The notes below the pieces were generated by a model. It searched no databases. It saw only the letters and a program-made list of their open reading frames with translations, and was not told where the DNA came from. This document shows, piece after piece, positions 1-64,000 of a stretch of DNA of 64,000 nt. The position numbers were made by a program, and so were the translations under genes. Position 1 is the first letter of the stretch. Each line of letters opens with the position of its first letter. Origin of the DNA: Paraspadella gotoi (Eukaryota > Animalia > Chaetognatha); NCBI GenBank assembly GCA_051294375.1, contig CM119263.1, forward strand, positions 14,869,574 to 14,933,573, given 5' to 3'.

Positions 1-156
1 GCTGAGGAGAGTAGAGATTTTGTTTTTCGATTTCGTTGAGTTTCGTTTTTTTTTTTCTTTTGTTTTTTTGCTTTTCTTTCTTTTTTTTGTTTTTTTTTTG
101 TTTTTTGTTGTCTCGTTTTTATCTTTATTTTGTATTTTCCACGTCGGGCTCACCCG

Positions 157-425
157 TGTGGACGCGCAAACAAGTTTAGAGTAAAGATAATTATTATTCA
201 TTCAACAACGTTATTTATAAACAATTAACAGTCAAAATCTCTAGATGCTAAGTCTATATACAAGGTAAAGTTTTACAAAAGGGTCAACGTATTTGACCAT
301 AAAGGTCAACGTTTTGGGGTTTTGACAATATAAATAAGTTGGGGTAATGAGCGATGATTAAGTCAGTAAGGTCATTGTTGGTTTTTGACCGTTGGTTGGC
401 GTGTTCTCGAAGTGTTTCGTCCACA
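157..425 (-). mobile_element. LTR of a Ty3/gypsy-like element (copy 1), followed by a PBS at 155-140
   Basis: 269 bp bounded by 8-bp inverted termini TGTGGACG...CGTCCACA. On the minus strand it is directly followed by GGTGAGCCCGACGTG, resembling the complement of a tRNA-Trp 3' end. Confidence 0.75.
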
Positions 426-1504
426 AGGGGTTATGTTAGTTTATTATAATTTAATCCGAGGTTCGTAAAAAATTTTATTTGTTGCTTCTTTATTCGTGAA
501 AACAAAAATATTTGTTTCTTATGAATATGATACTGCATTAAGAAAATGGCCGAAAATATTAGATTTGTGATATTTTTTATTTGTTTTTACCCTTCCCAGG
601 ATATAATCTCTTCAACTCTGTTATCGAAATAATAATCTCTTGAAAAATTTTCTTTCAAAATCCTCTCTTTCATCCTCCGCCCCCCCCCCCCTCCCCCCCC
701 CTCCGCACCCCTGTTGAGAAAAAAGAAAACCCGTTTTCGAGGCCCAAATTCGGGAATATATCGGTGAAAAACAAGGACTCGGACGAGGGCATCCCGCATC
801 GCAGCACGTCAATCTCGCACAAGAAAGCTTTAGCGTCACGCGGAACCAACACAACCAACAACGACGACTGACGAAAGATAATCAATAGTCACATCCCACG
901 AGGAAAATTCTCGACAGTTAATGTTATGTTTTAAAAACTTCAGCGGTTGATGCATGTTTTACAGCCCCTAGTAACCTCAATAGCAAACGACAACCAATGA
1001 CGACGACAGTCTGGAACCGAAAACAACTCGTTATCGATAATTGACAAGGAGAAAAAGCCGAGTCCGGGGCAGCCATTTTAAAAAAGGGACGACACCCGGG
1101 TATAGCAAAGGGATGAATTGACAAAATAACGAGACGGAGAAAAAAAGAGAAACCGACGCGATTCCGATGTTTTTTACGACAAGAGATACGCTACAAGTCG
1201 TACCATTCGAAAAAAAAGTTTTATATCTCTGCTCTCGCAGGCTCAGGCTGAAGCCCTTGATCTCCGAGAGCGATCCGTTGTTTACGTTCGAAATTAAAAT
1301 CAATTGAGAAGTTTCTCGATTTTAAAATACCTTCGACAGTCAGGGAAGACGAAACAGCGAAATTAAAAAAAAAATAAGAGTAAAAATAAAAAAAAGAACA
1401 AATAATCCCAGCAGAGAATAACGAGGGAAAGGCGAGCGTTGCATTATAATAAGCCGCAAATAGACACGGTACTGAACAGTGAACACGATCTTCCGACACA
1501 AACA

Positions 1505-1620
1505 CCTCTCTTCTCCTACTTTACTCTCTCTCCTCTCTCTCTCATCTCTCTTCTCTCTCTCTCTGTCTCTCTCTAATCTCTCTCTCTCTCTCTCTCTCCT
1601 CTCATCTCTCTTCTCTCTTC
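1505..1620. repeat. (CT)n microsatellite, duplicated at ~6465-6585
   Basis: Direct reading. Confidence 0.9.
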
Positions 1621-2199
1621 TCGTCGATTATACGTGTCCATTATCTAAAAATTCCATAACTCCGCGTATCGTAAGAAAAAAAATTATTCTCACCGAGGAA
1701 AATAAAAAATGAAATGAGCATTAAAACATGACTGCGTGTGAAGGAAAACGCAGCAGAGTGGCTCCGATTGCCGGGGCTAATCACCGACAGCAACGACGAA
1801 TCTGCTCGTGCGAAGCCGAGACCGAAAAAAAAAAAGTCAAACTCACTTCCAAATAAATCATTTTTGTTTCTTTTTTTAAAAAACAGAGCAAAACAGACGT
1901 CGCCTTGTTACAAGCGTAAAGTATTATCCTGCTCCGTTTCGCCCAATTTGATTAGCGACAAGAGGAAAAGAAAAAAAAAAAAAAAAAAAAGAGAGAGAGA
2001 GGAGAGGAGAGAGACGGAGAGAGATGTAGAGGAGGAAGAGAGAGAGAGAGGAAGGAGGAGAGAGAGACGAGAGCAGAGGCCGCCAATAAATTTCTTTCGA
2101 TAATGATTACAACAACGAGTTATCTTTATGGCAAGACGTACTGATATGGCACCCACTTCATTGCTGACTCATCATTCCCTTGGGATCCCTTCACTCTCT

Positions 2200-2222
2200 C
2201 GAAAAAAGAGGAAAAAAAGAAA

Positions 2223-2253
<31 letters not shown>

Positions 2254-2332
2254 AAAGAAAGAAAAGAAAGAAAGAAAGAAAAAGAAAGAAAAAAGAAAGA
2301 AAGAAAAGAAAAAGAGAAAGAAAGAGAAAAAA

Positions 2333-2381
<49 letters not shown>

Positions 2382-2455
2382 AAAAAGAAAGAAAGAAAAA
2401 AAAAGAGAAAGAAAGACGACAGACAGACAGACAGATAGACAGACAGACAGACAGG
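2200..2455. repeat. (GAAA)n followed by (GACA)n microsatellites, duplicated at ~7160-7415
   Basis: Direct reading; these are the source of spurious K/E/R-rich ORFs. Confidence 0.95.
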
Positions 2456-3109
2456 CAGAAAAGAAACAGTGACACAGACTTCTGACCCCAGATATGATTA
2501 TCAGCGGTTATCTCTACTTCATCGCACCTGCATGGCTCCTCATTAACTGAACGCTTCGAACAAAGTTCAAACCCTGAAATAATCCCTGCAAACCGCCCCT
2601 CTCTTCCCTCCCCCACTCAGTCTTTTAAGCTGTCGGGAATAGAGAGAGCCACCACCCGGGGTAACAGGGCCGCCACCAGCACCACCACCGGGTCCAACCA
2701 CCGCCATTGCCACCGCCATTGCCACCGCCACCGCCGGCCTCCTCAACCCGTGGGCGTTTGCTGAGATCTCATAGATCGTTTCTCTCTGCTAATGATTCTG
2801 TCAGAGAATCTTCTTCTAAAACCTCTGAATCGTCTTGACTTGGAAAGAGTTGAAAGATTCGGGTTTTTTTTTTTCGGTGAAAATCGATCGCGATCAATTA
2901 CATGAAAAAAGGAACATTTTTTCATTCGTAAAATGATACTAATCTTCATTAAAACTATATTCGTAGTTTTTGCAGAGATGTTCACCCAGACTTTTTCGCA
3001 TGAATGTTCTTACTTTGTTACGTCTTTTTTTATTAAAATGTGTTAAATAGAGAAACTGAAAAAAAAACAAAAAACAAAAAAAAACCAAAAAAAACCAAAA
3101 AAAAACCGC

Positions 3110-3134
3110 NNNNNNNNNNNNNNNNNNNNNNNNN
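3110..3134. other. Assembly gap (25 N)
   Basis: Run of n. Confidence 1.
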
Positions 3135-5388
3135 GTTTAACAAGCTACGTCATAATTTGCCAGTTCATTCCACCGGCGCCACGGTCGATGATTCGAAGGT
3201 GGTCCGACCAACCGACGGGGCAGATATATTTCAGCCTTTGTTGTGCTTCATGGAAAACATGACGAAGAGCTCTTTATGATGGGTCGTTGTGAAAAACATC
3301 AGCGCACAGGAGAGAGTTTTGAGTCGTTTCCGCCGGCGACGCGGGCGACTAGCGGCCGACCGGCGTTGCATTGACGGGTGCCATGGCATGTGCGGCCAGT
3401 TCCGCGGTTAGTTTCCATGGCATCTTGGAACGCGTTTGGCACCAAGTTGAAGATGGTAGAAACACTTGCGCTTCTTCAACCCTATGGAGCGGTCGCGCGT
3501 GTGTGGAGGGTCATGAGCGGGGCGTCAAAATTGGGCGCCCGTTGCTGACTGCGTTTGCGCTGCTGCATTTTGGGGCCGTTGCTGTGATGGGCCGCTGCTG
3601 TGAGTGAGGAAGGGGCGCTGCGTTGAGCGGCGAAAGGTGCAGCTCTGTCTTACTCTTGCGGTTTGCTGTACGAGATGGCGGCGTTCTATCCTCGGTGTTT
3701 GAGAATCGTCCATGAAGCTCCAGTGGCTCGTCCGTATGGACCTCACTGATGGTGACGGCGGTTCACCGTGGATGAGGAGGCGATCGGAAAGCTTCTGAGT
3801 TTGGCCGACGGGGAGGGAAGAATTTCGTCGGCAATCCTTGGCGATGTCGGACGCGGCTTTTGTCCTTCCTGACAGCGTTGTTCCCGGACGGCTTTTTTGA
3901 GGAAGGGCGGCGAGCAATGATGGCGGCACCTTTGTATTATCTATTGGTGAGGCCTTCGAGGGACGCGTCGTCGCAGAGAGGGTGCTGGGAAGAAGTGACG
4001 CCTTTCTAGTGACGTCTCTTCAGCGCTTTTGCGGCGCGCCTGTGGTCTTCGCCATAGATCTTCTGCAATGTGGAAGGACCAGGTTCTCTGTGAGGCCGTC
4101 CTGGACCTTCGTCGATGCGGTAAAAAGACCGTGTGGAGATCAGCCACCGGGGGGCCCCTGTGGGGGGGAGAAGATTGGTATTGGCCGCTGAGGGTTTTAG
4201 CGCCTTCTTCTCCGCCGGGCTCGGTGACGCCGCGGTTGGCTGCCGAATTCCACAGCGGTTGGTCTAGCCACTTTCGATGTGGTCCGCGGGTCGAAAGTCG
4301 TCAGCTTTTAGGATTTCTCCTTCTTGCAGGGGCATGGAAGGGGGTCTGAGGGTGGGTTGGTTACTGTCCGCGGGGCTGGCGGGCGTCGCTTGGCGCCGTC
4401 TTCACTGTTGGCGGGCAACTTATCCGTTGAAGCGGTGGCTGATGCGTCGCTGAAGTGAGGGCTTTGGTTCTTTCCCCTGTTACCGCGGGCTCCTAGTTTG
4501 GCATTTTGATTGATCTCAAAGACCATTTGCAAAAAAAGTTTTCTCCAATTTGTACTTCGGAGACAGTCGCGGAGTATGAGGAGCGCCGTCGTGAACGCAG
4601 TACATCTCGGCCGGGCGTTGTCGGAGTGGGGAAGCGTTTTCGCGTATTTCACAGGCATTGGCGGTTTCTCCCTCTTCGTCAGCTGGCGTTGCAGGCGGTG
4701 AGAAACACTTGGATGGTGTGAATGCAGGCATTTTAAAAAAGGTTTAATTCAATTTGAAAAATTATTTGCGTATGAAAAATGGATTCGAGTTTGAAAAAAA
4801 TGATTCAATTTTTAAAAAATACTCGTTTGAGTTGAAAAAAAAAAAAATATGAGTTAAAAAAAAAAATATTTGTTTGGGTTGAAAAAAGAAAAAAAAATAG
4901 TTTTGAAAAATGGATTCGAATCGAAAACTTTTTAAAAGAGAAAAAAATAATCTTTGGCAAAAAGCTGAGGAGAGTAGAGATTTTGTTTTTCGATTTCGTT
5001 GAGTTTCGTTTTTTTTTTTCTTTTGTTTTTTTGCTTTTCTTTCTTTTTTTTGTTTTTTTTTTGTTTTTTGTTGTCTCGTTTTTATCTTTATTTTGTATTT
5101 TCCACGTCGGGCTCACCCGTGTGGACGCGCAAACAAGTTTAGAGTAAAGATAATTATTATTCATTCAACAACGTTATTTATAAACAATTAACAGTCAAAA
5201 TCTCTAGATGCTAAGTCTATATACAAGGTAAAGTTTTACAAAAGGGTCAACGTATTTGACCATAAAGGTCAACGTTTTGGGGTTTTGACAATATAAATAA
5301 GTTGGGGTAATGAGCGATGATTAAGTCAGTAAGGTCATTGTTGGTTTTTGACCGTTGGTTGGCGTGTTCTCGAAGTGTTTCGTCCACA
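3135..5388 (-). mobile_element. 3'-truncated Ty3/gypsy-like LTR retrotransposon: LTR 5388-5120, PBS 5117-5103, degenerate gag and possible start of protease
   Basis: TG..CA LTR with terminal inverted repeats and a PBS, then a GC-rich frameshifted coding-like region. Confidence 0.7.
3385..4731 (-). pseudogene. Frameshifted gag-like ORF
   Basis: Pieces resemble gypsy Gag: MPAF..., KYKLEKT/FLQMVFEINQNAKL, and a C-terminal CFYHLQLGAKRVPRC (CxxHxxxGxxxxxxC knuckle-like) near 3410-3465. A downstream IIDRGA (~3175-3192) loosely resembles the protease D(T/S)GA motif. Confidence 0.5.
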
Positions 5389-7180
5389 AGGGGTTATGTT
5401 AGTTTATTATAATTTAATCCGAGGTCGTAAAAATTTTTATTTGTTTGCTTCTTTATTCGTGAAAACAAAAAATTTGTTCTCTTGAATATTGATACTTGAT
5501 TAAAAAATGGCCGAAAATATTAGATTTGTGATATTTTTTATTGTTTTTACCCTTCCCAGGATATAAATCTCTCTCAACTCTGTTATCCGAATTAATAAAT
5601 CTCTTGAAAAATTTTTTCTAAAATCCTCTCTTTCATCCTCCGCCCTCCCCCCCTCCCCCCCCCTCCGCCCCCCTTTGAAAAAAAAAAACCCGTTTCGTAG
5701 GCACCAAATTCGGGAATATATCTGAGTGAAAAACAAAGGACCGGACGAGGGCATCCCGCATCGCAGACGTCAATCTCGCACAAGAAGCTAGCGTACGCGG
5801 AACCAACACAACCAACGACGACGACGACGAAGATAATCAATAGTCACATCCCACGAGGGGAAAATTCTCGGACTAGTTAATGATTATTTTTAAAACTCAG
5901 CGGTTGATGCATGTTTTACAGTCCCCCTAGTAACCTCAAGCTAGCAAACGACAACAATGACGACGACAGTTCTGGAACCGAAAACAATCGTATCGAATAA
6001 TTGACAAGGAGAAAAAGCCGAGTCCGGGGCAGCCATTTAAAAAAGGGACGACCCGGATATAGCAAAGAGTGTGAATTGCAAATAACGAGACGGAGGAAGA
6101 AAAAGAGAAACGAACGACGATTCGATGTTTTTTACGACAAAGAGATACGTACATTCGTACCATTCGAAAAAAAGAAGTTTTAGTACTCTGCTTCAGTGCG
6201 CAAGTCGGCGTGGTCTCCGACTCCGAGAGCGATCCAGTTGTTTACGTTTCGAAATTAAAATCAATTGGAGAGTTTCTCGATTTTAAAATACCTTCGACAG
6301 TCAGGGAAGAACGAAAACAGCGAAAATAAAAAAAAAATAAGAGTAAAAATAAAAAAAAAACAGAATAACCCAGCAGAGAAATAAGAGAGAAAGGGAGCGT
6401 TCATTTAATAAGCGCAAATGACAGGACCTGAACAGTGAACACGATCGTCCGACACAAACACGTCCTCTCTCTCTCTCTCCTCTCCTCTTTCTCCTCTCTC
6501 ACTCTCTCTTCTCTCTCTCTCTGCTCTCTCTCAATCTCTCTCTCTGCTCTCTCTCTCTCTCTCCATTCTCTCTTCTCTCATCTCTCGTCAATTTAGTTCC
6601 ATGTATATAAAAATTCATAACTCCGCGATATCGTAAGAAAAAAAATTATTTCTCACCGAGGAAAATAAAAAATGAAATGAGCATTAAAACATGACTGCGT
6701 GTGAAGGAAAACGCAGCAGAGTGGCTCCGATTGCCGGGGCTAATCACCGACAGCAACGACGAATCTGCTCGTGCGAAGCCGAGACCGAAAAAAAAAAAGT
6801 CAAACTCACTTCCAAATAAATCATTTTGTTTCTTTTTTTAAAAAACAGAGCAAAACAGACGTCGCCTTGTTACAAGCGTAAAGTATTATCCTGCTCCGTT
6901 TCGCCCAATTTGATTAGCGACAAGAGGAAAAGAAAAAAAAAAAAAAAAAAAAGAGAGAGAGAGGAGAGGAGAGAGACGGAGAGAGATGTAGAGGAGGAAG
7001 AGAGAGAGAGAGGAAGGAGGAGAGAGAGACGAGAGAGAGGCGCCAATAAATTTCTTTCGATATGATTACAACAACGAGTTATCTTTATGGCAAGACGACT
7101 GATATGGCACCCACTTCATTGCTGACTCATCATTCCCTTGGGATCCCTTCACTCTCTCGAAAAAAGAGGAAAAAAAGAAA

Positions 7181-7211
<31 letters not shown>

Positions 7212-7296
7212 AAAGAAAGAAAAGAAAGAAAGAAAGAAAGAAGAAAGAAGAAAAGAAAGAAAGAAAAGAAAAAGAGAAAGAAAGAGAAAAAGAGAA

Positions 7297-7329
<33 letters not shown>

Positions 7330-8277
7330 AAAGAAAGAAAGAAAAAAGAAAGAAAGAAAAAAAAAGAGAAAGAAAGACGACAGACAGACAGACAGATAGA
7401 CAGACAGACAGACAGGCAGAAAAGAAACAGTGACACAGACTTCTGACCCCAGATATGATTATCAGCGGTTATCTCTACTTCATCGCACCTGCATGGCTCC
7501 TCATTAACTGAACGCTTCGAACAAAGTTCAAACCCTGAAATAATCCCTGCAAACCGCCCCTCTCTTCCCTCCCCACTCAGTCTTTTAAGCTGTCGGGAAT
7601 AGAGAGAGCCACCACCCGGGGTAACAGGGCCGCCACCAGCACCACCACCGGGTCCAACCACCGCCATTGCCACCGCCATTGCCACCGCCACCGCCGGCCT
7701 CCTCAACCCGTGGGCGTTTGCTGAGATCTCATAGATCGTTTCTCTCTGCTAATGATTCTGTCAGAGAATCTTCTTCTAAAACCTCTGAATCGTCTTGACT
7801 TGGAAAGAGTTGAAAAGATTCGGGTTTTTTTTTTTCGGTGAAAATCGATCGCGATCAATTACATGAAAAAAGGAACATTTTTTCATTCGTAAAATGATAC
7901 TAATCTTCATTAAAACTATATTCGTAGTTTTTGCAGAGATGTTCACCCAGACTTTTTCGCATGAATGTTCTTACTTTGTTACGTCTTTTTTTATTAAAAT
8001 GTGTTAAATAGAGAAACTGAAAAAAAAACAAAAAACAAAAAAAAACCAAAAAAAACAAAAAAAAACCGACGTTTAACAAGCTACGTCATAATTTGCCAGT
8101 TCATCCACCGGCGCCACGGTCGATGATTTCGAAGGTGGTCCGACCAACCGACGGGGCAGATATATTCAGCTTTGTTGTGCTTCATGGAAACATGACGAAG
8201 AGAGCTCTTTATGATGGTCGTTGGTGAAAAACAAAGGGAAATAAATGAGGAGGAATATTCGGGAAGAGAGAAAGAGC

Positions 8278-8311
<34 letters not shown>

Positions 8312-8350
8312 GAGAGGAGAGAGAGAGAGAGGAGAGAGAGAGAGAAGAGA

Positions 8351-8375
8351 NNNNNNNNNNNNNNNNNNNNNNNNN
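8351..8375. other. Assembly gap (25 N) within a (GA)n tract
   Basis: Run of n. Confidence 1.
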
Positions 8376-8613
8376 GAGAGAGAAGAGAGAGAAGAGAGGC
8401 GCCATTGCTCATCCACGTCATCATGACCGTGATCTTCTTCTTCATCATCATTATTCTTTGAGACGGTAATGACTCCCAGACAAAGATGGAAGACGGTTTC
8501 GTGACAAAACAACCGCATAACCGTCTTTACAATCTCATTCGTCTTTGTACCCGCTCACGGTTTTCTCGTCGTCGTCGTCGTCGTCGTCGTCGATGATTGA
8601 TTTGATTAATCAC

Positions 8614-9601
8614 CTTACGAATGCATTTTCATCGGCGTCATCAAAGAATATTGCGTCTTTTCTCGACGGGTGCAAATGAAATGGAACTTGCTGCGATGCA
8701 CCTGTGAGAAGGCTGAATTTCATACGAAAGCGCGGAATAATCTGTAAAAAGCGAAGTTCCTTTTTAAACGTGTCTATCAGACGAGAAGTTAGTCGTCAAT
8801 GTGAAGTGAAGAAGATGAAGAAGAGCAATGGGCCAATGAGGGATGAAATGAAATATTATTAAATACGTATTATACCACTTTATTAATAGGAAGTCAGGTA
8901 CTGCGGGAGTGAATAACCGAGACTGTGTGAGAGTCTTGATTCAAAGCTTGTAGGCTCCTGCTATGTTATTATCTTGTTAGAGGGATGCAGGTCTTAACTC
9001 ACCAGAGCCTGTCCAAAGTTAGTGATAAGATAGCTTATTTATTAAATGAATTGATATTCTTTATATTAACTGTAATTATTTCATAACTACAGCTACCTAC
9101 TAGTACGTACACTAAGATCAGGCCTTTTAAGTTAAATTGGTTAATTCCACGACAGGGACGATTATGTTTTCGTCTTGGGGTCATTTTCTTTTGCCTACTT
9201 CCTCCTTGGCTTCCTCCCTTTTGACCCACTCCCCACAAAGCCGCCCACTCGGCCTCATCGTCATTTTCCTCCCGCACAAAGCCTCCCCCGCGGAGGCCTC
9301 CCGCCTCGTTTCGACTTCCACCTCCGAAACGCCGCCACGCGCTGTCCACGCCTTCCCCGGACCTCCTGCTTGGGGCCAGGCCAGATGCATAACGGAAGAA
9401 TGGCCAGAAGGTAGGAGGATCGCGGCAGAGCCTCGACCGGACTCGTCTCGAGAGGGCGTCCATTAGAATAAGCGAGACGAGAAAAGGATAGTTAATATCT
9501 AACGACGCAAAAACCGAAGGCGCGAGGTCCAGCACCAAGATCTCGGTCTCGCAACAACTACAACTCTCCTGACCTTTGACCTCGCTCCAAGTCACGTGAT
9601 C
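8614..9601 (-). CDS. Candidate exons of an unidentified gene (~9601-9230 and ~8741-8614)
   Basis: GC/CpG-rich open frames bounded by AG and GT (…LILMDALSRRVRSRLCRDPPTFWPFFRY…; IIPRFRMKFSLLTG…DENAFV). No family recognised. Confidence 0.25.
8875..9057 (+). repeat. Dispersed ~200-bp repeat family A; other copies 46355-46572 (-), 46680-46895 (-), 51569-51697 (-, partial), 60581-60793 (+)
   Basis: Shared core ggaagccaggtactctgggagtgaataaacgagactgtg…aagatagcttatttattaaatgaat. Confidence 0.85.
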
Positions 9602-9943
9602 CTTTTGACCCGAAAAGCCTTAAATCTTGGCCTAAATTCGCGGGTTTTTTTCTCTCTCTCTTTTTCCTTTGAAAAGATTCGCTCCTTCTACTTTTGGCCG
9701 TTCGAGGGTTTCGGACAGTTTATGTCCCACATAAGGCGTCGCGCGTGTGATGCCATTTGACTTTGGTCGCTTTTGGTCTCGACTTTCATGTAATATGTTA
9801 ATAGGGGTTTTTTAATCTTATAAAGCGGGTTTTTCATCGTTCTTAAATATTATTTTATATCATTTCAAATATCATTTTAGGTTGGTATCGTTTGAAAAAT
9901 TAAAATTAATAAAATTAAAAATATTATTATTCCTTTATTTTTT

Positions 9944-9944
<1 letters not shown>

Positions 9945-10034
<90 letters not shown>

Positions 10035-10068
10035 CTCTTTCTTTCTTTCTTTCTCTCTTTCTTTCTTT
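9945..10068. repeat. (CTTT)n microsatellite; also (GAAA)n at ~11083-11147 and (CAT)n at ~11205-11270
   Basis: Direct reading. Confidence 0.95.
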
Positions 10069-11084
10069 CAGTCTATCTTTTTCCTCCCTTTTCCTTATTC
10101 GAGATCTCAAACGGCGTTTTAGCCAAGTGTCCGTCCCTTGTCATTTCGACAGTTTTTGACAACCAGGACGAGATGGGGAGACGACGCAGAGAGAGAAAGG
10201 CGAAGAAGCCGGAAGGTGGGGGTGATCGTTGGGGTGAGAGGCGGAGAGGGGCCGTTGGAGAAGGGAGATCGAATGAAGATACCAATAGAATCGATTGAGT
10301 TCAGTCTAAGAGAATCGAGTTATATTTGACTGACAATCAGAGACTATGTCGCTTGAAATAAACTAGAAATAGGAAAAGAAAGAAAGAAAAAGATGCAAGA
10401 AAATTAAATCAAAGTATTTAAGGAAAAAAAAGGAAATAGATTATACAATTACGGATTAAATAAAAACCGTTCAGAAAACCCGGAAGTAATATATTCAGCT
10501 GATTCGGACAATAAATTTATACTAAAAACCCCAAATATTCCTAATCGAATTATCAACGCTCAATGTCGCCATCGGAATGGCAAGAATATTAAAGAAAAAA
10601 GGTATTCGGGTAAAAAAAAAGGGCAATGTGTGACAGGAAGAGAATGGCCTTCGGACGCGCGACCGTGGAAGACATGACAAGGACGATGCGACGACGAGGT
10701 AAGTACAGGCGACGCGATTAGCCTTCGGGCGACGACGGCGTTGACGACGACGATGATGATGATGATACAGACGATGATTACGATAACGACCCCTATCAAG
10801 GCGTTGTCATGGAGACTGGTTTGGAACGCGCGGCCTCCGTTATGCAAATGAAACCCGGACGGAGGTTTTTTTTCTTCTTCTTCTTTTCCTTCGAATCGGC
10901 GAAATCCCCTTTTCTCCGTCTTTTTTTTTTTTTTAAGGTCAGGGGAAGATGGGGAAAGTAGGGTGGTGCTGGGGAGATGGAAAGAATAAGAAAGAAATAC
11001 GGAATGAATGAAAGAAAAAATGAAGAAAGAATGAGTTAGAATTAAATATAAAATAATGGAATGATGAAAATATAAAGTAATAAA

Positions 11085-11149
<65 letters not shown>

Positions 11150-11234
11150 CTGCGACCTGAAAAACGTCCTTCTAGTCGCCTTGACTGAACAAACTCAATG
11201 CCTTTCATCCTCCTCTTCATCATCCTCATCTTCC

Positions 11235-11265
<31 letters not shown>

Positions 11266-11744
11266 CTTCATCAGTATACACGTCTTTCTTTTTGTCATCA
11301 TCAGACTTACCTAAGCGGTTAATGCAGCCGCTGCTTTTACCTGCGACCGCAGCTGCCGCCAATGATGCTACCGTCGCCGGCGCATCAGCTGCGGCGGTCG
11401 CTGCTTTCGTGCCTCACCCGCCTCGATTCGAAAACGAGGCAGGGTCGAAGCAGCGGCTGGTAAGTCAAGTTTTCGTCGACCTCACAGGACAAAAAAGGAT
11501 CGCAACAAAATGTCCGACGTTTCGTCCTCTCAACAGAAAATAAGAAAATCAAACTCACAAGAAAAACTTTTGGAAAAATAGAGAATTTAATTTAACTAAA
11601 ACGGGAGCAGGTAAAACTTTGGTTATACATAACTATAGCTTCGTTGAATAGATGATTAGTTTAACGACGATATATATATATATATATATTACTAAGGCAA
11701 AACACGCATGAAATTAGATTTTTATATTCATACTGTATAGTAAT

Positions 11745-12200
11745 TAGTATGTACTAATCTATTAAATGTTAAAATTTCAAAACAGTTTTTTCTAAGATTT
11801 TTTTGCAGATTTGAATTCGTCATAAAAAGTTGATGAAAAGAAATATAACTCTTTTTGAAAAATTCCTTCATTAAGTGGGTCAAAAATTAGAAAAAGCTAT
11901 ATTTTAAGCTGAAAATTAATTTTTTATATATTAAATATATTTTTTTTTAATTTTTAACCCACTTAATGAAAGAATTTTTAAAAATGATTTATATTTTCTT
12001 TTAACAACTTTTGACGAGGAATTCAAATCTGCAATCAAAATTAAGAAAAGCCTATTTTGAAATTTTTCGATTTTATAAGGATAGTACTATATATAAATAT
12101 AGCCTACTGCGAAAATTGAAGAACATAAAATTAATTTTTTTTACAAATCAATGTTTACTGATGGTATGTTGTTTATAATTTATATTTAGAATTTTCGTAT
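11745..12200. mobile_element. AT-rich palindromic MITE-like repeat; related copies ~45890-46350, ~54835-54905, ~55555-55748
   Basis: Internal inverted arms (gcagatttgaattcgtcataaaaagttg … caacttttgacgaggaattcaaatctgc) and dispersed copies. Confidence 0.7.
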
Positions 12201-12349
12201 GTAACATTCACTACGCCTTAATGTACGAGGTTTCTTACGTAATTTCAATATAAAATTCGATCATTCTTTAATCTTTATCTGTCTAAAAAACCAGATTTGT
12301 CTCCGCCTCCTCCCGAACCTCGACCTTCGTCTCGGCTCCCACCCTGACG

Positions 12350-14110
12350 ATGGAGTCGAAATCGGAGCTGCCCTTCCGGGCACGCCCCTTCTACGAGCGA
12401 TCCACTCTCGTCACCTTCGTCGTCCTCATGATCTGCGTCATCTTGACGCTTCTTCTGACGCTCGTGGCCGACTTCGCCCCCTATTGGCTCTCCGTCTGGC
12501 GAGTACCGTCCACCTTCAACAAGCTGGGTCTCTGGTGGTTCTGCATCTACGGATACAGGTTGGAGGGAGAATTTAAGGCTGGAGTGAAGACACTGACTGG
12601 CGGACGAACTTAATACGTGAACAGAGATTGAGGAAGTGAAAAAGGTTACATGGTCAAGTTGTGAAGCAATTTTCATAGAATTGACCTTCAGGCACGCCGC
12701 AGTGCCGTCGAGGCAGGCCACCTCGCGGCCCAGAGGCGCCTCGGTTTCGTTTGCTCAAATATTGATTTCATTTCCTTCCGTTTTTTCTGATCAGACGTTC
12801 CGTTCGGCGCGGAACTACTTTTCTTCTCTCTCTCTCTCCCCGAGGCGGCGCATTAATACCGATATTTTTTCCCCCGTCCCCCAGAGATCCTCGCGCGTGG
12901 TGGGGAAAAGTCTACGCGGGATGTTGGTGGTATTTCTCGCCTTATTTGGACGAGATTCGCGATCAGGCGAGTAATATTATCTTTTTAAAGGTTGAAGTTT
13001 AACGACGAGGAATATTTCTCTTATCTTTCTACGTTCATTCTTGTTTTTTACTGTTTCTTTGAAGACAACAGCAGTGGTTAAATAGAAAAATAGATGGGAG
13101 ACAAAAAACACAAGAAATAAATACCTAGAGATAAATACAGACGCTCTCTCTCTCTCTTTACCTCGCATCTCCTCAATCTGTTCCAAATCCATCTCCCAAC
13201 TCCATCCATTCCCCCATCCATTCCCTACTCTTTAAAGATCGCGCCGGTGTGGTTCCGCGTCGTCCAATTCTGCGTCACCATCAACATCATCGTCGCTATC
13301 GTCGCCCTCGCCGCTCTCGTCGTCTTCTACTTCGCGCCCAAAAAGAGGTTCCTCCTCAGAATCTGCGGCGCCTTCTCGGTCGCGTCATGTGAGTTTTGCT
13401 CGTCGTCCTCGTTGTTGTCGTTGGAGATGATGATTCTCAAACGTCAATGACCCTCGCTTCGGGCAAGGGTCGAGCTTTTTTTGCTCCCTTCGTTCAAGTT
13501 AAGAGGATCAACGAATTAGACTTAGAAGTTGGAAGAAAACAGAATAAACGAGGCGGTTAACGCACGAGAATTCTAGGTCCTCGTGACTTTCAAAATCCCT
13601 CTATATGGATTTATTACGTATTTATACGAGAAATCGATGAATATATTTTTCACAACGCTTAGTTTTTAATATCGTTATTGTGTTTTCTGCCAGGTATCCT
13701 CATGACTCTTGGCGTCGTTATCTTTGCGGCAAACGGAAGGAACGAAGGATGGATGCCGCAACCTGATCAAAACAGGTGAAACTGTTGAAGAAAATTTGAA
13801 TCTGTAAAAAAAAAATATATACTAAAGTTTCCCTTTAACAGTATATCAAAAATATATGGTAAAATGAAAACTATATTTTAAATAAAACCAATAATTGAAC
13901 CGAAACGGAACCACCATCAGATTCGACTGGGCCTTCGGCTTTGCCGGCCTCGCCTGTTTTACGTCTCTCTTCTCCGCCGTCATCTCCTTCGTTTACATCC
14001 GGTGGTTGGATTGGATGGAGGCGGAGATGCAAACGGCCTACGATCGATTGGAGGAGACCAAGTCCCCGATTTCCGACGGTGGGTTGCGTCGCACCACTGT
14101 GGATTTTTAA
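12350..14110 (+). CDS. Invertebrate claudin-like (PMP22/claudin superfamily; Kune-kune/Sinuous/Pickel type) tetraspan protein, ~237 aa. Exons 12350-12558, 12885-12966, 13238-13388, 13694-13775, 13921-14110
   Basis: Phase-consistent exons and four hydrophobic segments. Claudin ECL1 signature W…LGLW..C…GC, followed by WMPQPDQN…F.W.F in ECL2. Intron 2 needs a GC donor (CAG|GCGAGT). Confidence 0.88.
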
Positions 14111-16340
14111 ACTTTGGTGCAAAAAATAATATCGCCGTCATCACTGATTTATGGCGCGGTTTTTAAAATCTATTATCGTTCTCTTTTCTACTTAGCCTAA
14201 TATACGTACAGAAGTGGAGAGCCATCAGGACCGCCTGTTCAAGCGCGCCGATTATTCTCGCTAAACCCCCTTATCCCCGCCTCTATTTGCAGAGCCCGAG
14301 CTCCACGCCTTTCCCGCGTAGTCTAGTGAATCGCGCGAGGCCAAGTCCCGCGCCCTCGTCGCCCGGTGCCAAGCCCCGTCGCCCGTTAAAGTTCCGTTGC
14401 CCTCCACTCCCCCGCGCCAGTCGCCCATTCGTGACCCGGAATCCGCGACGTCGACGACGATTGGTTCGCTTCGAGAGGACATGGAAGCGTCGACCAATCA
14501 GAGCGGAGAAGTCGATCGCGCGCCCGAACTCGAATTCGACGACGAGGCGCTCTTGACGAAAGCTTGAATTAATTTTTCAATGTGATTCGGAGGGAGCTGC
14601 TTGGTTTCCTTTAAATGCCTTATAAGTTTTAGTTAAAACGTGACAACCTCCTATAATTGTGTTAAGTTAAGATCACGCTATTCACAACAAATAAACAGAC
14701 TACCTATGATTCTAACAATAATTATTATTAAAAAATGGCAATCATTTGACTTGCACCTGATTTTATTCGGAAAACAGACAGTTAAAATGTAAATTTAAAC
14801 TTCTTGCTTTCGATCTTTTCATTTTTAACATCGCCCGCAACTTCGATTTGGGACTTGGAAAATGCGACTAAGGGTTGTCTTTACTTTTTGATTGTAAAAG
14901 GGCCTTGTCCTTATGAAGGGATTTGTCCACTACCGATTCACTGATCACGCGGCTGTAAAACTTGTAAAATGTACATAATGAGTATTTTCTCTATCTGTCT
15001 ATACGGCACAGTATTTCAATGTATAAATCGTTTAAAATTTTGCAGAATAGCCGAAAAAATATTTTGAATTGATCAAACATGACTTTTCTTGGGTTCCTTA
15101 TACTTTTTTATGGTATTCAACCGGTAAAAACTAGTCAGATAAGATTAGGATCGAATGAAAAATTACGCAGCCGAGAAAAAAGCTTGTCACAAACATAATT
15201 CTAATTTGGCCTGCTCATTGTTTACTGTCCCGAAGGCGGTTTTGAAAAAGCTTGCTCCTTTTGTAACGAAAAAAAGCATTTTCTCTCAGGTCCCAAAAAA
15301 AGCTTGGAAATTCCTTGGTTGGAGACCACTTAGGCTCTAATTAGCTTTCGGGGAATTTCGCCCCGAGCCAACCGATGCGGGTTACACGGATTTGATTTTG
15401 GAACCTGCATTGAAATCAAAACAACAACGACCCGCCGTCGGCTTTTTAAACTGAAGCAATAAATGTTAACAACTAATCCAGTGGGTTTTTTATTCGGTTA
15501 GCACACGAATCTTACAGGCATCGCGTCGGATAAACTGATATCTTAAAATTTTTTTTAATTGATAAAAATTGAACGGTTGAACTGAAGTGTTTTTCTTTCA
15601 TTCTTTTTTTTTTAAGAGATTAGTCACGAAAGCGAAACGAGACTCGGGGAACTAGAAAAACAAATAAAAAAATAATAATAAAGAAAGAAGAGAAAAACCC
15701 AGATAAAAAACTCTCAATCAATCGCGTGAGTCTACCTTTTTCTCGTTTTTAACTCGGATCTTTTTTTGGTTTTTTTTTTTGTCAGTAGGTTTTGCTTACC
15801 GTAGATTCCCATCAAATTTCGTGTTTTCCCATTCTTCCCAGCGTCAATTAAAACGAGAGAGGGCAAATCCTCGACACGAAAACAAAACGTTTCGTTTTGC
15901 TTTTATCGAAAATGTAATTTTTTTTTTCAAGACCGTTCCCCGTTTCAAAGACTGTCCACTGTCCAGCGGCTGAGGATTGTAATTTTTTAAAACACCATTT
16001 TTTCGTTCGGTCGCCTTAGACAGGCGAGCTTCTTCGTCCTTTACATGTTATATGATCTTTATAAGTAAAAAAAAAAAGAAGATAAAAACAAAATAACTGT
16101 GGTTTCATCGACATTCCGGGAAAGATTTAGAGATCAAAAAAACGAAAGGAAGGCCCCGTATGTATTTAAAAGAGTCGGGAGACTATGAGTTCCGATCCCC
16201 CGTTCCGACGTTATTTGCTCCAATAACAAGATCATTCGAAGAGCTTCTCCGACTTTCTTCGGCAAATTTAAGGTGAAAAAAGCTTCAATAATAACCACAA
16301 AAAAAAAAAAAAAAAAAAGCGAATCGAAGTAAAACAAACT

Positions 16341-17529
16341 ATGTCCGGTCGATCCTCGGTCAACGATCTTCCGCAACACCGAGTCGTCGTCGTCGGCGCC
16401 GGCGGCGTCGGAAAGAGCGCCATCACCATCCAACTCGTCCAGAATCACTTTGTCGAATTCTGGGATCCGACGATCGAGGATTCCTACAAGAAAACGGTGG
16501 GTCTCCAGGACTGCGAAGAGGCGTCGCGGTGGGGCAACGGGTCTAGGAGACTTTATAGTTCTCTATCTGTCGATTGCAGACAAATCTAATTGGGTCACTA
16601 TTCAATATTCATAGCAAAATGAATTTAGCATGAGGCTGTTATAAATAGTTGTACGTAAAAAAAGGTTTCACAATTGTTAAGACAAGAGATTTTAAAAGAT
16701 TTACCACGAATATTAAAGACGAAAGCATCCATTACCAATTAAAAAAAAACTTCTCCACTCAATAAGGTACTCGTTGACGCGGAACCCCTCGTGCTCGACA
16801 TCTTGGACACAGCGGGTCAAGATGGTTACAGGTGAAAAGACTAATAGATGAGCACGAAACGATCGATACTTATTCTAAATCCAGCCATTTAATTAAATGA
16901 TTGTACATCGCACAAGTCAATGCCTCATATTGACCCCAATATTGAGCGCCGAATAATTTACCCTCCCCCTTTTCCAGCGCCATGCGTGAGCATTACATGA
17001 GATCCGGCGAAGGATTTCTCGTCGTCTTCGATGTGACAGACGGAAAATCCTTCAGCGACGTCGCCGAATATCGAGAGTCCATCCAAAGGGTCAAGGACAG
17101 GAACGAGGCGAGCTAAACGAAGATTTTAACTAGAAATAACCCTCAAATTGCTTCATAAATTAAATTAAATGACAATATAAAATAAGAGTCAATTCGCCGA
17201 ACAGGTTCCAATGGTTTTGGTCGGTAACAAGTGCGACTTGCACCATCGGGTCGTCGACTTTAAAATGGCAAAAGAGGTAAAAAAATGAAAGAAAGTTGGT
17301 TTTTCATTAAAGCGTTTACGATTTAACTGTTGACTTATACCAGTTGGCCGAAGAGTTTGGTATCCCCTTCATCGAAACTTCGGCGAAGACCCGACAGGGG
17401 ATCGTCGACGCATTTTTCACCCTCGTTCGAGAAATCCGAAGAATGGCGGAGGAAGAGAGAAAGAGGAGGAAGATCACGCAAAAAAACAAAAGACTTGATC
17501 GGGTCAATCAATGTTGCAACGTCTCCTAG
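16341..17529 (+). CDS. Ras-family small GTPase, 202 aa. Exons 16341-16496, 16767-16831, 16978-17107, 17205-17276, 17344-17529
   Basis: G1 GAGGVGKS, G2 DPTIEDSY, G3 DTAGQ, G4 NKCD, G5 ETSAK, a polybasic tail and CAAX (CCNVS*). Exon phases are consistent; intron 3 has a GC donor (GAG|GCGAGC). Confidence 0.96.
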
Positions 17530-17681
17530 CTTTATTAATATCGCCCAATTATAAGTTTTAATATTATTATTGCTACTGTGATCGCTACTAATTTTATCTT
17601 GAAAATAAAAAAAAAATAAAAAAATCGATTACAAACTTTTATATTTTTTACGAACAAGAAAAACGTGTGACCCTGAAGACT

Positions 17682-20600
17682 TTATTCTTCGAGATCCAGC
17701 TCGCACAACTCCTTTAACAAGGATTGTTCCAAAGGAGAAGCGAAGGACGACTGCGCGGATTGGCGCTCAATCACTTTGGCATTACTCATGCGCTCTACAT
17801 GATCGGGACACAACCACAGAATTTTCCCGGAAGGCAAAAGGCATCTCTTGAGGCTCAGTTCGTCGCCGCGAATCTGCAGTGCTCTGACCGCGAGTTGCTG
17901 CACGTCATGATACGAGTCGATGAGGGTCTCCGAGTCTCTCTCCATCGTGGCTTCAATATGGCTCACGATAAACTTTATGATTTTGTTGAAGTCCTCAGAA
18001 TTAACGACATTAATTCCTTTCGCGTTGGCCTTTTTCAAAATTTTCCAGACCATGGAAACGTAAAACGAATGCTGTTGAAGGAATCTCTGAAAAGTTACGC
18101 CCGGCAAAATAACCTCGTTATCAACGCTGCAATAATGCCATCCATCCTCGCTCTCACACAAAAATTTGACGTGAACCGCGTCGTCGTAGGTTGTTATGTC
18201 GACGTCAGTATCGAACGAGGGTAAATCCGGAATTATTAAACGAGGGGTCGGATTCCCGGCGTTATCTAAACGTTTGCCTATTTCTGAAAGTTGTCTTAAC
18301 AGTTGATGTTGCAGCAGTAATGTTTTTTCTTTGAGGTGATGAATTTTGTGAGGACTATTTGGTTTTTTAGCAGTGAAATATTGTTCATGATACTTTTGAG
18401 CTAGGTCGAGCACCTCCTTAAGTTTAGAGTCATTTTTTGATTTCAAGTCAAAAATAGGAATGTTTGCCCTCGTTATAAGCAAACCTACTTCAGAATATTG
18501 CCATTGACTTTTTTCAGATGCCCCAACTTCGACCACAATCATTGGCTTTCGTAGTACAACAGAAGCAAACCTGAACTCCATGATACAATTTTTAGAATTT
18601 GCGTATTCATCTGAGATGCAAACAACAATAAAGTTCGATTTTCTCAGGCCTTTAGCAATTTCCTCAAACAGGGCACCTCTGTCTATTTGCTCAATATCAA
18701 GCCACGTCGATATCCCAATACTCTCAAGATAGTTTTTCAGTTCTCTCGGATCTATCCATCCAACAGCTCCATCAATCATTTGCAAGTTGCTGCTATTAAC
18801 AGCTTCTTTAGAATTAGACCAACAGTATGAAAGAAAACAAACAGAATCGCATTGATTCTGCGATTTTCCAGCGAGTAAACGAAGAATCTCTTCCAACTTA
18901 TTTTGAAGCAATGAAAGCTCACTTAAGTCAATATATAAATCGGTACAGTATCTACTTATCAGGGTAGATTCTTTCCACAGCTTACTTTGTTCTAAAACTA
19001 ATAAGACAACAGGAATATTGAGCATTTCCAATATGGCGAATAACTTATTACATTTTAAAATGTCCATAATGAAATTATCTGATATAAATAATAATATTTG
19101 CTCCAGGGTCACGTCTGAAGCTTGAACATCATCAAGCAGGCAAGTATTATATCCATGGTCTTTTAAATAGTAATTAACATACTTAATCAAACTTTGATTA
19201 TCTATTTCAATGAGGAAATCTTTTTCACAGAAAGCTAAACATAGGGGTTTGGAATGATCAATATCTATAGTGCCAAGTTCCTCCATTCCATTTTTTAACT
19301 GAAGATAAACTTGATAATTATAGTTTAGGTCTGCTGGAAGATTATTCAGTATGCAATCCACTGGGACAGCATGGAAATTTGCTCTACATTGAATAATAGG
19401 AATCTTTTTTTTCGATGCCTTTAAAATAGTTGATGCATAAAAATAGTCTGTGTCAAGAGAATCTTCTTCTAGACATGCTAAACACTGAATAGAATAATCA
19501 AACTTTATTCCTGGAAAATTTGTTTTGACTAATGTTTCGAGTACTTCATGTACTAAAAAGCTTATATTATCTGGTTGAGAGCCAATAGCTTTCAAACATA
19601 TTGTTTTCATTGTTTGTTTTTGTAGAATCCCTCTTTGTCCATGTTTTATCAATAAGCAACCATATTTCCAAATATTAGTACTATCACAAAGAGAATGCAA
19701 GCGAACTTGCAGTCGATTAAATAGACCAGCAGGTATATATTCAAATAAATAACATGTCTTACAAATTAGTTCATCACCTTTTTTGATGTCAAATTCTTTA
19801 ATTAAAATTGGTTCATCTTCAGACATTAAACAAGGCACAATACTATAATTATAGTCTGGCAACGGGAAGGTCAAATCAAACTCTTGAGTTAAATTCAATA
19901 GCCAAGTATGCATTTCAGTAGGGTAATCTTTCCAAATCTCCTTTAAATTTTCATAGTAAAGTATTCCTGTTCGAGCACATTCAGAAAAGTTTTTCACTGA
20001 TATCAAACATTTCATAACATTAACCAGCCATTGAGGATTAGTTATCACAAATTTTCTCAGAGCAAGTGAATTGAAGTGTTGAATTGATCCAAGCTCATGA
20101 AGAAATTGCGTAGCATTGAACACTGATTCACATGAAACTAGACCTGCATTGTTCCCAAACTCAACAACTTCCTCCCATGGTAAGAAAGGTTTATTGCAAG
20201 AGATTAATAATTCTTCCAAAGCAAGCCAGGTTTTTGGGATTTTTTCCTTCATATATGGCTCATCTTTTGCCCTTTTAACTATAGCATTCTTCAATATTTC
20301 TAAAGATGCATGATCTTCAATGCTATCTACATAATAAAAGCCAACAATTTGTGGGAAACGATTTTTTAAAGAATTTTCTGGAATGGAAAATCGAGAAACT
20401 TGATTTTTGTGTGTGCCAACGATAAAAACAGGGGAGTGAGGTGCATGGCTATAGATTGAGTTAATCCAAAATTCAACACCAGCATACTCATGGCCCAAAC
20501 GAACATTCCAAAGTAACAAATATACTGCTCGAGATGAAAGAAAAAACTGATGAGTATTATAATATAATGACTGCCCCGCAAAATCCCAGGTGGCAAATTT

Positions 20601-23600
20601 GATGTCTTGAATATTCCAGTATTTAATAGAAATTCCATCTGTCAAATTTGTTTTCAGATCATTTTTACCAATGAAGGCATTAAGAAGTGTTGTTTTTCCA
20701 CTTCCACCCAAGCCTACTAACATCAGTTTGGTTCGAGAACATTCTTCTTCACCAGCTTGAAGGCCCTTTAGGAATCCAATAATTGTTGTAAGACCTTTTA
20801 TACTTACTTCTCTAGGAGGGCATACAAGGTTTATACAGTTAACCAAACTAAGTGATTTTAAATTGAATTCTCCGTAATTTGGATCTATTTTGGTCAAATA
20901 TGGATTGTTATCTAAGTTCAGCTTTGTTAAAAAAGTCGATTTTATGAGCGGTAAACATGTTATTGCAGAGTTACCCAATGATAATTCCTGAAGACACTTT
21001 AGTTTGATAAAACTTTTGGGTATTTCTTTCATTCTATTTTGTAATGATCTTTTAAAAATTATTACACTTAATTTAGCAACACAATTGTATTCGGAAACTT
21101 TCTTCAAATCATTCTGAGTTATCAAGTCAATAAAATTTGGGTCCATAGAATCAAAAGTACCTGTTTTAATTGCTTCCATATCATCGGTATTTAATAACCA
21201 AGGCACATTGCTGTAGTTAAACTTTTTAAGAGGAAGTTTCCCAAAAGATGAAGGAAAAAATGTACATAATGAATGCTGCATATCTAAAATGAGCAAATTT
21301 AAGTTACCAATTGATTCCGGAAGAGATGATATTAATGTATCACTAATCTTTAACTCTTTTAAAACCTTCAGCCTACCTATATCATTAGGCAAAGCTTTTA
21401 GTGGATTGTTATGAACTTTTAGTATTTTGAGATTACTACAATTTATAATATCACTGGGTAAATATTCAAACTTATTATTACCTAAAAATAAAAATTTCAA
21501 TTTGAGACAATTTCCTATTCCAGATAAATTATCTAGAAGGTTGTTACCAAGACTAAGTTCAACAAGATTAGGATAAAACCCATCAAACTGACTTAAGCAG
21601 TTTTGATTATATTGAAGCGAGATTATATGCTCATGGTAAGCATTTAACAGTGTTGTAGGAATATGCTCAAGCTGCTTATTTTGTAAATTCACATTACAAT
21701 GAGAAATGCAATTAATGTTATTTCCATATTGTGACCAGGTATTATTGTCGCTTAAACTAGTATTTATTTCTTCAGTAAGTAACGTTTTTGAATCTTTAAA
21801 GTCACTTGGAAAACAGTTCATGATTTGAGGTTTGTATTGAACTGTTGACAAAATACAGCTTGCAATGAATATATTGATTTTTTGTTGTATTGATTCTACA
21901 CTTGATGTGTCCCCAATCTCTATGTAATTGTTATCAATAATTGTAAAATTTGACCGTCTACAACTTGCTAAGAGACAGTGAAACATAAATGGTAAAAGCT
22001 GAGTAAAGGTTAAGTCATGCGAAAAAGGGCTTTGATGGACCAAATGAATCATATTAGATGTTGAACATATTACATGTCCAAAAAGTTCTTTTGATTCATA
22101 TGTTGTCGCAAGATTTATTACTTCTGGGAAAAATATACAAGGATTTCCATGGCGCCTTTGGTTAAACTTAAAATAAGCTTTAATTCTTTGCTGAGTTAAC
22201 TGAAGAAGTCTGGAAACTTTAAAAAGATTATTAACAACAAGAACATCCAATATTGGTAGGGAACGGTTTGTTTGTTGCTCTGTAAATAATTCATAGGGCA
22301 CTGGAATACTGCTTGTATTTGTTAAATATGAGCTTGGGTTTTTGAAATATTTTTCAACAAGAATATTTATCCCGCACTCAGATTGGTACCAACCACAAGG
22401 ATGAATTTTGGTACTTGTACATGAAAATTTGTAGGAATCTTTAAGTGAGTCATCATCAGACATGACAATAATTTCATTTTCTTCTTCTATAGAGATTATT
22501 GTTGCTGGACTAACTACCAAAGTATTATCATTTATGCAGAATTCCACTTCTAGTTTACAGTTAAGGCAATTATCCCATTTGTACTCAAAACCATCACAAA
22601 ATTTTGGTAAGACCACCTTTTTCTTATGTTCAGAGATTTTTAAATCGTCAAATATTGAGCTGCATATTTTTAATAAAGGTTCTGAATTAAGTGCTAACCA
22701 TTTCTGTTTTTCAGGCTCCGTTTTGATGAGAAACTCCACGGAGTTATTGCCTGAAGCATAACTGTCACCAATTTCAATTGTTATGTTTTCTGTTTTAATG
22801 GTAGTACCTAACTTAAGAAATGTACTAATTGGGCGACTATTATGGAAAACCGGAATAGCAAGAGATGGTGCTTTTATAAGAGAAATTTTGTCAAATATTT
22901 CAGTGGAACTTTTATCCATATCAAAAAGAAAATGATAATTATCCCATTTAACTTTAAAAGAGGCTTTCCTCTCATAAAGTTTTTTACTGCTGTTTTTTTG
23001 CTCATGTAAAGCAAAAACCAATTTTAGTTTAGCTGATGTGTCTGAAGAGTCTTGCTCTTGAATATTTGGGTAAATAGATATCATTATTTTTACTACGTAC
23101 TTACTAAATGCACCATCAGTAAGCTCAAAAACAGCTGTTCGAATGGAATCACTTATGACGTCAATGTCACCCTGCTTTAAAAATTTGCACATACCATTTT
23201 CATGAACAACTTTAATGTTAAGCAAGCTGTTATAAATGGCTAACCGGAAAGGGATATTTCTGGTGATAATTATTTCAACTTTACTTCCATCTCCAGGAGT
23301 TAAGGGACTTAAAGGTAACAGTGGAAAAGTATTAAAATTATATTTAGGGTAGATGCAAATATGCTGATGAAGAAAAATAGGTTTTATAGAACAAGCTATT
23401 CCCCAAAGCTCTAATGCTATATGCTCAGAAATGTGTGGTAAGTATTTTAATTCATTAGTTGGCTCCAAATACATTCCATCAAAGTTAACATATTCTTTAA
23501 AAATTGAAAAATCATTACAAAAATGTCCAAGGCGCTCAGAATTTGATATAGCGATATAGGCAGAAGTTTTAAGCATACAATGCTCCAAATATAACTGAAA

Positions 23601-26600
23601 AATTTTTAGGGTATTTTGAAGACATTTTTTATGAACTTCATTGACGAAAATTAAATTTAAATTGTCCTGAATGGAAGCAAAAAGTAACAACTTTTCTTTA
23701 GTTAACTCAAGATTTATGATCGTGTTTCCAACTCGGAATTGTGCAAAATCATTTGAAGCTTTTTCTATTCGACAGATCTTCCTTACAGCAAACACCGTTG
23801 CCCAAACTAGATCATAAAGTAATGCCTGGGATAAATTCAAAAAACTATATGATATTTGAGTTAAAATTTTTTCATCCAATTTCAAACCTTGATAATACAA
23901 TGTTTCAAACGTTTTCTTGCTGGTTTTGAACAGTAAACCCTCATTCTCCAGATGAATTAACAAGCATGAAACTTCTTTTTGGTCAACTTCAATTCCAAAA
24001 TCCCTTCCAAGTTTAATTATTAAATCATTTATTGATTTTCTTTGACTTGGGTTGTGACTCTCGTCAAAATACTCAGAGTATATGACATCATGCAACTTCA
24101 TGTAAAAATTTAATGAAATACAAATTGTATTTGCAATTATGTTATTGTTAAAACATATTATTTTTCTTCGCCTTTGCAAAATCATTAGCATTGACAAAAT
24201 TGAACTCTCGAGCAAATTCTCATGTTGTTGGTACAAACTGTTTAGTAAAATAATGTGTTTTTCATTAATTATCTTTTCAAGTTTACATAAATTATCAAAA
24301 ACAACCTGTTCAAGAGAAAGGGGCTCCTTCACATGTTTGAAGGCAAGTTGAGCATCAAGCTCCAAAGGGTCATCATAAACAGAAAAGACAATATGTTTTA
24401 GAAATTTCTGTAAAGCCACACATCTTTTAGCAAATAGTGACTGCTCATAAAAAGTATGTAATTTTTTGTCTAGGTGATTTAATACGGTTTGAACATCAAT
24501 TTTCATAATTGATTCTAAATTTATAAAATATTTTTTTACTTCGTCATAATCAGCCCTATATATTAGTAACTTGATTGAAACAGAATATTCAATGGTTTTT
24601 ATTTTTAAAACAAGGGAAACGACTTTTTCTAAAAAAGAATTTACATGAGGATTAGAAGTAAGTGGAATAATACAAATAGTTTTTTCTGATAAACAATGTT
24701 GAGTGATAAATTCTGAAAATATGCAGTTGTCTGTAAGGTCATGTTCATTGTTTTTTTGACTCTTATCTTTCAGGTGATGACAAATATTCTTTGACTCCTC
24801 ATTGAAGTAAATAAAGACCCGATGTTTTAGGTCAAATTGCCTGGAATGTACTAAACTCTTAGACAAGTCATTAATTAACAATGGTCCTGTTACAAAAATA
24901 TCCATCTTCTTTATGGTGATAGGAATGTTGCAAACACCAGTTTCAATTAAAGATAAATAATTTAGGTCACGACATTTCACTAACAGAGTATTCATGAATA
25001 TATCTGTTAGTTGATGGCAATAATTGAAATTTGCATACTTGAGCCTTGTAAATACATTGCCTATGAAATATGAAGATATATTTGAAAGATGAAAACAGCC
25101 AGAGCACGATAAAGTAGTTACATTAGGAAGCAATACGCCTTCAATTTGGTTTCTCATTTCGTTAATCACTGCAAAGAAACCGTCATTCAGTACTTCAAAA
25201 TTATCAAATACAACTTTTCTAATTTGCGACCACTGGCTGATGCTCTTCAATTGCGAAAAGTCTAAAGAGTGTGCAGTTTCATCCACATTTAATACTATAG
25301 GAACCTCAAACATTATAGAAAACTCTAATGTTAAACCAGCTTTGTCAAAGCTTTTTTCGCACGATTGAACAAATCTTGAGTCAAAGGCTATTTTTTCCTC
25401 ACTACTGTGCCAAAAACCAATCTCTTTGAACGTATTTAGTAATGATATAGTCACATTTTGAATCAAGGGGCCATCTACTGAAAAATCTAAGCTTTTCATT
25501 ATATTGAGTTGACGTGTGTTTTCTATTTCTACTGAAAAAGTTTGTTTCAAAGGTTCAGTATCATCCAGCATCTTAACTTCAACACACACGGTCAGGGTTT
25601 TGAATAGAAAATTTCTGACCGAGTTTATCTCACGAATACAAACATTTAGTGTGGATGTTGGAATTTTGACTCTGTTCCATGTCAGTGTGGATGAGCATTC
25701 AAGCGACTGTTCTTTGAGTTTTTGAAAAGATTGTTGAGTGTCTTGATTTAAAAGGCAGATTGAAACTTTATCGAATTTATCATAATTAGATCGACTACTT
25801 AAAAAATTAGTAACTGAATTGAAAGCTATTTCTATAGCGCATTGCCGAGAACAATTCATACCCCCGGGCGACAGATTAGGAAAACTTATAGTCCGCAAAC
25901 CATGATTCATTGCTAATTGCAAGGACGAGACATAACAGTCATAAAGTTGAGCCTTCTTGTTACTTATTTCATCATGTTTAGAATGATTAAAAACGGGACA
26001 TCTTACATGAATCACATTTGAAGCGAGAAGCTTGTATCCATTTGTAATAAAAGCATGTCCAACGTCAAGCTCATTTTCTAGAAATTCAATTTAAAAAAAA
26101 AAATAATAATTTCATAAACACTTAAATAGTTAAACACTTATAATTTTTTACCCAGAACCCGCGTAACCTCCTCTTCAAATTCAGGTCCTGCAGCATTGAG
26201 AACTTTTGTAAATAAAGTAGAACGGAGTGGGACAGAAGATGCGCTTAATTAAATAAATTATATAAGTGTCAGCAAAACTCATGAAATCAATTATTTCAAA
26301 TAAACAGGAATTTACCTTTGAGTTTGAAGGCATTTAGTATACCGCTTGTCGGTATTGGAAACAATGGCATCATCCTAAAACAGAAAATGCTTATAGTATG
26401 GCAACGGGGAGACATGTGTGATGCCCGGGGTGTGAGGAACTCCCGACAGCTGGCGCTCAGGGCTTTGGACCTGCAGTGACCACGAAGGCGGGCCAAAATT
26501 GAACACTTTTTATAACTTCTAGTTCTCTCAAAAAATGTCTTTTTTTCTTCTATTACTAAATCGATTTTAAATGCAACTTTTTGAATTCATTCAAATGACA

Positions 26601-27358
26601 AAAAAAAAATTTAAATTTTATTTTTTAAGAACGGATTCCTATAGAGCTTGAAAAGTTAAATGAAAGTTAGTACTACAATTTTTCAAATTTTGACAATAAA
26701 TTGGTTAAAAATAGAAAAAACCTTAAAAAATCATCATCAGCATCATCATTGGCTGAATTTTATAGTTTTTTTTCATTAATAAAACAAACAAAAAATTTAA
26801 AGAGTTGTATATATGGTGGTGGTTTTCACGCAATCTTTAACTTTGTTTTGTCTTTAGACTTAGCTTTGTTTTGATGCTCCTGTATGTACTGAATCAACCT
26901 TGTTGAATTCGAAATAAAACGCATATATATATAGTAGTCATAAAATAATCTTTAAATGCTTCCGTGCGCTTATCAATAAGCTAAATTTTTAAAATTATTC
27001 TTATTTTCAATTTCTCTAACAGTCACTTAAGCATTAGTTATTTGAAAGTTGCGGTCCATGGACCACCCCATGTCACTGGCGTGTTTAAGCCGACATCATC
27101 ACACTTTAACCAGCGTGAGCGTAAGGGGATTGAACCCAGATCTCATGGTGGGTGAACGAGTACTTAGCAGTCCAAACCAAAGGGACGAACTGAGTTTCAC
27201 CAAGCTATACGGGAGGCGAATTTAGGATTCGCCACAATAGACCTTTTTTTCACTTCATTAACTAGTAAAGCCATTCAAATCCATACCGGTCTTTGGGTGA
27301 TGTCACCGATGACAAATTGTACTTTTCGAAAAACATCCGACAAAGGCAAATAATCCAT
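17682..27358 (-). CDS. Giant ROCO-family protein (~2872 aa): Macro - C2-like - Cys-LRR - long divergent region - MBT - LRRs - Roc - COR - TIR-like - TIR - C-terminal domain. Exons 27358-27287, 26374-26316, 26243-26152, 26077-17682
   Basis: Three small 5' exons splice in phase to an 8396-nt open exon and complete a Macro fold (GDIT…DAIV…AAGPE…G.AFIT.GY.L.A..VIH…TISFP). MBT: KLEV…SPATI…IHPCGW. LRRs. Roc: KLMLVGLGGSGKTTL / WDFAGQ / VFIVGTH. COR: FLHELG…NPQWL…LFNRLQVR. TIR: CFLSYCW…WLDIEQ…ISDEYANSKNCIMEF. Confidence 0.92.
26397..27236 (-). mobile_element. Solo-LTR-like element (family E) in ROCO intron 1, interrupted by a ~575-bp nested insertion; partial copy at 52250-52444
   Basis: Termini TGTGGC…GCCATA with a 4-bp TSD ATAG (26393-26396 / 27237-27240), a 5' hairpin GGCGAAT-cctaa-ATTCGCC and a B-box-like GGGTTCAATCC. 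gaccac is duplicated at 26478 and 27061 around the nested insert. Confidence 0.7.
26813..26928 (+). repeat. Short dispersed repeat family G; near-identical reverse-complement copy at 49718-49831, related ends at ~32505-32570 and ~55745-55815
   Basis: ggtggttttcacgcaatctttaactttg…gtactgaatcaaccttgttgaattcgaaataaaacgcatata matches 49718-49831 on the opposite strand. Confidence 0.8.
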
Positions 27359-28381
27359 TATAAGGTTGGATTCTCACATCATTTGAATGTTTTGTTTTTT
27401 TTAAATGTCGATCCTGTTCGCCGACGATCGGGTTTTCGCGTTCAGTTAAAGCTTAAAAGAGAAGACACGAAACCAAAGGTTGTTCCGATCTCGATGACAA
27501 AAATACTGGCGGTTGTTGTTGTGGTTGTTAATTTTGCCAGAGATCGGGCGTTTCCTCGAGTTGAAAAAATAAATCGCTTTATAACGAAGATTGTAGCTTT
27601 GGGAAATCGGGAGAGACCGTAAATAAAAATGTTATTAGAATTGATCGATTAGTCGCCGTTTGGATTTGATAAATAATTGGCTCAAAAATATAAACCTTGA
27701 CTAGGAATAATGTAATTAATGAAAATGTAATGATTCTCACTGAGCGATAAATATTTGTATCCATCGATTTTTTTTCCCCGACTTCCCACCTAAAAGTTTG
27801 GGAGACTTTGAAGTTTGGTTGACACAAATGTATAGATACCTAAATTTTATATACAAAATAAAATATCCTGTCCTCACATCTCAAAATCTGTCCTTTTCTC
27901 AAAATTTTCTTGGTGACTCTCTTTCTCCCTCTCTCTCTCTCTCACATTTCCTGTAAAGTTAAAATTTTTGTCAAATCACAAGTGCTGAAAAAGACGAAAC
28001 ATGTCAATCGTTACAAATAAAATCGTTGTTTGAAATAATCAAATTCTCTCTAATCCACAAACGCAACGAAAGAAAGGATTTCACATAAAACAAAATAAAA
28101 CATATTCATTGTGCATGTCATAAAAGAAAAATTATAATCATAATTTTTTTCTGAATTTGCTAGAAAAAAACCTTGAAGCCTTTTCACTAAATGATAAATG
28201 CTCGCTGCTACCAAAATACTTCCAAAATAATTTTTCAATGCTAAATGGCGTTCTCGGGTTTTTATTAAATTTTCACGTATTTATTAAACTTCTAGTATTT
28301 CAGATTAGACAATAACAAAAGGTTTTTTTTTAATTCACAAATACAACGATATTTAGTTTTTGTCGTCGTTCTCTAATCTAG

Positions 28382-31300
28382 TCATAAACGTCTGCTTTCG
28401 CTGTTTTCGTCGTGATCTTCGTCTTCGGTTTCCCGCCCAACGCACCAGGCGCATTTCGAATCCATGAGGGTGACGCCAAGATTAAGCGCCTGGGCGTGGG
28501 TGGGGCAGCGCCGAGAGGCGGGACACGTGACGACCAGGTTAAGCTGTAGGTCTGAACTGAATTCGCGCCCCTCTGTTGATCGAGGGACTGACGCCATATG
28601 TCGGTTTAGGTTCAACTCGGAGTTATTATCCACGAACCTGAACAACAAAAATTAAATGGAAACAAATCAAGCAACCTTAGTAATTAAGGTGCAAAACATA
28701 AAAACTGAATATTAGGTGAAGCGTCTCATTAAAAGTGTACTTTCTCCTTATTTTCTATTTTATACGCATCTCCTCTAATTTTCTTTCCTCGCGCTTTTCA
28801 ATATCGCTTAAAAAGTTTATGACATAATCAATATTCTTCCATTCTCTTGTCTTAATTTATCGAAATTATTAAAGGCGTTATTTTATTGACTCAATTACTG
28901 ACTCGACTATCGATCGTCATTCGATTGTCGCCTCAGGAAACTCACTCTTCTGGAGAATCGGGCTTCAATGGGCGAATGTCGACGAAGCATCGAGCGATGT
29001 TTCGTCGCGGGTTCAAACAAAAAACAGCCGGGGCGAAGGTATCCTCTAGATTCGTAAGAGGAATGGTCTTTGCCTTCACAAGAGAGTTGATCTTCTCCCA
29101 GGCCAAGAAACTGTGTGACAGACAAAACTCCCAATTTTCAGCCATTTTTTTTTCATTCGTTGACCCTCATCGCAAATACCTCATGATCTGATTCCTCCCG
29201 AAAGCGTTCAGCTTCGTCAGCAGACACTTTTGAAGGTTGTACCACTGGGCGAGATATAGGATCTTGAGATGCTCCTTTCGATCGAATCCCTCGGCTAGTT
29301 CGAGACTGAGATCGTCCTCGGGAACGGGGATGTTCCAACCTTGGCGCCTTCTGACGGAGATGACAGAACTTCGGCACCGGGAAAGCGAACGGCCGCCGAG
29401 AGAGTCCGACGCCGAGATCTCCGGCACGTAGTTGCTGAAGGTAATGCGCCGCCGTTGAACGCTGGCACCGTGACGCTTTCGAAACGAGGACGCCAACGAG
29501 GGCGCCCGAGAGGTCGCCAATTCTTTTCCATACTACATGAGAATAGTTTTCTTTCCTTATTGCTTCGAGACTTAAATGAAAGTTATTATTAAATTCGATC
29601 TTGTCACGATTTAAAAAAAAAAAAGATTCACTAATAAGCCCTAATAAGTCTAATTCCAACCACCTTTGGCACAGGCGACAGCACCATCGGCGAAACTCGG
29701 TTCTTATTCAAGTCGCTCTCTTCACTTCCGCTTTCTTCCTGCGTAGGCAATTCGAGTCCATCTGCTACTATCTTTTTAAACTCATTCATCGCAGCCGCAT
29801 CTTTATCGCCTTCGAATTTCTCCTTTTTGATGTCCATCTGCAGCATATGACCAGCGAGAGAGTAGATCACGTGACCAAGCGATGCCAGAGATAGGCGATA
29901 GACCACCACCACGGTTTGCGCTATACAGTCGTAATCGGCCACGCGAGGGTACTGATACAAATTTAGCAGGATAAAGCTATCAAAATATTTCGTTTCCGCT
30001 ATAAACAAATGTAAAAAAAAATCTTAAATCCATAATAATTGACAAACAGTACAAGACTGCTACCTCCGAAGCTTTAACAACAGGTATCTAAGGATTCGAA
30101 CGAACCCGTTTGTTCATTTTCATTTTTTGCATAATTCGAGACAACCATCTTGGCTAGATTTTACTCTTTAGGGTCTTTTATGACTGCATTAATTTAAGAC
30201 ATCGACAATCGCAACTAAGCTAAGTCATAAAATTAATAATAAATTATGAAACAAAACAAAAAACAAAAAAAAACAACCTGTAATGCAGACTTTCTCTTAA
30301 ATCTCTTGGGATCGTGAGCCAAGACCACGTTTCGAGGCTCCACCTTGTATTGCATCTTTTTCCACGTGACGACGGCGGAACCAGAGACGACGTAAATCAC
30401 GTGATCGTCCAAGTCACCGTGAGAAACCAAAAAATCGCCGGGGAGAAATATCTTCTCCTCCACGAACAAAGATAAGTACTGTGAGAGGCAACAGGGGGTA
30501 GGGTAAAAAAACAGCCAAACTCTGTTCAGTGGTGTCTCGGCGACCCCATGAGATGACTTCCGTCAAGAAGATCAATCCAACCACTTGACTTCTCCCGATC
30601 TCCCTCTCTTCTTCTCTTCGCCTTTTGATACTTCTTTGTCACTTACAATTGGGACCAACTCCAGAGATAATATAAAATTTCGACTAATAGCAAATTTTTT
30701 TTAGTTTTCTTGACTAAATATTTAAGCAATCATTTTCAAAAAAAAAATTACATTATACGTTTTGATTAATATATTAAATATTACTTGTCTTTTTTCACTT
30801 TTTAAAATTTTTTTTTTGAAATCTTACAATTTTTTGATGGATTCTGATAGAGCATAAAAAGTTAAACAAAAAACATAATTACAGCTTTTAAAAATTCTAA
30901 GTGAAAATAAAAAAAAAAAAAAAAAAAAAACTAATAAAATTATTGAAAATTTTTTTACGGTTTTTCTTATTTTTGACTCACTTATCATGAAAATATTTAA
31001 AAGAGAATTATACTTTGTGTAGACAGTTTTTTATGAGCTATCTGAATCTAAAAATTAACAAAAAAAATTTTGGCCTTTCCTATCTATAAATAAATATTAA
31101 AAGTTAATTACTAGGGTATAGAGCCATATAAGAATTGTTTTGTCCATTGAAAGTATACTTCAAAATGTATAAATTTTCGTTTGAGCATGTAATCATTCTA
31201 AATTTACTTACACTTGAAACTTCGAATTAGGAAGAGAAGGGAATATACGGGTATCCGTGGCGAAGGTCAACTCATCAGGTCGCGGAATCACCAGAAAACT

Positions 31301-34300
31301 ACCGAAGGACAAATAACTTTTTTTTTAGTAATTTCGCACTTTCAGAACGTTCCTATCGATGGCGAGGAGCGAGGGAATCTGTCTCAAAAAGGGCTTGCAG
31401 AGCTTATAGTTTATTTCTTGACGCAGAGTGACGTGCAAGTCGGCAAAGAGATCCTGGATGGTATCATTCGTGTCCTGATATCCATCGAGACAGATTTGTA
31501 CGAAGGATACAACGGATTCGTAGAGCCCGGGAGAAAGCTGCAAGCTATGAAGGCCTGCCTTGAGGGCCTCCATTTCGCGATCGTTTCGTTCTTCGCGAAG
31601 CACTTGAGTGTAAACTGCCGACAGTACCTTTAGGTAGAAGATGGAATTAGTGATGATAATACCACAGACGAATTAAAGCTGTTCCCTTCGCAGCGCCTCA
31701 GTGGTTTTAGTGGATTAATGCACCATCCCAATGCGCGTCCCAAAGGTTTAAATGATGAAAGTAGGATGGACTAGGATGGACCGGGAATCCCGACCGGACC
31801 CATGGACCTGCCCTCAGAACATAAACGTTGCGGGCGGGGCGCCCTGTAAAACCAGCCTCTTCTTTTCAGCGATGCTTTCTCTCCTAGTTTTTTTTTTAAA
31901 TACAAATAATGTGAACCTTTAAGGGTTTTTATCCCTTTTCCCTTTTGATTCTGATATGAGTAATAATTGTCGGGATTTTATATTCTTTTTCTATTAGTTT
32001 TGTTTTCTTTATTTTGTTTGCTTTTAATTAAAGTTTTACTTTTTTCATCCCTTATTTTTAAGCGTCTTCCGTTTTTTTTCCTTCAATATGATTTTTCTCA
32101 ATTGTAACATTTCCTGTGACGATATCCCTTCACCCGAGATACTTAAATGATGGCTCATTTTGAAGCCCACCGTCTAGCATTTTTAAATCGATCAATTTTT
32201 ACATAATTCTAATAAGTCTTTAGTATTAACTTCTTTGCCCCAAAGAACTCATATTTGTCGATATAGTATGCAAAATGTAGCAATATGTGGTCTAGAATTC
32301 ATATTCGTTTAATGCTTAGGTGCTTAGTAACTTTTCAAAATAATGAGATGATTTTTTTATAAAATAAAAAATACTGTCCTTCAGAGACTTTGTTCTTTTT
32401 TTACTACATAAGAACAATTTTTAATTGTGTACGTATTAATTGTAATTAACTTTTTTTGTTTTTTTTTTTCCTCTATTTTATTATGTTTTCGTTTGCTCAA
32501 ACTTAGTCTATGTTTGTTGATGATGATTGTACTGAATCAACCTTGTTGTATTCGAATAAAATCACATATATTATTCCTGTCCAGTTTTCACCTGTGCCTG
32601 CAATTCACAATTGACAATGATGCAGGATATAACCATAATACACAAGAGTGTCATCTCCATCTCATTATGTGCTGTGATGTCACCAAATCCAGCACCAATA
32701 GCAACGGAGACGACGAAATTGAGCGCGACCATGAAAAGGTCAAATTCGTTCTTCACAGTATTTGACTAGATTAAATAAAGAGACAATAAAGAACGTTATA
32801 GGAAATCTTGCACGTTTTTATGTTTACCCGAGTTGAATAAACAGTGTTAACCCAGCCGTTGATATCACAACGAGTCATATCGAGACTGTTTCGACACCCA
32901 GCTAAAATCCAAATGACGGAAAAAATGCTGAAAACAGTGAAAATGATGAGTAGGACGCGTATGCCGTATTTAACTTGGAGAATCTTCGTGTTAAAAGGTT
33001 GCGCCTGCCGGGGCAGTTGGAATAATTCGTTGCTGCGTATCAATTGCAACAAGATAGTGACCAATGGTAAAGCAGTCAGCAGTCGAATTCCAATGTTTTC
33101 CGGCAGAGAGAGATCGTCGCGTGACCCCAAAACATTCCACTTAAAGTCTACTGCGAGCCAGACAGGAACGAGCGAAAAAACATCCAAAGGAAATTGACGG
33201 AAGGTTTTGAAGTAACGTCTATAAACTTTAAATGCCTCGACAATAATGCGACCCGAGTTTTTGTCTACGTAACCAACGTGGAGACGAATTATCATTTCTA
33301 TAATAGTGATAAGTGTAGAGAGGACCTTGGGGAAAAAAAAACCGAATAATTCCATCATTTCTTCTGTAATACATACTGTTGTCCACTCTTAATTAGCCAT
33401 AGCCGATGAAATTTAAATGCTAATGTATGCAGTATGTATCATGAGCATAGATTATAGTATTAAAATTTTTTCTGAGGGTACTATCCGAATTAAAATCATG
33501 AAATCTTGAAATTTTTTATGGATTCTGATAGAGCATAAAAAGTTTATCAAAAAATATAATCACAGCTTTTAAAAATTCTTACGTTTTCTCAGTAGAAAAT
33601 TAAAAAAACTGATAAAATCATCAAAGGATAATGATGATGACAATTTTTTATAGTTTTTATTATTTTTGACCTACTTATCATAAAAAATATTTAAAAAAGA
33701 ATTTTACTTCGTGTAGACAACTTTTTATGACCTATCTGAATCTGGTCTTAAAATTAAAATTTCTTAAAATGCATGTACTCACTCTCGGATCTGCTTACAG
33801 CAGATTCCGATGTCTATAATTCACTTTGTCGGTCCCTCGGTCCGCCCCCCCCAATCTTGTCGGGAATTCACTTATATCATGTCAGAACATCGAATTATGA
33901 TAAATTATCCAAAAAGAATGATGTCCGTCCGTCTGTCTATCTGTCTGTTCGTCCGTCCATCCCACCTTAGCAAAAAACACCAATTACTCGTGATTTGATG
34001 GAGGGATTGGAAATCAAGTTTCAATTGAATCGTTCGAGTGGAAATGAGGTAAAATGGAAAAAAACAAAAAATATATTTCACTATTTGAACGCCAACTACT
34101 CATGAGTGAATGGGGCGATTGACTTCAAATTTTGTATGAGAGTAGGAAAGTGTGTGATTGAGCAGGAAATAAAGTTTCGATGGAATCGTCCAAGTGGAAA
34201 TGAGTTAAAATGGAAAAAACAAACAATCTATTTCACTATTTGATTATGCTTCTTTTTCTTTTTATTTTAAATGTAAATTCAAGCTGTATTAATTAATTAT

Positions 34301-37300
34301 TAATAAATAAGTAATTAATTCTTTATTATTTGTAATTAATTAATTAATTAATTTTGTGATCGAGATTGTTGTTTTGTGATTGAGAGGCGAGACAAAGAGG
34401 AAAAAGATTTTGACATGAATAAAAAAAATTAATTAATTAATTAATTATCTGACCAGCTGCTTACTGCTAATGATCGTGGGCAGATCCGGCATTGTTGCTC
34501 AAACTTGTTTTTAAATAAACATCATTGCTGTTATTAGTCTGTCATGCTTCTTTTTAAGGGCATCATGAATATTGGACATTAATAATCACCTGAATGATAT
34601 TGAAGAGAGTAAAAAATAAGCGTTTATTCTTGTAACTACGATCCGCGACATGTATAACGACACAATAAATCACAGATCCAACAAACATGACCCACTTGAA
34701 TAAAATTGCAGATAGAAAGAATATGTTGACATGGCTTTCACTTGGGTGAAAAATAACTCTTGCATATTTAAATCTTTTTGACCGTTCGGAAAGGCTGACT
34801 TTCCCCGTCACGCGTAACGGCCGCGACGACCAATGATGCCGTGGCTGTTCCTCTTTCTTCTTCTTTTGAATTTTTTGTTGTTGGATAAATGTGGTGATGG
34901 AAGCTTTTGTCTTGTGAACTTCCTCGTGGAGAGCCTCAACCACAGCTGCAAATGAGCTTCCAGCATCGGTCGAGAGAAGATTGTTTATAACTTCCTAATT
35001 ATTAAAAAATGGGACTGATTATTAATCACATCTTTAATTATTATTTACGAGTGAACCATCATGTGAGACAAAGTAAAACGTTCGCTAAATCAGATAATGT
35101 AAAATACCTGATGGAGGACAAATATTGAGGATGGAACAAATGCAATGACGTTTCCTGTCCAAAATTCTAAATCATGATTTCCTGAAATGCCAAGAACGGC
35201 TCCAGGGCGGAGGAAACCCAAGGATCCAGTATCTTCGCCGACTTTTAATCCGTTCTGTTGGTGGCTGGTTGAATTTTTAACCTCGTTTCCTGGGAACAAA
35301 ATTTATAACTAACAAAAATACGATTTATAATTACAAAAAAAAAAAAAAAAATACAGGAATTAATCTATATGTTGACCGTTAAAATCAAAATTAAAACTAC
35401 AAATTAATTGATAATTCTTTAATTTTGTTTTCACCTTCATCCTCCGCCGATGAGGCGAGGGAGACCATTTCAAGCGCCGCCAGTTCTTCCTGTGACGTTG
35501 AGGTCCTCCGTATATCTTCGGGAGATTGAATTTTCAGCAACCCGTCTTTTAGAATGACAATGACCGATACCACCTTTTGAAGTGAAAATAATAAATAAAA
35601 TAAAAAATTGATGAGCGAATAGCCAGAATGGCACCGATAACAATAAAAACAAAAAAAAAATACCTGACGATCTCGAAATAGGAACTCGCCCTTCGGAAGG
35701 ACCTGTTCGTAGTTAAAATATTTATTTATTTAATGGTACCACGAATAATTCGATGGAAAACCTTGCACACTATTGGCAACATTTTTAATAAGACGGTTGT
35801 TTTTAAAGGAGTTTAATATTTACCATTAAAAATATGAATCCTCAACTTTAAGGCAACTTTTATGCTATTGATCAGTGCATTATTATCATAAATATTAGCT
35901 TTTTTTTGACGAATAAACTATTTTTTAGCAAAATATGACTACAAATATCGATTGGAAAGAGAAGGAAAAAAGTTTGTAAAAAAATAATTGTTGTTTTAAC
36001 GTCATCTCATGCTCTCAAACTAACGAGTGGAACTGTGAGGAAGGCAACCCTTTTGGGGTTCTTCTGTTCACTTTAAGGTCATTTAGTCTATAATCTTTTC
36101 ATTGTTATTGTCTCTCTCTCTCTCCCTCTCTCTCTCTCATTATCTTTCTCTTTCTTTTTGCTTGTTAATTCTCTTACTTCCACTGAAGATGACATAAAAA
36201 TATATGTCGAAATATACGGAAAATTATTAATTTTCTTTTTTTCTCGCACTGCACTCCACACAACAATCAAAAATTATTTCTGATTAATTATATACTGTAT
36301 ACCCCACACCATTTATTTTTTTATTAAAAAAACTTTTTTGAATCAGAAAAAGGTAAATTTTTAAAATATATATATATATTATATATATATATATATTAAA
36401 TGCGTCAGATGAAACTAGAAAAAGTTGAAGTGTCTTTTTTTCTTTTCGCTGGCAAAAAGCACATGAGCTAGAATTGCATATTCTTTTACGGTAACTAACA
36501 AAACAAATACCATAATGGTATAAAAAGAAGAACTTATAGAAGCAATATCGTGCTATATCTCCACCTGCCACTCTACGTGAGCTGCGAGGAAGCGCAGTTG
36601 ACCTTTAGAAAATTTCTGAAGGATTCCCATTCTTCGAAACGTATCTTCAATGGCAGCAGCTGAAATCTTGCAAAACATGAAATCAATCATGTGTCGACGT
36701 TCGCTCCTGTCGAAAGAACGTGATTTCTTTAAATAAATCCGCTGATGACGGGATTGATAGATTTATTAGATATAATAATAATATAATTGTCTTGACAGTG
36801 GCGAGCGTCGCCGTAGGGGGAGACGGATCAGCGTCCCGACGGCTGAGGGGACGACGACGAATAATTGAAGAATCATTCATTGACGCGATGATAGTCATTC
36901 ATTGATCCGATGATAATCATTCGTTGATACGATGATAGTCATTCATTGACGCGATGAGCCATTCATAGTAAATTAAAAAAAATAGAGAGAAGCTGGACAG
37001 CCACTGGACACAGTGGACAGCCACTGCAGAGCGAACTCGTTTTTAGATGAATCAGAAGAAGCGGCGACGGAAAAAAAGAGATAGAGAGAGAGAAAAAGAG
37101 AGAAACTGGACAGAGGCTGAACAGCTGCAGAGCTCAATTGACTCAAATCAAATTTTTGTTCTCAAGTGCTCCACTCCAATATATAAGCTATCCCGACTGA
37201 TTATTTCTAAATTTACTACTAGGTCGAGGACAATTTTTCAGTCAGCTTTTCAGATCTTTCGAAACTTCCTCAAATTCACATCTTCCTTTTCCTCTTCCTC

Positions 37301-40180
37301 TTCCTCATTTGTGTTCCGAAAAGCGTGATTTGGTCTTGGACTTGGACAATGAAAACTCCCTAACACTTTTATTTTGACAGAAAGACAGGCAGAAAAGCGT
37401 TATATAGAGACGCGTTTAGCAATGGGAGTAATAATTTTTGCCCTCTACCCATAGCCCATTGGCGCGGTTACAATAATGCTGTTTCAATTTGCCGACGGGA
37501 TTGAACCAGGAACTTTAAGTCCCCAGAGACACTTCGACTTGAAAGAATGAAGCCGATTATAAGGCAGCCTTGAATCTCCGCCGCAATTGCATAAATTTAA
37601 CATTCATTTGACATAAAAACCTGATGAGGTGACATTTTGACGCGAATCTAATTTCTTCGCACTGGGTGACTCGAGAAATTTCGTTTTTGTGAAAACCGTA
37701 ATGCTTAAGGTAAGCGCGCTGCGCAGCGATTCGTCTAAAGACTAGGGCTTGGTCGTGGCTGTAGTCAATACGAATGGAAACTAAGCTGCAAAGAAAAAAC
37801 AGGTTCTGAAATTTTGAGATATTATCTCAATAAATAATAATGATGTTTTGAACAAAAAAAGAATTTTGTAGGAAAAATTTTTATTCTTATCAAAAAATAG
37901 TTGGATTGAACTCTGTTCCATTGCCTTACTTGCACATGATGTAGCATCTCCATAGGACAGCAAAAAAAAGTGCAATGAGACTGACGAGCAGATCCTCCCG
38001 AAAGGTTGAATTGATATCACCAAGACCCAAAGTTCCTACCACCTGGGAAGCCCAGTATAAAGCAACCAGGTAATAATCAAGAACTTGCACAAACTGCGTA
38101 TCAATCCAGATAGGGGCAGTTCCTTCATGCAACTCAACCTCCTGAAAACTAATTTTAAATCTATTTTTCGCACCAAAACAGTGATTCTAATATATGAATA
38201 TCAAGAAATAGAATCTCAGAATTCTATAGTAGACTGCTACTATGGTAGCAAAAATATAAGGAAGTATTTTATTTATATTTTTTTTCTCTGGATTTTTTTA
38301 TTAATTTTCTTTGAAAGTAACGTCTGGCGAGATCACTATACTTTTAAGATTTTTCAGTTATAATCCTATTATTTTTATCATTTACTTTTGTAATGATTCC
38401 CCTTTTTCCTGGCTTTGCTTATTCAAGTACCTCTTACGAGGCCCGGATCGCACCTAATCGCTATTACCGATTTAAAGTTTAGTACTACGTGGAGTAGAAA
38501 TCTTTGTTGGATTAAAACGAATTCGATTTTAAGCGAAAGTTGATCGATTCGAAGCGCGATTTTCGCGATCGTTTTTTTGTGATAACTTTTGAACGGATTA
38601 AATACGATTTTGATGAAATTTTGCATGTAGGTAGTAATCAAAATTCCCTGTCAATTGATACCAAATTCATTTAAAAATACTAAATAGTTTACAAACGATG
38701 CTCATTCCCACTCGTTGTTTCGACTTTCGTTTCGTTTTCATTTGAGAGAAGAAAAAAATTATTTGTTACGCACGACTCTCTCTCTCTTCTTAAAACAAGT
38801 TTGAGCAAACAATGTCGGATCTGCCTACGATAATTAAGCATCCTTTTTTCAACTAACATAACTTTTACAATTCGCGTTATTTTTTCAACTTGTATCATTT
38901 TTTTAACTTGCATCTTTTTTTTAACTTGAATCTTTTTTTTAACTTGCATAATTTTTTTAAACTTGCATCATTTTTACAACTTGCATAATTTTTTTAACTT
39001 GCATAATTTTTTTAAATTGAGTCATTTTTTAAATTAATTAATTAATTAATTAAAACATATTTATTAGTAATCATAAATAATAAAGATTCAAGTCATGATT
39101 CCGTCAAAACTTTATATCTAGCTTCTTCACACACTTTCCTACCCGCACACAAAATTTCAACTCAATCTCTCCTTCCAATTATGATTAATTAGAGTAATTA
39201 TTGGTTAAAATAAGTAAAGAGATTTTAATAAATGCGACTTATTCGAAACTTTATATCCAGCTTCATCACACACTTTGCTACCCTCACACAAAATTTCATT
39301 ACAATCCAACCACCCAATCACGAGTTATGGGACCTTTTTGCTAAGGTGAGACGGACGGACAGACATTTTTTTGGCAAAATATATCATAATTCGATGTTCT
39401 AACATGATGTAAGTGATTACCCGACAATATTGAGGGGGCGGACTGACGGACCGACAAAGTGAATTATAGAGTCGGGATCTGCTGAAAGCAGATCCGACTA
39501 AAAATATTTGCAAAAATTTTATTAAGTGCTGCTGAAGACGCGCAAAAACACTAGTCAAAATAATCGTAGTATGGTGGACTAAAATCCATTAACCGTTCAT
39601 CAGCGGCCATTGGCGCAGGAGGCAAATCATTCGCTTCCCAACCCAAAGGTCCAGGTTTCAAGCCTGGTGGTTGCCTAGCATTTAAGAGGGACCGGGCGCT
39701 TAACTTGCCTGTAACGTGGTGTTACAGCCTGATCCGAAGATCAGGGACTGCTTAAAAAAAGTGCTTATAATGCACAGTTCTATCATTAACTCATAACAAA
39801 TATTACTGTCTTGGTGAGTTCGACTTTCAAACATAATTGCAACAACAACACTTTCAGGCGACATGTTTCAACTTGGTGACAAGCTTTCCACCACCAATTC
39901 ACTGAAGAGACGGAACAGACTTCTTCCAAGGGGAGGCATTATAAAAGCTTAGTACTATGATGAAAAAAAAATTGTCACGGTTTGGAAAAGTCAGTTATAT
40001 TTATTATCAAATATTAATATAAAGTTATATTTTCATCATGGAGAGAAAAAGTGCATTTAACAAACGAATTTTTTTTTTTTCCAAATATTTCGACTTATGT
40101 TGCTAAGTCATCATCAGTGGCAGAAAGTGAAAAACCGAGAAAAATGATTTGTTTAAAAGAGTATAGAGAGAAAGGGAAAG

Positions 40181-40216
<36 letters not shown>

Positions 40217-41146
40217 AAGAAATGACCTTGGTAGGAATAGGCAGTAGTCATTAAAAAAACACCATCAGTGAATTTTGACCAAAGACCCAAATAAATTGGG
40301 TAGCTCCCCCCTGCCTTCTGTCAGTTCAGTTCATGGAAGACGGGGTTCCAAGCATCGGTTTTTATGTAGGCCCCCCAGTCCTCGTTGAGTCCCTCTCCTG
40401 GGCCGCTGCTGTGCCGTCTGATTTCCAAAGCTTCACGAATTTTGGTATCATAAATAAGTTTTTTTTTTTTTTTTTCCGGACATTGTCTTGACCACGGTGG
40501 CGTTCGTAAAATCCGGTGTAAGGTGGCAGTGCTCATAATGCTGCGAGATGCCCGAATGGTGCCACTCTTTTTTTTCAATGGCTCGGGAATGCTCCTTCCA
40601 TCTTGTCTTGAAACTCCTAGTTGTTTGGCCTATGTAAACGGCCTTGTCGGAGCATGGGCAATGATATTTGTATATACCTTTTTTAAGTTCAGGATCTGGA
40701 TGGGTTTTATTTTTGCTGCAAAGAATGTCTTTGAGTTTGGCTCCTGAGGTAAAACATGCGTTGATACCGGCTTGGATAAAGATCTTTTGAGTGAGTAACC
40801 CAAGTTGGGTATGTATGGAATGCATGCAAATGGGCGTGTCTCTTCCTCATGAAGGTTTTCATCTCGAAAAGGAAGGACATCAAATAAATTTTTAGGAATA
40901 CCATCAGAGTCACAGGGGAAGTTACTTTTGCGTGCGCTGCGGGTTTGTTTTGTTTTTGTGATTTGCGTTGTGATTGAGAGGGGGAGGATGGTAAGATGAT
41001 GCAATTTGTTCTAATTTTGGTCTATTATGGCCATTATCTTCATACATGTCTAAGGCAAAATTAATCTCTTTTTTTGTTTGTGTTTTGGTCAAAATTCACT
41101 GATGGTGTTTTTTTAATGACTACTGCCTATTCCTACCAAGGTCATT

Positions 41147-41190
<44 letters not shown>

Positions 41191-44100
41191 CCCTTTCTCT
41201 CTATACTCTTTTAAACAAATCATTTTTCTCGGTTTTTCACTTTCTGCCCCTGATGATGACTTAGCAACATAAGTCGAAATATTTGGGAAAAAAAAAAAAA
41301 TTCGTTTGTTAATGCACTTTTCTCCATGATGAAAATATAACTTTATATTAAATTATTAGTGCTTGCGATGACGTTAAAAGAATATTATCAAATATATTTT
41401 TTGGCCGGAAAATAGGTTTTAATATGTAATATGGCCTGCCTAGGACTGAATAAAAAGATTATTTTTCAACAGCATAAAATTATTTAATTCATTCAAATAC
41501 TTCCAAAAGGGGTTGTCTCCAAATTTTTTCACCTCTTTTTTATCAAGAGGACTACTCACATTATTATTAATATTATATCTTTGACATAATATTTTTTATC
41601 AGATTTAGGGCAAAAAGTGGTCCTTGGCAAGCTGTAAAAAAGATTGATCCAGGCTTGAGTTGTTATTACATAATGTGATGATGCATTGTCTTTTATTTTA
41701 ACAAAATCTTGATTTTTCTTTTTTTTTTACTTGTTTGATATTTGGTTCTGATAATAGATCCAGAGGTAAATAAAAATGATAACTTTGCTTATAGAAAAAT
41801 TACCCAGAGCACTATACACAATAATACTTTACAATATAAAAAAAATATTCTGAAGCATCTACAGCATTAGTGTATTTTTAATACCGCTATTTTTTTGACA
41901 TATGAATTAAGATTCATCCTGAATCCTATCTTAATAGAGATATGCAATAACTATTTGACATAAGACTAAGAAAAGGGAAGGATTTTTAAAATAATGGTTT
42001 CACTGAAAAAGTAATAAAAATAACTAGAAATTAATATAAATAAAAATATAGATATAAAAAATATTAAAAAAAAAAAGTAACTTTTTTGGACAACTCATTT
42101 TCTTTTGCATGGAACTCTTGTATATTTTGTCATACATAAATGAGACACAGCTCATATAAATCACAAAAGCTAAAAGTTTTTTGATATGTAAGTTTTATTT
42201 TTTAATTCTTACATTAAAACGCCGAAAAATAGCTGGAAAGTAACCGCGACAATTTTTTGATGACGGAAAATATCACAGGGCCTCGCTATCGAGCCAGAAC
42301 GACAGAGGGGGGATGTATGATGGACTAAAATCCACCAACCGTTCTTCAGTGGCCATTGGTGCATGAGGCAAGTCATTCACCATCCAATCCAAAGGTCCAG
42401 GGTTCTTGCCGGCCTAGCTTAACCCGACTGTAACACGCTGATAAAGCCTGATCCGAATCTCAGGGACTGCTTATATTAATCGGTTCTGTCACTAACTCAT
42501 AACAATTATTACTGTTTCTGCAGTTGTTTGTAAAAAATAAATACTTTGTTTTTCTATATATTACTTAAATTATATAAAAATACACATACCCGGATAGAAA
42601 GTATCGAAAAAAGAATGCTCTATAGCAGGAACAAGGGTGACTTTCAGGTAGTTCCATGAAAAAAGGGCAGGTGGGTTCCTTGAGGAAGAAAAAGTTGGCA
42701 TGGTCAGAGTCAGAGATCGCTGTGAGAGTTTTATACTCGATATTTATGTATTCCCGAGAGTAAAACTTATGGATCCATTGATCGTGACGGCACTGCACAT
42801 AGGGTTTTGGACCTGTATCATTAATTCCTACAAATTGAAAGAATCAGTGTTGATCATACATCCTTATACAATAAGAGTGAACCAGGAGACACGCACTTAC
42901 CTGGTTGGCAAAGGACGAGGAGCCATAGGCAACCGGTGGTGTGGATAATAGAGAACAGTGCAAAAATGAGAGAAATAAAGATATGAGTTCTATTTTTTTT
43001 GGGAAAAATCTCTTTGAAGGCGATAAAAGCTCTTTTGTAAGAAATCGCCCGGAGCATTCTTAAGCTCCTCACAGCAATGAGTACAATTCGTTCTTGGGAT
43101 TGGACGTTGGGTACTGAGATTAAGGGCCACACGAATAACTAAGAAAAATCAATAATTATTTGTATTTTTTTATTATTTAAGATTTGAATTTTAATCTAAA
43201 AAAATCGGGAGTTATTTTGTAAGAAAAAAACCAATAACATTAAGTATTAAATCTACGAATCAATAAATTAAACTAAGCTGCTTAAAATACAGTTCACTAA
43301 ATTACTACCAATTTTTTTAAATAAAAATAATACTAATAATAATTCAAAGTAGTCATAACTGATTTAAAGAAATTTGACCTCTAAAGGAAATAAAGTAACG
43401 AAATCCCACAAAGCTTCTGTTTTTTTCCAATGTCTCCAAATCATAGTCTGATTCCTAAGTGCTACTCCATCTTCATAAATATAGATATTTAGTCGCAAGT
43501 ACCAGTCGACAATTAAAAAGGTATCTAACAGCCCAATTATGAAGCATAATTGTTGGTCTACTGAGATTAAAACACATTGTAGAAGCAAGATGCCGGTGGA
43601 CGCATAAAGTAAAATTAAACGAGCGACAAAAAGAGAAAAACCCAGTTTCCCGTAAGGCGAAAAGGTACGTTCCAGAAACCAACAATACCTAAGATGTTCC
43701 ACATATCGCCGATCTTGCTTGTCAATATTTTGGTTTTTGCGGATAGTACAGGAGGTCGCGTTGGTGAATTGAAAAGGTTCCAACAACGCCTCAACATTTT
43801 GCGCGTGAATAGCTATTTTGTCTTTGGTGGCGATTTCCTCCTGCGCTGCTGCAACAAACTCCTCCAGTTCCATAAATGCCCCTTCGAAAAGATGCTTTTC
43901 TTTCGGACACCGTCGAAGGGAACGGATAAACATGGAGGCGTCCACCCAGAATCCTCGAACATAAGTGTGCGTCACTGCTGTGGAGAGGTGCTGCCCGGCC
44001 CAAAGGCTCGCCATGCCGACTGAGCTGCCCGGACCTTTCACCATGACTTTTCCCAATAAGTCGATTTGCAGGCAGTAACCTTTCGCGATGATGAAATAAC

Positions 44101-47100
44101 TGAGGGGTAAAAAAGGGACTCAGAGAGAGAGAGAGAGAGAGAATTCATGGCTAGAATCTTTTGGTAAATGACGGCAATGAAAGGCAAAATACATTTTGGC
44201 AAAGGTTGCTGTTTACTGATACATGATCTAGTAAATTTCGGGGAAATATTTGATGAAATTTATATTAAATGATTGTTTTGGAATTAAAATAATCAAGCTG
44301 ACATACCCGAGGAAAAGATCGCCAGCTCGAAACATGTAGGTCTTGGGAGGAAAGATCAAATAACTCGATGATTCTACGAGACTTATCGTCATAGTCGCGT
44401 TACAGAAAAAGCACTGATCTTTGATGTACTGCTTTTGCTCATGAGTGATACGAATTCGATGTGGGATAGAGTAAAGGAGCTTAGCCTCGTTCCGCATGGT
44501 CGTTCGATTAGTACCCAAGTAGCACAAGCTTAGATAATCATTGACCTCATTAGATGTCACTGCATCGACGTTCAGCTGTCGCATGACGGCTTTAATAGAT
44601 TCCAGCTTGGTAAATATCTGAGTTACGGGTAAGACGTTTGCGGTCTCGTGAGCAGTTATTTTGGCATTAACGATAGCGAGGATAAACATGCCAATGATAG
44701 TGACGATCACCATGCTCCAATAATAGCCGTATGTTCCCGGCAGATAGGCTATCACGTCAGAACCCTCAGTTGTTGCGATGCTAAACAATGATAATAAGTA
44801 CCGCAAGTAAAAATCGTAATAGGGGAAACTCTCGGATTCATAATACGAACTCTCTGCCAACTGAGTTTCCCAATCTTGCGTGCAAAGAAAATGAAAATTT
44901 ATTAAGAATATTAAATAAGTTCGCGATTTCTCCACGACCTCTTTCGAGTGTTTATCAGAAACAGAGAGATAATATTGAATAGCGTCGAGATTATTGTTGA
45001 ACAATCCCGCGAAAGGGTCCTCCACATCCCACTGTGAATTGTTGATATTGAGGCGCATCAACCATTTATTAGTTAATTTGTAAACGTATCTTTCCATTTC
45101 CGTCATTGTCTTTCCCCATTCCTTCTGGAGGTTGGAACAGAGGCTCTCTTCGACTTTGGGACCACGATTGGCAATCCAGTAGAAGTAAGCACAAAGATAT
45201 TCCAGTCTGCAGCAAATTGGTATTAATTAATACTAAAATTGAAACATAAAATGGTTTAGTAAAGTATCTATCGGTACGTTTTGAGAAAGGAAGAGAAGAT
45301 AAGAAAAAGGACGAAAAAGAAAAGAAAAGAAAAGAAAATGAAAGAAGAAAAGGAAGAGAAGAGAAGAAAAAAAATACGAAAAATAAAAGAATAGAAAAAA
45401 GAAAAGAAAAGAAAAAGAAGAGAAAAGAGAAAAAAAATAAAATAAAACCAATAAATAAAATTTAAATGAAATAAATAATAAAGAAATTCATAATATTTTT
45501 GTTCTTAATCTTTTGTCGAAATTAAACTGTTTGAAGCCTACTGGACTGACATCTTGGAATTTTTTTAGACAAAGTAAAGTTAAAATAAAAATGTAAGGGG
45601 CAATGTGGAATCCACTTATTTTGTATTGTGGACAGAGTGGAGCACTGGGGAACACAAATTTTATTTGAGTGAACAAACAAAGATATTTAGACGTGAGATA
45701 ATATGATTAATAAAGCGTAGTAAAAATTCTAAATTTAATTTTAATTAAAATTCTAAGAGTGAGGAACGAACAACATTATACTAATGAAGATTTTTATATA
45801 AAAAAATTTTATAATAAATTTTATAATTTACGCAGTAAGCCATATTTATATTGGTACTAATCCAATAAATGTTAAAATTTTAAAATAGTTTTTTGTAAGA
45901 TATTTTTGCAGATTTGGATTCGTCATGAAAAGTTGATATAAAAAAATATAACTTTTTTTAAAAAATTCTTTTATTAAGTTGATCAAATATAAAAAAAACT
46001 TATATTTTAAGCTGAAAATTAAATTTTTATATGAAATTGGTACAACCAATATAAAAATTATCCATTCATATATATATATATATATATATTCATATATTAA
46101 ATATAGTTTTTTTAATTTTTAACCCACTTAATGAAAAAAAATTTTAAAAATGATTTATATTTTCTTTTATCAACTTTTGATGAGGAATTCAAATCTGCAA
46201 TCAAAATTAAGCCTATTTTGAAATTTTTTAATTTTATAAGGATAGTACTATATATAAATATAACTTACTGCGAAAATTGAAGAATAAAATTAATTTTTTT
46301 ATAAATTAATGTTTACTGTTGGTATATTATTTATAATTGACATTTAGAATTTTCTTATGAAATTGGTACAACCAATATAAAAATTATCCATTCATTTAAT
46401 AAATAAGCTATCTTGCCCCTGACTTTGGACAGGCTTTGGTGGTTTAAGGCCTCCATCACTCTTACAAGATAATGACATAGCAGGTCCCTGCAAGCTTTCA
46501 ATCAAGACTCTTTCACAGTCTCGTTTATTCACTCCCAGAGTACCTGGCTTCCCTATCAATGAAGTGGAAAATATTTCAAAGAAAGTTTCAATTGTATGAA
46601 AAGACCACTCCCTTAAGTATTAGATCGGGGAATACTTATTGTACTCCGCACTAGCATCAAAATACAAGGAGCTGAATTTTATGAAATTGGTACAACCAAT
46701 ATAAAAATTATCCATTCATTTAATAAATAAGCTATCTTGCCCCTGACTTTGGACAGGCTTTGGTGGTTTAAGGCCTCCATCACTCTTACAAGATAATGAC
46801 ATAGCAGGTCCTGCAAGCTTTCAATCAAGACTCTTTCACAGTCTCGTTTATTCACTCCCAGAGTACCTGGCTTCCCTATCAATGAAGTGGAAAATATTTC
46901 AAAGAAAGTTTAAGTTGATATGAAAAGATATAACTTTTACTACGCCTTAATGATTAAGGAGTAGAAAAAATATTTTGTTTATGTTGTTTGGGGAACAGTA
47001 TTATTAATTACAATATATTTATAGTAATATCCTTATAGATATATTTCATGATATAGAATATAGATAGATATAGAATATTTGCAATTGATCATTTCACTTC

Positions 47101-50100
47101 TTTTCAAAAACTAAATTCAATGTGTCTTTACCCTTGGCCTATTCTCACCACTGATCACCGTCCTTTCTAAACTCTGTATCGGAAACTTTGCCCTCTCTCT
47201 CTCTCTCCCCTCCTTTAAATGAAAAATTTGTAAATAATTCACAAAACATTTTGGCGCTGATGAAGGCTTGAATTTGAGCCAAAACATGTTCGTCCTTTAA
47301 TTATAAATTGTTGTTGCAAATATTTAAACTGTTTATAATCTACAAACACAGCAAAACAGAAAGGATTTACACATAAAGTAATATCCTTATAAAATCATAA
47401 ATTTTCAATATAATTTTTTAAAAACATTTTTATTAAAGATTCGGATTCTTCATAAAAAGTTAAATCAAAAATATAAAATATGTTATTAAAAATTTAAATT
47501 TCTTCAGAATCAAAAATAAAAAAAAGGTCAAATACTTCACTTTTTACGCTTTGTAATAGAAACTATTATAAGATGAAACGTTTTGATCATTTTTCGCTGC
47601 TTTAACCTAAAAATATCATGTAATATATTTTAAAAAAGTTTTTAAGTTTTTTCCGGCGAATCAGAAACTGTTCTTAAAATTAAAAAAAATATGATTTTAA
47701 AATTTTATAATTTCATAAGGATATTACTATAAAAAAATTTAATTAATGATACTGTTATGCAATTTTGTTTTTAAAAAAGGCTTAATTATTTTTTATTACA
47801 TATACAAAAGCAGCAAAAAGATATTGTTCCATCATTCAATCTTATCATCACTCCACCCTAGTGGACAGTGCGCGAATCGGTACAGTTGCATCCGTCTAAA
47901 ATTTCTGAGATGGCAAGCTCGAGTACAAATGAAAATTTGAAAGCGAGTTTTTGTCTTGATATCGAGTACTTATATTGCTACTCCCCCTTTAGTATTTACC
48001 TTGAGTGGGATTCGAATCCTACCATTCCATTCCGCGTCAAAGTCTTAGTTGTTAACCACTCGGCCATCTCGTTATTTTAAAACAATTTTTTTTTTTCAAA
48101 AACCTTAATATAATTTCTAAATTTTTTTTTTCTTTTTAGTCGGACCTGCTTATATTATATTATAATCCACTTTGTCGGTCCGTCGGTCCGCCCCCTCAAT
48201 CTTGCCGGGCATTAACTTATTTCATGTCAGAACATGATAAACTATGCTGAGAAAGAGTTTGAAATAGTTCTACAACGATTTATAATTAACAGTGGACGAT
48301 TCGACTTTGATTCAAGTCAAGTCATCAGCTAGCAGTACGTCTCTACCTCCACGCGGTGTTCGCGGGAACATCCTTTCGGATGGCAAAAGAGATGGGAGGC
48401 TCAATCAAACAAGGAGAAGGAAAAGTCGAAAGGCGGAATCCCGATCTGTTTTCTTGGGTAACGGAGTGGGTCAAGCCCAGCCGAACTGGTCACCTTCCCC
48501 CTCTTCCTCCCCTTCCCAATCCCCTCCCTCCCTCAACCTCTCTCCCTATATCTTTCCCCACCCTATTTAACAACATTCTGGCTGCAGCCTCTCGGGGCAA
48601 GTCTCAAGTCTACCATCTTAGTCTAAGACTTAGACACCTTTGAGAGTGAGTTAGTCCCTCGTTGGACGAATGCCTTTCAAGTTCAAGTTCATCAGTACTT
48701 GTGAATTGACAGATAATTTCAAATTACAGGAAATGTGTGAGAGAGAGAGAGAAGGAGAGCAAGAGAGAAGAGAGAGAGGGTTACCAACAAAGATTTTGAG
48801 AAAGACACAGTGGTTTAAGTTGAGGAGAGGATAAGCTTAGACCAGAGAGAGAGAGACAGATATTGAAAAGAAACTTGGTATGAGAGAGAGAGAGAGAAAG
48901 AGCGAGAGAGAGACAAAAACAGTGAATCTGGTTATATCAAATTAATACATTTAGTCAATGTACAACAAGGAAATATAAGCAAACTTAAAAAATAAAAGAA
49001 ATAAATTATTAACAATAATTAATTAATTTAAAGATAATGAAATAGAAAAGGAAATTCATCTAAGTTGTGAGGGATAGCAAAGAATATAGTGAGTGAAAAA
49101 TTAAGATAAAGAAAGAACATTTCCTAAATTTCAAACATTAAAAATAAGCCAAATATTCGCTTTCTTCTTCGCATTAATCGTCGTCGTCGCGACATTCCGT
49201 CGCGAATCGGGAAACTTGGGACTCTTTGATGTCGGACGTTGAGCCATTCTGCCCTACTGCGAGTCTGCGACGCCCGCGTTGGCCACCGCGAACGCCAATA
49301 CAATTATATTTCATATAACATATTCAGAGATAACGATTTCAAACACCGATTTTTTTTTATGGCTGCATACACTGCGCCACGCTAACTTTCATCAAAATAA
49401 CAAAATAACCAGAAAACGATTTGGCCGAATGCATGTTAACATTAATGAATTTTTTGTTCCCCCCAAAAAAATTAAAAGCGAACCTACAGCCTTATATAAT
49501 TTAATTTGAACTTATATTTTTGCAATCTTTTGGCCGAGTGCTTAGCGCGCCGGATTTCAACCTTACGAAAAGGTTGCAGGTTCAAATCTGGCTGAAGTCA
49601 TTTTTTACCATAAGTTCTGATGTCCCAAAATTGGTCGTAGAGCAATGGCTTACTGAAGGGGGAGTAGCCATATGTGTACTCGATTTCAAGACAAAAACTC
49701 CCTTTCAAATTATCATTTATATGCGTTTTATTTCGAATTCAACAAGGTTGATTCAGTACATACAGGAGCATCAAAACAAAGCTAAGTCTAAAGACAAAAC
49801 AAAGTTAAAGATTGCGTGAAAACCACCACCACAGACAAAAAAGGTCCGAGTTACAGAGCTTGCCGTCTCAGAAATTCTAGACGGATGCTACTGTATCTTT
49901 TGTGCCCTGGGCTTGAGGGTTTTCCATGCCCCCAGGGGGGTTTACGGCCGTCCTCACGCTTCCCACAGGGAAGTACTGAGAAGGTGTGAACTTGTCGCAA
50001 TGCCCAACTACAGATACGATAGTAAAAATTAAGCGTCCTTGGGCCACGACAAAATAAGTTACATGAACAAATGAAAAAAGGACGCCCTCGCCAGAGGAAA

Positions 50101-53100
50101 CAACTTACCGAGCTACGTAGTGACAAATCATCAGGAGACAGATGATAGACAAAATTAAAAATGGAAAGATCTGTTGACGAAAACGAATGTGCATATTGAT
50201 AACTTCTCGAAGTCGCATGAACTTTAGTCCGAGCCAGAGGGTCGAAACAAATTTGATAGAGGTGGAAAACCCCTGGTACTTGGGGCTGAGTTTACGCTTC
50301 AACAGCTCCATTCCGGAAACCAAGCCATAAGGAGTTGAAATCGCCGTCAAAAACCATATGATTAAGTCGCAAAAGCAAACGGCCGTCATTAACAAGGAAA
50401 ACGAGTAGACGAACTTGTTGACAGCGTCGGCTTTGTTCTCTCTCCATAATCTGTTATTAAAGGGTATTTTATGAAAACGGGAAGGTCGCGTGATTTCAAG
50501 AATAATTTTCATAATTTTCACTTCCGCCCCTAGAACTCGAGGAGCGACAAGTTACTTTTTTTATTTAACTACACATAATGTACACATAAACTACTATTTA
50601 AATTCTACTGTGTATTGAAAATGTAGATAGTTATTATTTGGATTTTGTGATTTCACGGTGTAAATAATTACTTGCATTGAACTGTCATTTGAAAGTAGAT
50701 AATATTAATTTTGGGTATACTAATTTAAGTTTCTCTGTTTATTTCAGCTCTCGGCTCATTAGCGCCCAGGGAAAAAGAATCCTGTAAAAAAGCTTGCTAG
50801 TGAAGGAACTGTAGAAACTGAGCTAACCGCGGCAAAACACGGCAAGAAACATTTTCGGCGAACTTAAGTGTTTATAAAAGTGATTTTTGCGTCGCGTATC
50901 GTCAGTGCCTCAGCGTCGCGGCGCCGCGTCGCATCTCGGCGGCGCCACCTCGTATCGCGGCGTCAAAGATTTTCACTTCACACTTCACTCACTTTCCCTC
51001 TCTCTTCTCGATCTCTAATGACATCGTTGTTTCTTGTTTGAAAATAAATTATTATTTACATTACTTTTCGTCCTAAAAAAAATCCTAAATTTCTCTTTCT
51101 CTTTCGTTGTGTTTTGACAACAGCAAATGTTTTTAGTCAAAATAAAGAACGTTTTGGTTCTTTTGTGAACCTTTCTCAAAGCAAAACTTTGCTGTTGTCG
51201 AAACAAATCAAATGAAAATTTTTTTTCTAATCATAAAAAATAAAATTGGATACAATTTATACATTTAATTTATATAATATGTACATTAACATTATACAAT
51301 TCATACATTATACATTATACTATATAACATAATAATTATGAAAATTTACAAAATTACTTGTTCCACTATCTTATATTCTTTTATTTTATGAAGGTTTTAC
51401 TATTTAATCTATATTATTTAATTTATATATATAATATTATATATTGCTTTTTTAAAAATTTTTACTTATATCTATCAACTCATTTTGGGAGGGGGAGCTC
51501 AGTATTGTCTTCTGGAAATAGAGAAATAGAGCAGACAACACAAGGTTAGACTACAATCTGTCCTAGTTTATGAAATTGGTACAACCAATATAAAAATTAT
51601 CCATTCATTTAATAAATAAGCTATCTTGCCTCTGCCTCTGCCTTTGGACAGGCTTTGGTGGTTTAAGGCCTCCATCACTCTTACAAGATATGACATATCA
51701 CATATGTTATTCAATACCTGTAATATGCTACAGGATTGTTAGGCCATATCACGTCACTGAGGCCAATAGTTCTTAAATTGCCCATGTCTTGTGGTCGCAT
51801 ATCATATAACCCGATTATACCACTGAATATACCAAGAACTCCCATAACATATGACCACATTCTTAGAAATTTCATCCCATCGTGAAGTTGCCAGTTGCAT
51901 TTAATACGTCGCCGCTTAACTATGCGTGCTTTGTGGCTGAATGTATTTAAACCCTCCGCAAACGGATCATGTGGTACGTTAAAGGGAGGACCATAGTTGT
52001 TAAAATTAATAGCCGACTGAACAAAAAACTTCGGTCTCCGGGAATCAAGACGTTCGTGAAATCGGCAATCTTGAATCTATGCGAGAATAAAAAAAAATCA
52101 AAATAACATATCATATCAATAATTCCGTCCTCCACTGTACTGTATTAAATTTTAATTGTTAGATTGTAGAGGTAATTTCTTATGATTGCATACGTTAACT
52201 TTCTTTCACTATTAATGCTTTAAAATTAATATTAATGCAAAGGAGGGCCAGGTATAATGCCCGGGTGTGAGAAATCTTCTGATAGCTGGCGCTCTAGGCT
52301 TTGGACCTGCATTGACCAATACATGACACTGGCGTATTAATAATAATAGTGATACCATCACGCTTAACAAACGTGATCATTAGGGGATTGAACCCGGAAC
52401 TCAACCCACGAACTACAATCGAGGCGAATTTAGGATTCGCCACAATATCTTAATTCTGGAGAACCTTGAGAACGTCCAAATAGTTGACCAAAATAAGCTG
52501 CTTCATCCGAGCAGGAAAGTGTTCAGCCAGTCTTTGATAACGATTCCTGTGAAGCATCCAAATCTCACAATTGGTAGATGTCTGTAGCAGGAGTGGCGAA
52601 GGCATGCTCTTGACGAGACCCAATTCTCCGAAAAAGTCACCAGGGCCAAGTTTGACCATCGCACCAAGATCAACATCCGGGTGAATAGCATATATATGAC
52701 CTCTGTGTATGTACCCAATTCCTCTAGGAATCTCCTTATCCTTGACTACGGTCTCGCCAGCCATATAATACTCGGTCTGAAAACAATTTAGAGATTAATT
52801 ACTCGACCAATTTTAGTTTTTATAGTGATTAAAGCGTAAATAAATAAATTTAAAAAAATTAATTAATAATAAATAATAAATAAAAATGTAAATAAATAAA
52901 TAAAAATGTAAATGCAGAAAAACTGGAAAGATGTTTTTAGCCAGTCGGTCCGCCCCCTCAATCTTGTCGTGCATTCACTTATATCATGACAGAACATCGA
53001 ATTATGATAAATTATGCAAAAAAAAAATGGTGTCCGTCCGTCCGTCCCACCTTATCAAAAAACACCAATTATTCGTGATTGGAGGGATGGATCAGTCAAT

Positions 53101-56100
53101 CAATTAATTATTTAATCAATCAATTTATTAATCTATTAATTAATTATTCAATTCATTTATCAATTATTTAATTATTTAATCAATTAATCAATCAAGTCAC
53201 TAGTTATCGGCATTATTTCCGTCGTTGCTTTTGTCGTGGTCAGTGACGAAAATACCTAAAGACAAACTTTTTGAATTAATTACTAATTATTTATGTCATT
53301 AATTATTAATTAATTATTAATTAATTACCGCTAATGATCGATGGCAGATTCGAAATTGTTTGCTCAAACTTGTTTCCGGTTACTTAACTTTTTTTCTCTC
53401 CTACAAGGATTTGTCTCTTATTTTCTTTACTATGAGAATTTTCCCTTTAATTTCTATAAAATTTGCTCTTCTGTCTGTACCTACTAGATAATAACTTGTA
53501 CCTGTACTTGTACCTGTTTTGCCTGGTTTAGTCTTAATAAACTAGATGGCTCTACAAACGAAAAAGCATTTTGAAAAACAATAGTGTGTGGTGGTATATT
53601 CACACCGCCTCACGTCCACCGTCCTTCAGCCAAATCCATTGGCTCAGAGGGGGAACACACCATCCCAGGCGTAGTGTTCCATCCACAGTCCTAACGACTT
53701 CCCTCTGCGTTGGCAAAGCGAGACCGTCCTAGGGTAACCGCGCCAGTGACTGGAGGCGTCACTGAGGGTCGGAAGCCCCCAAAGCCAACAGTGAGATGCC
53801 CCATCCCAGTGGGCATCACAGGCAACCCGGCTGTTGCCATAAGCGATCAATTTTAATTTAAGTATATTCACCAAAGATCTTAATATTTTTTTCTGAAATA
53901 TACAAACAATCCATTAATTTTTTTTGTTTTGACCCTATTCTACCAGAGGGCCTCGTAAACATGGAAGCTTTTTGTAAAACAAAGGATCTTTAAAAATAAA
54001 CTATCTGCACCCACTAGATCTTCACTTGTACCTACTCTTCAACAAAATAGCAATTGTTTCTTTAAATTTTTATTATTTTAAATCTTTTCAAAATGATATG
54101 AATGAAATGTATTGAAAAAATGAATTGCATAAAATGAAATAAATGATTAAAATAAATTTAATGAATAAACTGAATTGAATGAATAAACTGAATTAAATAA
54201 ATAAATAAATTGAATTAATAAAATGAATTAAATGAATGAAATTAATTTAATTAAATGAAAATATTTAGATAAATAAATTGTATTAAGTAAATAAATTTAA
54301 AAATATGAATATAGGTAAATTGAACGAATTTAAATCAAGATTGAATGAATAAATGTGGGAAAGATAAAGTGATAGAAAAAGAAAAAGAACAACGGGAATA
54401 GAAAAAACAATAAAAACCTGTTTTGCGATGGCAAAATAATATACGCGGCTGCATTACGAGTTTGATCTTGAGAATTTTTTTTTCAAATAAAAAACAAAAA
54501 AAGAGAGAGAGAAAGAAAAAGATAGAAAGAAAGAAAAAAACAGAATGAAATACAAAAAAAAACGGTTTTAAAAAATCTTGATGATAAGAAGCCTTATCTA
54601 AATTTTTAGCTTTTTACAAATACACACTTTAATTATAAAAAATGTTACATCAATGAGGACGACATTATTAAGAAGCAAAAGTAAACCAAAATATTGCCCA
54701 AGATGGGCCTCGGCCTGTCTAGCAAGATAAAATTAATGCGAGCAAAATGAATATTATTTTTATTTATAAAATATTTTTAAGTATTAAAGTGTTATTAGTT
54801 GTTAGTTCAGTTTAAGCCCTTGAAAGTTTTATGTAAGATTTTATTGTAGATTTGGATTCGTCATGAAAAGTTGATATTAACTAATTAAGAAATATAACTC
54901 TTTTTTGAAATATCATAAAATATATATATAGTAGGGTGGAGTGATGGAAAGATTGAGCGATGGAACAATGCTTTTTTGCTGCCTTTGTATATGTAATAAA
55001 AAGTAATTAAGCCCCTTTTTAAAAAAAAATTGCATAACAGTATCATTAATTGAATTTTTTTTATAGTAATATCCTTATAAAATCATAAAATTTCAAAATC
55101 AGATTTTTTTAATTTTAAAAACAGTTTCAGATTCGCCAGAAAAAACTGAAAAACTTTTGTAAAATATGTTACATGATATTTTTATGTTAAAGCTGCGAAA
55201 AATGACCAAAATGTTTCATCATATAATAGTTTCTATTACAAAATGTAAAAAAGAGAAGAATTTGACCTTTTTATTCCTTTTTTGACGCTAAAGACATTGA
55301 AATTTTTAATAACATATTTTATATTTTTGATCTAACTTTTTATGAAGAATCAGAATCTTTAATAAAAATTAAAGAAAAAATTATTTTGAAAATTTATGAT
55401 TTTATAAGGATATTATTATAAATATATTGTAATTATAACAATATAAGCAAAATATTTTTTGTACTCCTTAATCATATTATCTCACGTCTAAATATCCTTG
55501 TTTGTTCACTCAAATAAAATTTATGTTCCCCAGTGCTCCACTCTAATATATAGTAAGCTGAAAATTAAAATTTTATATATTAAATATATTTTTTTAAAAT
55601 TTTTAACCCAGTTAATGAAAGAATTTTTAAAAATTATTTATATTTTCTTTTATCAACTTTTTTTGAGGAATTAAAATCTGCAATCAAAATTAAGAAAAGC
55701 CTATTTTGAAATTTTTCTATTTTATAAGGATAGTACTATATATAAATATGCGATTTTATTCGAATACAACGAGGTTGATTCAGTACAATCATCATCAACA
55801 AACAAACAAACATAGACAAAATAAAAAAAAGTATTTTTTATCAATTAATATTCATTGAAGGGATGTTGTGCATTATTAACTTCAAGTTAACGAAGCTTTA
55901 AATGTTATTAGTAATTACTCGCCTTAAACTGGTAAGCCAGAACTAATTGCATGTGTGAATCCAAATCTCTAAATATTCTTATCTTTTCAACAACGGCTTT
56001 GAAAACCGTCTCCTCAATAAGATCATTCTGGTAATCTTCTGGTAAAAGAGATTGACAAATAGGGTTACTGAAGATGCAAATGTTGCTTTCAATAGTAAGC

Positions 56101-57320
56101 ATTTTGGCAAAGTTGTTTATCCGATTCCGGTTTTCTTCTGGCATATCTTCAATGTCACAATAAGACTCTACAATTTCCAGTTGGTCGGCTCTTGCAACTA
56201 AGCTCGAGTCCTAGTATATAAAACTAGTTATTAAAAAGTCAATACAAGTAAATAAAAATAATTTCTCACTTGCGCCATGGCTATAGAAGATATTATCCCT
56301 ACAAATTTCCAATTGTAGTAATAAATTCCAGCAATAATAACGAACATAATCACAAACATCTCAAGGTCATTAAGAGGTAGGATGTATCCCAAGCCAATTT
56401 GCTTGGTACCAGAAAATATAAAAAATTGTGATACGTAGAAGAGCTCCGAAATCGTGTTGATCCAATAAACTTTTTCAATAAAAGTCGTTGGTAGTGAAGC
56501 GTTAATGTTTACGTCAAACAGGGATAACGTCCGGTGAATGATGGCTGGTTGAAGGCTCCAACTCAAAGTGCTCCACCTAATTGATTTAGACATATAAAGT
56601 CGATTAATTGATCGAAAAATTAGTCAACATAGAGAATATAATGCTTTTCAAGAGAACTAATAAAGAGATTATTATTATTATTATTATTCTGGAAATATTT
56701 TCTTGCTTAATGGAGAACTTACCAAGTAGATTGGACAAAGCAGTGATCCTCCTTCAATTTGAAAAAGGAGCACCTCTCGTCAAAGCATTGAATGACTTGA
56801 AATTTTTCCATTTTCGAGTGAAAACTTCCGCAAAACCATTCCGGTAGCTGATACCTAATTCAGTTCCATGTCAAAATTCTTAAACGATTTCTTAGACATG
56901 GGAATTAAGTTTATTTAAAAAGTTTAAAAAACTGATGTTTGGAAATAAATTGACCAAACACAACAAATCGAAATTATTACAAAAAGTCATAGTGGCAACA
57001 CATTCACTATCGCCACCCGCTCGAGTCCATCAGCGCAGCTCCGGTTCGCGCCCCATTAGTGTCAATGCTACTAAGCTGTACGGGACGTCTAACCCACCTC
57101 TAGTGGCGGACTACAGTGAGATCCGAAGTTCTGAAACTACCGAATAACAGGCGATAATTTTTCCTGTCGTGTGGCACTAAAATATACAAATATTACATAA
57201 AAAATCTTAAAAGCATAAGGATCAAGCCATGATGATAGTCATTCATTGATGCGATGATAGTCATTCATTGACGCGATGAATCATTCATCGTAAATAAAAC
57301 AAACAAATGCGTGTATGAGT

Positions 57321-57365
<45 letters not shown>

Positions 57366-57533
57366 GGACAGTTTTCCCGCCAACGAAACGCATTATTAGG
57401 TCTCTCTCGTTTATATAAAGAATAATCAGAATTTTTAGGGAAAAAATCCACGAAAATCTCGGATGTAAATTTGGGATTTTGTATTGAGAAAAAAGCGAGG
57501 AATAAATGGCGATAATAAAAGTTTTTAGAAGGA

Positions 57534-57578
<45 letters not shown>

Positions 57579-59984
57579 AGCTGGACAGCCGCTGGACCGC
57601 CGCTGGACCGCCGCTGCAGAGCTGAACTCATTTTCCGACGAATATGAGTAGGGACGAACTCTTTTCCTTTCTATAAAAAAAATATTACAAAATAAATATT
57701 TGGGTATAGAGCCATATAAGAAATTTTTTGTACATTGAAAGTAAACTTAAAATGCATAAATTTTCGTTTGAGCATGTTCCCATACTAAATTTTTGATTCA
57801 CCCCATTGAGAGGGGCTACCCCTATTCAGAAGAAAAAAAACTAAACTCTTTTCAAAAATTATAATCCCTATTAACAAAATATATGTTGAAAAATTCAAAA
57901 ATTATAATCCCTATTAACAAAATATATAGTTGAAAATACTCAGTTAACGACTATGATATTTTTGACTTCCAAATATTTTTTTTACTTATCAAAAAAAATT
58001 TTATTTCCTCATTTAAAAAAAATTTAATCTTGAATGAAATTTTTGATTGTTCTTTTTTAGGAAGAAACCAGACCGAGGTCAAATTTTATATTTGCATATT
58101 TAATTAATTTATAAATAGTTATCACAACTCAAATAATTATTATTTAAAAAAAGATAAAAATGATTAAATATATACACTAAAAATATTTATAAATTTAATA
58201 ATAGTATAAATTATCAGAATAACAAAAAAAGTAATGTTTAATTTGACTATATCTCTCTTATCAACTCCTATTTTAGATATAATTTGCCAATAGTGGGCCA
58301 ACCGGTTCAAAGTTACAATAATAAATAAATACAAATTTATTTTTTTAAATGTAATGCATATTGTTTGGCGAAAGTGCTGCATATATAATAAGTCACATTA
58401 GCTGATTTATATGTGACAATGCATGTCAATATAAGTTATTCTTCACTTTTTTAAAAATGTATCCACGAAAATCTCGGATGTAAATTTGGGATTTTGTATT
58501 GAGAAAAAAGCCCCGAATAAAAGTTTTTAGAAACAAAAACATAATCATAATTTTTCAAAAAAAGAACGATCACGCAAAAGATCGTAGAAAGAGAAGAGAG
58601 ACAAAGCTGGACAGCTGCTTGAAGGCCGCTGTACAGTCAGTGCAGAAACTGAACTCGTTTTTTTTTTTTTTTTTTTTTTTTTTATTAATACCAAAAACAG
58701 TATTGAAATAAAAGAATAAAAGAAATAAAAGAAATAGAAGAAATGCTAAATCTGTTAACAATTCATTGGAAATTTTTCCAATTTTCATCGATGTTCAAAA
58801 ATGTACAATGGTTTACAATTGATTTTCAATTTTAATCGAGCTTGTAAAAGATTTTATTTTTATTTGTATTAAAATTAAGATATAGCTTCTCATTAAAAAG
58901 TTATTTTGAGTTCCCATTTTTATTAGAGATTTAAAAAAATTTTTTTGAATTTCATCTTCAATATTATATACTGCAATATGTAAATTAGATTAAAGCATTT
59001 CTATATACTAATTTGGATATGATAATGAGTACTATAATCTCATTTGCATATTGCAGTAAATCATAATGAAGTGGAAATTCAAACAAAAAATACTTAAATC
59101 CAAATGTAATAAGAAAATATCAAAGCTATTTCAAGATGAGAAGCCATATCTAAATTTTTAACTTACTATGAATGCACACTTTTGTAAAACTTTATCATAA
59201 TTCATAATAATTTTTATTTAAAAAAAAACGGTAAGTCACAGCCAAACCTATAAAAGCGTAGTAGTTTTTATATAGAAAAACAGCGTGACGGACGACGACG
59301 ACGACGACGACGACTACGTCACAAAGAAGCTCACCCGAATGAATATCAAGCCTGAACCGGCTTCGCCGGTCATGGCTTGATAAAAAAGTCTGATTAAAAC
59401 TGAAGGTTTTATCTTATGCTGAGGCTTTTTACCAGAGTAAAAAGAGAAGGCATTCGACCATGAAACCGGCGAGAAAGAGAAATACGACGTCGAAGAACCA
59501 ACCGACATAACGACGAATAAAGAGTAAATCGCGGTATATGATGACAAGGCGGCCGGTGGGTACGACGTTCAAAAAAAATATAACCGACCTGAATGCAATG
59601 GGAATTAGTTTTGTTTCGTTGTAATTACGTAAAACTAGTCATTTCAGGCTCATGCTGACCAAAGTATTTCCCCGTTGGCACTATCTTCTTCGTAAATAAA
59701 CTTGACCAAGAACCACCAAATTTGATAAGGAAAACTGATGATGAGTTCCAACGCCATCTGGGATCTCACCTTGCATACGTAATACATACGTAATTACATT
59801 GTTCGGTATTCCCTTGCAATTCGAGAAAAACCTGGAACAAAACTTGTTGCAGGTTGGTGACGTCGTATTCGTATTCGCGATAACCGACGAAACAGCTGCA
59901 GCAAAGGCGAAAGACACCTGCCAATTGGATTAGACAGACGCCGAGAGGCATCGACAGGAACGCTTCATGAATGCTGTCGTTTTT
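28382..59984 (-). CDS. Single-chain four-repeat cyclic-nucleotide-gated channel (CNGK/tetraKCNG-like; 4 x [6TM + C-linker + CNBD]), ~29 exons, 5' end not identified
   Basis: Mostly phase-consistent exon chain (approximate): 59984-59770, 59588-59433, 56853-56723, 56575-56270, 56210-55923, 52776-~52465, ~50530-50108, 45206-44307, 44099-43379, 43138-42901, 42827-42589, 38141-37930, 37783-37621, 36659-36565, 35702-35664, 35573-35435, 35289-35108, 34994-34590, 33325-32828, 32765-32592, 31627-31340, 30479-30278, 29952-29663, 29532-29180, 29110-28947, 28637-28382. Four pore loops (~56395, 44765, 38025, 32690), each followed by S6, C-linker and CNBD (e.g. LGPGDFFGELGL; FLPGDFLVSHGD); S4-like RSLRMLR. 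Confidence 0.85.
30830..31060. repeat. AT-rich MITE-like repeat; related copies ~33515-33760 and ~26630-26810
   Basis: Shared ggattctgatagagcataaaaagtt…ctttttatgagctatctgaatc with inverted ends. Confidence 0.6.
33783..34510 (+). mobile_element. Helentron-associated / DINE-1-like non-autonomous element; other copies 38795-39500 (-), 48137-48248, 52943-53375, 61141-62398
   Basis: 5' inverted repeat tcggatctgc…gcagatccga, a (ccgt/ctgt)n microsatellite, internal tandem units containing aaattttgt…aagtttcgatggaatcg, and 3' gcagatccgacattgtttgctcaaacttgttt. This is the DINE-1/HINE layout. Confidence 0.7.
36875..37135 (+). repeat. Dispersed repeat with ~22-bp tandem units (gatgatagtcattcattgacgc) and agctggacagcc motifs; related copies 57230-57640 and ~58600-58660
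   Basis: Direct comparison. Confidence 0.65.
39570..39936 (+). mobile_element. TRIM-like mini LTR element (family D): LTR with tRNA-like segment 39603-39674, PBS 39812-39824, short non-coding interior, PPT ~39929-39936
   Basis: Collinear with the 63495-63932 copy. PBS TGGTGAGTTCGAC, A-box-like TGGCGCAGGAGG, B-box-like GGTTTCAAGCC. Confidence 0.75.
40081..40120 (-). ncRNA. Minimal type I hammerhead ribozyme motif in the Penelope pLTR
   Basis: cca-CTGATGA-t-GACTTA(gcaaca)TAAGTC-GAAA-tatt-tgg: intact core, 6-bp stem II, short stem I, vestigial palindromic stem III. Confidence 0.7.
40321..40850 (-). pseudogene. Penelope-type GIY-YIG endonuclease C-terminal fragment (frameshifted)
   Basis: CIPYIPNL…KGIYKYHCPCSDKAVYIGQTTRSFKTRWKEH…ISQHYEHCH…IREALEIRRH…LNEDWG…W across two frameshifts. 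Confidence 0.9.
41247..41287 (+). ncRNA. Minimal hammerhead ribozyme motif in the inverted pLTR copy
   Basis: ccc-CTGATGA-t-GACTTA(gcaaca)TAAGTC-GAAA-tattt-ggg. Confidence 0.65.
42304..42522 (+). mobile_element. PPT plus 3' LTR of family D
   Basis: AGAGGGGGGA immediately followed by TGTATGATGGACTAAAATCCACC… and ending …CTGCA; homologous to the 39.6-kb and 63.5-kb copies. Confidence 0.7.
46940..47855. repeat. AT-rich composite repeat; inverted homolog at ~54935-55480
   Basis: 47380-47855 matches the reverse complement of 54935-55420. Confidence 0.7.
47253..47294 (+). ncRNA. Decayed minimal hammerhead motif (likely a solo Penelope pLTR relic)
   Basis: ggcg-CTGATGA-a-GGCTT(gaattt)GAGCC-aAAA-CATG-TT-cgtc: stems I and II plus a palindromic CATG loop, but core G12 is A. 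It lies downstream of a (CT)n tract, as in the 41.1-kb pLTR. Confidence 0.55.
49531..49897 (+). mobile_element. tRNA-derived SINE (interrupted by a family G insert); second copy 47878-48066 (-)
   Basis: A-box TGGCCGAGTG, B-box GGTTCAAATC / GATTCGAATCC, and a shared body ggggagtagc…tactcgat.tcaagacaaaaactc…gagcttgcc.tctcagaaatt.tagacggatgc.actgta. Confidence 0.7.
53587..53841 (+). mobile_element. Solo-LTR-like element (family F)
   Basis: TGTGG…GCCATA termini, 5' hairpin, near-TSD AGTG/AGCG; homolog at 60102-60294. Confidence 0.7.
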
Positions 59985-60101
59985 CTAAAATAGAGATGAC
60001 TAAGCGTGTTAGTTATATTATAACAAGTTATAAAAGCAATTTTATAAAAATATAAAACAAATGGGTTTATTTTTACATTCGCCGACCGAGATTTTGAGGT
60101 C

Positions 60102-60294
60102 TATGGCAACAGCCGGGTTGCCTGTGATGCCCATTGGGATGGGGCTGTTGGCTTTGGGGGCTTCCGACCCTCAGTGACGCCTCCAGTCACTGGCGCGGTT
60201 ACCCTAGGACGGTCTCGCTTTGCCAACGCAGAGGACTGTGGATGGAACATTACGCCTGGGATGGTGTGTGAGGCAGTGTGAATATACCGCCACA
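60102..60294 (-). mobile_element. Solo-LTR-like element (family F), internally deleted
   Basis: TGTGGCGG…GCCATA with a perfect 4-bp TSD GGTC (60098-60101 / 60295-60298). Confidence 0.75.
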
Positions 60295-60838
60295 GGTCGG
60301 TTATTTTTTATTTTTTTGCTTCTTATGAACGACGTATAGAAATATTGTGATACAAAAATAAAAAAAGGACACTGGTAAGAGTAAAAAAATTTTTTTTTAC
60401 AAATCCTTAACCACCCCTAACCCTAAATACCCCTAATCCTTAACAAACCTTAACCCAATTACTAACCGTTTAAAAAATATAAAAAAATATAAAAAAATAT
60501 TATATATATATATATTATATATAAAATATTAAATATTAAAAAATATTTTCATACAATTGAAACATTCTTTAAAATATTTTCCACTTCATTGATAGGGAAG
60601 CCAGGTACTCTGGGAGTGAATAAACGAGTCTGTGAGAAAGTCTTGATTGAAAGCTTGCAGGGACCTGCTATGTCATTATCTTGTAAGAGTGATGGAGGCC
60701 TTAAACCACCAAAGCCTGTCCAATGTCAGGGGCAAGATAGCTTATTTATTAAATGAATGGATAAATTTTATATTGGTTGTACCAATTTCATAACATAAAA
60801 ATATTATTTTACCTTTCCTTTCCTTGTTTGTTTATGTA

Positions 60839-62993
60839 CATATCTGCTCAAAAAAAAGTTTAAACTTTGAATCCCCTACTATCTCGCTTGTTTATCGTCC
60901 TATTAATTAAATATTGAAAACCAAGACAAATATCTTTCATTCGAGCCCATGACGAGGTTTTTTTAGTAGCAGTGCTAAAATCAAAAAAAGGATTGAAAAA
61001 AAAAATTCTTATCCATCTTTGTTTTTTAGGTTTTTTTACTATGGAAACTTCAAAACAGTTAAACCCAAAAAAAAAGCTACAATTGTTGAGCTTTGGAAGA
61101 CGGGTTTGTCAAGATATAAGATCACCAAACAGCTTCATTTTTAGTCGGATCTGCTTATCAGCAGATCCCGACTCTATAGTTTACTTTGTCGGTCCGTCAG
61201 TCCGCCCCTTCAATATTGTCGGGCACTAACTTATATCATGTCAGAACATCGAATTATGATAAATTATGTAAAAAAAATGATGTTCGTCCGTCTGTCTGTC
61301 CGTCCGTCCCACCTTAGCAAAAAACTCCAATTACTCGTGATTGGATGTATGGATTTGAATGAAATTTTGTGTGTGGGTAGGGAAGTGTGTGATTGAGCTG
61401 GATATAAAGTTTCGATGGAATCGTCCAAGTGGAAATGAGTTTAAATGGAAAAAACCAAAAAATACAATTCATTATTTGAACACCAATTGCTCATGAGTGG
61501 ATGGGGCGATTGACCTGGAATTTTGTATGTGAGCAGGAAAGTGTGTGATTGAACAGGAAACCAAGTTTCGATGAAATCGTTTGAGTGGAAATGAGCTTAA
61601 ATGGAAAAAAACAAAAAACCTGTTTCAGTAATTGATTATGATTTTTTTTCCTTTTATATTAAATGTATATGCAGGATGTATTAATAAATCAAATAATTAA
61701 TCAGTTAATTATTCAATTAGTCAATTAATTAATCACTAATTAATTAATCAGTCAATCAATCAGTCCATCCATCCCACCTTAGCAAAAATCCCCAATAACT
61801 CGTGATTTGCTGGTTGGATCAAAATGAAATTTTGTGTATGGTTAGGAACATGTGTGATGAAGCTGGATATAAAGTTTCGACGGAATCGTGAGAGTGGATA
61901 TGAGTTTAAATGGAAAAAGCTTAAGTCGCATTTACTAAAATCTTTTTACTTATTTTAACCAATAAATACTCTAATTAATCATAATTGGATGGATAGATTG
62001 AGTTCAAATTTTGTATGTGGGTAGGAAAATGTGTGACGAAGCTTGATATAAAGTTTTGGTACGAGTGGAAATGAGTTTAAATGAAAAAAATATGAGTCAC
62101 ATTTACTTGACTCTTTTTACTTATTTTAACCCATAATAGATTGAGATGAAATTTTGTGAGCGGGAAGGAAAGTTTATGAAGAAGCTTGATATAAAGTTTT
62201 GACGGAATTGTGCCAGTGGAAATGAGTTTAAATGGAAAAAATATAAGTCACATTTACTTTATTTTAAGGACATCGATGATGAAAAGCTGTATATAAATTT
62301 ATAATTATTAAATATTAAAATTAATTAATTAATTAATCGATTAATTAATTAATTAATTTTCGTAGGCAGATCCGACATTGTTTGCTCAAACTTGTTTTCC
62401 TACAACCATCTTCAAAATTGTCAACAAACTGGAAACGTTGGACGAGCTGTTGGAAGCAAGCAGCCTTGCATATCCACGAAGAGCAAGGATGATAACTTAG
62501 AAAGTCTCGCAATTCAAAATCGTAAAGCTTTTGCAAGCCAGTTGAAAATAAAATAGAGAGACAAAGAATTGTTGCCAGTCATTTAACAGTGAATAGGTGG
62601 CTTTTCATGGAGGATAGGGCTCCTGGATATAAAGCCAAAACCCCCAAAAGATTTTATGAGGAAAATGGGATGGAGGTGCTCGAAGGTTAGCCCGGAAACT
62701 CGCCTGACTGCAACATCATCAAAAATGTCTGGTCATGGATGAAAAGGGATTTTTGCAGTAAATACAATAACAATCAACAAAATGAAAACAATTTTAAAAC
62801 ACATTTGGGGGGGCTGAAATCTTCATATTTGCCCAGCCTCTACGACTCTCTCCCTTGTCTCATGGAAACAGTGCTGGAAGAAAACAATGGTCCAACAATA
62901 TACGAATTGAGTCCTAAAAAAAATTATTTTCCTTCAAATAATAAAATAAAATGCTTTTATCATAACTATTAAACTTTTTTTTGAGCAGATCTG
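60839..62993 (+). mobile_element. Defective Tc1-like DNA transposon with a nested DINE-1-like insertion (61141-62398)
   Basis: TIRs CA(T/G)ATCTGCTCAAAAAAAAGTTTA flanked by TA. Transposase remnant from 62598: WLFMEDRAPGY…G*PGNSPDCNIIKNVWSWMK…LYDSLP…GPTIY (DD34E-type motifs, degenerate). Confidence 0.85.
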
Positions 62994-63080
62994 TACTATC
63001 TAGAAAAAAATTATATCACATAATTATTGAAAGTTCATTTTTTCAATAAAAAATATATAAAATATGGGTAAAACATTCTC

Positions 63081-63425
63081 AGTATTTGGTATGCATTCCC
63101 TCGGCATCAATTACTGCCTGCATTCATCTGGGCATACTCTCGTACAGTGAATTGAAGTATAACAGTGAAATGTTTTTCCCCATTTTCAATGTAATTCTTT
63201 TCAGGCTCGATATTGATGTTGCGCATCTTTCCCTTTTTTCTGAGAGTTATAATGGCACTTTTTTGAACCAAAAAAAGGTGCAATGCTTTTAGCATTGACA
63301 AATTTAAAAAAAAATTAAATCTATTTAAAATAAAAACAAATAGGTAAATACAAAAAATAATGGAAAATTAAATATGATTTTTTTCATCATTTTCCATTTG
63401 AAGTGGCGAACTTTTTTTACCTGTA
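63081..63425 (-). mobile_element. Second Tc1-like remnant
   Basis: The minus strand encodes LYESMPR*MQAVIDAEGMHTKY*, the typical Tc1 transposase C-terminus; TIR-like tacaggtaaaaaaagttcgccac at ~63425-63402. Confidence 0.65.
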
Positions 63426-63494
63426 ACTTCAAAACAATTTAACCTACAAAAAAATGGAATGAAGCTACTAAAATAAATTGTAAATAAAAATAAA

Positions 63495-63932
63495 CCAATG
63501 GCCGCTTATGAACGGTTGGTGGATTTTAGTCCACCATACATCCCCCCCTCCCGTTGGGAGAAGTCTGTTGCGTCTCTTCAGTGAATTGTTGTTGTTGGTG
63601 GAAAGTGTGTCACCAAGTTGAGGCATGTCGCCTGATATGTTGTTGGCGGAAAGTGCATCGCTAGGTTGAGGCATGTCACCTGAAATTGTTGCTGTTGTGT
63701 TCGTAAGTCGGGCTCACCAAAGAAGAGACAGTAATTATTGTTATGAGTTAGTGATAGAACCGTTCAATATAAGGCTGTAACACCGAGTTACAGGCGGGTT
63801 AAGCGCCCTGTCCCTCTTAACTGCTAGGCGGCCACCGGGCTAGAACCCCGGACCTTTGGGTTGGGAGGCGAATGACTTGCCTCCGGCACCAATGGCCGCT
63901 GATGAACGGTTGGTGGATTTTAGTCCACCATA
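63495..63932 (-). mobile_element. TRIM-like mini LTR element (family D): 5' LTR with tRNA-like segment 63899-63827, PBS 63719-63707, ~155-bp interior, PPT 63552-63541, truncated 3' LTR from 63540
   Basis: The LTR start is repeated at both ends (atggtggactaaaatccaccaaccgttcat.agcggccattgg). PBS TGGTGAGCCCGAC; PPT GGGAGGGGGGGA followed by TG. Confidence 0.85.
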
Positions 63933-64000
63933 GGTGGTTATTTATACAGCATTTATACAGCATAATATAATTTCTCCAAATTTTGGGCTTAGGGCATTAT

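Follow-up and report, generated by a model that had tools for sequence, protein, structure and literature searches.

The locus described here raises the question of whether a single animal polypeptide can both produce and read an NAD+-derived signal. Within a 64,000-nucleotide window of the Paraspadella gotoi genome (the whole stretch analysed, whose numbering is used throughout), the original prediction placed one chain of about 2,870 residues carrying Macro, MBT, LRR, Roc-COR and TIR domains, in which the TIR would make a product, the Macro would read it, and the Roc-COR module would act as the switch. We examined the gene model, each domain, and the family to which the protein belongs.

The large open reading frame lies on the minus strand (17682-26090) and stays open for 2,802 codons. 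The three 5' micro-exons, which had been predicted to complete the Macro and are missed by the open-reading-frame track, were recovered in a single contig of run X1 that joins 27410-27287, 26374-26316 and 26243-26152 to the big exon from 26077, and that covers the stretch 27358-26077 for which an RNA check had been suggested; the introns skipped measure 912, 72 and 74 nt, and every one is GT..AG on the minus strand. Run X1 is regarded as putative RNA, possibly from the source sample, a guess based on joints at neighbouring genes that correspond to canonical introns; the stretch was found in this run only, and no run containing it is recorded as RNA. The spliced coding sequence of 8,619 nt yields 2,872 residues with a single terminal stop, in agreement with the predicted length, and an in-frame stop is present upstream of the ATG. 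No single X1 contig among those listed spans from Macro to TIR, and 22860-23244 and 25182-25184 are left unbridged by the listed pieces; the one-chain claim therefore rests on the uninterrupted genomic frame. The locus is thus a real spliced gene with a 2,872-residue product, whose domains follow the order Macro, a segment of about 145 residues, LRR, pseudo-Roc-COR (predicted), MBT, LRR, Roc-COR, TIR1, TIR2 and a C-terminal domain (Table 1). Pfam matches agree with the positions originally given for Macro, MBT, LRR, Roc-COR and TIR. Third-position GC is 0.18-0.33 in codons 1-2500, versus 0.37-0.68 in neighbouring frames. Because of this low value and the 8.4-kb exon, an origin by retrogene formation or horizontal transfer was considered; it was not adopted, as several metagenome relatives have uninterrupted Roc-COR stretches and the tree shows no donor. 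An antisense frame at 17718-18224, in register with the sense codons within a GC-richer tail, was treated as a by-product.

Table 1. Coding exons and protein features of the gene, in window coordinates (residues of the spliced product).
Feature	Position	Strand	Remark
Coding exon 1 (72 nt)	27287..27358	-	ATG at 27358; GDIT adenine-binding motif of Macro; transcript cover to 27410
Exon 2 (59 nt)	26316..26374	-	DAIV strand of Macro; SNTD replaces canonical NAAN
Exon 3 (92 nt)	26152..26243	-	Glycine loop replaced; AAGPE motif
Exon 4 (8,396 nt)	17682..26077	-	Intronless; ends at stop codon
MacroD-type macrodomain, aa 12-194	25719..27325	-	Across four exons; catalytic residues lost
Segment of ~145 aa, aa 196-340	25281..25715	-	Without Pfam match
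N-terminal LRR array, aa 346-470	24891..25265	-	Common to family
Second Roc-COR copy, aa ~480-920	23541..24863	-	Predicted; degenerate, without P-loop
MBT repeat, aa 1257-1340	22281..22532	-	Aromatic cage lost
Main LRR array, aa ~1540-1850	20751..21683	-	EF-hand insert of family degenerate
Roc G domain, aa 1856-2010	20271..20735	-	G1, G2, G3 canonical
G4 Asn1966 (AAT)	20403..20405	-	Asp in 119/119 relatives
G5 Asp1992 (GAT)	20325..20327	-	Ser in 118/119 relatives
COR-A and COR-B	19344..20237	-	Pfam
TIR1, aa ~2353-2482	18855..19244	-	TIR fold, without catalytic Glu
TIR2, aa ~2487-2645	18366..18842	-	Glu2575 at 18578-18576
Family-specific C-terminal domain	17685..18353	-	No Pfam match

The protein is colinear with an invertebrate LRR-Roc-COR-TIR-TIR family across the LRR, Roc-COR, tandem TIR and C-terminal domains, and nests in that clade in our trees. 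Over the Roc-COR, 130 proteins match at E<=1e-40, with 40-49% identity among the 120 listed; 116 of these 120 carry TIR_2, 28 carry MBT, 25 SPRY and none Macro. The family ranges over molluscs, annelids, amphioxus, Trichoplax, rotifers and an apusozoan, and identity to an Aplysia protein (P0053) is ~30% across some 1,570 residues. As regards a possible orthology to the molluscan MBT clade, the protein sits in the tree on a long branch paired with one relative (P0130), the MBT bearers being scattered; 111 of the 121 near-invariant family columns are kept. The occurrence of LRR-Roc-COR-TIR proteins in invertebrates, stated in the original prediction, is borne out by the available passages of published work, which describe LRR/MBT-Roc-COR-TIR proteins from Aplysia (LOC101848126, LOC101845043; PMC9334734), and a Trichoplax MBT form and the anemone NG1 of LRR-Roc-COR-TIR type (PMC5094078). 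The MBT-LRR-Roc-COR-TIR backbone is therefore not new, and the literature found on the family consists of descriptive mentions. The Macro fusion, which the prediction had not recognised elsewhere, was seen in none of 257 relatives, and in this comparison it is unique to this protein. A whole-frame word search gave 3 matches among 5,077 candidates, and no close relative was found in metagenome contigs among 59 candidates; from 387 loci, 80 passed a profile search, most of them short, with neither Macro nor G4 Asn in the 80. Among 69 candidates, no longer protein sharing the Macro part was detected, which is weak evidence.

Two TIR folds are predicted (pLDDT 81), one of them matched by Pfam TIR_2 at residues 2449-2552 (numbered, as for all Pfam matches here, along the open reading frame). 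TIR2 resembles Hydra TRR-2 (Z 15.7), and TIR1 resembles Cat1 (Z 13.6). The Glu of the C-x-x-E motif is kept as predicted, in NCIMEF at 18590-18573 with codon GAG; it is found in 118/119 relatives and, on helix C, aligns with the Glu of the Cat1 TIR. The TIR2 motifs F-x-S-Y, W-x-D and S-D-E-Y..C-x-x-E are near-invariant in the family. In TIR1, Leu, Met or Ile dominate the corresponding column across the family, and no Glu occurs there in this protein. According to the available passages on animal TIRs, 12 of 61 chosen for this Glu were active in E. coli while some Glu-bearing TIRs were inactive, most active ones make canonical cADPR, and a figure legend on cADPR-making TIR proteins includes LRR, Roc and COR in the domains it lists.

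The evidence bearing on the signal-reading half of the prediction comes from the macrodomain. Pfam detects Macro at 6-89 (E 2e-13), and with the micro-exons included a profile built from six MacroD-type proteins matches the full domain at 100 bits (E 1e-30), identity to six bacterial MacroD references being 29-34%; among solved structures, human MACROD1/2 come closest (E 1e-12). Nevertheless, none of the five MacroD catalytic residues (Asn, Asn, Asp, His, Tyr) is kept: in OiMacroD numbering, the changes are Asn27>Ser, Asn30>Asp, Asp40>Phe, His44>Leu and Tyr134>Met, with Gly36-38>Arg/Ser/Thr in the glycine-rich loop, whose replacement carries a 12-residue insertion. The Macro is therefore likely an enzyme-dead add-on. 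One alternative, which we consider distinctly unlikely, is that it is a non-catalytic reader of a TIR2 product or of ADP-ribosylated proteins and regulates the switch by feedback in the same polypeptide. The fusion is physical according to the spliced contig, the whole fold is kept together with adenine Asp19 and with Ser144 and Gly146 of the diphosphate loop, and a pure reader would be expected to do without hydrolase residues, as in the EcThsA macro, for which the available passages give ADPR binding at 4.6 uM and no catalytic activity (PMC11204291). Moreover, macro pockets are tolerant: G37V retains binding, and an Af1521 variant with G42E still binds. Against such a reader, the adenine-stacking Phe has become Leu and the ribose-stacking Tyr Met, and the pocket is not preferentially conserved (3/7 conserved columns kept versus 31/54 in the rest of the domain; p 0.69); furthermore, no relative needs the Macro, and other ligand pockets have decayed in the same protein. 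Nor does the precedent invoked for it hold well: most active animal TIRs produce canonical cADPR, whereas the ThsA macro, in the passages available, has linear ADPR and IAD as ligands and does not bind 2'/3'cADPR, canonical cADPR being outside the ligands described (PMC11204291). With the five catalytic residues and the glycine loop lost, producer-plus-reader feedback is possible but unsupported, and the fusion would be significant mainly if ADP-ribose is bound.

The other decayed pockets are those of the MBT repeat and the EF-hand. The MBT repeat, placed between the two halves of the protein as in the MBT-bearing subfamily, is matched by Pfam at 1187-1236 with 20.5 bits (cut-off 22), a value that rises to 24.2 bits in a scan of the isolated segment. 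The Phe/Trp/Tyr residues of the MBT aromatic cage serve methyl-lysine reading; here all three are replaced, the cage being SDDD versus FDGW in 18/20 relatives. The EF-hand of the family has likewise been lost.

The Roc-COR module had been described as intact, which is correct as regards its parts and incorrect as regards its nucleotide pocket. Roc (1788-1895), COR-A (1952-2089) and COR-B (2114-2249) all exceed the Pfam cut-off, the best solved match is the archaeal Roco chain 4wnr (E 2e-22), and the G1-G3 motifs (GLGGSGKT, T-D-G, WDFAGQ) are canonical, but at the positions that specify guanine G4 has changed from Asp to Asn and G5 from Ser to Asp, the latter by two base changes; both codons are the same in the transcript contig as in the genome. 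Among 133 aligned Roc domains, G5 Asp accompanies G4 Asn in 8/8 cases versus 2/115 with G4 Asp. The seven remaining Asn/Asp domains group together in a clade of their own (support 1.0), distant from this protein, which makes two origins of the pair likely. On the simplest view, the two changes would compensate each other and the pocket would go on turning over a purine triphosphate. A change of base specificity, by which the switch would respond to XTP, ITP or ATP and so place the TIR under a nucleotide other than the one used in other Roco proteins, is possible though unlikely, and compatible with our preferred account. The same G4 change turns Ras to xanthine, SpoIVA became an ATPase via G4/G5 changes, and the recurrence of the pair, next to an intact G1-G3, fits such a shift; however, two independent origins are few, Asn and Asp may compensate each other with GTP binding retained, the region from G4 to G5 is variable across Roc domains generally, and the protein lies on a long branch where 10/121 near-invariant columns have changed, mostly conservatively. 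In the recurrent pair, nature offers a parallel to D119N, the substitution engineered in Ras to switch its specificity.

A second, hidden LRR-pseudo-Roc-COR copy is predicted in the N-terminal half, family-wide. The family N-terminal half aligns with its own Roc-COR in hhalign (98.1%, E 9e-14, 430 columns); a model of frame residues 1-1200, which exclude the true Roc-COR, matches the Chlorobium LRR-Roc-COR (E 8e-10) and an isolated COR (E 2e-4), although its quality is poor (mean pLDDT 44); and the segment alone gives a 0.94 match to COR-A/Roc clusters. In this protein, however, residues 470-970 alone gave no meaningful score against the family N-block profile (3.1 bits, under three shuffles). 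If family-wide, the copy would allow the Roco pairing cycle, known from work on LRRK2 homologues, to be modelled within a single molecule. The segment preceding this half (residues 196-340) matches neither the N-termini of the relatives nor their C2 domain, and its assignment as C2 was not supported (a C2 profile of 3 sequences ranked it 132/301 among shuffles).

So many altered sites on a long branch (Macro, MBT, EF-hand and G4 Asp) and the low third-position GC could also mark a decaying, fast-evolving paralogue, its accessory domains and nucleotide pocket eroding, that acts as a scaffold or has little function. We judge this quite improbable, in view of an 8.4-kb frame without a stop, a spliced transcript, the retention of most near-invariant columns, including the whole TIR2 active site and G1-G3, and a two-base change at G5 that parallels another clade. 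The account that we favour, somewhat better than evenly, is that the protein is a divergent representative of the invertebrate LRR-Roc-COR-TIR family and would work as a nucleotide-switched NAD+-cleaving immune signaller, the Macro probably being an enzyme-dead addition; we infer the immune role only from domain content. The LRRs would take the input, and Roc-COR would pair and separate according to its nucleotide load, like Chlorobium Roco, with the P-loop-less copy as the likely internal pairing partner keeping the switch off. Its release would allow TIR2 self-association and NAD+ cleavage, cADPR or ADPR being the most likely product; TIR1, which lacks the Glu, would serve as scaffold. The Macro, presumably derived from a MACROD1/2-like gene, would retain its fold to mediate interactions or to stabilise the protein, and would bind linear ADP-ribose weakly if at all. 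Counting against this account, Chlorobium Roco, in the available passages, cycles between dimer and monomer with nucleotide and is made monomeric by GTP (PMC5714945), so any route from the switch to TIR clustering is putative. Going further, a single-chain metabolite-gated NADase, in which a MACROD eraser has turned ADP-ribose reader, a dead Roc-COR clamps the live one and Roc runs on a non-guanine nucleotide, is very improbable; if true, it would set two precedents, as an animal TIR enzyme equipped with an ADP-ribose sensor and as a Roco protein other than a GTPase. With animal TIRs reported as cADPR makers, the family proteins are candidate NLR-like NADase receptors, using a Roco switch in place of a STAND ATPase.

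The protein can be placed among several known systems. With the Aplysia, Trichoplax and anemone proteins it shares the order LRR, MBT, LRR, Roc, COR, TIR, and differs by the N-terminal Macro, the lost MBT cage and EF-hand, and the G4 Asn/G5 Asp pair; a second TIR and an N-terminal pseudo-Roc-COR are unmentioned in the available passages of PMC9334734 and PMC5094078. MACROD1/MACROD2 and YmdB/OiMacroD have in common with its Macro the MacroD fold and the GDIT, AAGP and Ser-x-Gly motifs, from which it departs in its catalytic residues, its glycine loop and its fusion to a Roco-TIR protein. SARM1, in which the TIR NADase is restrained by the ARM domain of the same chain, itself a sensor of NMN/NAD+, has a TIR fold similar to TIR2 (Z 13.9) and is a precedent for single-chain metabolite gating, although ARM and SAM are absent here and oligomerisation would come from Roc-COR. 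Type II Thoeris likewise combines a TIR (ThsB) and a non-catalytic macro (ThsA) in one pathway; the ThsA macro, however, is of a distinct class (12% identity to MacroD, unique insertions, ADPR contacts through Asp/Ser/Gly/Thr in the available passages) and belongs to a separate transmembrane effector (PMC11204291), whereas here a MacroD-derived domain, a putative binder at most, lies in cis within one eukaryotic spliced gene. Finally, the prokaryotic LRR-AP-GTPase(Roc)-COR-effector conflict proteins (PMC8195603) and Chlorobium Roco (PMC5714945), as far as the available passages describe them, have LRR-Roc-COR followed by a variable effector, TIR included, and a similar working, from which this protein is set apart by its animal-type lineage, duplicated Roc-COR and tandem TIRs.

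The Roco-TIR gene contains an open frame of 2,802 codons (26090 to 17682, minus strand), and its transcript structure was assessed with run X1, presumed to be RNA and possibly derived from the source sample itself, which contains 87% of sampled window words and whose contigs skip introns with canonical borders in both adjoining genes. A single 932-nt X1 contig joins segments 27410-27287, 26374-26316 and 26243-26152 to the big exon from 26077, bearing out the proposed continuity of the Macro exons with that exon across 27358-26077. Comparison of this contig with the genome revealed three 5' introns of 912, 72 and 74 nt, all GT..AG; the spliced coding sequence spans 8,619 nt (2,872 aa) with one stop only, and its ATG is preceded by an in-frame stop. 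The X1 contigs listed cover 17671-22859 with 0 differences from the genome, as well as 23245-24152, 24139-25181, 25185-25483 and 25452-26077; given the two gaps between these pieces, the single-chain claim is based on the open genomic frame together with the spliced 5' contig.

The 5' end of the spliced contig carries 31 extra letters without a place on 25000-27650, which could come from a short exon further upstream or from trans-splicing of a leader; a genomic AG lies 4 bases upstream of 27410. Intron 1 (26424-27230) harbors high-copy repeat pieces, with summed contig depth up to ~3,600 versus ~7 for exons, and no notable internal repeats were found in it. Third-position GC, ~0.25 across codons 100-2500, rises sharply to 0.58-0.60 for the final 170 codons (17682-18200), a tail still homologous to the family C-terminus. 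At the 3' end, the contig stops at 17671 with 28 unplaced letters, suggesting a very short 3' UTR.

Coordinates and arrangement of the Roco-TIR gene and its neighbours
Gene	Position	Strand	Remarks
Divergent Ras-family gene, spliced	16341-17529	+	Convergent with Roco-TIR gene, stop codons ~150 nt apart
Roco-TIR gene	17682-27358	-	
Spliced gene, family not assigned	28252-30023	-	Same strand as Roco-TIR gene, ~850 nt upstream
Large cyclic-nucleotide-gated channel gene by eye (visual resemblance), many exons	32400-56700	-	

Pfam matches to Macro, MBT, LRRs, Roc, COR-A, COR-B and TIR_2 were found at the places originally predicted, MBT scoring 20.5 bits, below the cut-off of 22, and 24.2 bits with the segment scanned alone. 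With a MacroD-type profile built from six reference proteins (loci L001-L006), the Roco-TIR protein scored E 1e-31; among the 257 proteins retrieved, many of them partial, no score was better than E 0.1. A fairer comparison set consists of the 70 relatives extending to the N-terminal LRR: none of the 46 with at least 80 residues before it scored, the preceding sequence of the other 24 being too short for a Macro. The domain was likewise absent from 80 metagenome loci, mostly short, and no Macro-Roc-TIR description was found in the literature searched, where coverage of subscription journals is thin. As far as these searches reach, the Macro fusion, which the original prediction had found unfamiliar, is unreported and lineage-restricted.

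The domain is of MacroD type, with human MACROD1/2 as nearest solved structures (E 1e-12) and matches to Macro clusters at 0.94 in an atlas comparison. In OiMacroD numbering, the catalytic residues are Asn27, Asn30, Asp40, His44 and Tyr134, the Gly35-Val39 loop forms the distal-ribose site and Ser130/Gly132/Val133/Tyr134 the diphosphate clamp (accessible text of PMC5413906). The five catalytic positions are occupied here by Ser, Asp, Phe, Leu and Met, respectively, and the glycine loop is replaced by Arg-Ser-Thr behind a 12-residue insertion, while the adenine Asp, Ser130 and Gly132 are kept. Leu replaces the adenine-stacking Phe. Where five or more of the six references agree, 3/7 pocket and 31/54 other columns are retained (p 0.69), giving no sign of the pocket being singled out. 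Judged from its residues, hydrolase activity is very unlikely, and this partially retained pocket may or may not bind ADP-ribose. The EcThsA macro, non-catalytic and with 12% identity to MacroD, bound ADPR at 4.6 uM and did not bind 2'/3'cADPR (PMC11204291, accessible part), and glycine-loop substitutions can be tolerated (PMC5413906, PMC8319303, in part). Losses of the same type (Asn30>Asp, Asp40>Ser, Tyr134>Met) occur in a Synechocystis plasmid macrodomain (L002, 1-851), hence such variants exist in nature. A feedback loop in which the Macro reads the TIR product within the same chain, as originally proposed, appears quite improbable; the domain is more likely an accessory that is dead or binds weakly. 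The fused Macro is degenerate, though the fusion itself is new.

A Roc-COR search retrieved 130 proteins at E<=1e-40; the 120 matches listed came from molluscs, annelids, nemerteans, brachiopods, rotifers, flatworms, Plectus, amphioxus, a hemichordate and Trichoplax, with TIR_2 in 116, MBT in 28, SPRY in 25 and Macro in 0. A whole-library search added 135 proteins, including an apusozoan member. In a tree of 120 sequences and 828 columns, the Roco-TIR protein forms a long branch sister to the retrieved protein P0130 (support 0.99), possibly through long-branch attraction, and the tree gives it no firm place in the molluscan MBT clade. The central slot of family proteins is variably MBT, SPRY, C2 or PF01477 (e.g., P0102, P0103, P0112, P0089, P0023). 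Several N-termini display poly-proline followed by a short helix that by eye resembles WH2.

A profile of the N-terminal half, built from 20 MBT-bearing relatives, matches the Roco-TIR protein at aa 346-634 (E 2e-19), MBT and the main LRRs. Over 430 columns, the family N-block aligned with the Roc-COR of the same proteins (98.1%, E 9e-14) but has no P-loop, and projection onto the Roco-TIR protein gave the same outcome, pointing to a hidden duplication. ORF 1-1200, modelled at low confidence (mean pLDDT 44), displays COR-like topology and matches Chlorobium Roco, LRRK1/2 and isolated COR; a 501-aa segment by itself matched COR-A/Roc clusters at 0.94. Counting against the duplication, this segment scanned alone on the family N-block profile gave no score. 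The MBT cage (FDGW in 18/20 relatives) and the EF-hand (canonical loop in 7/20) are lost in the Roco-TIR protein.

The Roc-COR had been described as intact, which holds for the canonical G1-G3 motifs and for the Roc, COR-A and COR-B domains, and fails at G4 and G5: G4 is Asn1966, versus Asp in 119/119 relatives, and G5 is Asp1992, versus Ser in 118/119. These positions correspond to NKID and SCK of a solved archaeal Roco, and their bases are identical in the X1 contig (presumed RNA). The protein differs at 10/121 near-invariant columns, mostly conservatively, a higher count than in any relative except one. Across 133 realigned Roc domains, G5 Asp occurs in 8/8 with G4 Asn versus 2/115 with G4 Asp. 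The other seven Asn/Asp proteins (P0159, P0182, P0191, P0198, P0211, P0232, P0245) are prokaryotic-type LRR-Roc-COR proteins, some of them from metagenomes, and fall in a single nine-member clade (support 1.0), which includes an Asp/Asp member; the Roco-TIR protein groups apart, with the animal family, which points to two independent origins of the pair as likely. At their C-termini, P0191 bears a SIR2-like domain (SIR2_2) and P0196, the Asp/Asp sister, a TIR. The side chain of a G5 Ser would contact the Asp at G4. Ras was turned to xanthine by G4 Asp>Asn, and the SpoIVA ATPase is based on G4/G5 changes (PMC7952092, PMC8295990, available portions); no mention of the Asn/Asp pair was found in the literature searched, including the accessible parts of PMC4316618 and PMC6337361. 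The pair may either keep a GTP pocket working by compensation or change its specificity, and we regard an altered nucleotide specificity as somewhat unlikely.

The structure predicted for the C-terminal 542 residues (pLDDT 81) contains two TIR folds. TIR2 resembles Hydra TRR-2 (Z 15.7, rmsd 2.2 over 123 aligned positions) and SARM1 (Z 13.9, rmsd 2.4 over 125), and TIR1 resembles Cat1 (Z 13.6, rmsd 2.6 over 123); Foldseek matches were to plant TIRs. Motifs were compared in the 119 relatives that scored 400 bits or more and spanned no less than 85% of the Roc-to-TIR2 region (138/257 excluded). The predicted catalytic-position Glu is indeed kept in TIR2, as in 118/119 relatives, aligned with the Glu of the Cat1 TIR; the invariant Ser-Tyr, Asp and Ser positions are all retained, and TIR1 has no Glu at the corresponding position, here and as a rule in the family. 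In a published screen, 12/61 Glu-bearing animal TIRs were active, mostly as canonical cADPR producers, and LRR, Roc and COR appear in the legend of the active-protein figure, their bearer not being named in the available text (bioRxiv 10.64898/2026.04.20.719644). Together, motif retention and this screen make NADase activity of TIR2 plausible.

The function of the Roco-TIR protein is most likely that of its family. LRRs would receive an input and Roc-COR would pass through its nucleotide cycle, which in Chlorobium Roco involves dimers in GDP or empty states and monomers with GTP (PMC5714945, accessible text); release of the predicted internal pseudo-Roc-COR clamp would then allow TIR2 to self-associate and cleave NAD+. 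The concern that the architecture was already described applies to the backbone, in print without the Macro in the accessible parts of PMC9334734 and PMC5094078: Aplysia LOC101848126 combines LRR, MBT, Roc, COR and TIR (PMC9334734), PMC5094078 mentions anemone NG1 along with an MBT form from Trichoplax, and prokaryotic LRR-Roc-COR proteins carry effectors including TIR (PMC8195603, in part). The LRR/MBT-Roc-COR-TIR backbone is already known; the newness lies in the Macro fusion, and two unplanned findings, the Roc G4/G5 pair and the hidden duplication, add interest.
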